Source: Lepidodermella squamata (taxonomy: Eukaryota > Animalia > Gastrotricha). Taken from it: a stretch of 64,000 nucleotides of DNA. The DNA lies in the NCBI GenBank assembly GCA_047495785.1, contig JBLDXI010000055.1, positions 1,240,001-1,304,000 of the forward strand. The letters are read 5' to 3'. Each line of letters opens with the position of its first letter. Positions within the stretch are counted from its first letter, which is position 1. The notes below the pieces were generated by a model. The model saw only the letters and a list, made by a program, of their open reading frames with translations. It ran no database searches and was not told where the DNA came from. Of the stretch, positions 1 to 64,000 are shown in pieces. Both the position numbers and the translations under genes were made by a program.

Positions 1-2
1 GA

Positions 3-1337
3 CATGATATTTTGTTCTTCTGGGTGGCGCGCATGGTTTTCTTTGGCCAGAAATTCATGGGCAAATTGCCGTTCCGCGACGTCTTTCTTCACCCTATTGT
101 TCGCGATCCTTTCGGTCGAAAGATGTCGAAGTCCTTGGGAAACGTCGTCGACCCTATGGACGTTGTGCACGGAATAACTCTTGAAGCTCTCAACGAACAG
201 CTCATGACGTCTAATTTGGATCCGGCTGAAGTTGAAAAGGCGAAAGACGGTCAAAAGCAGATGTATCCGAATGGCATTCCTGAATGCGGCGCTGACGCAT
301 TGCGCTTCACCCTGTTGGCCTACATCAACCAGGGTCAAGACTTGAACCTCGACGTGCTTCGTATCCAAGGCTATCGTTTCTTCTGCAATAAGTTATGGAA
401 CGCTTTCAAATTCACGATGAACGTGCTGGGCGCTGATTTCAAACCGAAAGAAGATTTCTTGAAAAATGTCGATCGTTCTAAGTTAAAGCCGATTGATTCT
501 TGGATCCTGAGCCGTCTTGCCACTGCTACCCGATTGGCAAATGAAGGTTTCGCTGCCTATGAATTTGCTACCGTGACAACGGCTATTTACAACTTCTGGT
601 GGTACGAACTCTGCGACGTGTATCTTGAGTCAATCAAGCCGGTTGTTTATGACAAAGAAAACACTGATCAAGCTGACATTGCTCGCCAGGTGTTGTATTC
701 CTGCGTTCATGCCGGTCTCCGTCTCCTACACCCGACTATGCCATTTATTAGCGAGGAGTTGTTTCAACGCTTGCCGAAGCTGGCGAACGATGCTAAGAGT
801 ATTTGCATTGCAGACTACCCCGAGACCGAATTCGCTCATTTCTTCGACGCGGACCTCGAAAAATCGGTGACAATCATGCAAGAAGTTGTTGCTCGCATTC
901 GCCAAATGCGTACTGATTATAACTTGGCTCGTTCGGCTAAACCCATCGTCTACGTCCGAAGCACTGACCCAGACTACTCGGCTCGTTTGACTAAAATGAT
1001 TCCCTACGTGCAAACCCTGGGTGGCTGTGGCGATGTTTTAGTGAATGGCTCTGAACCGACAGACGGCTGTGCCCTGGGTCCAATTTCTTCTACGTGCCAG
1101 GTGTTCATGATGTTGCGTGGCGTGATCGATGCCGAGAGAGAATTAGCTCGGTTGAACAAACGCTTGGGAGAACTTAAAATCGTCTGCAAAAAGCTGGACG
1201 AAGAAGCGCAATCGGAAAATTACCACAAGTTGCCTGAAAGTGTCCGAGAGTCTAAGGCGGAGAAGCTGCAACAGAGCAAGACTGAAATGGCTAATCTGGA
1301 AACGGCTGTTACCGGCGTGCAAGCCATGATGAATTAA
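3..1337 (+). CDS. VARS1: Valyl-tRNA synthetase, cytosolic type (C-terminal part; 5' end lies outside the window)
   Basis: Frame open from the window edge: HDILFFWVARM, class I KMSKS motif (GRKMSKSLGNVVDP), GIPECGADALRF, GYRFFCNKLWNA, YNFWWYELCDVYLE, LLHPTMPFISEELFQRL, C-terminal coiled coil; TAA at 1335-1337. Confidence 0.97.
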   Translation, partial: HDILFFWVARMVFFGQKFMGKLPFRDVFLHPIVRDPFGRKMSKSLGNVVDPMDVVHGITLEALNEQLMTSNLDPAEVEKAKDGQKQMYPNGIPECGADALRFTLLAYINQGQDLNLDVLRIQGYRFFCNKLWNAFKFTMNVLGADFKPKEDFLKNVDRSKLKPIDSWILSRLATATRLANEGFAAYEFATVTTAIYNFWWYELCDVYLESIKPVVYDKENTDQADIARQVLYSCVHAGLRLLHPTMPFISEELFQRLPKLANDAKSICIADYPETEFAHFFDADLEKSVTIMQEVVARIRQMRTDYNLARSAKPIVYVRSTDPDYSARLTKMIPYVQTLGGCGDVLVNGSEPTDGCALGPISSTCQVFMMLRGVIDAERELARLNKRLGELKIVCKKLDEEAQSENYHKLPESVRESKAEKLQQSKTEMANLETAVTGVQAMMN

Positions 1338-1540
1338 CTGAATATCAAATCTTATCAAATATTTTCCGCTGATAAGGCATGCTGAAGGTGTTTTGAGAAC
1401 GGTGATCAATAGAAACATAACATTATTATTACGTTGTGGATTTGGGATTGAAAGCAAAAAGCTTTAAAATGATTTTCCGTCTTTTAATCGTAGATTTGAT
1501 TAAATAAACGCATGAAAATTTGAGTTTTTGTGGTTTGAAT

Positions 1541-3561
1541 ATGGCAAAGCTCGAGCTCAAAGACACCGATGTTATTGAAAGCTCCATGGCTCAGCTGGTT
1601 GCTGTCGCTCGGGGCGAAACACCTCGGCTCGTAGACGACGCATGGCGCGCCGAAGTTAAGCAGGTCATCTCCAATAACTGGTCGAATCGTCCCTTGCAAA
1701 CGCAGCATCTTTTCCTCGAATGGATCGTTGACATCTCAACAACGCCGCATTTTCGAACGGTCATGGAGGGCCTCTTCGCCGCCTACTGTCGCTCTTTCGC
1801 CCTAACATCTGAGGAAGAGAAGACTTCGATGGCTGGACAAAGCGACTTCCTTTTCACGGCAATGCGCGAACTGTGTCGCCGAGTACTTGTTTCGATGCAA
1901 GCGCTGCCTAGCGTGGTCTTACAGAACCAGCCTATACTGCGTCGACATGCTCTGCAACACAGCGCCTACTGTCAAGCTACCTTAAATATGAGCGTTTTCG
2001 CGCGCGCGGTCAGTCGTCAACTCGTCAGTGCTGTTGTTACGCATCTTCTTGGCCTGGACGTCCGTTTGCCTCGGCAAGTTGTCATCCTCCACGTCAAGCA
2101 ACTGACAAAACAGCAGCCCGAAGTTGCCGATCTGATGGCGAAACTGGACCACTGCATGGACACGGTGTTTGAATTTATCGAAAAGCTGCCCGAGCTGAGC
2201 CTGGCCAGCCACTCCGACGATTCTATCGACTGTATTTGCGCGTTCTTTGTTGATGCTATGACCGCCTTCGATGCCGTTGTCTTTCGTTCCACAAGCGCTT
2301 CTCATGTTAACTTTATTCTTTTTTACGCATGTGCCCGCTATCCGCAACTCGCCGCTGTCTTGCTCGACCACTTGGTATGTTCACTTTTTCAGTCATTTTA
2401 TACCATTTTTCGTTTAATTAAAAAAATGACTTTGGAATATAAGGAGGATACTGTTGCTTTAGATGTTTCATTTATCGTAGCCGTTTTAGAGGCATTTTTG
2501 CTCCATTAAACTAGAGTTTCGGGCTGATTGCCGGGCAAACTACGCTGGGCTATTTACCGGTTGAATCCAGAATATGTGGTATACAGTATTATTTCTCTCG
2601 CATCTTGCTGTGTTTAATCATTGAACAGTGTTACGTTGCTAACTGTAGAGTTCGCGTACTTGTAGCTTCCATGGGGAAGCCTAAATTAGCGAAGCAGGGG
2701 GTCTTCGAATCATGAAAAGCTTCAGCTACTAGCTGCTCATGGTAAAACTTGAATTGAATGCCGACTTGATTCGAAATATTTGAAAGCATGTGTCTATTTT
2801 TGTTTTAGTGGGCTCGAATTCTAGCGGAAGACAAAGCTGACGAGTCGCGCCGATCGGCCCTCTTCTACTTCGCGTCATTCGTTGCTCGCGCAAAGTTCCT
2901 GACCATCGACCAGCTGCGAACTTCCGTCGAACATCTTGCTCAATTCGCCCATTCCGTTCGCGCCAAGCTGTCGCCCACCAGCGAGGCCGCGGCTGGTAAA
3001 CCCGACGTTTCGGCCGGCCAGGGTTCCTGGATCAACTTGTACGACGCCGCTGTTGAGTCAATCATCTACGTTGTTGCCTTCCACCACGCCACGCTGTGCT
3101 CAGGCTCGCTTGGCTTCCGTTTTGTCCGCTCACTCAAGCTCGGAGAGCTGATCAACTGCCCTAGCGATCCGCTGAGCCGTTGCCGCGAGTCAGTGGTTGG
3201 CATGTTCTACCAAGTTGCCGACCGTTACCAACTGTCGCTGGTCGATCGTGCTTCGCGCACTTCATGCCGAACCGAGTCTATGTGCTCGATGGCGTCGACG
3301 CCGGGTGACAATGACGCCACGGACAGCCCCATGCTACTCGCAGCTACCGATGTCGAGTCATCGCTGGTCGGCTTGGGTTTCTTCCCGTTCGACCCGTACA
3401 TGTTGCCGCACAGTTCTCAGCGTCTGCGACCATTTTACGCCGAGTTCGACGCTTCGACGTTACTGGACAACTCCGATTCGGAGGGCTCGGATGACATGGA
3501 CAGCGATGAAGATTCTGACGGTGATGATGATATCGATTTTGACGAGCGCGAAATGCTTTGA
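1541..3561 (+). CDS. RRN3: RNA polymerase I transcription initiation factor RRN3/TIF-IA; exons 1541-2374, 2809-3561
   Basis: Splicing GT(2375)..AG(2808) gives LDHL|WARIL...RRSALFYFASFVARAKFL; also HVNFILFYAC, YDAAVESIIYVVAFHH, FFPFDPYML and an acidic tail, all RRN3-like motifs. Confidence 0.85.
2517..2630 (+). ncRNA. Candidate intronic H/ACA-type structured RNA in the RRN3 intron
   Basis: Hairpin (gatt.ccgg 2526-2534 / ccgg..aatc 2557-2567), ANANNA box AGAATA 2569-2574, second hairpin (atacagta 2581-2588 / tgctgtgt 2606-2613), ACA at 2625-2627. Folded by eye only. Confidence 0.25.
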
Positions 3562-4614
3562 AAACATCTCGGGCGGTGCACATATATAAATATGTTATAA
3601 AACTGATAATTTTCATGTGTAAAATGTCTTGAACGTTGAGCGAAGTGAAGATGTATGATGTGGTGCTGAAAAAGACGGATGATGTTATTGAGTTTTATTC
3701 AAAAAGATGAAAATAAAGCATTTAACAGCAATAATCCTGATTTTTTCGATTTATCTCGGGGATATGAGACTTCGCAAAGACTGAGACAACATTCACGTTT
3801 GCCCGTTGTAAAGAATCTTAAAATGTATATTCATTCAAGGCATCTAATAAAATGTGTCCATCGAACACTTTGATGGCTAAGATCATGTGAAATTTCGAAA
3901 AGACTTGGTGACATAATAAATCAAATATTCTCAGAGTTCGAGTATCAGAGCGTATGAAGACATTTTTGCTGTTCTTTCAATGTTCTTTCCGTTGGGCTAA
4001 GGCCATAATAGCTTGGTACCGTCTGCGAACAACGGTGGCTCGAGTGAAGTAGGTTTCGAGAATGATCGGCAACAAAATGACCAATTAATTGTGCTCTTTC
4101 AAGTCAACGATTGCAAAGCCTATACAGGGGAGTAGTCGCGCCGAGAGTGGGTTGAACATTCATCGCCGTGAGAAAATCACGCTGGAAACTTTCTGCAGTA
4201 TTATTTTGACTGGATCGCAAAGTTCTCAACACTGTATATGTTTCCTGAAAATCATTTCACTATAACCTCTTTGTTCATTGAGGTCGCGTTGGCGAACGTT
4301 ACGACGAGTGTAAGCATTAAGAATTACCATCTCAGAGCGTTGGCTCTGATGTAAATTGAACTGGCGTCTACCTACGTCTTTTTTCAAATCCTACATTTCT
4401 CAGTTTAATACCTTGCCTGTGAAACTATTGTGACGATACGCGCGATAGCACATTAGTCACAAAAAGATTAACACTAAACGTGTCGTTGTTTGCTCTTGCA
4501 TATAAACTTCGTGCGTGTTTACACCAGTCAACACCTCACGAATAATTATTTTTTGATATTATCTTAATTGAAATCAATCTAATGCAGCATAATGATCTAG
4601 GAGACACGCTTAAA

Positions 4615-7600
4615 ATGAATTTATTTTTAACTCTACTTTTACACGCATCGGTGACTTTTGCGGCCGACTGTAAATTTAAACTATAAATAACTTGAACCAG
4701 TAATTGATTGCACTTATTTTTACGGACAGTTCAAGACCCATCAGCCGTCGCATTCGTCTGTCCGTTTGAGCTAAACAACTGCGGAATTACCATTCAAGCC
4801 GCGAATGGAACCACATATGCTTGGAAGGTCGGCTATGGATTTCAGGGCAATCCCTGGACCCTCACCGGTCCGATGGTGGACCACACTTTTTACACAACAA
4901 AAGGTAGAGCTGATGAAATTTCATGTTTGGAATTTACCCTTAATGCACCCTCAATTAAGGATTGTTCGCTTACACGGATTCGCGTGGCTCTCCAATGGGT
5001 AGCAAAACACGCATGACATCACCTATCATGTCCTGCATGGGTGATCAGTGTTGTGTGGAGTTCTACGTCCATATGTTTGGTCAAGGAATGGGAAGTTTGT
5101 CTGTTGGCATAACCCAGCCTATTTTCGGGGACACTACTTTGGCGACCATCGGAAGCGAATCCCTTGGAAGCCGATGGCGGCGCTACAGGGCGACAATTAG
5201 CCCGTTGGGTAGCACGTATCAATTTTTCTTGGAAGCCACTAGATCCTATGCTCCGTCAATTATTGCTGTCGATGATATCACCGTGTACCAAGAAAGCTGT
5301 CCCAATGAATATGAGGTCTACCAGCTTCCTTATTCGTGTAATTTCACGATTGATATGTGCGGAATGTACAGTACAACCAAAGATGGCAATGTTTGTGACT
5401 TGGCTAGCTCGAAATTATGAATTACCATTGCGTTCTTTTCTAGTTCTCCTGGTCTTTCCAGAACGGTACCACGCTGAGTTCCGCATCTGGCCCAACTTAT
5501 GACCCATTTGGAGGCAGTAAGTTTTTCGCTAGAATATATATTTTGACAATATCTAAGAGAAAATTCGAAGCATACTTTGTGTACGCGGAATCGGCCGCTC
5601 GAAGCCGAGAACGGTCCGTCCTTTGGACGCCGCCGTTCGACGTTACTGGCGTTACGTCAACTCAATGCATCGAAGTTAGCTTCTATGTTCACATGTATGG
5701 CAAAACTATGGGAACACTAAATGTTCGAATGGTAGCCGGCAACAATTCCACGCTACTATATTCTCGAACGGGCAATATTGGAAACCAATGGATAGGCGCT
5801 TACGCTAGAGCAGCCAGCTCGCTGATACCTGCTAACACTAAGGTGAAATTAACAATAATTGAGAATACCGATTATAATTCACCGAGTAATATAGACCGTA
5901 CAATTTTACTTCGAAGCGGCTACTATATCATCCCCAAGCAGCAACGTAGCGATTTCCGGCGTCAAAATCAAGGTCATTTCGTGCCAAAGTTCGCTTATTA
6001 TTTTCAGCTGATTTGATTTTACCCTTGATTGTAATCCTTAAGATACCACATGCACTACAACGACCAGGCTTAAAGATGCGATGATCAGTCAGTCTAACAA
6101 CATAACGTTTTCGTTGTTGCCTGGAAATAATGTTCAGGACTGTATAAATTCTTGCTTGACGTCAAGCGCTTGCCTCGCTGTAACGTACGACTGGAACGCA
6201 GTCAACAACTGCACCCATTTCCTCAACATTTCTGATGCCAGTATGATTGTTGACTTCTCGTAAGCGATATTCTTTAGCTGATTCTATTTTAGTTGTGAAC
6301 AATGTTCCGAGTGCCATGACGGTAATGAAGAGCTGTGTCGGGCAGTCGACGTGCTCTTCAGTTGTGAAAGGAGAGTATCAAACGGATGGCAGTTATTCTT
6401 TTGAATTCAAGCCAGTTGGAACCCCAGCCGTTACGCTTGTGGCTAACAGCGCTACGGCAACTGAGTTTCTCTGTAAACTGGCATGTTCAAGCCGCTATGA
6501 CTGTGTAGCCGTGTCATACTTCTGGCCTTATAACGGAATTTGTGAGGTTTATACAAATAGATCTGCCATCTTGTTGAGCGGAGCCGTTCAGTGGCAAAGC
6601 ACCGCTAAGCGCAGATCGGCATACCCAATCAACTGCCCGTCAACTGCTACGAATCAATGTGGCTTCCCGCCATTGCTTCCGTTTTTGAGCTACCCGTCTT
6701 TTACTAGTGTCGCTGTCAATTCGAATGCAACATATTACTGCAACGACACCGACAGCACCTTCGCCATCGGGACTGGCATCTCGACATGCATGGCCGACCA
6801 AACTTGGTCAAATCCAGGAAATTGTCAATACGGTGGCCTTTGCAATGTTGGCCTTTCGATGTATGGACTTGACAAAAGTCCAAACGGAGCTGGATCACTC
6901 GCTTATATTTTCCCGAAAGCTACGTTCCAGTGCAGTGGCGCGGTTAATAGGTGGCAGGTTTACGTACGTAACGTTGATATCCCAGTTTTCCTCGACATCT
7001 GGGAGCCACAAGGAACAGCAAATACTTACAAGCTAATTGGTTATCATAAGGTATAAAAACTGAGGTGGAATTTGACAAATGATGTTCCAGCTTTCTTTTA
7101 TTTAGTTCATTCCAAGCTTACCTGGTTTGCAGTACTTCAACCCTCCAACTCAGATTCGAGTTTATCCAGGCTATGTGATAGGATTTCACTATGAATCGAA
7201 TGGCATTCCGACAGATTCTTTGGTGATACCACATGCTGACGCGTTAAATCCTTTCCCGTGGTCCAAAGCCGACTTGATGGATACAAGTTCCGGATTTTTT
7301 ACTCATGTAAATTTCACTATCGGAAACACGATTTCGTTCCTGCCCCCTGAGAAAGGTTCCCGTGTTCCTGCTATCAGAGCTTTTGTCATCAGCCCGACGG
7401 CTTGTGCCATGCCCCCATCAACGCCGGGTGGTTCGGTTATCTCCAAAACTCAGGGCAACGCCGTCGGATCAGTCGCGTTGTTCCAATGCCGTAGCAATTA
7501 CATCATGACAGGTAGCTCAGCATCTACGTGCAAAGCTGACGGTACGTGGACGACCCCGCCAGCTTGCACCCATCCGGGGCAGACTTCAGGCTGTGGCATT

Positions 7601-10128
7601 CCGCCTAACATCACTTCAGGAATAGCAGTCTATTCTGCTACCAGTGTTGGGTCTCAGGTTACGTACACATGTAGCCAAGGCTTCAGCGGCGGTGTTGTAT
7701 CGGCAGCAACTTGTCAGCCCGATTTGACATGGGGCCCTGATATTCCAACTTGCGATGTTGCAGGTAATAGCACTAACAAACCATTAATCATGTAATAATT
7801 CCTTAACCTTGTAGAATCGTGCGCTGTTGGCCCGAACATACTGGACAGCAGCACTTTGAGCCCGGCTCCATCTCTATGGCTGGTTATCATCAATAAGCCA
7901 TTCACCTGCTCAGGTTTTTATTCCGAAGTGTACCTTCGATCATCGTAACTGAGTTTATCTTCAGGCCGCTTGAGGCGTTGGACATTTTGGAGCCAGCAAG
8001 GTGGTATTGTTGTTTACCTTGGCGTATTCCAGGCTGGCGGAGCAGATTCGGGAAAAGTTGGATTCCAGCTTGTCGATTTTGTTAACATTACAACTAAGGG
8101 AACAAACAGCTACGAAACCTACGACATTCCGGATAGCCGAGTTTTCACTGTTGATTCGGGTCAATTTATCGGAATTTTCTACCCTAATCCAAATGCCGAC
8201 GGTGCTCTCGGTGCCATTCCCGTAGCGAATATCGCAAATTTGGGGCCGTATACTACCGCAGACTTGGCTGACGTTTGGGCCTATCCGTTTGGTTTCAACG
8301 ATGTAGGCAGTAAAGCTGCTTTCCAGTTTTCAGCCGCAAGCTATTACCCGAGCTACAGAGTTTACCCTGTTCGAGCCAGTATTACTATTCCACCCAGTCA
8401 ATGTAGCGCTCCGGTTAGTTTATGGTATTAAAAATTGGCAAAGTTCTGTAATTTTGTATTCTTTATAGCCAAGCATTCCAAATGCAGTAGTATCTAATCG
8501 TAAGTTCTCCAACATTCGAATCAATATGATGAGGCCAATTTAAATTGTTTATATCAGCTTCTGGACTTGGCATCGGTTCAGTCGCAACATACACTTGCAC
8601 GAATGGTACAACTTTCGCTCGGTAATCGTTTGCCATTTTTTAAAGCTTCCCAACACAGGTTATCTGCTAATTGGCGAGCCGAGGTTGACATGCCAATCTT
8701 TGGGCTATTGGTCTCCCGCTCCTGCATACTGTGAAGCTCCTGGTAACGAAATTTCCACAAATCCTCGATGTTGATTAATCACTATTTATGCTGCATAGAT
8801 CTTTGCGCTGTCGGTGTATTCGGCCAGCAAGCCTCTGGTTTGTTGTTGTCAACCAACCTTCGCATTTTCCCGGACATCGCATTCCAATGCTCTGGAGAAG
8901 TGCGGCGTTGGAAATTCTTCGCACAAGTTGCAGATGTCAAGGTTTTTCTGTCTGTTTGGCGAGTCAACGCTTCTTCGCCAAACACATGGACGCTAATCGG
9001 GACAAATGAATATACCGCAAGCGCCGTCGGGGCAGTAACTTATGATGTACCGTTATCCCAACGTATTTTGATTCGGGCTGGCGATGGTAATTTAACCCTA
9101 TGATCTTGGCTCGTATCATATTTTTCAAATTTATTAGCCGTCGGTATTCATTACGATTCGCCGTACATGGGCAGCTCCAATGCCGTCATATCGTTGTTCC
9201 AATTTCCATCTTCCAAGGGCTTTGAGATCGCGATCGGCGACTCGGATATTGTAAACAAGCAGGTGACATTCTCATCAGGCCAGGTCACATCGAACTTCTA
9301 TGTGCCGAGCGTGTTCGCCTCAGTCGTCGCAACTCCTGGCTGCTCAGCTCCACCCAAGCCTCTCAACGGATTTTCCTATCAGCCCAACAGCACTGCTGTT
9401 TCTTACACTTGCGCTGTTGGCTACAAAATGGTTGGATCGTCGTCAGCGTCTTGCTCTGTCGCTGGAACCTGGCCAGCCCCACCAGTGTGCATTGGCCAAG
9501 GTGGTTGTGTGGCTGGCTTGGCTGCAATCAGCAACACGTCCGTCCCGTTCTCCACACTCAGCTCGATGCTGCACGTTTTCACAACTCTTACGTTCCCCTG
9601 TTCTGGGAAAGTCATGTAAGTTTAGAGGCTGATGATTCTCAAGCGTTAATTTAGTGCTCGATTCCTGTAGTGGATGGCTATATTTTTCTGCTACTATGGA
9701 TCACGTCGTGTACCTGAGCGCTTGGAGAAACAATGGTACCGGTAATTACCGACTTGTTGGCTACAACAAGGTGTGGTCCACCCAAGTTGGCTACAACTAC
9801 GCAACAATAAGCGCAGGTGATCAGTTTAACGTAACGGTTGGAGATATGATTGGAATTTTCTACCAAAGCTCTCAAATGCCGGCCGAGCTTTTAGTATGTT
9901 TTCGAAATAGATATCTGCGTCAATATCTAACTTGATGTGATCTAGGTTATTCCTTATGCTGAGACCTTCGAGTTCAGTCGAGGCTACGTCGCCAAATTGG
10001 AGAGCGGTCTCATGTCGCCTATGGGTCAGAAGCAGTTAGATGCGAACCCGACGGGAATCTTCAATTTGGGCGTCAACGTTCAGGTGCGGTGGCGAACTCC
10101 GCAAGTGCAAGCTATAATTCAGTCATAA
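4615..10128 (+). CDS. Secreted multidomain protein: signal peptide, 2 MAM, 2 PAN/Apple-like, ~5 Sushi/CCP and 4 copies of an unnamed beta-type domain; many short introns
   Basis: ATG 4615 MNLFLTLLLHASVTFAA signal peptide; MAM motifs (CVEFYVHMFGQGMGSLSV, IIAVDDITV; VSFYVHMYGKTMGTLNV); PAN-like CINSCLTSSACLAVTY and CKLACSSRYDCVAVSY; CCP motifs (CRSNYIMTGSSASTCKADGTWTTPPAC etc.); last exon ends QAIIQS-TAA at 10128. Confidence 0.85.
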
Positions 10129-10995
10129 GATAAAAAAACAATTAAAAAATATTATTGTATGAGCCATCGTAATGTTTGTACAGGCTGTAAATAGCTGCTA
10201 CTACACGGCGGAAATTTTTTCTTAATTACACCACTTAATACGCGTTCATTCCATCGATGAATGTTAAGAAGCTGATTCATACATTCCTCCTTATCTATTT
10301 GTGCTCCGTTTTCCTTTTCCAACTGAATAAAAGTCCAGCAGTCAAGAACGCTACCGTTTGATTTAATTGTCGATTTTATTCACTATATCAGAGGTCTTTC
10401 TTCAAAAGCAAAAATTCAGCTTTCATACAATTAACAAAACAGAGGAACTTATAAATATAATATATACATGATTTGTTTGCATAATAAGACTGTATACAAA
10501 AATACTAATCGAAACAAAACGTCAATGTTAACGCACCTTTAATCATTCATCTGATTATTTTAGGACAGCAACAATACATAGAAAAGCTGAAATTTCAGAT
10601 ATGTTGAAATCAGTCAACTAGAGGATTAAATTGAACAGTTATCTCGCTCCAGATCCTGCTCTGGGTAAAAATTACAGCAAGGCAATGATCCACACAAATT
10701 TTCAGCCGGAGTGTCGAATAGCGACGGAACGAATCGCAACAGTTGATTCGATTATTTTACTAGGCAAAGGGAAAATCATCACATAAGAGAAGCGAAATGC
10801 GAATTCAGCCATGTTTCAGCTGAAAATGAAGGTTATCAAGTAACAGTTGACTCTAAATTTTCCAGATAAGTCAATAACACAACATTTTCGTATTATGTGA
10901 AAACGAGAATCCATGTCAACGGTTACACAAGAATTGTTGTTCGCAATAGAGAACTTTTATCAACAAAATACGGAGACATAGCAGTCAACAATTAA

Positions 10996-11848
<853 letters not shown>

Positions 11849-14759
11849 ACTGAAGTAATATTTTGCTATAACAATGTGCAAAATTTCAGAAATAAACGAA
11901 TTAAAGCGCTGTCAATAAAGTTGTGTTTGATAAGTCGAGAAGCACTTATTATTAGTAAACAAGATGTTTGTGAGCAAAAATTTAATGAAATTAAATGGAA
12001 TATGAATCACAATATGGCGAAATTATAACATGCGAGATGCGGATAGAAAAATTCATTAAATCGGATTTTCTTAGTTTACGAATCTTGTATGATCAGATTC
12101 ATGGGTATGGGTATGTTACAGGTATGATCATGTCGCAGCGACGTTACAACCCTATAAAGGCGACCATCAAGCTTTCTATAGTATGCGCTCCAGGCTCTAG
12201 AGCTTGCACTAATAGTAATGAGTAATGAGGGATTTGAGGCATTTATACTTACGACTGCCTCATCTGACTTCTGGAAAGATTAAAGAGCTATCCACATTCC
12301 ACCACATTTCCTGATGCTACGAGGCGGAAATTAGATATATAGATAATGAAAAAAATTGAGCCAAAGATGAGGAAAATGTTGCAGATTGACGTGTATTCAA
12401 AGTCGGATTACAGATCACATATTTAGATAAGTCAGAAATGTCCAGGCATTGCGATGCCAATTCTTTCTGCAGTTTTAGGCCTGAGCATCGAGCACATCAA
12501 ATCTTGATAATGTCAACCAAAATCAAGCTAGACTGATAAATTTTCCTGACAAGGAAAAATTGTTGGAAGTCTGAGCTGCAAAATTAAGGTCCATAACAGC
12601 CGTTAGACGAAACTTGGCCCTAAAAATGTCAGCGCGATGAGCAGCAGCAAGAGCAGAGTAGAGCGAAAACGGTGCATCAAGCAGCTCACGCAAGCAGCCA
12701 AAAGCAGCTCAGGAACAAAAAAGAGCGCGGGCTAAAATTACTCTTGATTAAAATAGATTTATGGAAAATCAAATTTTCAGAAAGTTTGCTTAGTAAAACA
12801 AATTATTTGCATTCGTCGGTGATGATTTTCAGCTTTTATCTGAAATTTTGCCAAAATCTATTCTGCGTGACCTCTTGTGTGTGGTACGAAAGCTACCGTG
12901 TGTGTGCATTTATGTATTTTTGTCTGCGAATACCTATTGTCTACTGTCTACCTTACGACTTACCTGAGACCGTTCAGATTGTGAGCTTTACGAAATATTT
13001 CTCGGGAGCCGTTTTTCAAGAAGTTACAAGCTATGAGTAACTTTATAATATTTTTATCTGAAGTCACATCCTCCTATTCTTTATATGCTTTACATGAGTT
13101 ATAGTGAAATGCAATAAGTAAATTCATTTATTTTGCTTTCAAAGTCTTACATATATTATCATTATAGATTAGGTTAATTTGCATCTTCCATCTCGTTGCA
13201 AGTTGGTTTTTAAAATCAAGTGTATTGGAGAAGGCGATTTTAAATAGCAAAACATTGGGTATTGGGTCTATTTATACCAATAGATAACTTTTAGGTTGCC
13301 TGTTACAATCTAAATCCTCATTGAGATTTGGCGATTGAGTGGCATTCTTGGCGATATACAATAATTAGTTTACTTTATCATGCTAATACATCGAACATTC
13401 AACGGATTACATGGCAATTCATAAACGTTGCATAATAGCTTCATGGCTGTGAAAGTTCTAACGTGTTGTGCCAAGGAAGAGCATTTTCCGTATTTTATCT
13501 TTTAGGGTTTTGTATTTGAAACACGAATTTTATTTCTTCGCATGTAATTTATGGATTGGCGGTGATGTCATGTATTAATAGCGAGGCAAAAGCCCGAAAG
13601 TGGTCGTCAGTCTTGTCCATTGTATTCATGAAAATCTGTCATCATAAAGCAGTGATAAAACCATAAAGAGTAATATTATTTCCGCGATTGATACAGCGCG
13701 AAGTAATATAACCCGAGATCATAGGCACCCCTGTTATCTGCTCAAAGCCTTATGGTTGAGAAGCCTGAGTTACTTATAGCTTTCTTGTTAGAGGCGCCAT
13801 CTAGCCCACTTTGGAGGGCGAAGTCTTGCTCTTGAAGTACTGCGAATTACTTTGGCAGTAATTGTGCACCCCAGTATCGCCACTGAATTTATATTTCGGT
13901 AGCTGTGATAGCTTGAACCATTCGGTGTTCTCATTTAATGGATTTTATGAGGCAGGGAACAAATGAACTGGTTTGCTTCTCGTGTGCTTTGTCGTGCTGG
14001 CTCTCTTGTCGCGTTTTTCAATTATTGAATCTCGTCTGTGATTATAGAATATCTGCTGATCAGAACTCTGGTTTCATCGAAAACTGCTGATCATGGCTAC
14101 TTACTTCGGAATTTCAATCCCCATTTCTGCCTAGTGTGATTTATTATAGACGAAACTAAAATGAGCTGAATTTCCATTTTGGCTCAATTTGAAAACGTTT
14201 TATCGATCATTAATGTATTCATACTTTGAATCATGAAATGAATTATCCCGATACACCTACATCGGGTTATTCTCGAAGAGGCTAATCGTTAATATCTTAA
14301 GAGATCACCAAATGCCAACATTATGTTTGGATTTATGATTGATTAATCATAGTTAACACATTTTGCATTTTCAGTTTGATCTATAAATGAGATAGCTGTG
14401 GCTACAGTTGCCATCACTTGAACTGGATCGGCTTCTGTTACGCCGCGGTTTGTGGAACTTCTCTACTTCCAGTTCTACTTCCACCTTGATTATGCAAAGG
14501 ACCATTTAAGCATTCGACTCTTTGAGAAATCGTAGTTCAAACTCACTCGCCTAGCTTCTTTTGCCTTCAATTATTATTCGCTGTCATTGGTCTTGGCTAT
14601 TCTATTTTATTCGTTATTGTTAAATGTGGAAACTGGGTCCTTGGACTCATCAATCTTTTGACACCTCAGAAAATGGTGTAATGTTGGCGGTGATCCGTAT
14701 ATTCGTGCGCCCATATTGCGGTGATTGGAGCATCAATGAAGTCATGTTGTCTTTGGTTA

Positions 14760-15420
14760 ATGAAATGGTTTCTGATGGTTCCTGACCCCCATCAATTTAA
14801 TTATGCTAGGCAGATTTATTTTCGATTTTGGAGCTATTCTTTCATAGATAATATTTATTACATTTACGAATAGCTGCTGATTTATTCTAGAGTTCGTTTC
14901 TTTGGAAATCGTTTGAGTACATTGATCATCCTTTTTCGAGTTGTGGTGCATCTTAGTTTATGTTGAGAGTCCACGCCAAGAACTTTGGAAAGTGAGATCA
15001 CTTCCAGGTAGGCGTTTTGTAGTGCGATTTGACTGGCGTTGAACGATTTGTGACTCGCTGTTCGCACTACAGCGCCTTGTGGTATTAATTCATCATGTCT
15101 ATGTAGCGACCTTATGCGTATAGTTGATTTGCTCGTGAAGTGTCAACTATCGATTTTTCGCAAAAAATGATATCTAATAATAGTGAGAGCAGATAGCGAC
15201 TCCGTTGTATAAGCTATAGCTGTGTCTGGCTTCTGCGTCGGTGACGTGTTCGTACTTGACGCGCTGATTTACTAATAGTTCATAGCAGGTGCTTATATTA
15301 CCTGCGTAGGATACTTTTGAGATAACAGGTGAATATGACCGGTGCTCGGTATTGAGGAGCTTACCGATCTGAGGTGTCCCTTTGATTGCCAGGGTAACAT
15401 GAGTGACTTGATTTCTGTTA
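14760..15420 (-). mobile_element. Decayed non-LTR retrotransposon (LINE-like reverse transcriptase relic); boundaries approximate
   Basis: Frame-broken minus-strand peptides: KGTPQ..SSIPS/PVIFTCYLKSIL (~15380-15305; resembles GVPQGSxLSPxLFxxY), then IALQNAYLEVISLSKVLGVDSQHKL (~15030-14955; resembles KYLGVxLDxKL), KRMINVLKRF, INIIYERIAPK, in the expected order. No intact YADD seen. Confidence 0.5.
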
Positions 15421-15899
15421 TTGCATTCATTTATTTGTATGTTTAGAAAATTTATTTTATGAAGAACAGTTTTCTATTTTCAATATCGGAGAGTTGCGGT
15501 TATTTTTCACATCCGAAGGCAAATTCATTCTGCATGCAGCTGCCGCTTCTGTCATTACTGGCGTGGACATAAAAGGTAAAAATAATTTTTCTGCTGCGAG
15601 TCACATCTTTTTTGCGAAATTCGTCACCGTTTTCTGCGGTGGCCATGTGTGAATTTCTGGTCGTCGTTACCGCAGCAGTAGTATTAATGGTAGTGGCCAG
15701 CCAACCAGGCTGTCTGCCAACAGCCGTCGTAATGGAATGATGTGTGCGTGTGGAGCTAGCCTGTCAATGTTTAAAGAGCTCTAGCCAGGCCGTCATTGCT
15801 CTGTGCATGACAGAGCCGTATTTGACATGTGTATAAATGTCTTTTTCTTCTCATTTTTTTCGAGGGAAAAGTGTCGCAGCCAGGCTCACTTAACATGTG

Positions 15900-16830
15900 C
15901 GTGTGTATGCGCGCGCCGTCATTCCTCATCGTCGTCGTTCGTTCGTCATACGACGACTACTACTATACTACTAAGGCCATTATTATTATAACAGGGCTCC
16001 GTCATACATGCACACACATTCAAGTATTAATGTAGGGTATGGAACAGTGCTGCGTAGTAGTAGTTTTTCCATGCATGCGTGTGTGTGTATTTTATAGTAG
16101 GGCCCATGATCGTTGGCTGGCCTCGCTCTCGTTTTCTCCGCTCGCAGCCACATGCGAAATGGAATTGCGCGATATAAAGAAAAGCAGACGGCGATTGTAT
16201 GTTCTCCTCTGCTGCCGCAGCAGCAGCAGCTACGGCCTTCAATATTAGTAGTAGACCCCGTGATGTATAGTAGTAATAGCAGTAAAACATAATGAATATG
16301 TGAATGTGAATGTGTGGTCATGTGAGCGATGTGTGCGCAGAGTTTTGGCAAGCTCTTTTTATATAGAAAATGTATGTGCGGCCTGCCTGCCTGCCTGCGC
16401 GAAATATTACAACGTAGTATTTGGCGATAGCCCGCTCGCTTGCTCGCTCGCTCATGTATTCTAGCTATAAAAGAATATATCTATAGTACAGCAGCAGCAG
16501 CAGTGGTCATTCTACGATATATAGCCGCGCTGCGAGTTTTCTACGCGCTCACATGCGAATGTTTGCCGTCCGCTCTACAGCTCGTTTTTGTAGCTGGAGA
16601 GAGAACGAGATGGCCGTTGCATTGTCACCACACATTCACTCTTGAGTAGTAATACCTGGTGGGCACAAATGGGCCACACGCTCTTTTATTCGCTCGCTCC
16701 TGCTGCATAGGTAATGGCCGTCGTCGTCGTCGTCGTCACAGATTTTTGAGCGGTGAAAAGAAGGAAAAGAAAGAGAGCGCGCGACCTGCGAGATGTACGA
16801 CAATGTGTAATAATAGTAGTAATAATGATA
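15900..16830. repeat. Cluster of short simple repeats upstream of FoxO ((GCCT)n 16381-16397, (CGT)n 16719-16736, (CAG)n, (TAG/TAA)n, (GT)n)
   Basis: Directly visible low-complexity tracts; they generate the spurious ORFs in this region. Confidence 0.8.
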
Positions 16831-17057
16831 ACGAATACACAGAGTGACTGTTTTTTGCGGCCAACTACAATGTGTGCTCTTGTTCTCTCTTCCCACAGCC
16901 GTGTCTGCTGCAACGACTTCAAGACTACAGCTGACCAGTCAGTCGCGAGACTCAACAGCGCTGATATAACTGTAATAATAGTGAGAAGAAGACAAGCCAG
17001 AAGAAGAGCCAAAAAGTCGTCAAGAATTAGAGAGCATCGGCGCCAACTTGCTACAAC

Positions 17058-20000
17058 ATGCTGACTACAATGTCGCAGTCGTCGTCGTCGGTGGCCGCCA
17101 ATGCAGGGTCTGTGATGCCGTCATGGCACTACGGCAACGGATCCGTCGGTAATATGACCTTGCCCGGCACTGCCAGCAACAGTTCCATTTGCAGCAGTGG
17201 CAGTCAGAGCGTGAATAGTAATAATACCATATTGAACGGTAACAATAATGTAACAGCCGGTGGCAGCAACAGCAGCAGCAGTAGTAACGGCATGAGTGTC
17301 GTTAACAACGCTGCCCGGCTCATCGGACTGTCCGCAAACCTTGTGAATGGCGGCGGTCCGAGTGGTGCAGTCGTTCCGAGCGCGAGTAACAGCGGTGCTG
17401 GCAGTAGCCTCGGCGGTGCACCCAGTGATTTGTTGAATCTGAATAGACAAGTCAAATGCGAGTACTCGCCCACGAATACCAACATGTATGCCAGTAGCTC
17501 GACGCCCGACCTCGAGCCGGAGATGCGAGCGCGTGCCAATACGTGGCACGCCGAGCGCAAACGGCCCGACAGGCAAATGCTCGAGAGCTTGCTCGAGGAG
17601 GATGACGACGACGATAGCCCTGAGGACAGTTTGTCCGGCATAAAACCCGAATCACTGTCTCCGCTGGGTGACTCAAACCTCATGGGCGGTTCGCCCGGCT
17701 CGGCGAGCGGGCACGGTGGCCCCAACTCGAAAAAGATATCGAGACGCAATGCGTGGGGCAATTTGTCTTATGCAGACTTAATCACAAAAGCAATCGAATG
17801 TTCGCCAGAGAAACGGCTGACCCTGTCGCAAATCTACGACTGGATGGTGCAAAATATTCCCTACTTCAAGGACAAGGGTGACACCACTAGCTCAGCTGGT
17901 TGGAAGGTTTGTGAATTATCGGATTTATTTTAGGGCGGATTTTTTATTTTTATTGTTTTTTTGTAGAACTCTATCCGTCACAATTTATCCCTTCACACGC
18001 GTTTTATGCGGCTTCAGAACGAGAGTTCTGGCAAAAGTTCTTGGTGGGTGATAAATCCTGATGCGTCGAAGAGCGGCAAATCGCCGCGTCGACGAGCGGC
18101 TTCGATTGACACTAAGAATTTTGAGCGGAAACGTGGTCGAGTAAAAAAGCGGTTGCAAGCTATGTCCGGCTCGACGTCGACAGACTTCAGCTCGGCACTA
18201 GGTTCTCGCAACCTTTCGACGTCGTCGATAAACACGGCATCAGGCTCGAATGCCGGAGACGGCAATTCGTCGTCACACCACGATTACCGGCTGCATTTCG
18301 GCAGCTCAACAGCGTCACTCGAGTCGCGCCTGCAACATCTGGCCTCGTCCGACCCGTGTTGGTCCGAGGGCCAGGCGTCGGGCGCTAGCGTCGGTTCGGG
18401 CGCCTTCGACATGGACCTCGACTCGCCGTCGAAGAACCAGACAGACTCTTACCATCAGCAGCTGTTCGGCGGCGCCCCGCAGGCCGGCGCGCGATCGGGC
18501 AGCGCTGCCTCGGGCTACTCGAACTTGCAGCAAGCGGCTGCCGGTGCCGCTTCGACACCTCCTCACCTGACGACCACCTATTTACAACTACAGGTTCGTT
18601 TACTCAATGATTTTTTGCAATTTGCAGTCGCCGATAATGAGCAGAATTGTGTTTGCGGTGTTCTATCGCGCCTGCGTTAGCACACCTTTGTTAAATTATG
18701 ATTATTATTATGAATATGAATTTTTATTTGTCGTCATTTTTCTCACTCGCAAACAACAGGGCAGTTACCATCTCGCCGCTGTCGCCAATACTCCAAACAG
18801 CCACGGCCACCACCATCATCATCACGGCTCACCTGGAAGCGCGACGGCGCCCGCTACTATGGGCACCTTCCATGCTTTTCATTCTTCGCCTTTCGGACAA
18901 CATCCGACTGCTGCTGCTGCTGCTTCGTCATACAATATGCCGTCCTATCATCTACAAGTAAGCTATAAAAATAATTCCCCTCCGTGCCAGCCAGCCCAGC
19001 CCGCCCGTTCGCCCCTAATAATAATGGCCGTAATAAATGCACAATAATAGACGACGAATTCTGTAATAACAGTTTTTATCGACTAGCGCCCTCATTGTCG
19101 CGCCCGTTTGCATAATGACGTACTATTGGCGATTGTCGTGACACAAAGGCCGCGCGCTCACAGAGATTCGCAAAATCATTAAAATAATAATAATAATAGT
19201 AGTAGTGGAATAGCGACGAAAGAATAGAATAAGAACACATTCAAGCATTGTTGTTTGCGGCTCGATGCCCACAAAAAATCGCGCATTGAGTGGCCTTCAA
19301 TTTGAGCGACATCCACTTCACGCGACATTTCATTTCATTCACACACGAAAACTCCCGCGTTTCGCAGAGAGTTTTTAGCTGTTGGGGATTACATTATGAG
19401 TATGAAAGACGAACAACGAAAATTGCGGAGGATGAAAAATTGATGGAAAAAAATAATTCTAACGATGTATGTTATGTGTTACAGTCGATGTCGTCGTATA
19501 ATGGAGGCAGTGCGAATGCCATGACACACGGCAGCGATAATATGTTCCAGGCAGGGAGCGCGTCTGGCACCTCGCCGCAACTCAAGTCATATTCAAGCCT
19601 TCAGCCGGTAAGCATGAATTCGTACAAGCCGCAGCAATCGCAACAGCAGCAGGCCAACTACGGCGCTCCGCAATCTTCGAATGGCAACAATAACGGCCTG
19701 GTCGGCACAGTGCATCATCATCACCACCACGCGTCCAATAACAGTAACCCTAATCATCATCATCAGCAATCACAACTTAATCAACCACAGCAGCTCTTAG
19801 GACGTAAGTGTTGCTAATTAATGAATGGTATCCCCTTATTAATTGAATTATTTTCTCGCTCAGTTGGTGCTGGTAATAACCCTGCTGGTTTGACTTCGAC
19901 GCCGCCCGTCGGCAGCGGTCTGCCGCAAGACCTCGATTTCTTCGAGCCTTTCGGCAGCTCCGGCATGGTCAATAGCTCTAGTGGTGGCCTTTTGGGGCTG

Positions 20001-20153
20001 AACGGTGGTTCATCGGTCAGCGCCGCCAACTCGGCTTACTTTGTCGATATCGCAGACATGGACTCGACAATCGGCAAAGACTTGTGTGCTGACAGCAGTC
20101 TCGATGTGAACCTGGAATTCGAGTCGCTGCTTTCATCCTCTCAAATGAGCTAA
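17058..20153 (+). CDS. FOXO: Forkhead box O transcription factor; exons 17058-17906, 17967-18593, 18760-18957, 19485-19803, 19864-20153 (~760 aa)
   Basis: [56 protein letters not shown]|[31 protein letters not shown]; Akt sites RARANT and RRRAAS; C-terminal LPQDLD and [11 protein letters not shown]; all exon phases compatible. Confidence 0.97.
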
Positions 20154-22553
20154 CCAGCCACTGAAAGCGTTGTAAAAATTACCTACTACCACTAGCCGCC
20201 GATCTGTTTCATGTGTGTCGTCGTCGTCATTTCGTTCGATTCGATTTTTTAATAACTCCGGAGCTGCCGTTTGTATGCATTGCTCGTGTCTTGATAAAGA
20301 GGATAATGAAAATGTACAAAGATTTATCAAAGCAAACAGAAAACATATTTTTTTCGTTCAGAACCAGACCTGAAATAACTATTATTCTTTGATGGAAAAA
20401 GAAAATTCTATATATTTACCTACCGAAGAAGAAAAATATATATTTAGATACGAAACTATCTCTATATTTGCTCCTAAAGATTGAAGAGTTATATTAATAT
20501 TATAATTACGAATGATGATTCATAGTTTCTGAAAAGGCGTGCGTTGCGTGTGTTTCTATCGATGATGCGTGTGTTTGTTTGATTTTTTGGTTTTGATTTT
20601 TTTTGCGTACATTGTCTTTCTCTTCTCGAAAATATTGCATACATTTGGACGCGTTACTAGTGTCGCACGATCGCACACGCATGTTACCTTGACGAGAGAT
20701 CAGGAACTGCAGCATACACACATTTGAACACACATTACCTACATGAAAAAAAGAAGGAATGAAAATCGCTGACTGAAATTTGAAGAAAATGCCGTGCCAT
20801 AAATATTCTTTTAAACTTGAAATCCGAAAGGCCTGAAAAAAACATACCTCATAAATTTCTATCTTTAAAATGAAATTAAACCGATTTTTATTTTTCCCTC
20901 GCTTAACAGAAGATTCTTATGTTTTGAATGATGATAAATTCGATTTACGCCTATTCTATTCATGAAACCGAGATGAAACAGATTATTTCTCTATAAAGAA
21001 ACCTAGTTTGCTACAAAGTTGAATTCTTTATATTATATGAACCTATCTGGTGTATATATATCAGAGCCGAAAGATGAAATAGAAACCTATTTTGTGCTAA
21101 TTTTCTTAGCCACATCCGCAAATCATTTATCCTCTTATATTTACCGCTGTATGCTCCTGATGCTCCTTCTGCTCCTCAATCGATATCATTTTTAAGATCC
21201 AATAAGATACGTGTAAATACGTTCTGGCAAAGCGGGTTCTTTCCTCATCTTGATTTTTCTGGTTCGTAACCCGTCTTTATTGTCTTATCTGCTCTTGATA
21301 ATTTAGACACTGATTCCTTCTACTGCAGATCTCGATTTCTACTATTTGGAAATGATTACGCACCACATAGGTGATTTGTTGTACTTTGTTCTCGCCCTGC
21401 TACGTCATTTTCTTTTCTTCTTTGCTCCAGTTCGTCACTCGCCAACCACGCCCGTTTAATGATAAAGGCTTGACTAATTTTCTCGACGACGACATGTAGT
21501 TACGTCAAACATAGCCGACCAGCCTATTTCGCCACTTTGTTGTGTTTATATCGCGCTTTATTACTGAATCAATAGTTCAAGAGCGACTGTTGCCCTATCT
21601 ATCTCAGGATGATAGCGATATCATTTTACATTAAAGACAAATTGTGCCCGCTCTCTTCAATTTGATAACGTCACATTTTCTTACATGGTTTCACCACCTA
21701 CGATGATGATTTGTAACTAAATGAAGCTAATGATTCAAACGTAAGGCGCTGGCGCAAATTCTTTGGTCGCGGTTAATTTTTCGTGGCATCTACTTAAATC
21801 GAAACAGAAAAGCTACTGATTGTGTTCAATGATAGATAATAATGATGATGATGACGACGATAATGATTGTGCGACTACTTTTCTATCCGTTCCGCTCGCA
21901 GCTCAATCTCTAGGCTAGAAATCTTTTAATTACAATATTGCAATTATTAATGATTACAAGTTTTGATCGATTATTGAAAATGATAACGACAGAGGACAGA
22001 GACAAAATATGTTGTTAAAATTGTGTGGTTATTATTTGTTCATCATCTTGTATTGTGCCTCCTACTTCATGGATAATAATTCTTAGAATCGCAGAAAACA
22101 TAGTTTCTCAAACGTCGCGATTGGTAGCGCTCTTGTGATATGGCGAGTAAATATTATAACTATATTACATACCTAAATTTCTATTGTAAATAATGCGATA
22201 GGTAGAAGATCCTTATGTTTTTTAACAGATGATTCTATAGAGACGTCTTGTGTTCGCGAGAGAAGCTTCTTCTTCTTCATCTTCTTCTTCTTTGGGTGAT
22301 TGAAATAGCAAACTAGCTCGTATATAAAGAAAGATAGAGAGTTCTATATTGTTTCTACTTCATATTTCTCCAATGATTCTTTAATTTTTTGACCCGTCTT
22401 ATTTTTTGATCCAAGCCCTCGCGTTCTTCTCTCTTCAAACATCATCAAATTATTATTAAAGATAAATTATTATATTCTTAACGCTTATTATAATTATGCT
22501 ATTCTTTACATGAAAGAGATATATATTCGATGATTATGTTGGAAACTAAGGCT

Positions 22554-22590
22554 TCTCGCTCTCGCTCTCTCTCTCTCTCTTATTCTCTCT
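22554..22590. repeat. (CT)n microsatellite downstream of FoxO
   Basis: tctcgctctcgctctctctctctctcttattctctct visible directly. Confidence 0.8.
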
Positions 22591-25500
22591 TCGTCTCTTT
22601 TGAAAACAGTTACGGTGGTATTGGCGCGATTTCTACTTACATAATTATATAAATAAGAGCATAGTTATTTAGTGTTAAACGCTTGTCTTAAAAAGACCCC
22701 GTCGTGCGAGTGGTTGTATCGTGTAAACTGTTCTTAAGGTAAAATTCAATTTCTAATAACAATTCGAATCACCCAGTGCTTCACGGCGCAATTGAAAATG
22801 GCGCCGTGAATTAACGTAATAACGCTATTTATTCTCTCAACTATTATTCTTACATTTCCTTACTGCGTAAAACGGCAACAAATAACTCAACCAGGTATCA
22901 CCTTGTATCATAGAATTTGTTCAATTTTTCTACTACTTTGATGATAAGGCGATTAGTAGCTACTACTAACTAAATGATAATGTAAGCTAGAGCTCAGTCC
23001 TTAAGTCTTGTTAAACAAGCTAGACGGGCTAGGCTAATCACGCTAACTCGGATCATTCACTCATTCAAACCAGTTTAAGTTCTGCTTCGTTGTCTGCTTC
23101 GACGGTTTTCGCGCGTGAGTTTTCTCGTCGCCTTCGAGGCGCCAACATTACGATAATGATGTGTAAAAACTCGCCGTGTACGGACGGACAAATGAATATC
23201 CCGCAGTGAATTTTAGCTCTTCTCAAAGTTGAACTGTACGATAAACTGAACTACGTGCAAGTGTTTCTCTCCTTATTCTTACTTTAAGTAGGAAAAAATT
23301 CTTATATTGCGATATCAAACGAAGACTTTTGTTTCTTTTACCTACCCCGATTGCCTTGATGAAATCTAATCTCATCCGAATTTTTACGGTTATAGGTTAA
23401 TTTAGGGTTGTTGATAGCGGTGATTGTTACAATATTGTTGTTATTGTTTCTTCGTGGGGTTCTTTGAACTTCCATTTTGTTCTGCTGCTTAGCGTCATAA
23501 AATCACGATTTTAGGCTTGACGAAAACAAAATACGTTAAGAAGTACACACTCGAAACAAACGCCAACTGAGTAGAACTGTCCAAACCTCGTTTACCTCCT
23601 ATTCTACTTCATCTCCAATTTTACGACGATTGTCACACATCGTGCAGCCAAAACATCGAAAGACGCACGAGTGGGCTGTGTCGCAGGGTTGCAGAAACCA
23701 AATATTTCCTACCTGTGTTTTTTACACTATTTGCTGCGAAACAAAAATATCTTTTCTCTGTTTACCATCGCGCACGTGTTCTTTGTCTCGGGGAGAGCCT
23801 GCTTGCTGAAATGTAGCGCGGCAAAATAATGCGCTTACAACAAAAGCAAAAGACTCGGGCGAGTCGTTCGTGAATAACGCGGCGCACACGCAAAAAGCCG
23901 TGTGCAAGCGGCGTTTTCCGTTCTTGTGCCGTCTTTCTTTTGTCGTTGTGAGTGAATGAGTGGCCAGCCGGCGGACGGCGGCGATTTCACGCCAAGGGAT
24001 CGTCGTCGCAGAGCGCGGCGCCCTTATTTATTATTCATCGGCCTGCCCTATGTCTTTTTGTTTCGAGGCTGGGCATAGAACACGCGCGCGCTTGTTTCTT
24101 TCGCTACAAGAAAATAACTCCTCTATCAGGCCACGTCAATAAATCTTTCTGTTACGGATTCCTTAACGATGAAAACAGTTATTACTCTAAGTAGGGCTAA
24201 GCTGCGTTCTGATTAATGCACTGCTCCGCTCCCATCTCATCAGTGTGCGCTATTCGTCTCTCCTTTATTGATGATTCTATTCTTTCTACTATGTGAATGT
24301 TGGTAATATAATAATAATAATAATAATACTTTTGGGGTAGTTATCAATGCTAACGATTACTTTATAATGTTATCTAATTATAAACGTATAAGTGTTCAAA
24401 AAGAGAGAGCTGCGTGTTTTCTTCTTCTTCTTTATCATCTTCTCTTTTCGCTATAATATATCGGCTTCTATTGAGAGCGCCAAGTCATTGGAGATAACAA
24501 CTACAATATTAGCAAAAACGTGTATTTTATACTTTTTAAAATGATGAAATGACGTCAAAAACGGGAAAACGTGAAATGTCACAATACTTAAATATGCGTT
24601 ACGATTGTTATTCTTCGTTGTGTCGGCGGCCGTTCGACGCGGGTCGAATGTTATTTTACGTTTTTTGATGGACCCGCAGTTATCCGCAAGCGATAATCAG
24701 AGCAGGTGAAGACAATGTCGTCATTTTCATTACAACGTACTTTTCTTCTGCTCTCCGAAATGACGAGAATTGCCACTCGAAGAGAGTGACTGCGGCCGCC
24801 TTGATTTGCAAAAGAGGATGTGTATATTTATTCCGTGAAATGATACCTATGAAGTTGTATAAAGGAGCAACCATACAACCAATGAATTCGTGCGAGATGA
24901 ACGAGCGCGCTCTGTTTTCCTCTCGCTACCTTAAAATTAAGGCATAAACTTGATGAACGTGTGCTGTGCCCATATTTTCTTTTTTCTCTGTTCTTTGTGT
25001 ACATAAAATTGAAATCTTATCATAATCATTCATATTCTTATTCATATTACATAAAATTATTATTACTATATAACTTACGTCATCGTTTATTGCTGAAATA
25101 AAATTGCACTTGGTCAAAAAAATGACCATCGAAATACAACGGGAGTTTTTTTTCATTTGGAGTGTAATTATGCTTTCACACGATGTCACGTTACATGTAG
25201 CAGGCTAGAAAAACCCACGTGATAATATTATTTTCTGTTTGTCTGCCAGTTGGGGAATGACGCAGGCGGCTAATGAACTTGAAAAAAGCAAAAAATAACA
25301 CTTTGTCGTAGAACCAAATTGCCAAGATTCGATTTCAAAGGGTGCATAGTGCACTCATTTCGAACTCAGTTCTTGCAGCTTCATTTCATTCGAAGGTGAT
25401 AAGTTCAATCGATACCCAACTCTCGCATTCGAAGTAACATGTCCGCTACAAGCGTATTTTATTGCTTTCAGCCAAGGCAAACAAGGATACACGATGAGAT

Positions 25501-26343
25501 TTTTTTGCGAAAAAAATACGCTTTTTATTGTCCATATACTCTTTCTCTCAGTAGCAGAAACACATGATGGGGTATAAGTGCACTTATGTTGGCTTAGATG
25601 AGTCGCAGAGTTCGTAAAAAACGAACGCACTCACGCTTATTTGAGATGTGTGCGCAAAAAATCGATCAACGGTTTTTTGAAACGCACTCACGGCAAGAAA
25701 ATGAGCGAGGGCTGCGATGAATATTATTAGGCGACAAGCTGCTCGGCGGCTCCGGATAGAGCAACGCCGATCGCCCAATCATGTGTGAAAAAATTACAAT
25801 TATATTAAAAACGAAAGGAAATTCTGAACGAGTCTTATCGTTTGCTATTAAATTCACGGCGACCAGGTGGTAGCGAGTTCATTACCATTTCTGCGACGCA
25901 ATTCATGTTTACTCGGTGGAAAATAAAAGCCTGCCGTCTTCTCATAATAATTGCGGTTGAGACATCAAACAATTCAGCAAACACATACGGCAGAAATTTA
26001 TCGACGAAATAGAGCGCTAAATTGAGTATCGACGTTGAACCTATAACAGCCTTTCTTGTACAGCAAGGCGAATGCAACAAGTTGTGTTCCTTTGACGCAG
26101 TAAGGCGGAGTGACATAGCGGCAACTGAACCCCAAGGTCAAAAGCATTCCCTGATTACCAGCCCAGTGATGCCGAATGATCCAACTTTCCTCTTAGAGGT
26201 TATTATTTCCACATTACTCTGTAAAAGACCGTTATCATTGCTGTGAAAGAAAAAGAGATAAAATTAACTTGGAACCAGATAACATCAGAGCGTAAAGCAT
26301 AGAACAGCAAAAAGCATCCATAAACGACTATAGTCTGCTAGAA

Positions 26344-27332
26344 ATGTCGAACCTGCTTCCAGAAACAAAGATTTGCATTCTCCAAAAGAATCAGGATGAA
26401 AATAACTACGGCTTCGCTGTGAAGTATACTTCAGGACCAGAGCCAACAACTGTGGTGACTAGCGTTAGCCAGGGTAGCGCGGCTTGGCGCGCAGGTCTTA
26501 GAGCTGATGATGTCATAATAGCTGTAGATGGCCAATCTACACTTGGTCCTGATGCTGAAAAAACTTTCAGAAATCGCGCTAGCCAAGCGTGCAACGGCAT
26601 GATGGCTATCCAGTTTTTGCGCAGAGAAGTTCCGCAGCCTCATCCAATCATGATAATTCGGCTGGAAAAATGGAGGTCGTGCTCAAGATTCGGTTTTCGT
26701 ATAGCTAAAAGCGATTCAAAGGGTAAGCTTATATAATATAAAGAATCAACTGATTGTTCAATTCAATTCAATTGCGACTGTCTAGGACCAATAAAAATCA
26801 TCAAAATAGATCCCGGATCACCGGCATACTTGACACCTATGCCAGTCGGTCATGTGTTATGTCAAGTTAATGGACAAAATGTCCGCAATAAAAATTATGG
26901 TGAAGTAGTCAAGATTTTAACCGGTAAAGGCTTAACATTCGCGTGAATTATGAGTGAGCTTGATTTGCATTTTTCAGACAGTGGATCGAAAGTTGAAATA
27001 ACGATTGCTTCTCCTGAAACTGTTAAATGGCTGGATCAGAACAATAAGAACCTTAGCGAAGCGCTCTTGGAGCTAGCGGTAGAAATTCACGGCCCACCCA
27101 TCGAAATCGGTAGCAGCGCCAGTAATACCAAAGATCTATCAACGGAAATTTCACACGCCATATCACAGCCAAGTAAGTCTCGGAAGTTATTGTGCTTGGT
27201 ACGGATGATTCATGACAAACCAAGGATCCGCCCACTTGGTAGAAAAAATGGAGAGATAAGAATTATAAAAATGAATATGCTAACCCGTTTTTTATAATAT
27301 GGTAACTCATATTATCTTCAGCCATTCTTTAG
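26344..27332 (+). CDS. Two-PDZ-domain scaffold protein (NHERF/PDZK1-like); 3' end uncertain (27297 or 27332)
   Basis: PDZ1: NYGFAV..VVTSVSQGSAAWRAGLRADDVIIAVDG; PDZ2 across introns: RFGFRI..|GPIKIIKIDPGSPAYLTPMPVGHVLCQVNGQNVRNKNYGEVVKILT|DSGSKVEITI. Confidence 0.8.
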
Positions 27333-27383
27333 CTAGCATCTGATATCATGAGTGTCATTTGAAGTTCATTTAAATCTAGAGCA

Positions 27384-28628
27384 ATGAATTGGCTGAAATC
27401 CAAGCTTGGAAAATCCAAAGACAAGGCTGCGGCAGCCAAAGACTCAAAGCCTGTTTTAGTAGCTTCTAGTCTTATTGAAAATGATCTCGATCAAATTAAT
27501 GAACTTATTCGTTTGTCAGAAAGTCAAAGGCCGTTGGAACTTCCTGCTCAAGATGAGGACGAACTGATTGCATTAGCCATTGATTCTGAAATCGAGGAGT
27601 ATCAAGCCCCTTTCTTCGCTGATAGCTTCTACTCTTTGGCCGGCACTGAAAGCGAATGGTTCCAACTGGCGGTTTCTACAATTGAAAGCGATAGTCACCG
27701 ACCAAGTGAAATGCCTCAGCTCATACAGACCATTACTGATATCATAAGGTCATGGCCTAATCTACTAGCAGAGCTGAGCAAAAATGGTTGTTCGCTTCTG
27801 CACATCTTCGTAATTCACCGGCTGCAACCTTTGACAGAACTTGCCCTTAGCATGGATGCAAAACTTTTACAGAAGGTTGATGGGATTTTTAATCTGATTG
27901 TCACATTTTTATCAATGAAATCTTAGGATTCTCTCGGGCGATTACCGTTACATTTTGCAGCGGCTAGCAACAATGCCGATGCAATTTCAGCCTTAGTCTT
28001 AACTTGGCAAATTCATCAGACTACTCAGTCCATTACCCCGAGTTGGATTAATGCTCCGGATTTATCTGGCTATACACCGCTCCATTACGCAACAGAAAAT
28101 TTAGCATTGAAGGCAGTGCAAAAATTGCTGGAGTTAAATGCGAATTTAGCGGCTCAGGACGATCATGGCCAGACACCGTTGCATGTTCTAGCAAAACAAT
28201 TGCACAATGACGCTCCCCATGAAGCGCGCCGATGTCTCAATAAAATCGCCGAGTTGCTCATGAAAGCATCGCGTGATCGCGGCCTGGTGCCGCCTGTGTG
28301 GGAAGTCACCCAGGAAACTGGTCTAACGCCAGCCGGACTGGCAAGTTACAGTGGATTCGTGGAAACAGCTCAATTTTTATTGGCGAAGGCTAATGAATTT
28401 ACATCGGGAAAGCCATCAGCGCCGGCGCTTACAGCTTCGATTGCTACGAGGATTTCTTCTTCTACACGGCTGCGGAATGAATGTTGCATTTGCGTTGATC
28501 AAGAAATCAATTGTTTATTGGAACCGTGCTCGCATTTGACGGTCTGCTCCGACTGTGCGGTGAAAATAAAAGACTGTCCGATTTGCCGATCGCCAATCGC
28601 AAATGTCAAACGAGTGTATCTACCATAG
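27384..28628 (+). CDS. Ankyrin-repeat protein with C-terminal RING-HC finger (putative E3 ligase); exons 27384-27875, 27927-28628
   Basis: Ankyrin motifs GCSLLHI, GRLPLHFAA, GYTPLHYA, GQTPLHVLA, GLTPAGLA; RING CCIC..LEPCSHLTVCSDCAVKIKDCPICRSPI..VYL of IAP/Mind bomb type. Confidence 0.88.
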
Positions 28629-28945
28629 CGTTAATTAGCATTGTCATTCGTCAAATTTTAGCTTTCGATTGCTATTGTATAGTATTTTCTAAAAAATACC
28701 GATAATGTATTATTATTGTGCGATAGAAGAACACTTAATGCTGCTATTATCCCTGCTGCGTGCGGGCTGGGTGCTCCAACTCCCTGCTGGGTCGGGGCAT
28801 TACGCTATTGAATTTTTCTAGTAATTTTTTCCATATGTAATTATAAAATAAAGGAAAGTATGCCTTTTCCCGTGATGTTTTAAATGATGTCCAGCAAATA
28901 ATTTCGGCGGGAACTTCGCTCTAAAGCTTATCCTGAGATTAAATT

Positions 28946-29468
28946 ATGGCTACAGCAGAATCTCCTTTGTTTGAGATTTTCCGCATTCCAGCAAGTTTTG
29001 AATTTGGCTGCCCATTCCCGACAGCCAAGTTTCCGGACAGCTATATCTCCCGAAATTTTCTATTCGCGAGCATCAATGGCCTCGACCAACTCGAGGCATG
29101 CGTTCAGTCAGCCTGTGAAGTTCTGCCAGATGGCGGGGCCCTGGTTTTCGGCGTTCAAGGCGCACGTAGGCTCGTCAAAGGGTTTGTTTTCCACTCAAAT
29201 AAGTCGGAAGTCACGTTCCGAAATACACTTTACGAAACTGCGAATCGTAACGGCAGAATAGCTTTGGTAATTATTTTGAACGGAGAACCAGTTCGATACG
29301 TTAATCCAACTATTTATTTCAGATAAGTTTCGTCCCGCTCATAGACTACCCACCCAAGGTATGCGCAATAGTGTTCCTGCCTTATCGCCACCGGCCGGAG
29401 ACACCGATTCTGATAAACACCCAACCTTTGACTTGCAGCTGCTGCGCTTTCGCCCAGAGAATGCCTGA
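28946..29468 (+). CDS. Small divergent Schlafen/AlbA_2-like domain protein (3' end uncertain: stop at 29468 or ~29517)
   Basis: ACEVLPDGGALVFGVQGARRLVKGF resembles the AlbA_2 core (CAFLNxxGGxLxxGVxDxxxVxG); intron 29267-29322 gives IAL|ISFVPL. Confidence 0.45.
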
Positions 29469-29936
29469 GTTATTGCCGACGAAGCATCAACAACGGGCAG
29501 CTTTTTTCAACTGCTAGCAAAATAATTGTATATATGGCAGAATGCGTTAGTATTTTCTAGTAGTTCAAGACGTGTTTCTGTTGAAATAAATCCAGAAAAA
29601 TATCAATCGAGCTTCAATTTTGCCCGTACAATGAAAGGTTTGTAAGCCGTTGCCAATGCCGAAATTTGGATTTCGGTGGCTCTTGCAGGGTTCATAGAGA
29701 AAATTTAGTCGTCTGGACTGGACTAGCCCTAAACCGGACGATTTCGCCTAGAGCTATCCTAGTCCTGTTTACTATCACTGAATATAGTCAGTGACCACCT
29801 GTCATTATTACAGGTGGATCCGGTATCCAATGGTTTTTCACAGAAAGAAATGAATTATGGTCCGTTTATTTATTTTTCAAAACTTTTCAGCAGTTTAAAT
29901 AGCATCATTATCGTGCAATGTCCGTCGCATAATTTA

Positions 29937-32369
29937 TCAAAACTGCCGTCGTTTTCTGTCAGCCAGATCACGCCGGTTGTGATTCCCCACGCTAGCCTTG
30001 TGCCTTTCCTTCCGCATTCTTTGCACGTCCTCAGGTAACGGCTCTTGCTGTCCCTGCTGTTGTTGCCCATCATCAGCCTGTTCTTCTTCATTTCGACTCG
30101 CAGCAAGAGGCCGCGCGTCGTTTCTGGCGGTTTTCGGCCGTTGTTGCTGTTGCTGCTGTTGCTGGTAGTAAGTACCCTTCGAAACAGCATCTTCGATTTT
30201 GTGCCGATCTCGACTTGCGCCTTTGAACCCGCGCGTATCGCCTATACGCGGGCCGGGCCTTTCGTTTTCACCAGGCGGAGCATTCACAGGAGGCCCGCTC
30301 GCTCGACCGCGGCCGCCGCCCCTCGCCCCGAAATTGCCACCTCGGCCACCCGCGTAATACGATGTTTGACCCCTTTGATAAGGCTGTTGCTGCTGTTGCT
30401 CTGCTTCCTCGTCTTCGTCGTCATCTTCGTCGTTTTCCGTCGATTCATTGACCCGCTCAGCGCCGATCGCCAAAACTCGAGGCACAACGAACGCGCGCCG
30501 CCTCATTAATTCGTCACCGGCTGAGCCCTGAGGACCGACTGCTCCCTCGTTGTCGTCATAGGTGTCGTCATACTCGTCGTCATACTCCATTTCCGGCACT
30601 GTTACATTCACCCAGTTACTTGGCATGTTCGGATTCGACGCCGGTACCTCCGTTGGTTTCGGCGCAGTGGATTCGGTCACAACAGTGGCAAATTTATTGT
30701 AAAATTGCTTCATATCCTTGATTTCGCTTTTATCAAGAACAGTATCGCGTTTCCCGATATGAACGGCCGCTGTTGCTGCCTCGATGTTGTCACTCGTGAA
30801 CTCGTAATTATTATCGTCGTTCACTTCCTGTTCCTCGCTCAGATCTGGAGGCAAGTTGTTGTCGAGCATAGCCTGCACCAACGCATCGGCGTTGTACTCG
30901 AACCTAGCCAAACACCTGACGACAAATTTTTCATTCAAATCAGCGCCCATGACTCCGTTTACGAGCTGCACCATCGCATCGATTTCAGCCTTCGACGGGC
31001 CTCCACTCGCAGCAGGCTTGGCGGTGTTTTGAACGGGCACAGGTCGAGGCGGTGATTTCTTGCGCGGATTTTCGGCCTGTTGGAACTTCTTTTTCGCTTC
31101 AGAGACTGCCGACGACACGTAGTCTTTACAAGATCGATCAACATTATTACCACAATTCTTCTCTAGCAACGCTAAATCCGCTGAGATGGAATGCAACTGG
31201 TCGAGAAGCCAGATGAATCTATGATGCCCGGCTACTGTTGTTAGCGCACTGAAATACAATTCGGGATGGAAACTATCAGGCGCTCGGAGGGAAGTTGCGC
31301 CAACCAGCGCATGGAACGTATTGACAATCCTGACTTCGGTCGCCGCCGCAATTCTGAGCAGAGTTTCCGCGTCGATCAAAGAACAGTTGGCTCTATCGCA
31401 CGATATTTTACCGGCTAGTTTTGTCAAATGAGCAATCAAAGGTTGGAGGGTCGAGTCGGCGAATTCAGCACAGTACGACAGCAAAGTCGGACAGTTTTCT
31501 TGAACAATCTCAGCCGCTGATGGGTAGACCTTCACAAATGTTTCCAACGTCGAAAACGTATCGAATGAAAACACAACCATGTCACTAATTTGAGCCAGCA
31601 GGTATCTATCATCATGGTTCTAAAATTGAAAAAAATAACTATACAGCTTAATCGATTTTATGTCCAGTTCAATTACTTTGACAAGTGAAAGATCGTCGAG
31701 TTTCGAGGCCAATTTGCGAAGGGCGATTTCGGTAGACGAAAACGCCGTCGCTAGATCTTCGGCGTATCTCGGTTGGCAGTTGAACATGGATTCCAACATT
31801 TTAGTCAGCAAATTGCCGTTACTTCGCCCGTACAGAGCGACAGTGTCGAAAAACATTGGCACGGACCATATCCGTTTGTCATATATCATTTCGCCGAATT
31901 TCGGCGGGGGTAGAAAATTCTCGCGATCTTTATCCTTCACACTGCTACTGGTGTCTTTATTTGTTGCCAGTCGGATGAGGGTGAGAAAAACAAGGCGATT
32001 CACAGATTGCAGTAGGCTCAATGTTTCAGTGTCTTCAGGAAGCCGTTCAAACTCAAACCAGTGTCGAGGTGAAAACCGCAGGAATGAATCGATACTCCTT
32101 AGAATCGACTTCTCAGACACAACAAGATTCCAAAATGATGGCGTGTCTAATTGCAGTAGCTTATGTAAATCTAAGGAAATCATTTCCATTCGATGTTTGA
32201 ACTCGCTCATCGGAATGTCAGGTCCAAGCGGGCGGAATAAAACCATTGAAATGCCGCTATCACTGGCATCTGAATTCAAGGACATGCCGTTATTTGAGCT
32301 GGTTGATTTCGTTGGCACGAAGCCGGGTGGAGCAGCTGTCGCGCTGGAAAGCGATCGGGCTGTTGCCAT
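29937..32369 (-). CDS. ASCC2: Activating signal cointegrator 1 complex subunit 2; exons 32369-31677, 31619-29937
   Basis: SIDSFLRFSPR, LVFLTLIRLATNK, FFDTVALYGRSN, CUE domain (FVVRCLARFEYNADALVQAMLDNNLPPDL), EYDDEYDDTYD, C-terminal HKASVGNHNRRDLADRKR. Confidence 0.93.
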
Positions 32370-33059
32370 AATTTATTCAAAAATAGGTCGCCTAAAACAT
32401 TATAGCCCATATTTTAACCCAATATGACTTCATTTGTCTCGAAGTATCAGTTATTATATTGTGGTAATGCACGCACCTTCCGACTCACTTCAAATACAAT
32501 TTATACGAATAATTTATAATTTTGCGGTGAACACATAAAATAGAAATGGACATAGATTTGCGCATTTTTTGTCAGCAAATTAAATATTTTGCAGTTGTTT
32601 ACATTTCATCGATTATATATGATTTCTTATAATACATTATTACATCAGACACGAACATAAGTGTAAATCGGGTCCTTTAGCGGAAATGATATAGTAATCT
32701 TTAAGTCACAGCCAAGTTTTTTGTTGCGTTTAGAACATACAGACATCGCACCAACAAATTAGACGCATATTTTCAAGCCAACAACGCATTTTTCAAGGAA
32801 GTCAAGAGGCGCTAATTTAATTCGCTCCGAGAAATGAAAGACTTGTCAAGCATATTATTATTCAGTTATAAGTTCGGTCGAATTCAAATACACAGCAGCA
32901 AAGCAGCAGCTGAATTTGAAGGGATTTGAAAGTCCGGTAAAAGGCCAAGATCCATGCTAGGTTCTTATCTCAGATCGATATAAAAGCGCGTCCGACCAAC
33001 AACCAAAGGCATCATTTTTTTTTAAGAGTACCGTCACCACCCAGGCAAAAGCCGGTAGA

Positions 33060-36000
33060 TTAGAGCCACCTCCTCGGCTAAAAAAATATGCAAATTTAGC
33101 GAAAAATGCAAAGCAAGAAAGCAAGCAAAATCATCTCCTTACACCGTTCTTGGAGTCTTCGCGCGCGCTGATTTCAGCCATTTGATCGTCCGTGAACCGC
33201 ATGACAGTGGCGATGACCTTCCACAGCACATGCGTTTCCCGCCCAAGCATATATTCGAGCAAAATGTTGCGCAAATATTCGTATTCAGTGGCCTCATGCA
33301 GCTGCAACGCCATCCCGCCATTACTTAGCCCGGGCGATGAAACTGAACCGGCCAGCACCGAAGACTGCGATGGGGTGAAATAGGGTGTGGCCTCGAAGCT
33401 AGACTTTCCGTTTCTGGCCGGTGTTCCTGCACCGCCAGATCGCGTCGAATCGAGCAGGTCGGATAGACGTTTCAGCTCCTGAACCATTTGCTCGCGATCT
33501 CGACGAGCCGACTCGATTTCTTCATTCATATGCTGACGCTCGACGACCCATTGTTTTGTCTCGTTTCTGAACTCCTCCATCAACCCATCAACTTCAGCCT
33601 GGTGCTTTTCGCTCTGAGACTGCATCCGCGTTGACGCCTCCTGGCGTAGCTCAGTAGCTTGATCTCGAAGCTGCTTTTCGTACCTTCAAATAATACAAGA
33701 GCAAAGTAAATGAGAAAAAATCAAAGATTCAAAATACTCACATTACAACAAGCTGCTCCACGGCAGCATTTTTCTCGGATAATTCACGTTCCAGAGTCCT
33801 CAGTTGGCGCTCGGGGTTCTCGTGGCTACTCCGAGCATTATCCGCCACCGTCAGTTTGGCTATTTGCTTTTCTCGTTCGGCTAGCTGTCGTTCGAAATCA
33901 CCATAGGCTCGCTTCATTTCATACCGAATGCGCTGTTCTGTATCCGCCTTCTCTTTCTCGTGAGTAGCAGTCATCCGTTCGACTTCAGCCTCATGCTTCC
34001 TCACAGTGTCACTCAACTCAAGCTCCAACTCGGCAATTTTGATTTCTTTATCAGCCACGGTTTTCGTGACCAGCTCAATGCGGCCCGTCAAATCAGCAAT
34101 AGTAGTTTGAAGGTCGCTAATAGATGGCACCGTAGGGTCTGTTGAAGGCTCACTGGACAAAGCCAGCGACGACTTCAAAACATCGATCTCCGACAAACTG
34201 CTGGCTAATTGTTTCTCAAGTTCGCACTTTTCGTCACCGATGAGTTTCAGCTTCTTAGCAGATTGAGTTTTCAGCGCCGCAAATCTCTGCTGAGCCTCCT
34301 CTGCAGTTTTTCGAAATGAATCAAGTTCAGTTTTGAGTTTGCCAACCAACTCCTGGCTCAGGGTCATTTTGTTTCGGCATTCAACAAGCTCCATTTCCAG
34401 GGTTGCGCATTTGCCCTTCAGCTCGTCTGTGAGTTTATTCGCCCGGCCGATTTCTGATTGGTATTGATCCTGCGCAACTTCTGCCTTGGACTTCAACTCT
34501 GAATATTCAGCTTCTACAGCGGTCAATTTGGTTTCCAGGCGGCGAAGTTCGATGGTGGAGGTAGTCAGGTCTTCGCTGAGTTGGTTCTTTTCTTCAGTTA
34601 AATGCTTCTCTCGCTGAGCGACTTCAGTCAACACAAAAGCATGTTCCTTCTGCAGAAAATTGATTTCATTACTCAGCTGGTGGTAATCTCTGGAGGCTGC
34701 TGAAGATTTCTCACGTTCGCTGGCCAAGTGCTCGTTAGCCTCTTTCAGCAATTGCTCCGTAGAATTCAGTTTCTCTGTCAACTTTTCAACAGCGCTCTCG
34801 AGTTCGCCGATTCGCCGAATCGCCCCTGATTCATTAGAATCGAGCGCTTGCTGTAACTGATTTGCATTAGCGGTCACATGGCCAAGTTTGGCTTGCAATT
34901 CGCCGATTTCGGTTCTCAAAGATGAAATCAGCTCTTCGTCGCGTTTACCGGCTTCTAAATGTTTGTTTTCAGCAGTTTTAAGCTCAGCTCGAATGGCATC
35001 AAGCGAAGAGGAAATGGCTTCCTTTTCTTTCGAGACGATATCAAGCTGAGACTTCATGTTATTGAACGAGTCTATAACAGCTGATGTGATATCGCCCAAT
35101 CCGGTGATATCTCCCGACACTAATGCACCGAGGCGTTTGGACTCCGCTTCCATCTCAGCCTTACATGTCGTCAATTCGGTCTTGAATTGCTTGCCCTTGC
35201 CAACCAGCGATTGAAGCCGCTCGGTCTTTTCGCCCAGCTGTTTTTGTAGAGCATCGTTGCTATTTTTGAGCTGGGCTACTGCGGCAGTTTCACTCTTCAA
35301 TTGCTCACTCAACGACTGAGCGAGTGATGATTGCTCATCCAACTGTTTGGTCAAGGTCTCATTAGTAGTACGCAGTGTTGCTAATTCTTCTGAAGCAACA
35401 CTAGCCCTTTGAGAGGCAGCAGACTCCAGGTCTTTTATTTGAGACTCTCGTTGATTCATCTCCCCTTTCAAGTGAGATAATTCATTCTGGAGCGACTCCA
35501 GCTGAGCTTTGGTATCGGCCAACTCCGAGCAATTCGCTTCAAGAGACGCAATTTTCGAGTCTTTCTCCGTTACTTGACTGCTAAGTGAATCGAGTTCCGA
35601 GCGGAGATTCGCGACTAAATTGGACTCCTGTTGAGAGAGCGAAGAGGCCTGAGACTCCAGAGCCTGAATGCGAGCAGAGCTTTCAGCCAACTGTTTCTCA
35701 AGATCCTCTTTAATCGCACGATACGCATTAGCTTCTTCAACGTTTTGCCTCAGTTGTTGACAATCGGCTGAAAGGCGTTCAATTTCTTTCTCCTTATCTG
35801 CGACTTGCTGGGTTATGGACTGAATTGACTGCTGTAGCGACGAAATATTGCTGGACTTAAGGGCATTTTCTGATTCAAGCTCTTCGATTTGCTTCGATTT
35901 TTCATTGAGCTTCGATTCTAGGCTGTCGCGATCGTGCCTCAACGATTGGAGATCGCCAAGTTCGCTGAGGATACTTTGATCTTTTGACTCCAAGGCTTGA

Positions 36001-38162
36001 ATTTGAGCATTCAAATCCGCTAGTTTTTGGTTTAACGAATCGTTTTGTCCGCGCAAAGATTGTAAGTCTCGTTCTAACGCCTCACGAACATCTTGTGCGG
36101 CTTGCTTTCGCTCAGTTTCAACACGCTTCTCGACTTCTGACTTGGTTTTCGTTAGGATTAATCCATTTTCCAACAAAAATCCGACGACGTCATCAAGCGA
36201 GTCAACATTCGGCAGATCACGATGGCCGTCAACCGCGCCTTTGACCCGGCCCCATATCCTTTCCAGTTCAGCTTTCCTTTCTGACTGCTCCTTTTCACGC
36301 TCTTCAACTTCAAGTCCATTTCGCTTTAGATCGTATTCCTCGCGAATTTTCTTAATTTCAGCGTAATGTTGAGCTTCCATTTCACGACGGCATTGACTGA
36401 CGGCTTGTTCAACATCGGCAGTCACTTGTAAATTCAACTGCTCGTTAGCGCTGCGAAGTTGCTCGACTTCAAGCGTTCGGCGATGCAAATTCATCCTAGC
36501 GGAGTCCAGCTCGTTTGACAATTGAGAAATGCGAGTCTATAAATGGATATAAATAAACGGTTCAGAAACAAAGATCTAAATAAAAACTACCTGAACTGCT
36601 TCCAGATCTTCGTCATGTTTCGTATCAGCTGCCTTTTTCGCTAGCCAACTTTCTTCGAGAGCTAACTTGGATTGCTCCATAGTTTCAGCGAACTTTTGAT
36701 GACATGCAGCTTCAACATCTTGAATCTAATAAAAAAATGTTTCAAAATAGTGTTTTCGAAAGATTAAGAACAAAGAATAGTTACCTTGGCTTCTGCTTCT
36801 TTTTCCCAAACTTTCCGCAGTTCACTAGCACGCCGATCAAAATCTGCCTGTAAAGCTTCACATGCTGCATCTTTCGCTTTGCTGACTTCCTGAATCAGCT
36901 GCATCTTTTCGGCCTCAACGCGCTTTTCGATCGCGTTCAGATTATCGCGAAGTTTCATGTTTTCTGCTTTCACGCCATTTATCACGCCGACAAGCTCCTC
37001 TGAGTGCTTCTTTGCACCTTCGAGATCGGCCCGGACCTGTTCCACCTGGGCACGACAGCTTTTCAACTCGACATCGCGCTCCTCCAACAGGTTATGGAAG
37101 CTGCGTTTGCATTCTGCTAAAGCCAGAGAATGTATGGTTTCTTTTTCGGACATTTGTTTCTTCAATTCCATAACTTTCTCGCTGGCAAGCTTTACCCCTT
37201 CTTCAAACTTGTTTTTCTCAGACTGAAGCGATTCAACCAATGCATTTAGCCGATCTTCGTTCGCTTTACTTGCATTGTTGCCGGTTATTTGAGCAGCAAG
37301 GCTTGCCTCAAGTTCAGTAATCCTCAGTTGCAAACTTTCCACTTCGGACTAAAAAGTTGAGCACGAATGAAAATTCACCGGCATATACAACGAATAAAAT
37401 TACCGGTTGGGCTTGACTGTTCGATTTTTCCTCCTCCAGTACATTGAGCTTTTGATGGCATTTGTCAAGCTCCAAACGAACAAGCTTCTCGCTTTCCTAA
37501 TGGTACGCACAATTTTTAAATTGAAAAATCAGCAGGTGCCTCATTTATTCTGTTACTTTTAATTCTGCAATTTTCTTGAAGGCTCGATCCTGAGATTTCG
37601 CCAAGCCGTCCTTGATTTTCGCATTTTGCTTTTCCAACTCTTTATAAGCTGTCAGTAAATCTTGGTATCTGAACTTTGCGTTATTCAGCTTGAGACGAGA
37701 CTCCCTCACCAGACTCGAATAAACGTCTTGTGGCGAAAGATCAGAGGAAAGTTGGGGGAAGGATCCCTCTTCCAGATCAAAAGTTCCCACATCAAAATCG
37801 ATGTTTGGCATCGGAGAGTCATTAATGAATTGACTTGTAGATATCATCGACATATCGCTGACCATAGAGCTGACCGAGGATTGCCTTGAGAGTTGCCTGC
37901 CCGGTACAACTACCGCCGAGGCATTCTAAACAAGATAAGTATTGCAAGCAACAAAGTTGACAGAGCATCTCATTTACATCTTGTGAAACTGAAGATTCGC
38001 TGATACTGTGTAAGTGGTCATCATTTTGCACCTACGTAAACGAATTTGAATATAGTGTTTATTCACATGAATTAAAAATACTTTTGATTTCGAACGGTCC
38101 TGTCCCGCCGATGACCGCTGATTTCCGCTAGTAGATGTTTTCTCCTTCAGCTTCGCAAACAT
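33060..38162 (-). CDS. GOLGA4: GRIP-domain golgin (golgin-245/GOLGA4 ortholog), multi-exon long coiled coil
   Basis: N-terminus MFAKLKEK; RYQDLLTAYKELEK..SQDRAFKKIAELK; >1000 aa of coiled coil; GRIP domain TEYEYLRNILLEYMLGRETHVLWKVIATVMRF; last exon 33077-33060 gives PRRWL-stop. Confidence 0.88.
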
Positions 38163-39481
38163 CTTAAAATCCAACAATCAGTGGATCTGCGGAATACCAA
38201 GGTTGGCTATTTTTCACTATGAATCAGGTTAACCTATAGATGGATGAAAGAGATAATAAGAATTCTATAACTTCATAAAATTTGGAATTTTAATCGACGT
38301 TACATTAGCACATTTATGACGCAACTAAAGACAACAGAAATGGTGAAAAATAACTATTTGAATTCTCAATCGCGCGACAAATCATATCATGCAACTAAAC
38401 AAAATTGAATACAGCATTTGAGCATATTACAATCAGCTTTCATAAAATTATCTTGACAAATTCCAGGTTAAATTCAATACAAATCAGACGGCTCAATCGG
38501 CACGCCCGAGGGATATATGTAGTATTCTAAAAAGCATATTATTCGATTTTCCAAACCAACTAGTTTACAGCGAAAAGGTTTTGAAAGCAGTCAGAAACCT
38601 TAAGAAAATATTATTGCGCAAAACACCTATTTTCAGCTGATGGCTGCAAGCACGGAACATTTTTATTTTGGGCAATTCTGGCACACGAAGACAATTTGCA
38701 AATTGCATTATGTTATCGTGACACGATTCAGTTATAATATTTGAAAAAGCGAACGGCCAAGAATCAAGAAAAAAATCTCTGATCCTAAAGGCCTCATTCA
38801 TGATTGGCGATTGGCTCATCAATATTCCCAATAAACCGCGTGATTTGTTGCTTTTTTTAACCGGATTCCTGACTACAATTATAGGATATAATATCGAAGT
38901 TGAATGAGCAAGGAGACCACAGCTAAGCGTTGAAGTTAAAGGGGGCAGAGGGCAGCATCCTCTGTCCTCATTGTAATCAAAACTTATCTATCATCAATAA
39001 TCTTGTACCGACAACAACAGTTGCCGATACCACAGCTATCGCAATATATTCAACAAGCCTAAACTCTCAACGAATATCTGAATGGCACTACGACATGATG
39101 CAATAAGTAGAGTAAAAGCGGCAACATGTACATATCTAGCCTAACCTGCGAATTGCGCATGGGTAACCCAAGCCCAAATAAATCCGAATTATGGAGATTG
39201 CGCTTGAAAATCGAATGACTGATCTCAGCGATCAGCCAATATTTACACATTGTCTGGTTTCTAGTTGAGAGAGGTTAAAATGTTCAGTCGAAAGACCGGC
39301 GAAATCTCAGCCGTGATGATTAACATATATTTTATTCACACCCGCCAAACTTTCAATTGATCGCCAAACTACAAAAATTGCTAAACAAAGAAATAGCATA
39401 GATACAATAAATTATAATAATTTAATACTAGACAACTAATATTTGAAAAAATCATTTTCTACATTTATTCACGGCATAATA

Positions 39482-40246
39482 ATGGCTTGCTTAGAGATGG
39501 TACTGGTTCCACTCTGCGTTCATTCATTATTCTAGTGGTATTAGTGTATGTACTACGCTTTGGGTTATACCGAACCAGAGCCTCCGTCAAACTCATCGAC
39601 AGTTGGAGATCAACACTCACCCACCGGTCATCGATTGCATTTGAGCTTGGAAGAATTGGGAGACATGAATCCCTTTGGAAATCCTTTCGACAAAGTTAAG
39701 GAATTGGGCAGCAAGGTTACCTCAAGCTTGCCTTTCGGGAATAAAGGTGCGGAGGGAGAAGGAGCTGTCATTCAAGATGCCAGTGCTGCTCAAGCAGATT
39801 TCCAACAAGACCCTCAAGCTAGTCCATCTTTTTTCGGAAAAGTGGCGGCTATGAATCCGGTTAAAAATATTGGATCTAAGGTGGGTGGCTTATTCCAACA
39901 AAGTCCAACCGCTGCTCCGGCGACGGACCCTAATTTCCCTCAACAACAAGCACCTCAAGCATACGATCAGCAGCAGCAAGTTTATGACCCGATGATGCAG
40001 CAGCAAGATCCCATGGCGCAACAACAGATGATGCAACAGCAACAATATCAAGGGCAGCAACAGCCTCCCATGCCTGGGGATGTTCCTCAATCAGATGTCC
40101 CCGCATCTGGCCTTGACAAGCTGAAAAATTTTGGCGCTGGAATTTTCAACTCTGGCAAGCAGCTGGGCGGTTCGGTCTTCGAATCAACTACAAATGCGAT
40201 TGGTTCTATTAAAACTTCTGTCGAGGATAAAATTAGCAAGCGTTGA
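39482..40246 (+). CDS. Uncharacterised Gln-rich protein with NPF motifs and amphipathic repeats (possible micro-exon 39482-39499; main ORF 39548-40246)
   Basis: 232-aa ORF with protein-like composition; MNPFGNPF, K(E/N)(L/I/F)G-type repeats, QQQ/DPM repeats; optional intron 39500-39544 gives MACLEM|CMYYALG. Confidence 0.7.
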
Positions 40247-40814
40247 TGTTATCAATTATGACATGGAATTTGAATTGTTATAATTTATAGCTCGAGGCTT
40301 AATGGCTGCCATATTTGTTCTGATACATTTCCTATTTCTTTGGTAACCTTCTAGTCGGTTTAATATATAAGCATTGAGGGCAATGGCAATGTTGTTTTAT
40401 GTGATAATAGTTGTATTTGTGTTACAATATGCTAACTGATCGATGCGATGAGTATGCTTTTACGGCAAAATGAAACTCATTGTCTACTATTCAAGTATTT
40501 ATGACATCTAATCGTCCGTTCGGCAAAATTTTCTCCCGATTGATTTTCTTGCGTTGGTGCCATGTGACTAGCTTTTTCATGTTTTCAACGAGCAAGGGAA
40601 ACTTGAAGTTGAGCGGACATATCTTGTGATGGTGACGAAATCTCTGCCTTGATCTCATTTTCAACATCATCGAAGCCATATTATTATACTGTATTATAAA
40701 CTTTTACACCATATTTTTGGTTATTTGCCGTGTTGTTTTGTTTCAAGTAAAGTTCAGCTTCAATTGAATGTCTCTTTCTATTTTTAGATATTACTTGCGT
40801 GACTTTATTTAATA

Positions 40815-42538
40815 ATGGACAAAGACGAAAAGCCTGAAAAACCGACGGAAGCAAATGATAAGGTACCTCGACGCCCCAGTTCCAGTTCGACGGAGTCTTC
40901 TCCTCGGCCATCAGCCAATGCTCCTTATCAGGGCATTCCCATTTTACTCGAAAGTCCTCGACGTCCGGGTCAGAGTGGCACTGGAGTTTTCAATCTGGCC
41001 GTATCTCCCAACGTCAGTCCACGTCTTCCTGATGTATATCAAAATATGATGCGCTTAGAGACAGATGCTGGCTCAATAGCTGGATCCCCGCCAGCTTTCA
41101 TGACATTGCAAGATTTAGTGGAAACAGCGTTGAACGCAAATAACATGGCACTAGCTCACGAAATAGCTGTAAACAGCAACTTCCGACTTGAGAAATACGA
41201 ACCCCCTTCAAATAGCCTTGAAAAGCAAGTTCGCGACACGGTTGTTCGAGCATTTTGGGACGTTTTACGCCTCGAGGTTGAAAGCGATCCACCGAAATAT
41301 GACCGCGCTCTCATGTTATTGGAGGAGGTCCGGGAGCTGCTTTTTACTTTCTTGCTACCTCAGCACGCACAATTGAAACAGGAAATTGAGGAAGTCTTAG
41401 ACCTGGATCTCATCCGCCGCAAGCTATCTGGTGATGTTTTTGAGCTCAAACCTTATGCAAACTTCGTAATTGGCGTTCTTGCTCGCCTATGTGCGCCAGT
41501 CCGTGATCCCGATATTGAGCGGCTTCGTCACGTAGAGGATGTCGTCGATCTCTTTAAAGGCATTTATGCCTTGATGGAGCAAATGAAAATGGACATGGCT
41601 AACTTTACCATTGATCAATATCGGCCTATAATTCAACAGAATGCCGTAGAATACGAGAGGCGTAATTTCGAAAAACTGCTGCAAGCGCAAACAAATCATG
41701 GAATTGATGGATTAGAGGCCACGAAAAAATGGTTTGCAACTGCGTTGAATAAACTATCTAGCGAGGAACTAACGCAATCGGATATGCCCTCGTTGGTCAG
41801 TCATGCTTATGTGGACATACTAATGCGCCTAACCGCAGCGGAAGAGCGTTTTACGCCGGAAAATTTCCCGGAAACCCTGCTACTAGATCAGGTGCGTTTT
41901 GCTGATCTCTCTGCCGACTTGCACCAGATCATCAGTCTTTCGGCTGTCATCCTCATCACATACAACGCAGTCGGCGAGAAAATCTCTGCAGTTCCCAATT
42001 TAAAAACCAAGCTCAAAGAAGACCTCATTGCTCTTTTAGAAGCTGTTTCTAATGATATTCAACTCAAAGATCGACTTGTTTCTATTGCTGAGCATGTTAT
42101 CAAATTAGTCAGTGACCAATTGGAGGCAAACGGACGCGATGTTATCGGGGATGTTCAATGTGCAGTCCTCAAGGGACAAATCAAAGATCTCCATGGAGAT
42201 AATCATGTTGTTCAACTAATTCGGAAAAGAACCGCGGCGTTTTTAGTCTCGCTAATGTCTTCCCGTCAGCCTTCTCAACAGGTAATTATCAACTTAACAT
42301 CTGAAATTTATTCATTTATTTCTCAATTGTATAGGTTCGCATTCCCCCGGGTCTTTCGGCTATGGAACGAGAATTTGCCTTATTTTGTCGTCGCTTCATT
42401 CGCTTGACCATGTACAATCGATCGGTTTTCGGTGAATACTACTCCAAAATTGTCTCAGACATACTGGCAATCAAAGCTGCTGACAGGTCGCAACAAACGA
42501 ATTCAGCTCAAGTAAACTCGGAACAAGCGAGTCCCTAA
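40815..42538 (+). CDS. TCP11L1: T-complex protein 11-like protein; exons 40815-42281, 42335-42538
   Basis: NMALAHEIAVN, SLEKQVRDTVVRAFWDVL, LCAPVRD, MKMDMANFTI, FPETLLLDQVRF, final exon YNRSVFGEYY. Confidence 0.9.
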
Positions 42539-43099
42539 CTCAGAATAATGTGACTTTCACGAAAGACTTCCTCTGTAACGATTTGATTCTCGTTGTTATT
42601 CTTGTTATTTTTTTCTAAAGATGTCTTTAATCACGTAGGCAATACCGCAAAAATTATTGATCGTTTAACCATAAGTTTTGCCCTCGGGGGTGCTTTTTTG
42701 TCGGCTAAAAAAGAACGAACGGCACTAAGTGCGTGTCTCTATTTTTTTCCATCAAATTTCCGCTGTTTTAAATATGAGCTGTAAACGGCCAAATTCTACT
42801 GAGGCGATATTGGTTATTTGTTACTCATATACTTATTATTATTCATACTAATAATTGTTATTATTAAACTGTTGAGGTAGCTTCTTGCCGCCCATTTCTC
42901 GAAAAATAAAAAAAATCTTTTGTTGAACAAAGTTGTTATTCGTTTATTCTGTTGGCGCAGTCAGTCAGTTTACATAAAAATGAAAGTAATCTCATCGGAA
43001 AATGGAATGCCACAATGTAAGCAAGCACTTTGTTTATAACAAATTTAATACTGGAATTTGAATAGCCTAAATCATATACATTTTCATTTTTGTTCGATG

Positions 43100-43673
43100 T
43101 TAAACTTGACCATACGGAACGTTGGTCGGCTGGGACAGGGGTGAAGCACCTCGCCTGACCGCATTGTAATACCACCAGCAATAAGCCGAAGAAATTCCTG
43201 CCCATTTGATGGTGATGAAAGACCACACAGCACCCATCCAATTGCTGTTGCCGTAAATTATCAAATCTGCATTGAAATTACAATCATTTTCAATCATTGT
43301 CTAATTCAATTATTCGGATTTCGTGGGGTGAAAATTATTAACCTTCTTTGTAGTAAGCTCCAGTGGTAATGTAAACAATAAAAGCTGTCAATGCGGCGAC
43401 GCATCCGAGGATACTGATAACGAGGGCGGCAATTAGAGGCGCTTTCCATTGCCTGGACATCCACACATTGCGCAGTTCGAGAATGTTAATGATCATGGCC
43501 AGAGCGGCAAAAAGGCCGCTGGCTAAACCCCACGCGGCGGCGTGGTAGTCCTGATAGTGGCCGCCGAAAGTCAGAAAAATTGACACGCCAATGAAAACGC
43601 CGAGCGACGAATAGCATATGCGCCAAATCAGCCGCTTTCGTCTATCGGGAAAGCATTTCTTTTCACAGGGCAT
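43100..43673 (-). CDS. SLC48A1: Heme transporter HRG-1/SLC48A1 family, paralog A; exons 43673-43343, 43266-43100
   Basis: Four hydrophobic segments; RICYSSLGVFIGVSIF, AAAWGLASGLFA, AFIVYI, AVWSFITIKWA match the HRG-1 pattern (human SVWSFISFKWA as recalled). Confidence 0.85.
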
Positions 43674-44768
43674 GGTTATGCTGTGTGTGTACGAGCGGCA
43701 GGGGCGCGGAATGCAAACACGGAAAGCAATAAAAGCCCTAAAAAAGTGTACATATGTAAAACATAAAACATTGGAAAAACGACGTTGATGACGGCGAATG
43801 ATTACGACGACGCGATATTAGTATAATAGGCGCACGCAAATTCGTGCCGCGATACTGCGCGCAAATAATGCTGTCAAGAACGGAGCAAAAATCGAACACA
43901 ACCCGCCGCCGCCGTCGACTTCGTTATAGTAAGGAGAAGAAATTGCGTGAACGAGAAAAAAGTGGAAAGCTATCGCCCGAAGACGAAAGCCGACTGCGTG
44001 CCGTCAAGTGAGAGAACGGCGCAGGATCGGCGGCGGCGACGGCACTGGCGGGAAATTTCGCTGCGTTCGATTTTAGCAGTAGCAACATTTTCCTTATAAC
44101 AACACTACCGCTGCAATATACATGGGGAGTAATAATGAAAACATGGCACTACGTAATGCAGCGGCATCCGCTTCGGCATCGCCAAATCTATAAAAATTGC
44201 GCGGGTAAGGCCGTCAAAGGAAGCAAAAAAGCAGATTAGACCAGCAACTGTGTCTTTGCGACGACGTATTTGAACGCCATTTTAGATGTATAAGAACGCG
44301 CGACATGTATAATGAGCGCAGAAAATTATAGCGCGCATTTCATCGCGGCCGCCGGAACCGCGTGTGTGATGGCGAAAAACGCACACGCTCGATATTATTA
44401 TTAATGATAATAATAACTCGCCAACCGTAGATGCAAAAAAAATCAAAATCGTATCCACCCAGCCTTAATCGACGGCGCCTAGGAGAGGAAGCAAGGGCGC
44501 GGCGGAAACTCGGGGCAAATAAATGCGATTGCTTTTGAGTTGGAGCGAAAAAGCTGAGTCGGGTTGGTAAAAGCAATTTTTATTAGAGCGATACGCCCTG
44601 ACCAAGTATGTGCTTGGAGCTCATCAAGAATAACCGAATGAAGAAGTGAATGTCATCGAAACATCTAAAAGAAAACATGCGTATAAGCAATGTGACGTAA
44701 ATTTAACACAGTTCTTTTTTTTAGGCTCACGAGGTGAGCGCACGCGGTTCAAAACACACTAATAATTA

Positions 44769-46171
44769 TCACACTACTGAGCGGCGATGATGATTTCCTG
44801 GCCGGTGTTTTCGATGACCTGTTCGACTTGGCTGATATCGCGGCACCAAGCCATCAAACGTTGCTGCATCTTCGCCAGTTGGTTCTTGTCCAAAACGCGA
44901 GGTTGGACCCAGCTGATGTGAACGAGCTACAAACAAAGGAAGCCAGTTTTTGAATTGCAAGCGAAAATTATTAGGGCATCATACCTGAGAGACTTCGTCG
45001 ATGCAGCCGCGAATGAGACCCAGCGACATGGCTTGCATAACGAGAGCTTCGACTTCGAAAAGTTCAACACCGGTTTTTGAGGCGATGTCGGCGAAAGGAA
45101 TGTGGCGATTTTCCCCAGGCCTCGAGAAAGCCAGTTCGACGAGACACATCAGGCGCATTTTCTTGAGCAGTTCTTGGCCACGACCGGCCAGATCAGGCTG
45201 GCTACGCCACGTTTTCCCCATAGCTGGAAACAAATAAATTAAAGATTACTCAAGATGCGTTACCAGAGGATCGGTAGAGGAATTTAGTCGATTAGAAAGA
45301 TGCTTTACCATTGAATTGATTCATGTCTCCAGCATTGAATACGCCAATGAGATCGACGAGCCACGACTTGTCGGTTGGGCGGAGCGATTCCAAAATCTGG
45401 TGTTGCAGCAGCTCGCCAAAGTTGTAGACGTTTTTGCCGAGGAGCGCTGCTAGGCAGAGGTCAAAGGCACGCTCGCGCTGCGACTCGATCGGGACAGTCG
45501 TAATATCGGTGCAGCCGAGAAAACGCAGGGAGTGCCGGTAGTACTGGCTGAAGTCGCCAATCAGCTTGTAGTAAAGCGAAGACAGTTCGTAAAAACGGCT
45601 GTGAACTTTCGTAACAGATGACAGTTCATCAATGTGCTTTTCAGCCTCAGCAATAGCCGCCTTAAAAAAGGTAAATTTAGGCTTATGAGACCTTATTCGA
45701 TCATTTTTTCCCTCTTACCTTTGCTCCAGCAACATCGCTAGTTTTCAAACAGATCATTCCGGCCGAAGTGATGCAGAGGACAACAGCTTCATGGTTAGCC
45801 TTTACCTTGTCTTTGGTTTTACCTAGCAGATCAAGGGCTTCGTCCTTTGCTGATAAATAGAATTTTTTCAATAAGCATTTTATAACCGTTTCGATCAACT
45901 CACAATCAATCTGTTGAACGACCATATCGGCAATTTCAGCCAGAGACAACGGGTTGATACGGTGTTCAAAATCGACGATGAACTGGGAATAGGTCTGCAC
46001 CAAGCGCTTGTTGGTCTGAAAGTGGGGGTGGCGCAAAAATTGCAGCATCTCAAGGGTCAGTTGATGCCACAACTTTTTAGCGAGCAACTGCTCGATAATA
46101 GCCCAACGCTCGACCACATCACGGGGCGCCCCAACTTGCTGCTCCGCCAAAAACGCTCCAACATTGACCAT
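44769..46171 (-). CDS. PSMD13: 26S proteasome non-ATPase regulatory subunit 13 (Rpn9), multi-exon
   Basis: KKLWHQLT, FEHRINPLSLAEI, YNFGELLQHQIL, KMRLMCLVELAF, EVEALVMQAMSLGLIRGCIDEV, VHISWVQPRVL (PCI domain). Confidence 0.95.
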
Positions 46172-46550
46172 TTTATTTTATGTAGCGTAAAATAAGACAA
46201 ACTAACAAATGGATAGAGAAAATTGTATATATATATTGGCATTTTATGAATATTGAAGGATCGGTAAAATTCGTAAATAGAGCAAACATCAAGGTTATAA
46301 AACTGCTAAACAAAAATTGAATCATGAACAAGGCACGATTTGGCTGTGGTAAGAATGAGCGAATTCAGAGTGGTTCAACTAATCGAGGAGCAGCAAAAAA
46401 CTGAGCGAATGAGCGTAGAAACAATCACATCAATGATAAATTATTGCCATGTTTCTGGGAACAGTTGCTGTTCATAACACAGACAAAAATGACTCCAGAT
46501 CGTTGCATTAACTTGATACTTGACAATTGTAAAAAAAAGACCAAGTCCAA

Positions 46551-47149
46551 TTAAACTTTTTCTGAGGCGTTAGCCGGAACCATTGGTTCTTTCTCCTCGA
46601 CATCGGGCGAATCTCCGGCTTTGTCAGAGCTACTCGTCAACTCCTGAGATCCTTTTTTCTCGTTCGACAGTCCATATTTGTGCTGTTTGTAATAGGTCCA
46701 GCTGAGCCATGTTAACATACCTGTAATTGAAATGCATTAGGATTAACAGATTTTACCGTCGGCAACTAACCGGTCCATTTCAGAGTCATGGATGACCAGA
46801 CGGACCCCATCCAAAGGCTATTTCCGTAGACGATAATGCCTTCCTTGTGGATAATTGCCAATACCACGTAAGTTATAAAAGCAGCGAGGGCAATGACCGA
46901 AGTCACAATGCCCAGAATAAATAGGCCGAACAAAGCTCCAGTTCGGGTTTTCCAATAATTTTTGAACTCGAGAACATTGAGCGCGAGGACAAATGCGGCG
47001 AAGACTCCACTCGCGATTCCCCAGTAGGCGGCATGGTAAGAATGGAAATGCAATAGGAAGGCGAAAAATACCGAAATGCCGGTACAAACACCCGACACGC
47101 TCATTCCGATACGGAAGTACATTTTTGCTTTAGGCGACATGCAACCCAT
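46551..47149 (-). CDS. SLC48A1: Heme transporter HRG-1/SLC48A1 family, paralog B; exons 47149-46771, 46720-46551
   Basis: TGISVFFAF, AAYWGIASGVFAAFVL, NYWKT, AAFITYVVLAIIH, SVWSSMTLKWT; clearly paralogous to 43100-43673. Confidence 0.88.
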
Positions 47150-47595
47150 TTTTTGCGCTTGATAATTAAATCACCTAGATATTAACGGACAAAAGAATCA
47201 GGGTAAAATTGTATTCATAAAACATTAACAAGTAAGCAATAAATTATAGGCGAATAATAATTCTAAGTCAAAAAATTTCGGACGCCCTTCAGCGCACACT
47301 TGAGCGATAAAAAATGGCGAGCAGGCGGACTGGAAGCAGATAAAACCATGCGGTCTCCGCGTGACAATAATTTTTGGCCTAGAATTAAAGCGCACCCATG
47401 TCGGTTCGCTGGACAAATAAGATCGGCACATGACCCTAGCGCCCGCACGCTGCAGACTAACAAACAAACGAAATCATGAAGCGTCCGTCAGCTAATTACA
47501 AAATTTCAAGTGCGAAAACAAGACAAACAAATCACGACAATCACGCGAGATCTCAGCACCATTTAAGAAATGTATTTCATATTCGATGAATTGTA

Positions 47596-48806
47596 TCAAA
47601 CTGAACCAGCAAACTTGGCAGACAGCGTGTGCAAAATACGAACCAGCGCCTTCGCGTCGCCACTGACCACGTCCTCGGGTGTGACTCTTTTCAGCGGGAT
47701 GTCCATGTCTCGCATCAGATCAAACGCAAGGCGAACGTTTACTAGCTTCTCGGCCTCGTTGGCCGGAGTCTGGTGGCAGGCATGGAGAGGCACGAAAAAG
47801 TCACCCAGCATTCCCAGAAGCAGCAACAATATAAAGCCATCAGACATTTGCTTTTCAATATCGATCACAGATACCCCAAGTCTGTCGAGGTAACCATTGA
47901 CAAATGCCAGACATTGCTGAAAATAAATAATATATTATTTTCCAAATATTCAATAGCAAATCATTTACTCTCTTAGTTTTGGCTAATTTTTCAGGAGCTT
48001 GCTCAAACATGGTGTCAAAAGCATCACGCGTTTGATTGTTCGACGTAGATGTCAAATTCTCCAAGTGGGCCTTGAGGGGTCGAACTGACCCGTTAGCTCT
48101 GACATATCGATTACACGTAACGGTAACGTTTTCTGGAAAGCGCATCGCCGGATCAAAGTGGTTAATTAGGGTTACCAGAAGTCGCACGATTGCAATAAAA
48201 TCTTTCGAGTGAATTTCTGAAAAAAACAATGCGTTTGGCTTGAAATTTAGCTATCTTTTGGGCTTTTGGTATTCACATACGCTCAGCAGTCCAAGAAAAT
48301 TCAGATGGGCGCCTATACTTGGCTTCGATGTGTTCAATCAGCGACCTTAATTTGTCAAGTTGATGAGCCGGCGATTGAACTACCTCGGCGAAGAAAGGAA
48401 CACTAGGATCCTCAGATTCTAAAAAAAATCAAAGAAGTAGGATCGAATGACAGAAAGAAGCTGAGATTACGCATGATCTTGTGAATGATCTGGCCGTCGT
48501 ACAAGTCGTCAAGCAAGTCTCTAACAACAATGTTCTCCTTAGCTAATCGGTGATTAATCCATTCTTTTATCATGAGCACCAGTTGCTGAACCTTTGGGGC
48601 ATTGAGCGATTCAGGATCGAGTATTGATATTTCTTTACCCTCCTCGAGCCGATGGAAGTGTGAATCGTTTATATCAATCGAGGTTTCACCTGCGTTATGA
48701 ACAAACATGAGCTTTGTGAAATCACTTAATATGATTCAAAATTACCTTTGTCTTTTCCCTTCTTTCGGGATAACGTAAATTTTTCAAAAATTGGCATGTC
48801 AGTCAT
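47596..48806 (-). CDS. Parvin (two calponin-homology domains), multi-exon
   Basis: TLSRKK, EWINHRLAKENIVVRDLLDDLYDGQII, IHSKDFIAIVRLLVTL, RDAFDTMFEQAPEKL, QMSDGFILLLLLGMLGDFFVPLH, NVRLAFDLM, DAKALVRILHTL. Confidence 0.92.
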
Positions 48807-48870
48807 GATTGTGCTAATGGTGATGTAAAATAAGCTATAAAATAACAAATAACACGAATGATAATTAAAT

Positions 48871-49454
48871 GATCATGGAATTGTGGATGAATCAAGGGGG
48901 TGTAAAGGTCAAATGTAGCCAGATGCATATAAGATATCCCCCTTTATGCATACATATATTCTTGTTTCACTGTGCAAAAAACAGGCACATATCTGGGTTC
49001 TGCTACTCAAAGGTTCGGAAATTTTAGAAATAACAAAGCATATGGTAATACATGTATCACCGGATACTCATCACTATCGAAAAATTACTGATTGCTATTT
49101 CAGACCGCTCTCCAAGGTATTTTTCGACCGCTGACCTTATGATCACGTCTTTCGTCTTTCGTGGTGTAGGCATAGTCGGTACCGTAATGTAACCTGCACC
49201 CTATCCTACCTTGCCCTAACCATCAAAATGTAAAATACAAGGGAAAACCAACTGACAAATGCTTCACACTTCTCTTTGCAGCCACCGCTGGCAGCACCAT
49301 ACTACTTGGAACTTGGACAAGTGGCTAGATGGATGTTGGATCCAGCCACCATTCCAGATGATTCAGAAGAGGTGTTAGGTGGATTAATCTTTATTACCTA
49401 TAAATAAACTGAATTCTGAAACCGAAGATACTGCTTGTAGCTCTCAGCTACAAG
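48871..49454 (+). other. Possible unannotated spliced gene fragment or pseudogene (chain of mini-exons)
   Basis: GT-AG introns 48908-48984, 49045-49103, 49184-49281, 49379-49440 join phase-compatible segments into one open frame; no in-frame start found and no family recognised. Confidence 0.3.
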
Positions 49455-50296
49455 GTACAGAGCTTTATAGAATACAATAGCGTATTTAGGAGGCTACTAT
49501 GAAATATAAACTTGGCCCAGGATTACAGCTTTGCGATACATATATTAACTGACGTTTTCAGCTTGCAAATGAAAGGGTAGGTTTGGCTTCAGCCTCAGAG
49601 CCTCGGATAAGTTTTAGTTTAACGAAATGCGAGGAAGTAGCGTACGTAAGAGGTAAGAGCTTCCTTTGGAGTCCCGCAACTCATTCAAAACTCAGGAGTA
49701 GTCGCTGAAAAATTATGAACGTTTTCGAAAACAAAATCGTTTTCACCTATATTAAAATTCTGGACAACAGGTTTTCATCATCGTTAACATTCCCAGCGGA
49801 TAAAAGTGTTCGCAGTATAAAATCTTAAAAAGTTTTAGTTTTGAGGGTTTTTTGAAAAAACGCGCGCTTCACATGTCCCCGCCCGCCTCGCTGTCTGCGC
49901 CTCTCTGTCCGCGCCCTGTCTCCAGTTGTGCGCCAGCTGCCAGCTGCCTACTTTGGACTGTGGAAGCGTTTACATTCACATACCGTTTGAAACATAATAG
50001 TTTTGTTGTCCTGTCCGAACTAGTTTGACGAGAGTCGTTGCCAACAATCAACAATCATCTTCATAATTCTGTCTTATTGGCGTTCGGTGTCACATTTTGT
50101 TGATGTCGACTGTACTAATTCAGTCGCTAATTCTTGTCTGTCCGACCCATTTTTGATTCAAGATGCTACTGCGCGCAGCATGGCTGCCGTGTACTTAATT
50201 TAAACGCTTATAAACTGATTTATCGCCTTCAAGCTTGAATTCATAAACTGTACAATTTCATTCTTTAGTCCCCTTTTCAATAAATTTCGCGATAAA

Positions 50297-50923
50297 ATGG
50301 CCGGCGATCTTGGCGTTAAAGCTCTTGCTATCATATTGCCCAATGCAAGCTCTTTTTTGGGATGCCCTTGTGCTGGTGGCAGCTCTTGGTCTGGATGTTG
50401 CAAGGTAATCCCCGATATCTTATTTCATATTCCCAAGTTGTTGTTTTTATGCTAGGCTACTGAGCAAAGCACACCTTGCCCGTGCCCGATGCCGAAGGCT
50501 GCATGGCATACCGCACTTTTTGCCGCGAATTCATCAACGGGCTACGCCAGCTACTTGATCTGGAAGGAACTGCGTGGTTTTGGTCATCACGAACACACCG
50601 CTTTTGCTGCGTTCTTGCTGTCTGGTGCTGTTCATCCAAGTTTACTGAGAAATGCTGACAAATGGGGATATGGCCCAGCCATCGTCAATTCCGTGCTTGG
50701 TGTCGGCTTGGCTTTTTGCGTGACGAAATTGTTCCTTAAAGTCGACAGCCGTGCTGGACACTTTTTCATTCCTGGTATTTTATTCAAATACATAATCTTT
50801 ATTACTTGACCAATGTTTGTTTTTCAAGGGGTTATCCTGGCTCTGCTCCGTGCTGGGTGCACTATTTCCTGCGCTGGTGGAAAGTGCGGAAAAGAAGGCG
50901 CCTGCTGCCCAGCGAAAAAATGA
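50297..50923 (+). CDS. Divergent cysteine-rich TspO/MBR (translocator protein)-like membrane protein, 173 aa; exons 50297-50404, 50456-50774, 50829-50923
   Basis: GYASYLIWKELRGF (human TSPO GYGSYLVWKELGGF as recalled), ILPNASSFLG (TM1), FLKVDSRAGHFFIP (TM4-TM5 loop); TSPO-like length. Confidence 0.75.
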
Positions 50924-51904
50924 GAGTGCGGTTTTCTTGAGAAGTAGACTTTAACTCGACATCAATTCATTTGCTTGCTACTTAACGGTTTATTGCTACA
51001 GTTGACCGAGGTCTCGCCACCTTAAAACCTTCCACCAATACTTAATCTAGATGAACCGCTCTTTCAGATGAGTTCAATTGTTATCCATGTATCACTTTGG
51101 CCACGCCAACTAAGTAATGAATAGATCTTAATCATGATAAATTTTATTCTCACCTAAGTGTATGGTCTAAGTGTATTTTCAGCTCAAATCCTGTTTCAAT
51201 AATTGTTTACCATTTCTGGTTTAATCAGATTAAATAAAATAACGACTTCATTCAGATTCGCTTCGTTTTGTTGATTTTTTCATGTGGGCAATTCCAGAAT
51301 TGCTGAAGTATCTAACGGCTTCAATTATATATCAACGCAGCTGGTCAATAATTAATTCAACGCGGAGGTGATGGCTGAAAACAACATTGACTGACTGTAA
51401 AAATGTCGCATGCTTGATCATCCGGAGCTTTTACAGAGCGGAATAACACTGCTGAGCACTCAAGTATATATGCGTTTTTTCACCTGCAATTAGGGTTTGC
51501 GTAAATGAGGGTTAAAATCGATATCACTGTTTTTTGTGGTCGATCACGCATCGCGCGCACTGCAGCACAACGTGGCGCATTGCATTACCTTCCGATGTGA
51601 ATTGATTTCATTATTAATGTTACCTAAGGGATGTGGGATATATTAAAGCAGGGGTTTAGACAAGCATAAATATATGCAATGCGTGTTGCCTTTTCTGGCT
51701 GACTTCGTGGCGCTTATTTCATTATTTTAAGCGATATTTTCTAGTGAAATTAGTGTATGAGAGAATGAGGCATTCTAGCAGGTGCACTTTATGCATCGTA
51801 ATTCTTCGCATAAGCTAAGTACGCCTGAAAGAGCCCAACTGAGGCGGCAAAATATCGACCCATCCTACAAAGACATACTTACAAATTTTATTTTGTTAGA
51901 CAAT

Positions 51905-54900
51905 ATGCAAGTTGTGTTTCTACAGCTTGGACTATTGCTATGGAAATGCTGGGTCACAGAATCTCGTCGACGGGTAATATACATTCAAGACTTTGAATAG
52001 AGATATACATTTTAGCAATTGATTGTTTTGCAGATGCTAGCAGTTTTTCAGATAATTGCTCCAATCACCATGTTTCTTATTGTTGTCTCAGTTCGAAATT
52101 CTTTGAATTTAAGGAAAGCCCAGCACGAATGTAAGGAAAGGAAAGATTGTTAGCAGAAATATAACATATTATTTTTAGGTCATTTCGGAGCGAAACCGCT
52201 GATATCTGCAGGAGTTGTCCCTTTTCTTCAAGGTCTAGTTTGCCATTCTAACAACACCTGTCTCGCGTCTAAGACGCTTGGAGAAGATACTCGATATCCA
52301 TTCAATAAAACTTTGTGAGTATAATATCTAGTGTTATGTTGGAATATTTTTTTAGCAACACCGTCTTCTTCATTTAGAATTCCGTCTTTCGATCAATTAT
52401 CATCTGCTCCTAATCCGGTGACGTCGAACCCGACAGAAACAACCTCTGCATCGGGTAACAACGAGCTTTCGCGATTGATATCTTCAGTTTCACAATTTTG
52501 GGATGCTCTTTGCGACGAGCCATTCCCTCTGACAGAAAATGGCGCTGGCATATCTGCTTCCTCTGCTGTAAACAACGGTGTTAATGCATTAAACACAAGA
52601 GGTTGTTTGAGCCGGCTTTCTGCAACGACAAACAGCGCTCGCATTAATGCCAGCCGCATGGCCACTCCTAGTTGGCTAGCAAATATTACTAATCTACAAA
52701 GTCAAGCGGATATGCAGGCAATGCTCCAATGTCAGCGGTTCTATTGTGTCTTGCAAGGCTTCAGCCCGTTATGGATAACCCTAACAAGGCTGCTAATGGG
52801 GCGCATCGTATATTATCCAAATACAACGGTGATAAATAACCTAATGGCGAGGGTTGAAAGCGGCCTCAACTTTGCTAGTGTTGCCCAGGACGCCGTTCAA
52901 CGCGCCAACGCATTTTCCTCTGTGTTTAGTGGCAGGCGCCGAAATCGGGGCCGCCCATCACCCCAAGATTCCCGCATCGCAGAGCTGCTCGGCTGCCTGG
53001 CAACTGAGGATAACCGTATTGAAGGGGTCGATTCGGTGGAAAAATTGATGAATCGCTCGATGAGGTATGCATCGCGGCGACTGCTGACTGCTGCGGTTCA
53101 TTTTTATGATGTTGACAAATTGACCGGGGATGAGTTGCCAAGGGTGGTTCGTTATGGACTTAGATTCGATCCGTTGCATTTAGACCGCACGACAGCTGTA
53201 AAAGATAGGCCATTCAATACACGAGTCCGGCGTAGTCCGACTGGTGAAATGTCCTACTTTTTGACCGGCTTCATTTATCTACAAGACATAATTGATAAGA
53301 CAATAATCAAAATGCAGGCCGAACAGCTGGGAAAGGATTCTCCGCAGGATCCTAACCCATTCACACAGATAGGAACTATCATGCAACAGTTTCCGTATCC
53401 GTGCTACTTGGACGACATTTTCATGCAAGTATTAGCAAGCCAGCTGACGCTCTACATCGTTTTGGGTTGGATTCTGCTCGCTGCCATCATCGTCAAGTCT
53501 GTTGTTCTAGAAAAGCAAGAAAAGCTACGCGAGGTTTCCAGAATAATGGGAATTTCGCCAGGGCTTCATTTTCTGTCGTGGTTCATCTTTTGGAGCTGTT
53601 TCATGTTTCTCACGATTTTGATTTTTCTCGCCATTGTGAAATTTGGCAATATTTTCGAGCAAGCCTCAGCTGCAGTGATTTTGGTTTTCATGATTTGCTA
53701 CGCATTCGCAATGATCTCTTTCTGCTTCTTCATATCAGCATTTTTTAATCGCGCCAACGTTGCAGCAGTTGTCAGCGCCCTCGCGTATTTCCTTACCTAC
53801 GTCGCTTTTGGTGGGATCACAAACGCTAGCGGAGATTCGCTCGATCTACAAAAAATGGTCTTGGGCTCGGTGTTGCCTAACGTTGCGTTGGGGTTCGGCT
53901 GGCAAGTAGTAGCTAATTACGAACTGACAACTGAGGGCGTGAACTTCGATAACTTCATTACGCCTGTAAGTGACGATCCCTCCGATCAATTCACTATGGG
54001 CCACGCGATGGGAATCTTGATATTTGATGCAATTTTTTACTACTTCCTCGCCTGGTACGTCGACTACGTTTTCCCCGGCGAGTATGGGGTTCCTATGCCG
54101 TGGTACTTCGTTCTTCAACCTTCGTTTTGGTGCAGCGGGGTGGATTGCAGCAGTTATTATCAATCGCTATGTGGAGGGGATGCTAAAGGCCGATACAGTC
54201 GCGGCGTCGATAATGTGTCTTTCGTTAGCGGTGGCAAGTTGTTGGTGGAGAAAGAACCGAGTCATTTGAAAGTCGGCTGTGAGCTTAGATCAGTTTATAA
54301 AATGTACGACTTCGGAATTTTCCAAAGGATCAAGCAGTTCATGCGCAATCGAAGTAGCAAGAAGCAGAAAGTTGGCCCTTCCCGGGCCGCCGTTGATCAT
54401 TTGTCCTTGAATATGTACGAGAATCAGATTACGGCTCTATTGGGACATAACGGCGCAGGAAAGACTACAACCATGTCCATCATCACTGGCTTGATCCCAG
54501 CGACTTACGGCAGTGTGTATGTTTACGGTCATAATGTTGCGCGAGAATTGTCTACTGTTCGTCGAAAAATGGGCTTTTGCCCCCAGTTCAATGTCCTTTA
54601 TGAGAATCTCACCGTTGCCGAACATCTTTGGTTCTTCGCTCGAATTCGTGGCCAAAGCAGCTCGCGTGTAAAGAAAGACATTGCGGAAATGCTTATAGAT
54701 ACTGATTTGACTGCGAAAGCGAATGAATACTCAAAAGTTCTTTCTGGCGGAATGCGGCGGCGTCTGTCTATAGCCATAGCATTTATTGGAGATGCGAAGT
54801 GCGTGATTCTTGACGAGCCAACCGCTGGAGTCGATCCATACGCTCGAAGATCCATTTGGGATTTATTGGGGAAGTTTCGAATGGGAAGAACCACTATTCT

Positions 54901-57900
54901 GTCAACGCACCACATGGACGAGGCGGAGATTTTGGCAGATCGTATCGCTATTATTTCACAGGGGAAACTCCAAACATGTGGCTCTCCAATTTTTCTGAAA
55001 CAAGCCCATGGAGAAGGATACCGGCTGACCATGGTTCTCGAAAATGAACAAGGTTCTGGAGAAGACAGTGCTATCACTAATTTCTTGAGCAATCACCTGC
55101 CGCCTGATCATTATCGAGTGATCGGAAAGTCAGGGCCTGAAGTCCGGTTATCTCTGGCTTATGAGGGGCTGGAAAAGTTTCCCAGCCTTTTTGAATCTTT
55201 GGACGCCGCCAAAAGCGAGCTAAAAATATCAAGCTACGGCTTGTCCGACTCCAGTCTTGACGATATCTTCATAAAAATAACTAGAGAGTCTGACGAGGGA
55301 TACGGTGGCATCAAGTCTATTTCAACAGTCGACACGATGAACAGTGCGAAAGATGTGAAATATCAGAATCTGACCGGGATTCGGTTAATTTCACTCCAGT
55401 TTTACGGGCTTCTTGTAAAAAGGTTTCATCGTATGAGGCGAAGCTGGAAAGGATTCATTGTTGAGCTGTTGCTGCCTGTCGTCTTCGTTCTTATCGGCGT
55501 TACTATTATCAAGTTGGCCGAGTATAAACCGGGAAACCCCCCACCACTCGAGCTAGTCCCTTGGCTGCTAGCACCTGGCTTTCAATCAGCACGGGATCGA
55601 CGGTTGTATACTTTCTTTAGCTCGGTAAATAATTCAGGAAACGCAAATTTACGTCGAATTAGCGACGCCGTGGCGAAAGCTTCCACCATGTCAGAGTACG
55701 CGGGTACCCGGTGCATGAGCCCAGCTTCAAATTATTCAATCGCAAACTACCCCTGCTCATCTGACACGTCTTGGAACGAGTCAACATTGCTGACAACTGA
55801 TCGATATCGAATGCGCGATTGCGTTTGCACCGAGGAAGGCGTGCAACGATGCACCATTTCAAGTTCTAATTATTCAATGCCCACTTACCGATATCTTCGC
55901 ACGACGGACGACGTGCTAAATCTGACCAATTTTGATGTTTCAGCATATATCCTGAGTAAAAAACTCAATTTTTAAAATCTAATTTGGCTATTAATTTTTA
56001 TCGTTTCAGATCAATTCAAATCAATGCGCCACAACTTTTACGGCGGTTGGAGTTTCTTCGTTCAGAGTCCTCCGTTTGGTGTTTTGCTGTCCGATTATCT
56101 CAATAATGTCAATGACGATGCTTATGCTCCAAGGCTTTTCTCGCCAGGATCAATTGCCGTTTGGTTCAACAACAAGGGCTGGATGTCTAGTGTCGCTTAT
56201 AATAACTTCATTAACAACATGCTGCTACGTTTGGCAGTTTCAGACGATGTTTCCGCGCCAAATTCAACCTACGGCATCGTAACTTTCAACCATCCCTTGA
56301 ATTACAGTCGAGAGCAGTTTAACGAGAGACTTCAATCAGCTGCTTTCATCGACGTTATGCTTGCCATTTTGCTGATACTTGCCCTCAGCTTCGTCCCAGC
56401 TTCGTTTGTCATGTTTTTAATCGAAGACCGAGTTTCCGAGTCAAAGCACGTTCAAATGGTAAGTGGTCTGCGACCGGCAGTATATTGGTTGGCAAATTTC
56501 ACATGGGACTGCATAAATTACCTAATTCCAGTTGGTGCTTGCGCTGTGATTTTTGTCGCCTTCAATGTTGAGGCTTACACTAACAAAGCTTCGATTGGAG
56601 CCCTGATACTGCTCTTTATCTTATACGGATTGGCTGTTGCACCGATGCTGTATCCAACCAGTCTTTTCTTCGCCACTCCGTCCACTGCTTTCGTCATTCT
56701 GGCATGCATGAGTTTGTTCCTTGGCTCAGGAACGACGATCGCAACTTGGTTTTTGGACCTTTTATACTTGAGGGAAAACGACAGCAGTCTCCAACATGTA
56801 AATGAAGTATTGCAAGTTGTTTTCTTCATTTTTCCGCAATATTGCTTCGGCCGCGGCCTGCTAAATCTTGCCATTTCCTATCGAACTGCCCAGGCTCGTT
56901 CCTACTACACTGGTGCGGAATCCACAGCAGACTTGCATAAGCCTTGGTCTTGGGACACCTGCGGTAAATTCATGGTTGCTCTTGTTCTGCATAACTTGGG
57001 TTGGATGACAGTCAACATTCTATTGGCTTACTACCTGCCTTTACTGATAAATATTTCGTCGATTTACCGCGCAAAGTTGAAGAGCCGAATAATGAATATT
57101 TGGAAAAAGCGCCGCGTCGCTCTAGTTGGAAATAGCCAACTTTCACTGCAAAGTGAAACCGATGTTGATGTGGCCAAAGAACAGGAGCTTATCTTGAGTG
57201 GTGAATACGAACCTGATGGCTATACTTTGATTGTCAAAAAATTGACAAAAACGTTTTTGAGATGGAATGGCCCGATTAATGCGGTTGATAACCTATCTTT
57301 CGGAGTGGCGAACGGTTCTTGCTTTGGTTTACTGGGCATCAATGGAGCTGGAAAGTCTACAACCTTTAACATGCTTACTGGACTGCTTCCGCCAACTAGT
57401 GGAAGTGCACAGGTTAGGAATTACGATATCATTTCCTCGCGAAATCAGGCCAACAAGCACATCGGCTACTGCCCTCAATACGACTGCATTACACCGCTGC
57501 TTTCCGGTCGAGAAAATCTCGAGTTTTTCGCTCGCATTCGTGGAGTTCCGCCTAGCTATGTAAAACAAGTGGCAGAACACAACATCCAACGATTGGACCT
57601 GGCCAAATACTCTGAAAAAATCGCAGGCGCTTATTCAGGCGGAAACAAGCGCAAATTGTCGATGGCTATCGCTCTCACAGGTGAGCCGTTATTAGTGCTT
57701 CTCGACGAGCCGACTGCTGGGGTGGACCCCAAAGCCAGGCGGCACCTGCGGAAAGCTATCTCTGAGCTCCTACAAAACGGGCAGTCGGTGATCTTGACGA
57801 CTCATTCCATGGACGAATGTGAAGCGCTGTGCACTAGAATTGCAATTATGGTCAACGGACAGTTTCAGTGCCTCGGCAGTCCACAGCATTTAAAAGCCCG

Positions 57901-58228
57901 ATTCGGCGAGGGTTACATGCTGACTCTTCGTTTCATTCCCGGCGGTAACCAAAATCAAATGCATGCAGTGGCTGAGAGAGAACTTAAGACACGATTCAAG
58001 GACGTTATTTTAAAAGAATCTCACGACAATGTGGCAGTAATAGCTATGTGGTCAACCGGTATCGAACCAATTAAATTGGGTGCTCTATTCGGCTTTCTGA
58101 CGGACTTGGAGCTAATGGCGTCATTTCACATTACCGACTTTTCAATCATGCAGTCCTCGTTGGATTCAGTTTTCATAACTTTTGCCAAAGGACAACAAGA
58201 AGCGCCACCAGCACAGCGCGAATCATGA
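51905..58228 (+). CDS. Full-size ABC transporter subfamily A (ABCA1/2/4-like), ~2000 aa, ~5 exons
   Basis: QLGLLLWKCW N-terminus, CHFGAKPLISAGVVPFLQGLVC, QQFPYPCY, NBD1 GHNGAGKTT/LSGGMRRRL/ILDEPT, NBD2 GINGAGKST/YSGGNKRKL/LLDEPT, LGSPQHLKARFG, SLDSVFITFA. Confidence 0.96.
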
Positions 58229-58696
58229 TTGACTTGATCATTTTTCGCTTAATTTTGTCTTTCATGATTGAAAGTATCAAACTGGCAATATTATTATTTT
58301 CAAATTTTTAAATCGTTGTGATTGAACGCTGGATTCTATCCCACTTTTATACCGATGCGATAGTATTTATGATTCGGGTGTAAATAAATAAGCTATACCT
58401 GTGGTTATAATTAATGAGCGAATAAGGATAATTATTTCTTCGCCAATTCTTCATTGGAATATTGGAGTGGCAGCTTTGAACTGCTACATTAATCGACGCT
58501 ACTTGGTCAGCTTTTCTGCAATATTCTACCACAAATAGATCCAAAGCCATGTCAGTTTATTAGCAAAGATGTCGCTAACGATGGGAGATTTAAAGTGAAT
58601 AATGTTGCATGGTTTACATCCGGGATTCATTAGAAAAACTAGTAATTATTAATACCACAAAGGTGCGCGTCTGAATCATGAAATAACAGTGAAAAA

Positions 58697-60079
58697 CTAT
58701 TCAACCAGCAACTCTTTTTCCTCCGCAACGCTGACAGTCTGCTTCGGGCGATTGCCTTGCCTCGATTTCTTCACGAAGATGCCATATCGATTGGTGAAGC
58801 TGTTGTTCGACGAATGATGACTTACAGGTTTATTTGGCTCGGGTGAAGTCGGGGCAAAGTCGTAGAAGATGACAGCTGCTCCTGCTGGAGTAGGCTCAGG
58901 CGCGTAAGGTTCGCAGCCTGCGCCAAGACCTTCGAGTTGCAGCTGGTTGAACTTTGTCAGCGGTTGCATATCTGCCTTACGCACCCAGTTGCTGACAAGT
59001 TCACCTCTACTGATGGCTGGAAAGTTTAACCCGTCATTCGATAGTCTGCTCTGTAACGCCGCGTCTCCGCCATCCCCGGCCATGACTGTAGAAGTCGGCG
59101 GCTGGAAGATGCGCGGCCACTCGGATGACGGAACATTTTTGAGCTTCAGCTTGCCTTCTGCGATCATTTGCTTCAATTTGTAGTAGTTAACGTAAGGATT
59201 GTGCGGCATTATATCATGCGGATGGGCAGCACCGGCTTTAACTGAGTAGCACAGTGGGACCTGGTGGACTTGCTGCTGAGACGCATTTTCTTGGGCGGCT
59301 TTGCTTTGAAGTTGATGACCGGGCGCTAACGCGGCTGAGGGTGTGTCCATTTCTATGGATACAAGTTTAGCGGACAGGCGACGTGGAGAGGGTGATTTCG
59401 CAAGCCTGCTAAACTTTTCGACGCCCTCTCCGTCGTAAGAGAATGCTCCTTTAGGATAGACAATATGTTTCGGCGGCTCCCAGCCCTGGGCGGCAGGAGG
59501 TAAGCCCCGTTTCTGTGCCGATTCGTTCATTCGTTCGTGGAACATAGCTCGCGCCGATTCAATTTCAACCGAAGCCCAAGATGGCGTAGGGTTTTGCGCT
59601 GCTACTGCCTTCCCAGTTAAGCCCAATTTCGGCGGCTTTTTCACAGCGTGTGATTTCGTAACCGGTAGCATATCATGAGCAGGAGGCGAGGGTGAACGTA
59701 GTTCGTTGGTGAATTCCTGCACGACTCTAAGTTGATTTTTCAAAACAAACTGTTGTGCGTAGTTATTTGCTTGACGATGACGCGACGAAGCTGATATCAA
59801 CGTCATTGGTCTACCTTCACCCATGAGTTCATTCTGCGGTATTTCATTAGTCTGTTTGTTCGAAATAGGTGCATTTGGCGCCTGAGGATTCAAGTTGTGC
59901 ATCAACGTATCGAGTCGATCAAAGTTGATAAACAATTGATTTTGCTGCTTCAGCCGATAAGCGCCACCTTGTCTGCATAGATTGCAAGATTTAAGGTGGC
60001 GCTGGTTAGTCGGATGTTGGTGCGAATTCATGTTACCCGAGGAGGAATCAACAGTCAATGAGACACCTTCTGACGGCAT
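58697..60079 (-). CDS. Uncharacterised 460-aa intronless protein, largely disordered
   Basis: Long ATG-initiated ORF rich in P/S/Q/N with a CxxC (CNLC); no family recognised. Confidence 0.7.
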   Translation of the reverse strand: MPSEGVSLTVDSSSGNMNSHQHPTNQRHLKSCNLCRQGGAYRLKQQNQLFINFDRLDTLMHNLNPQAPNAPISNKQTNEIPQNELMGEGRPMTLISASSRHRQANNYAQQFVLKNQLRVVQEFTNELRSPSPPAHDMLPVTKSHAVKKPPKLGLTGKAVAAQNPTPSWASVEIESARAMFHERMNESAQKRGLPPAAQGWEPPKHIVYPKGAFSYDGEGVEKFSRLAKSPSPRRLSAKLVSIEMDTPSAALAPGHQLQSKAAQENASQQQVHQVPLCYSVKAGAAHPHDIMPHNPYVNYYKLKQMIAEGKLKLKNVPSSEWPRIFQPPTSTVMAGDGGDAALQSRLSNDGLNFPAISRGELVSNWVRKADMQPLTKFNQLQLEGLGAGCEPYAPEPTPAGAAVIFYDFAPTSPEPNKPVSHHSSNNSFTNRYGIFVKKSRQGNRPKQTVSVAEEKELLVE

Positions 60080-61642
60080 TCTTGCGTGGTTTGCTCGGTT
60101 CGATGTTAGGGAAATAGGTCACGTAATTAATTTTTTATAAAAGCGTCCCATTCACAGGACTCCTGGCCTATTGGTATTTAAACAAATTCGTTCAACTTAA
60201 AAACTTCAAGCACATGGATGAGGGAAATATAGTTTGGTAGAGGAGGTAAGCCGCGAATAATCCGTTTCTCCTATTTTAAAGCCGCTAGCGCTTAGTTGAA
60301 TGGAGCCAAATTCGCTATTGACATGTCAATGAGTACACCAAGCAACGCGATTTTATTCACAGCTATCGAAAAGCGTTTTGTGCGCCTGGAAACGCAATGG
60401 CTAAAAGGCCAATCCATTCAGCTATCAATTTTGCATATGCATACGCACTATGCGCTTCAGCTTTACCATATCGGTTCTTTTGCATGGATTTTGTCTCGAG
60501 TTGCGAATTATTTATTCGCAGAGGATAAAAATACCTATGAAATATATTCGGTATGGTTTACCATGTTGGTTCAAATGTCCATGTAATGCGGTTTTAACAT
60601 CGCGCCAATTCCTCTGATGAATGTGGGTGGGTATAGTCGGGGTTTATGTATTTTTCCCCTCCTTCCATTTCATGGTATAAATGGAATCGATTGATAGTCT
60701 CCAACCTCAATGAAAGCCTCATTTCTCACCCTGTGTTTTGATAGCAGGTTCAACCAGCCGTTTCTATCGTTGCTGGCAATACGCCATTAGGGCTATGAGA
60801 GTATTATCGACGCTTTTAACAGGTGTGAAGCTGTATACAGTTGCAATCACGGAGTCGCATTTGTAATTTATTTACGAGCATAACTCCCACCAGGCGTCCC
60901 CATAGCCCTTAGCCCGCAAGGAAATCTGGCTTTTTAAACTTCAATTATAGATGCCGGCGAGGAAGATGAATAAAAAATAATTTGTTCAGTCGGCCAACCA
61001 AATGTGGAGAAAGTAATTGAAAGTTAGGGGAATATGTTAAGTTAGGAACAGTAAATCATTCCGTTACGGTGTCAGCGACACTGTTTTAAAACCCGGCTTT
61101 TCCACGCCATGGCAAAACATTCCGTTAACATACAGAATCAAAATCGAGAGATGGCGAGAGAATTGCCGAATGTGTAGGCTTAATTTCAATTTGAGTAGGC
61201 TTTCGGTTCTTCTACCCGCGTCAGTGAAAATTTCGGACATTTAACCCATTTGATGGCATTTGCTTGCAATTTGTAATCCACGCTCTTTTGCGCGTCAATC
61301 GCGAAAGCATGTGAAATGTCGCTTGCAACGTCTTTCATACCCGGAATAATACACTAACACTCTCCAAGCAATGAGGTTTATTACAAAAGGAAACTTTGAT
61401 GGTACAACTTTGGTAATGAGCGACCGCGGAATAACCAACAAAAAATATAAACTTAGCCACTAAATAAACAAACAGTGAATAAGGAACGTGCGGCGACGCG
61501 GATAAATTGTGTTCCAGGCACATTATTTCGCATAATACACGCGCTTCGGCTAAAATTTGGTTGTTTTGAAAACATGTAACTTCTAAAAAAATCGCGTTAC
61601 ATATACCTTTTCGTCAATCCTGAAGTTTGCAAGGCATTGGAA

Positions 61643-62186
61643 ATGTCCCCTTCGCGATCAGAGACACAGGCTAACAGGTACATAAGCTACATAGAAGTCA
61701 AGTATTCCAAATGAATAATCTTTTCCTAGGGAAGAAAAATGCTGTTCGCCGTCGTTCCCCGGCGGGAATTACCAGAAAGCAAGTCCTGTTTTACCGGCCG
61801 ACTACGTCATCATTTTGCGATCGACTGCTGCTGAGGATAGCTATGTCGAGGTGGAGAAATATCGCCGATTCGCCATTCTCCTCTCTGTCCTATCGTTCTT
61901 CTGCGGCTCAATATTTTGCTCAATACCCGCGCTGTTGCTATCACTTCAGAAGCCATTCTCCAGCTCTAGAATGCGTGGAATGCACTACAATATTTACACC
62001 TATAAAATTGCTACTGGACTAGCGTTGGTCGCGATGTTTTTCGGAACTTGCGCTTCACTCATTTTAGCTTACATGTATTACGTCAATCAATGTAATATTC
62101 TTGTTAGTAGCAATCAAACAGTATGGTTAACATTGGCTGATGGAACTTTGGTTTCAGCAAACGGAACTAAATGCTATTTGTTTTAG
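61643..62186 (+). CDS. Small two-hydrophobic-segment membrane protein, CD225/dispanin-like; exons 61643-61677, 61730-62186
   Basis: In-phase GT-AG intron 61678-61729; AILLSVLSFFCGSIFCSIPALLLS then a second TM IATGLALVAMFFGTCASLILAYMYY; C-terminal N-glycosylation sequons NQT, NGT. Confidence 0.55.
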
Positions 62187-62484
62187 AATTTAAACTTAGT
62201 TACACTGAGTGAGTGCTATGTGTACAGTCCTTGCAGGGATCTCTGAAGATCGACCCCAAAAAGGTATCCCAAGTCTTAGCTACACGCTACACGGAAGTGT
62301 CAAATAAAGATGAACTGTTGCTTTAACTGCTTGATAGTATGTCGGCGTGGCATCGCGGAACCTTATAAGAACAGCGAACAGCATCCTGAATTTCATTAAG
62401 TTTGATAAAGCTCAGCAAAATTTATTTGCATCAGCAAATCGAAGCAACATTTAATCATGACGCTGAAGAAGGAGGGATAATTAT

Positions 62485-63768
<1,284 letters not shown>

Positions 63769-64000
63769 GATTTTGCAATATCAATGAAAGAAACGAATGA
63801 AAGAAGAGAAACATATTTTACTGGGTTATTGGGCTATTATATTGCACGCGCTATCTTCGCTGTCTTAAAAAGAGGGCATAATTTCTTTATCAGCAAAAGG
63901 AAATGATAGGCGATTGGCAACATTAGACCAAAATTCGGCGTTCAAAAAGTGAACTTGTAATTCCCAAGGATTTGGTTTGATGTTGCCAATCGCCTATCAT

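Follow-up and report, generated by a model that had tools for sequence, protein, structure and literature searches.

A divergent TSPO-family gene of the gastrotrich Lepidodermella squamata encodes a Cys/His-rich membrane protein with a putative heme-binding pocket

The gene located at positions 50,297 to 50,923 of the window (the whole 64,000-nucleotide stretch of Lepidodermella squamata DNA analysed here; Table 1) is almost certainly a functional, conserved and divergent member of the TSPO family and, as judged by its sequence relationships, is part of a tiny, divergent branch of the TSPO/MBR proteins. We consider it plausible, if slightly short of an even chance, that the rebuilt TSPO pocket of this protein constitutes a putative iron-ligating heme-binding site, which would be used for heme handling in a heme-dependent animal.

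Table 1. Window coordinates of the TSPO-like gene, its motifs and its neighbours
Feature	Positions	Strand	Basis or remark
5'UTR	50231..50296	+	X1 contig start at 50231; no ATG before 50297
Exon 1, coding part (36 aa): TM1 and first half of Cys-rich loop 1	50297..50404	+	sequence translation
Cys cluster C23, C25, C34, C35 in exon 1	50363-50401	+	C23 invariant in the subfamily
Intron 1, 51 nt, GT..AG, phase 0	50405..50455	+	sequence and X1 read-through
Exon 2, 106 codons and 1 base: remaining loop 1, TM2, TM3, TM4, start of TM5	50456..50774	+	
Cys-Pro-Met-Pro, C46-P49, loop 1	50483..50494	+	invariant as C-P-[MIV]-P
Trp53-His54, start of TM2	50504..50509	+	Rhodobacter TSPO F46 and position 47
His-His-Glu-His, H80-H83, TM2-TM3 turn	50585..50596	+	HEH invariant in the subfamily
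His96-Pro97, TM3	50633..50638	+	replaces Trp of N-x-x-W-x-P (Rhodobacter W87-T88)
Intron 2, 54 nt, GT..AG, phase 1	50775..50828	+	skipped in X2/X3; X1 ends read into exon 3
Exon 3, coding part: split Gly codon, 30 aa, TGA stop at 50921-50923; end of TM5 (Leu at the Trp position, no CRAC Tyr) and basic Cys-rich tail	50829..50923	+	
Tail Cys C153, C157, C162, C168, C169	50858-50908	+	exon 3 translation
3'UTR	50924..51218	+	RNA-like coverage stops within 51118-51218
HRG (haem-responsive gene / SLC48A1-type heme transporter) exon, intact 127-aa frame	46766..47149	-	PF16954
PSD13 N-terminal-repeat exon (26S proteasome regulatory subunit, Rpn9-like), housekeeping	45701-46171	-	
Very long open frames with ABC2_membrane_3 and ABC_tran domains	52331-55975 and 56024-58228	+	

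The list of open reading frames contains only the middle exon of the gene (as ORF 50489-50809) and so hides both Cys clusters, as the initial annotation had pointed out; the three-exon, 173-aa product which it proposed is borne out by the transcripts of X1, X2 and X3, in which both junctions are seen. Translated exon by exon, the product comprises 36 + 106 + 1 (the split Gly) + 30 residues, and all residue numbers given below refer to it and were obtained by summing exon lengths. It contains 12 Cys (4, 3 and 5 by exon), four Cys-Pro dipeptides and four Trp; a recount returned the annotated figures for Cys and Cys-Pro, as well as the His-His-Glu-His of the TM2-TM3 loop and the Cys-rich C-terminus. 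The transcript spans approximately 50231 to 51218, with its first ATG at 50297. The contigs of run X1 are restricted to 50231-51218 (with zero coverage in 49603-50208 and past 51219), and because of this confinement and of the empty flanks the run was treated as RNA. Its depth amounts to hundreds to thousands over the TSPO-like gene and to 5-12 over the upstream neighbour, contig depth being unfit for ranking genes by expression; the gene is likely well expressed. Junction 1 is documented by an X1 contig (50231-50405) that continues with 19 letters of the start of exon 2, and junction 2 by two X1 contigs that stop at 50775 and then continue with the start of exon 3, as well as by X2 and X3 (each representing another organism or strain, 90-99% alike), whose contigs skip 50774-50828 with GT..AG ends. 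A loose end of X1 at 50614, considered as a further splice, was rejected as an inverted-join artefact (it is the reverse complement of 50480-50493). Two stop codons, TGA and TAA, occur within X1 (TAA making up about two thirds by depth), and linked to the stop variant are two changes in the 3'UTR, G>A at 50926 and the loss of 6 nt at 50940; these variants (50922-50945) are allelic or strain variation.

The inventory of coding differences in X2 and X3 comprises five synonymous third-position changes, one Asp>Glu replacement and one TGA>TAA change (n=7, three more differences close to the contig end lying outside this itemised set), as against 16 substitutions and one indel in the 143 nt of the relative's 3'UTR that were covered (about 12% different). 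This near-confinement of coding changes to third positions, set against the divergence of the 3'UTR, therefore indicates that the gene is real and under purifying selection, its Cys-rich tail included.

Scanned singly against Pfam TspO_MBR (PF03073, cut-off 24), exon 2 scored 22.9 bits (E 7.6e-5), and exons 1 and 3 gave no match to this profile; exon 2 moreover matches mouse TSPO (2MGY) in the PDB with an E of 0.018. As a word-index search with exon 2 returned no match, an exhaustive search was needed, which among 1.84 billion representatives recovered a single cluster, P0001 (190 aa, 51% identity, E 5e-24). Two more members, P0003 (184 aa) and P0004 (191 aa), emerged when word searches were begun with P0001 and with the family alignment; across 5.8 billion sequences such searches (a profile word search included) found no subfamily members beyond P0001 and these two. 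The subfamily as known consists of four sequences (this gene, P0001, P0003 and P0004) that are 51-65% identical overall. The three orthologs are full-length and metatranscriptomic, and lie on uninterrupted contigs of about 1 kb in JGI samples; these contigs are therefore taken to be mRNAs. Against TspO_MBR, P0001 and P0002 score 33.5 bits (above the same cut-off) over profile positions 2-131 of 145, and for P0003 and P0004 a PF03073 annotation was precomputed; the kinship with TSPO claimed earlier is thus upheld by the orthologs, in addition to the sub-threshold score of exon 2 and its match to the mouse protein. A protein-atlas look-up returned generic TSPO clusters only (score 0.81). The resemblance of loop 1 of P0004 to complement-control (Sushi) domains (phmmer E 0.2-0.6) was judged to be a spurious match of Cys patterns. 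It is furthermore observed that the mRNA contigs of two different orthologs (L014:1-57 and L016:1-47) have TGACTAAG in common just inside their 5' ends, and that this segment looks like a spliced leader. When the longer copy was made into a 23-nt pattern ending in an added GT splice donor, this pattern proved absent from the present genome, and the animals from which the orthologs derive would therefore possess a different leader or belong to another lineage. The nematode leader SL1 is likewise missing from the present genome.

Exon 2 aligns without gaps to TM2-TM5 of the orthologs, and exons 1 and 3 align to the full-length orthologs with their Cys conserved. The possibility that the gene is mis-modelled or decaying, and that its Cys-rich exons lie outside any translated product, appears exceedingly remote: the middle exon does have an ATG of its own and by itself falls just below the Pfam threshold, but this reading is opposed by the alignment just described, by the removal of both introns in transcripts of three organisms or strains, by the position of the transcript's first AUG (50297) and by the synonymous nature of the substitutions.

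The subfamily is predicted to adopt the five-TM TSPO fold, judging by the modelled orthologs P0004 and P0001. The AF2 model of P0004 (built with the family and eight canonical paralogs from the same genome) has a mean pLDDT of 77.5 and five long helices, and its best 15 PDB matches are all TSPO (TM up to 0.78). The model of P0001, built from the family alignment alone (pLDDT 58.5), shows the same helices and the same kind of top 15 matches; since the family-only model gives the same result, the fold is considered to be independent of the canonical seeding. For both models the structure matches have probabilities of 0.93-1.00 (1.00 in 26 of the 30) and TM values up to 0.77-0.78, so that the comparison with the TSPO 5-TM fold proposed in the initial annotation came out in favour of TSPO. 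Loop 1 and the tail are of low confidence in both models (loop pLDDT below 60).

The distribution of Lys and Arg among the loops is uneven, with seven on the side of loop 1, L3-4 and the tail and one or two on the opposite side in each of the four members. Since under the positive-inside rule the K/R-rich side is cytosolic, the Cys clusters, H54 and H96 are predicted to face the cytosol, and the C-terminus of mammalian TSPO is oriented in the same way. With loop 1 and the Cys-rich tail predicted to be cytosolic, their thiols would be expected to be reduced and available; HEH lies on the membrane face opposite to the Cys clusters. We regard it as very unlikely that the protein has a reversed topology within the secretory pathway, with loop 1 and the tail lumenal or outside and structural disulfides stiffening the lid over the pocket. 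In favour of such an arrangement are the close grouping of several Cys, the ER/Golgi location of plant TSPO and the fact that TSPO orientation and location differ between lineages (review PMC8243069), but by its charge distribution the Cys side would be cytosolic in each of the four members, the N-terminus has no signal peptide-like part beyond TM1, and the Cys totals (12, 14, 14 and 16 per member), together with the unaligned extra Cys of the tail, argue against fixed disulfide partners.

A search for canonical TSPO paralogs, suggested in the initial annotation, recovered about 12 such genes in the genome: about 11 in tandem at C12:471700-480400 (L013, L004) and one further gene at C60:378535-378897 (L007). 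All score 77-145 bits against TspO_MBR, the TSPO-like locus being a lone and far weaker match. Queried with exons 2 and 3, the genome yielded the locus itself and no closer paralogs, and the TSPO-like gene is single-copy; its product is 16-22% identical to the canonical paralogs of the same genome. In an alignment of eight canonical paralogs, W44, W50 and W135 (Rhodobacter numbering) are kept in all eight and W87 in six, and one paralog (L013:2970-3308) has a His at Rhodobacter position 47. Several canonical paralogs possess a phase-2 intron right before the W-x-P-P motif. Homology of this intron position with that of the TSPO-like gene was considered and rejected, the one being in phase 2 inside Pro and the other in phase 0 after Cys-Cys-Lys (near, not identical).

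The Cys/His pattern of the subfamily is not one of chance, since columns are identical in four members that are only 51-65% identical. Five Cys and four His columns are shared by all four; the invariant columns are C23, C46, W53, H54, H81, H83, H96, C153, C157 and one further tail Cys, of which C23 closes TM1, while C153 and C157 lie where TM5 ends. The conservation of Cys in relatives, on which the initial annotation had placed weight, is thereby established for these five columns; some other Cys are kept in three of the four members, and the tail Cys beyond the first three vary in position. The surrounding helices are conserved as well: the TM2 stretch G-Y-A-S-Y-L/M-I/V-W/Y-K-D/E-L is the same in all members bar four conservative alternatives, and TM5 reads P-G-x-x-L-A-L-x-R throughout, with Ala as the fourth residue in the three orthologs and Ile in this protein.

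We mapped the subfamily onto the Rhodobacter pocket by a MAFFT alignment with the canonical paralogs and by an independent hhalign profile-profile alignment, which agree, and counting backwards without gaps from G-x-A-S-Y-L leads to an identical mapping. In all four members the pocket tryptophans are replaced (W44 by A/G, W50 by L, W87 by H96, W135 by L), F46 corresponds to W53, position 47 to H54 and T88 to Pro. The Leu residues proposed earlier by eye for the TM2 and TM5 Trp positions are hence recovered by both methods. The more general statement that the family tryptophans are lost holds for the pocket and fails for the protein as a whole, which keeps four Trp, among them the subfamily-invariant W53. 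The CRAC cholesterol motif at the end of TM5 is a mammalian feature; as annotated earlier, its Tyr is absent here, no Tyr being present between the TM5 Leu run and the tail (segment A-L-L-R-A-G-C-T-I-S-C). The annotated neofunctionalisation of a TSPO is well supported, the gene being expressed, spliced as proposed, single-copy and under purifying selection, and its conserved orthologs having the TSPO fold with the hallmark tryptophans replaced.

In Rhodobacter TSPO the heme is wedged between F46, W50 and W87 with loop 1 as a lid, T88 is water-bridged to the heme iron, and W50 and W135 also shape the pocket (PMC10077581). The His that Arabidopsis TSPO requires for heme binding corresponds, according to the same source, to Rhodobacter position 47, and in PMC2742820 and PMC10377097 Cys-Pro motifs are described as heme or redox sites of other proteins. 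Since the alignment maps them to Rhodobacter 47 and W87, H54 and H96 would occupy heme-contacting positions; a His at the equivalent of position 47, as in the plant protein, is present in all four members by MAFFT as well as hhalign. Loop 1 moreover has the makings of a heme-regulatory motif (a Cys-Pro with a hydrophobic residue after it, in a flexible, low-pLDDT loop), and three further CP dipeptides are found in the protein. We propose that an ancestral, Trp-lined porphyrin pocket operating by pi-stacking may have been converted into an iron-ligating heme site. In such a site, His54 (at the position of the plant heme-binding His) would be a candidate ligand, His96 would stand in place of W87 and beside the position which, in the Rhodobacter heme complex, is linked to the iron by a water, and C46 of the lid loop (in its Cys-Pro-hydrophobic context) could serve as a thiolate ligand or as a thiol/disulfide switch. 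The protein might then hold heme at the membrane (to buffer it, chaperone it or hand it over), possibly downstream of the adjoining HRG heme importer and in an animal that seemingly lacks heme synthesis. Several observations speak against this proposal: the replacement of W50 and W135 by Leu could equally mean that porphyrin binding was lost, the variable tail Cys would suit lipidation or a loose association with metal more than a defined site, loop 1 and the tail are modelled with low confidence, and the invariant HEH, predicted to lie on the opposite membrane face, is left unexplained.

The Cys clusters of loop 1 and tail could alternatively form, together with His54 and His96 of the same membrane face, a membrane-anchored thiolate/imidazole site for Zn, Cu, Cd or an Fe-S cluster, a reading that we deem unlikely. 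The protein would in that case buffer or detoxify metals, or be one of the redox-active Fe-S proteins found in organelle membranes. This reading would accommodate the CxC, CC and Cx3C spacings, the 12-16 Cys per member, the Gly/Pro/Cys-rich tails (conserved in composition and less so in exact spacing), the predicted disorder of the loops (as in proteins that fold on metal binding) and the predicted cytosolic location of the Cys side. It gives no account, however, of why the replacements fall exactly on porphyrin-pocket positions 46, 47, 50, 87 and 135, nor of Cys-Pro-hydrophobic as the invariant loop motif, and the nearby gene is that of HRG, no metal-handling gene being present in the vicinity. 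Metallothioneins are small and soluble, have no membrane helices, and consist of Cys to about a fifth or more of their residues; the present protein, with 173 aa, five helices and 12 Cys (7%, far below metallothioneins), resembles them in Cys spacing only. Heme is favoured over metal as the putative ligand.

A similarly low probability is assigned by us to a ligand-dead pseudo-TSPO, with a decayed pocket and with S-palmitoylation at its juxtamembrane, cytosolic Cys; anchored by lipid, the protein would serve as a scaffold, or else would partner or regulate the approximately 12 canonical paralogs. The usual setting of S-acylation is a Cys next to a TM end in a Lys-rich cytosolic tail, and the Cys runs beside the TM ends and the Lys-rich (predicted cytosolic) tail of this protein conform to it; the loss of the ligand-binding tryptophans, the variable positions of the tail Cys and the many canonical TSPO genes available as partners point in the same direction. 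Decay, however, leaves unexplained the four invariant His (two of them in the pocket) and the invariant CP-x-P, and is at variance with the strong purifying selection on the pocket helices; palmitoylation and heme binding are, besides, not mutually exclusive.

Returning to the putative heme site, the genomic surroundings are of interest. No PF16954 match other than the HRG exon was obtained from the 121-Mb genome, and this exon is situated 3.1 kb upstream of the TSPO-like gene. For one pre-named family such a proximity has a chance of order 1e-4; here it was noticed post hoc. The two genes are separated by at least one other, and in animals gene order rarely implies function. The minus strand upstream of the TSPO-like gene carries, besides the HRG exon, the proteasome-subunit-like exon and CH-domain-like exons, and the two ABC frames just downstream are probably a single full transporter gene of the ABCA type or else two such genes in tandem. 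In a six-frame profile search of the whole genome (121.2 Mb, 151 contigs) no match was obtained to ferrochelatase, UROD, ALAD, CPOX or HMBS; the citrate synthase control yielded 4 matches in the same search, and the method also found the 22-bit TSPO exon. The published genome of Lepidodermella squamata is described as having 122 Mb, 157 contigs, 43% GC and a BUSCO completeness of about 80%, and TSPO is not mentioned in that paper (PMC11660948). An accidental absence of all five heme-synthesis families is unlikely even at this completeness, and Lepidodermella squamata may therefore be a heme auxotroph. Nematodes are heme auxotrophs (according to PMC3596385), and the literature searched contained no report of heme auxotrophy in a free-living gastrotrich. 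Among the ligands and roles named in the initial annotation, heme gains from H54, H96, the Cys-Pro motif of the lid loop, the HRG gene and the lack of synthesis genes, and metal is possible; nothing speaks for sulfide or for the role of a sensor as such, the protein having no output domain.

More comprehensively, one might envisage a previously undescribed TSPO lineage with a Cys/His-rebuilt pocket, in which the porphyrin pocket became a His/Cys-ligated heme site and the protein a dedicated membrane heme acceptor or chaperone, genomically paired with the sole HRG importer, in a phylum (Gastrotricha) that independently lost heme biosynthesis; as a whole, this scenario seems to us doubtful, though not far-fetched. 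The function of TSPO has long been disputed between cholesterol import, porphyrin/heme handling and stress signalling. The present case is one of a retained TSPO fold with pocket residues swapped for classic iron ligands, in a seemingly heme-importing animal and beside its only HRG. If heme binding were true, the case for porphyrin/heme handling as what the TSPO family has conserved at its core would be strengthened and the protein would represent a new type of eukaryotic membrane heme-binding protein, and if the pocket has indeed become a heme site, the gene would be a natural experiment linking the TSPO fold directly to heme trafficking. Should heme auxotrophy be confirmed, a free-living spiralian with 12 canonical TSPO genes would join the nematodes, ticks and sea lice.

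Compared with known systems, the protein shares with canonical TSPO/MBR (mouse 2MGY, Bacillus cereus 4RYI, Rhodobacter 4UC1/8E7X) the predicted five-helix bundle, a length of about 170 aa, the loop-1 lid, the G-x-A-S-Y-L-I-W-K-E-L of TM2 and the P at the start of TM5; the N of TM3 is kept in the three orthologs and replaced by Gly in this protein. Unlike in the canonical proteins, loop 1 of the subfamily is Cys-rich and has C-P-x-P instead of W-x-P-P, the protein additionally carries an HEH motif and a basic tail rich in Cys, and the CRAC Tyr is absent. Metallothioneins and Cys-string or palmitoylated tails have in common with it the CxC, CC and Cx3C spacing and the Gly/Lys-rich Cys runs, but they are either soluble or peripheral and contain far more Cys, whereas here two short Cys appendages are attached to what is predicted to be an integral membrane protein. 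As in Arabidopsis TSPO (which binds heme via His91, according to PMC10077581 and PMC7033594), a pocket His stands, by alignment alone, at the equivalent of Rhodobacter position 47; unlike the plant protein, the subfamily has no N-terminal extension of the plant type and possesses a second pocket His and Cys clusters, and plants retain the family tryptophans. With the heme-regulatory motifs of heme oxygenase-2, which PMC2742820 describes as forming a thiol/disulfide switch, it shares a hydrophobic residue after Cys-Pro, the flexibility of the segment concerned and the presence of several CP per protein; in contrast to heme oxygenase-2, the motif (known here from sequence) would be situated in a membrane protein of porphyrin-binding fold, within its lid loop, and not in a soluble regulatory tail.
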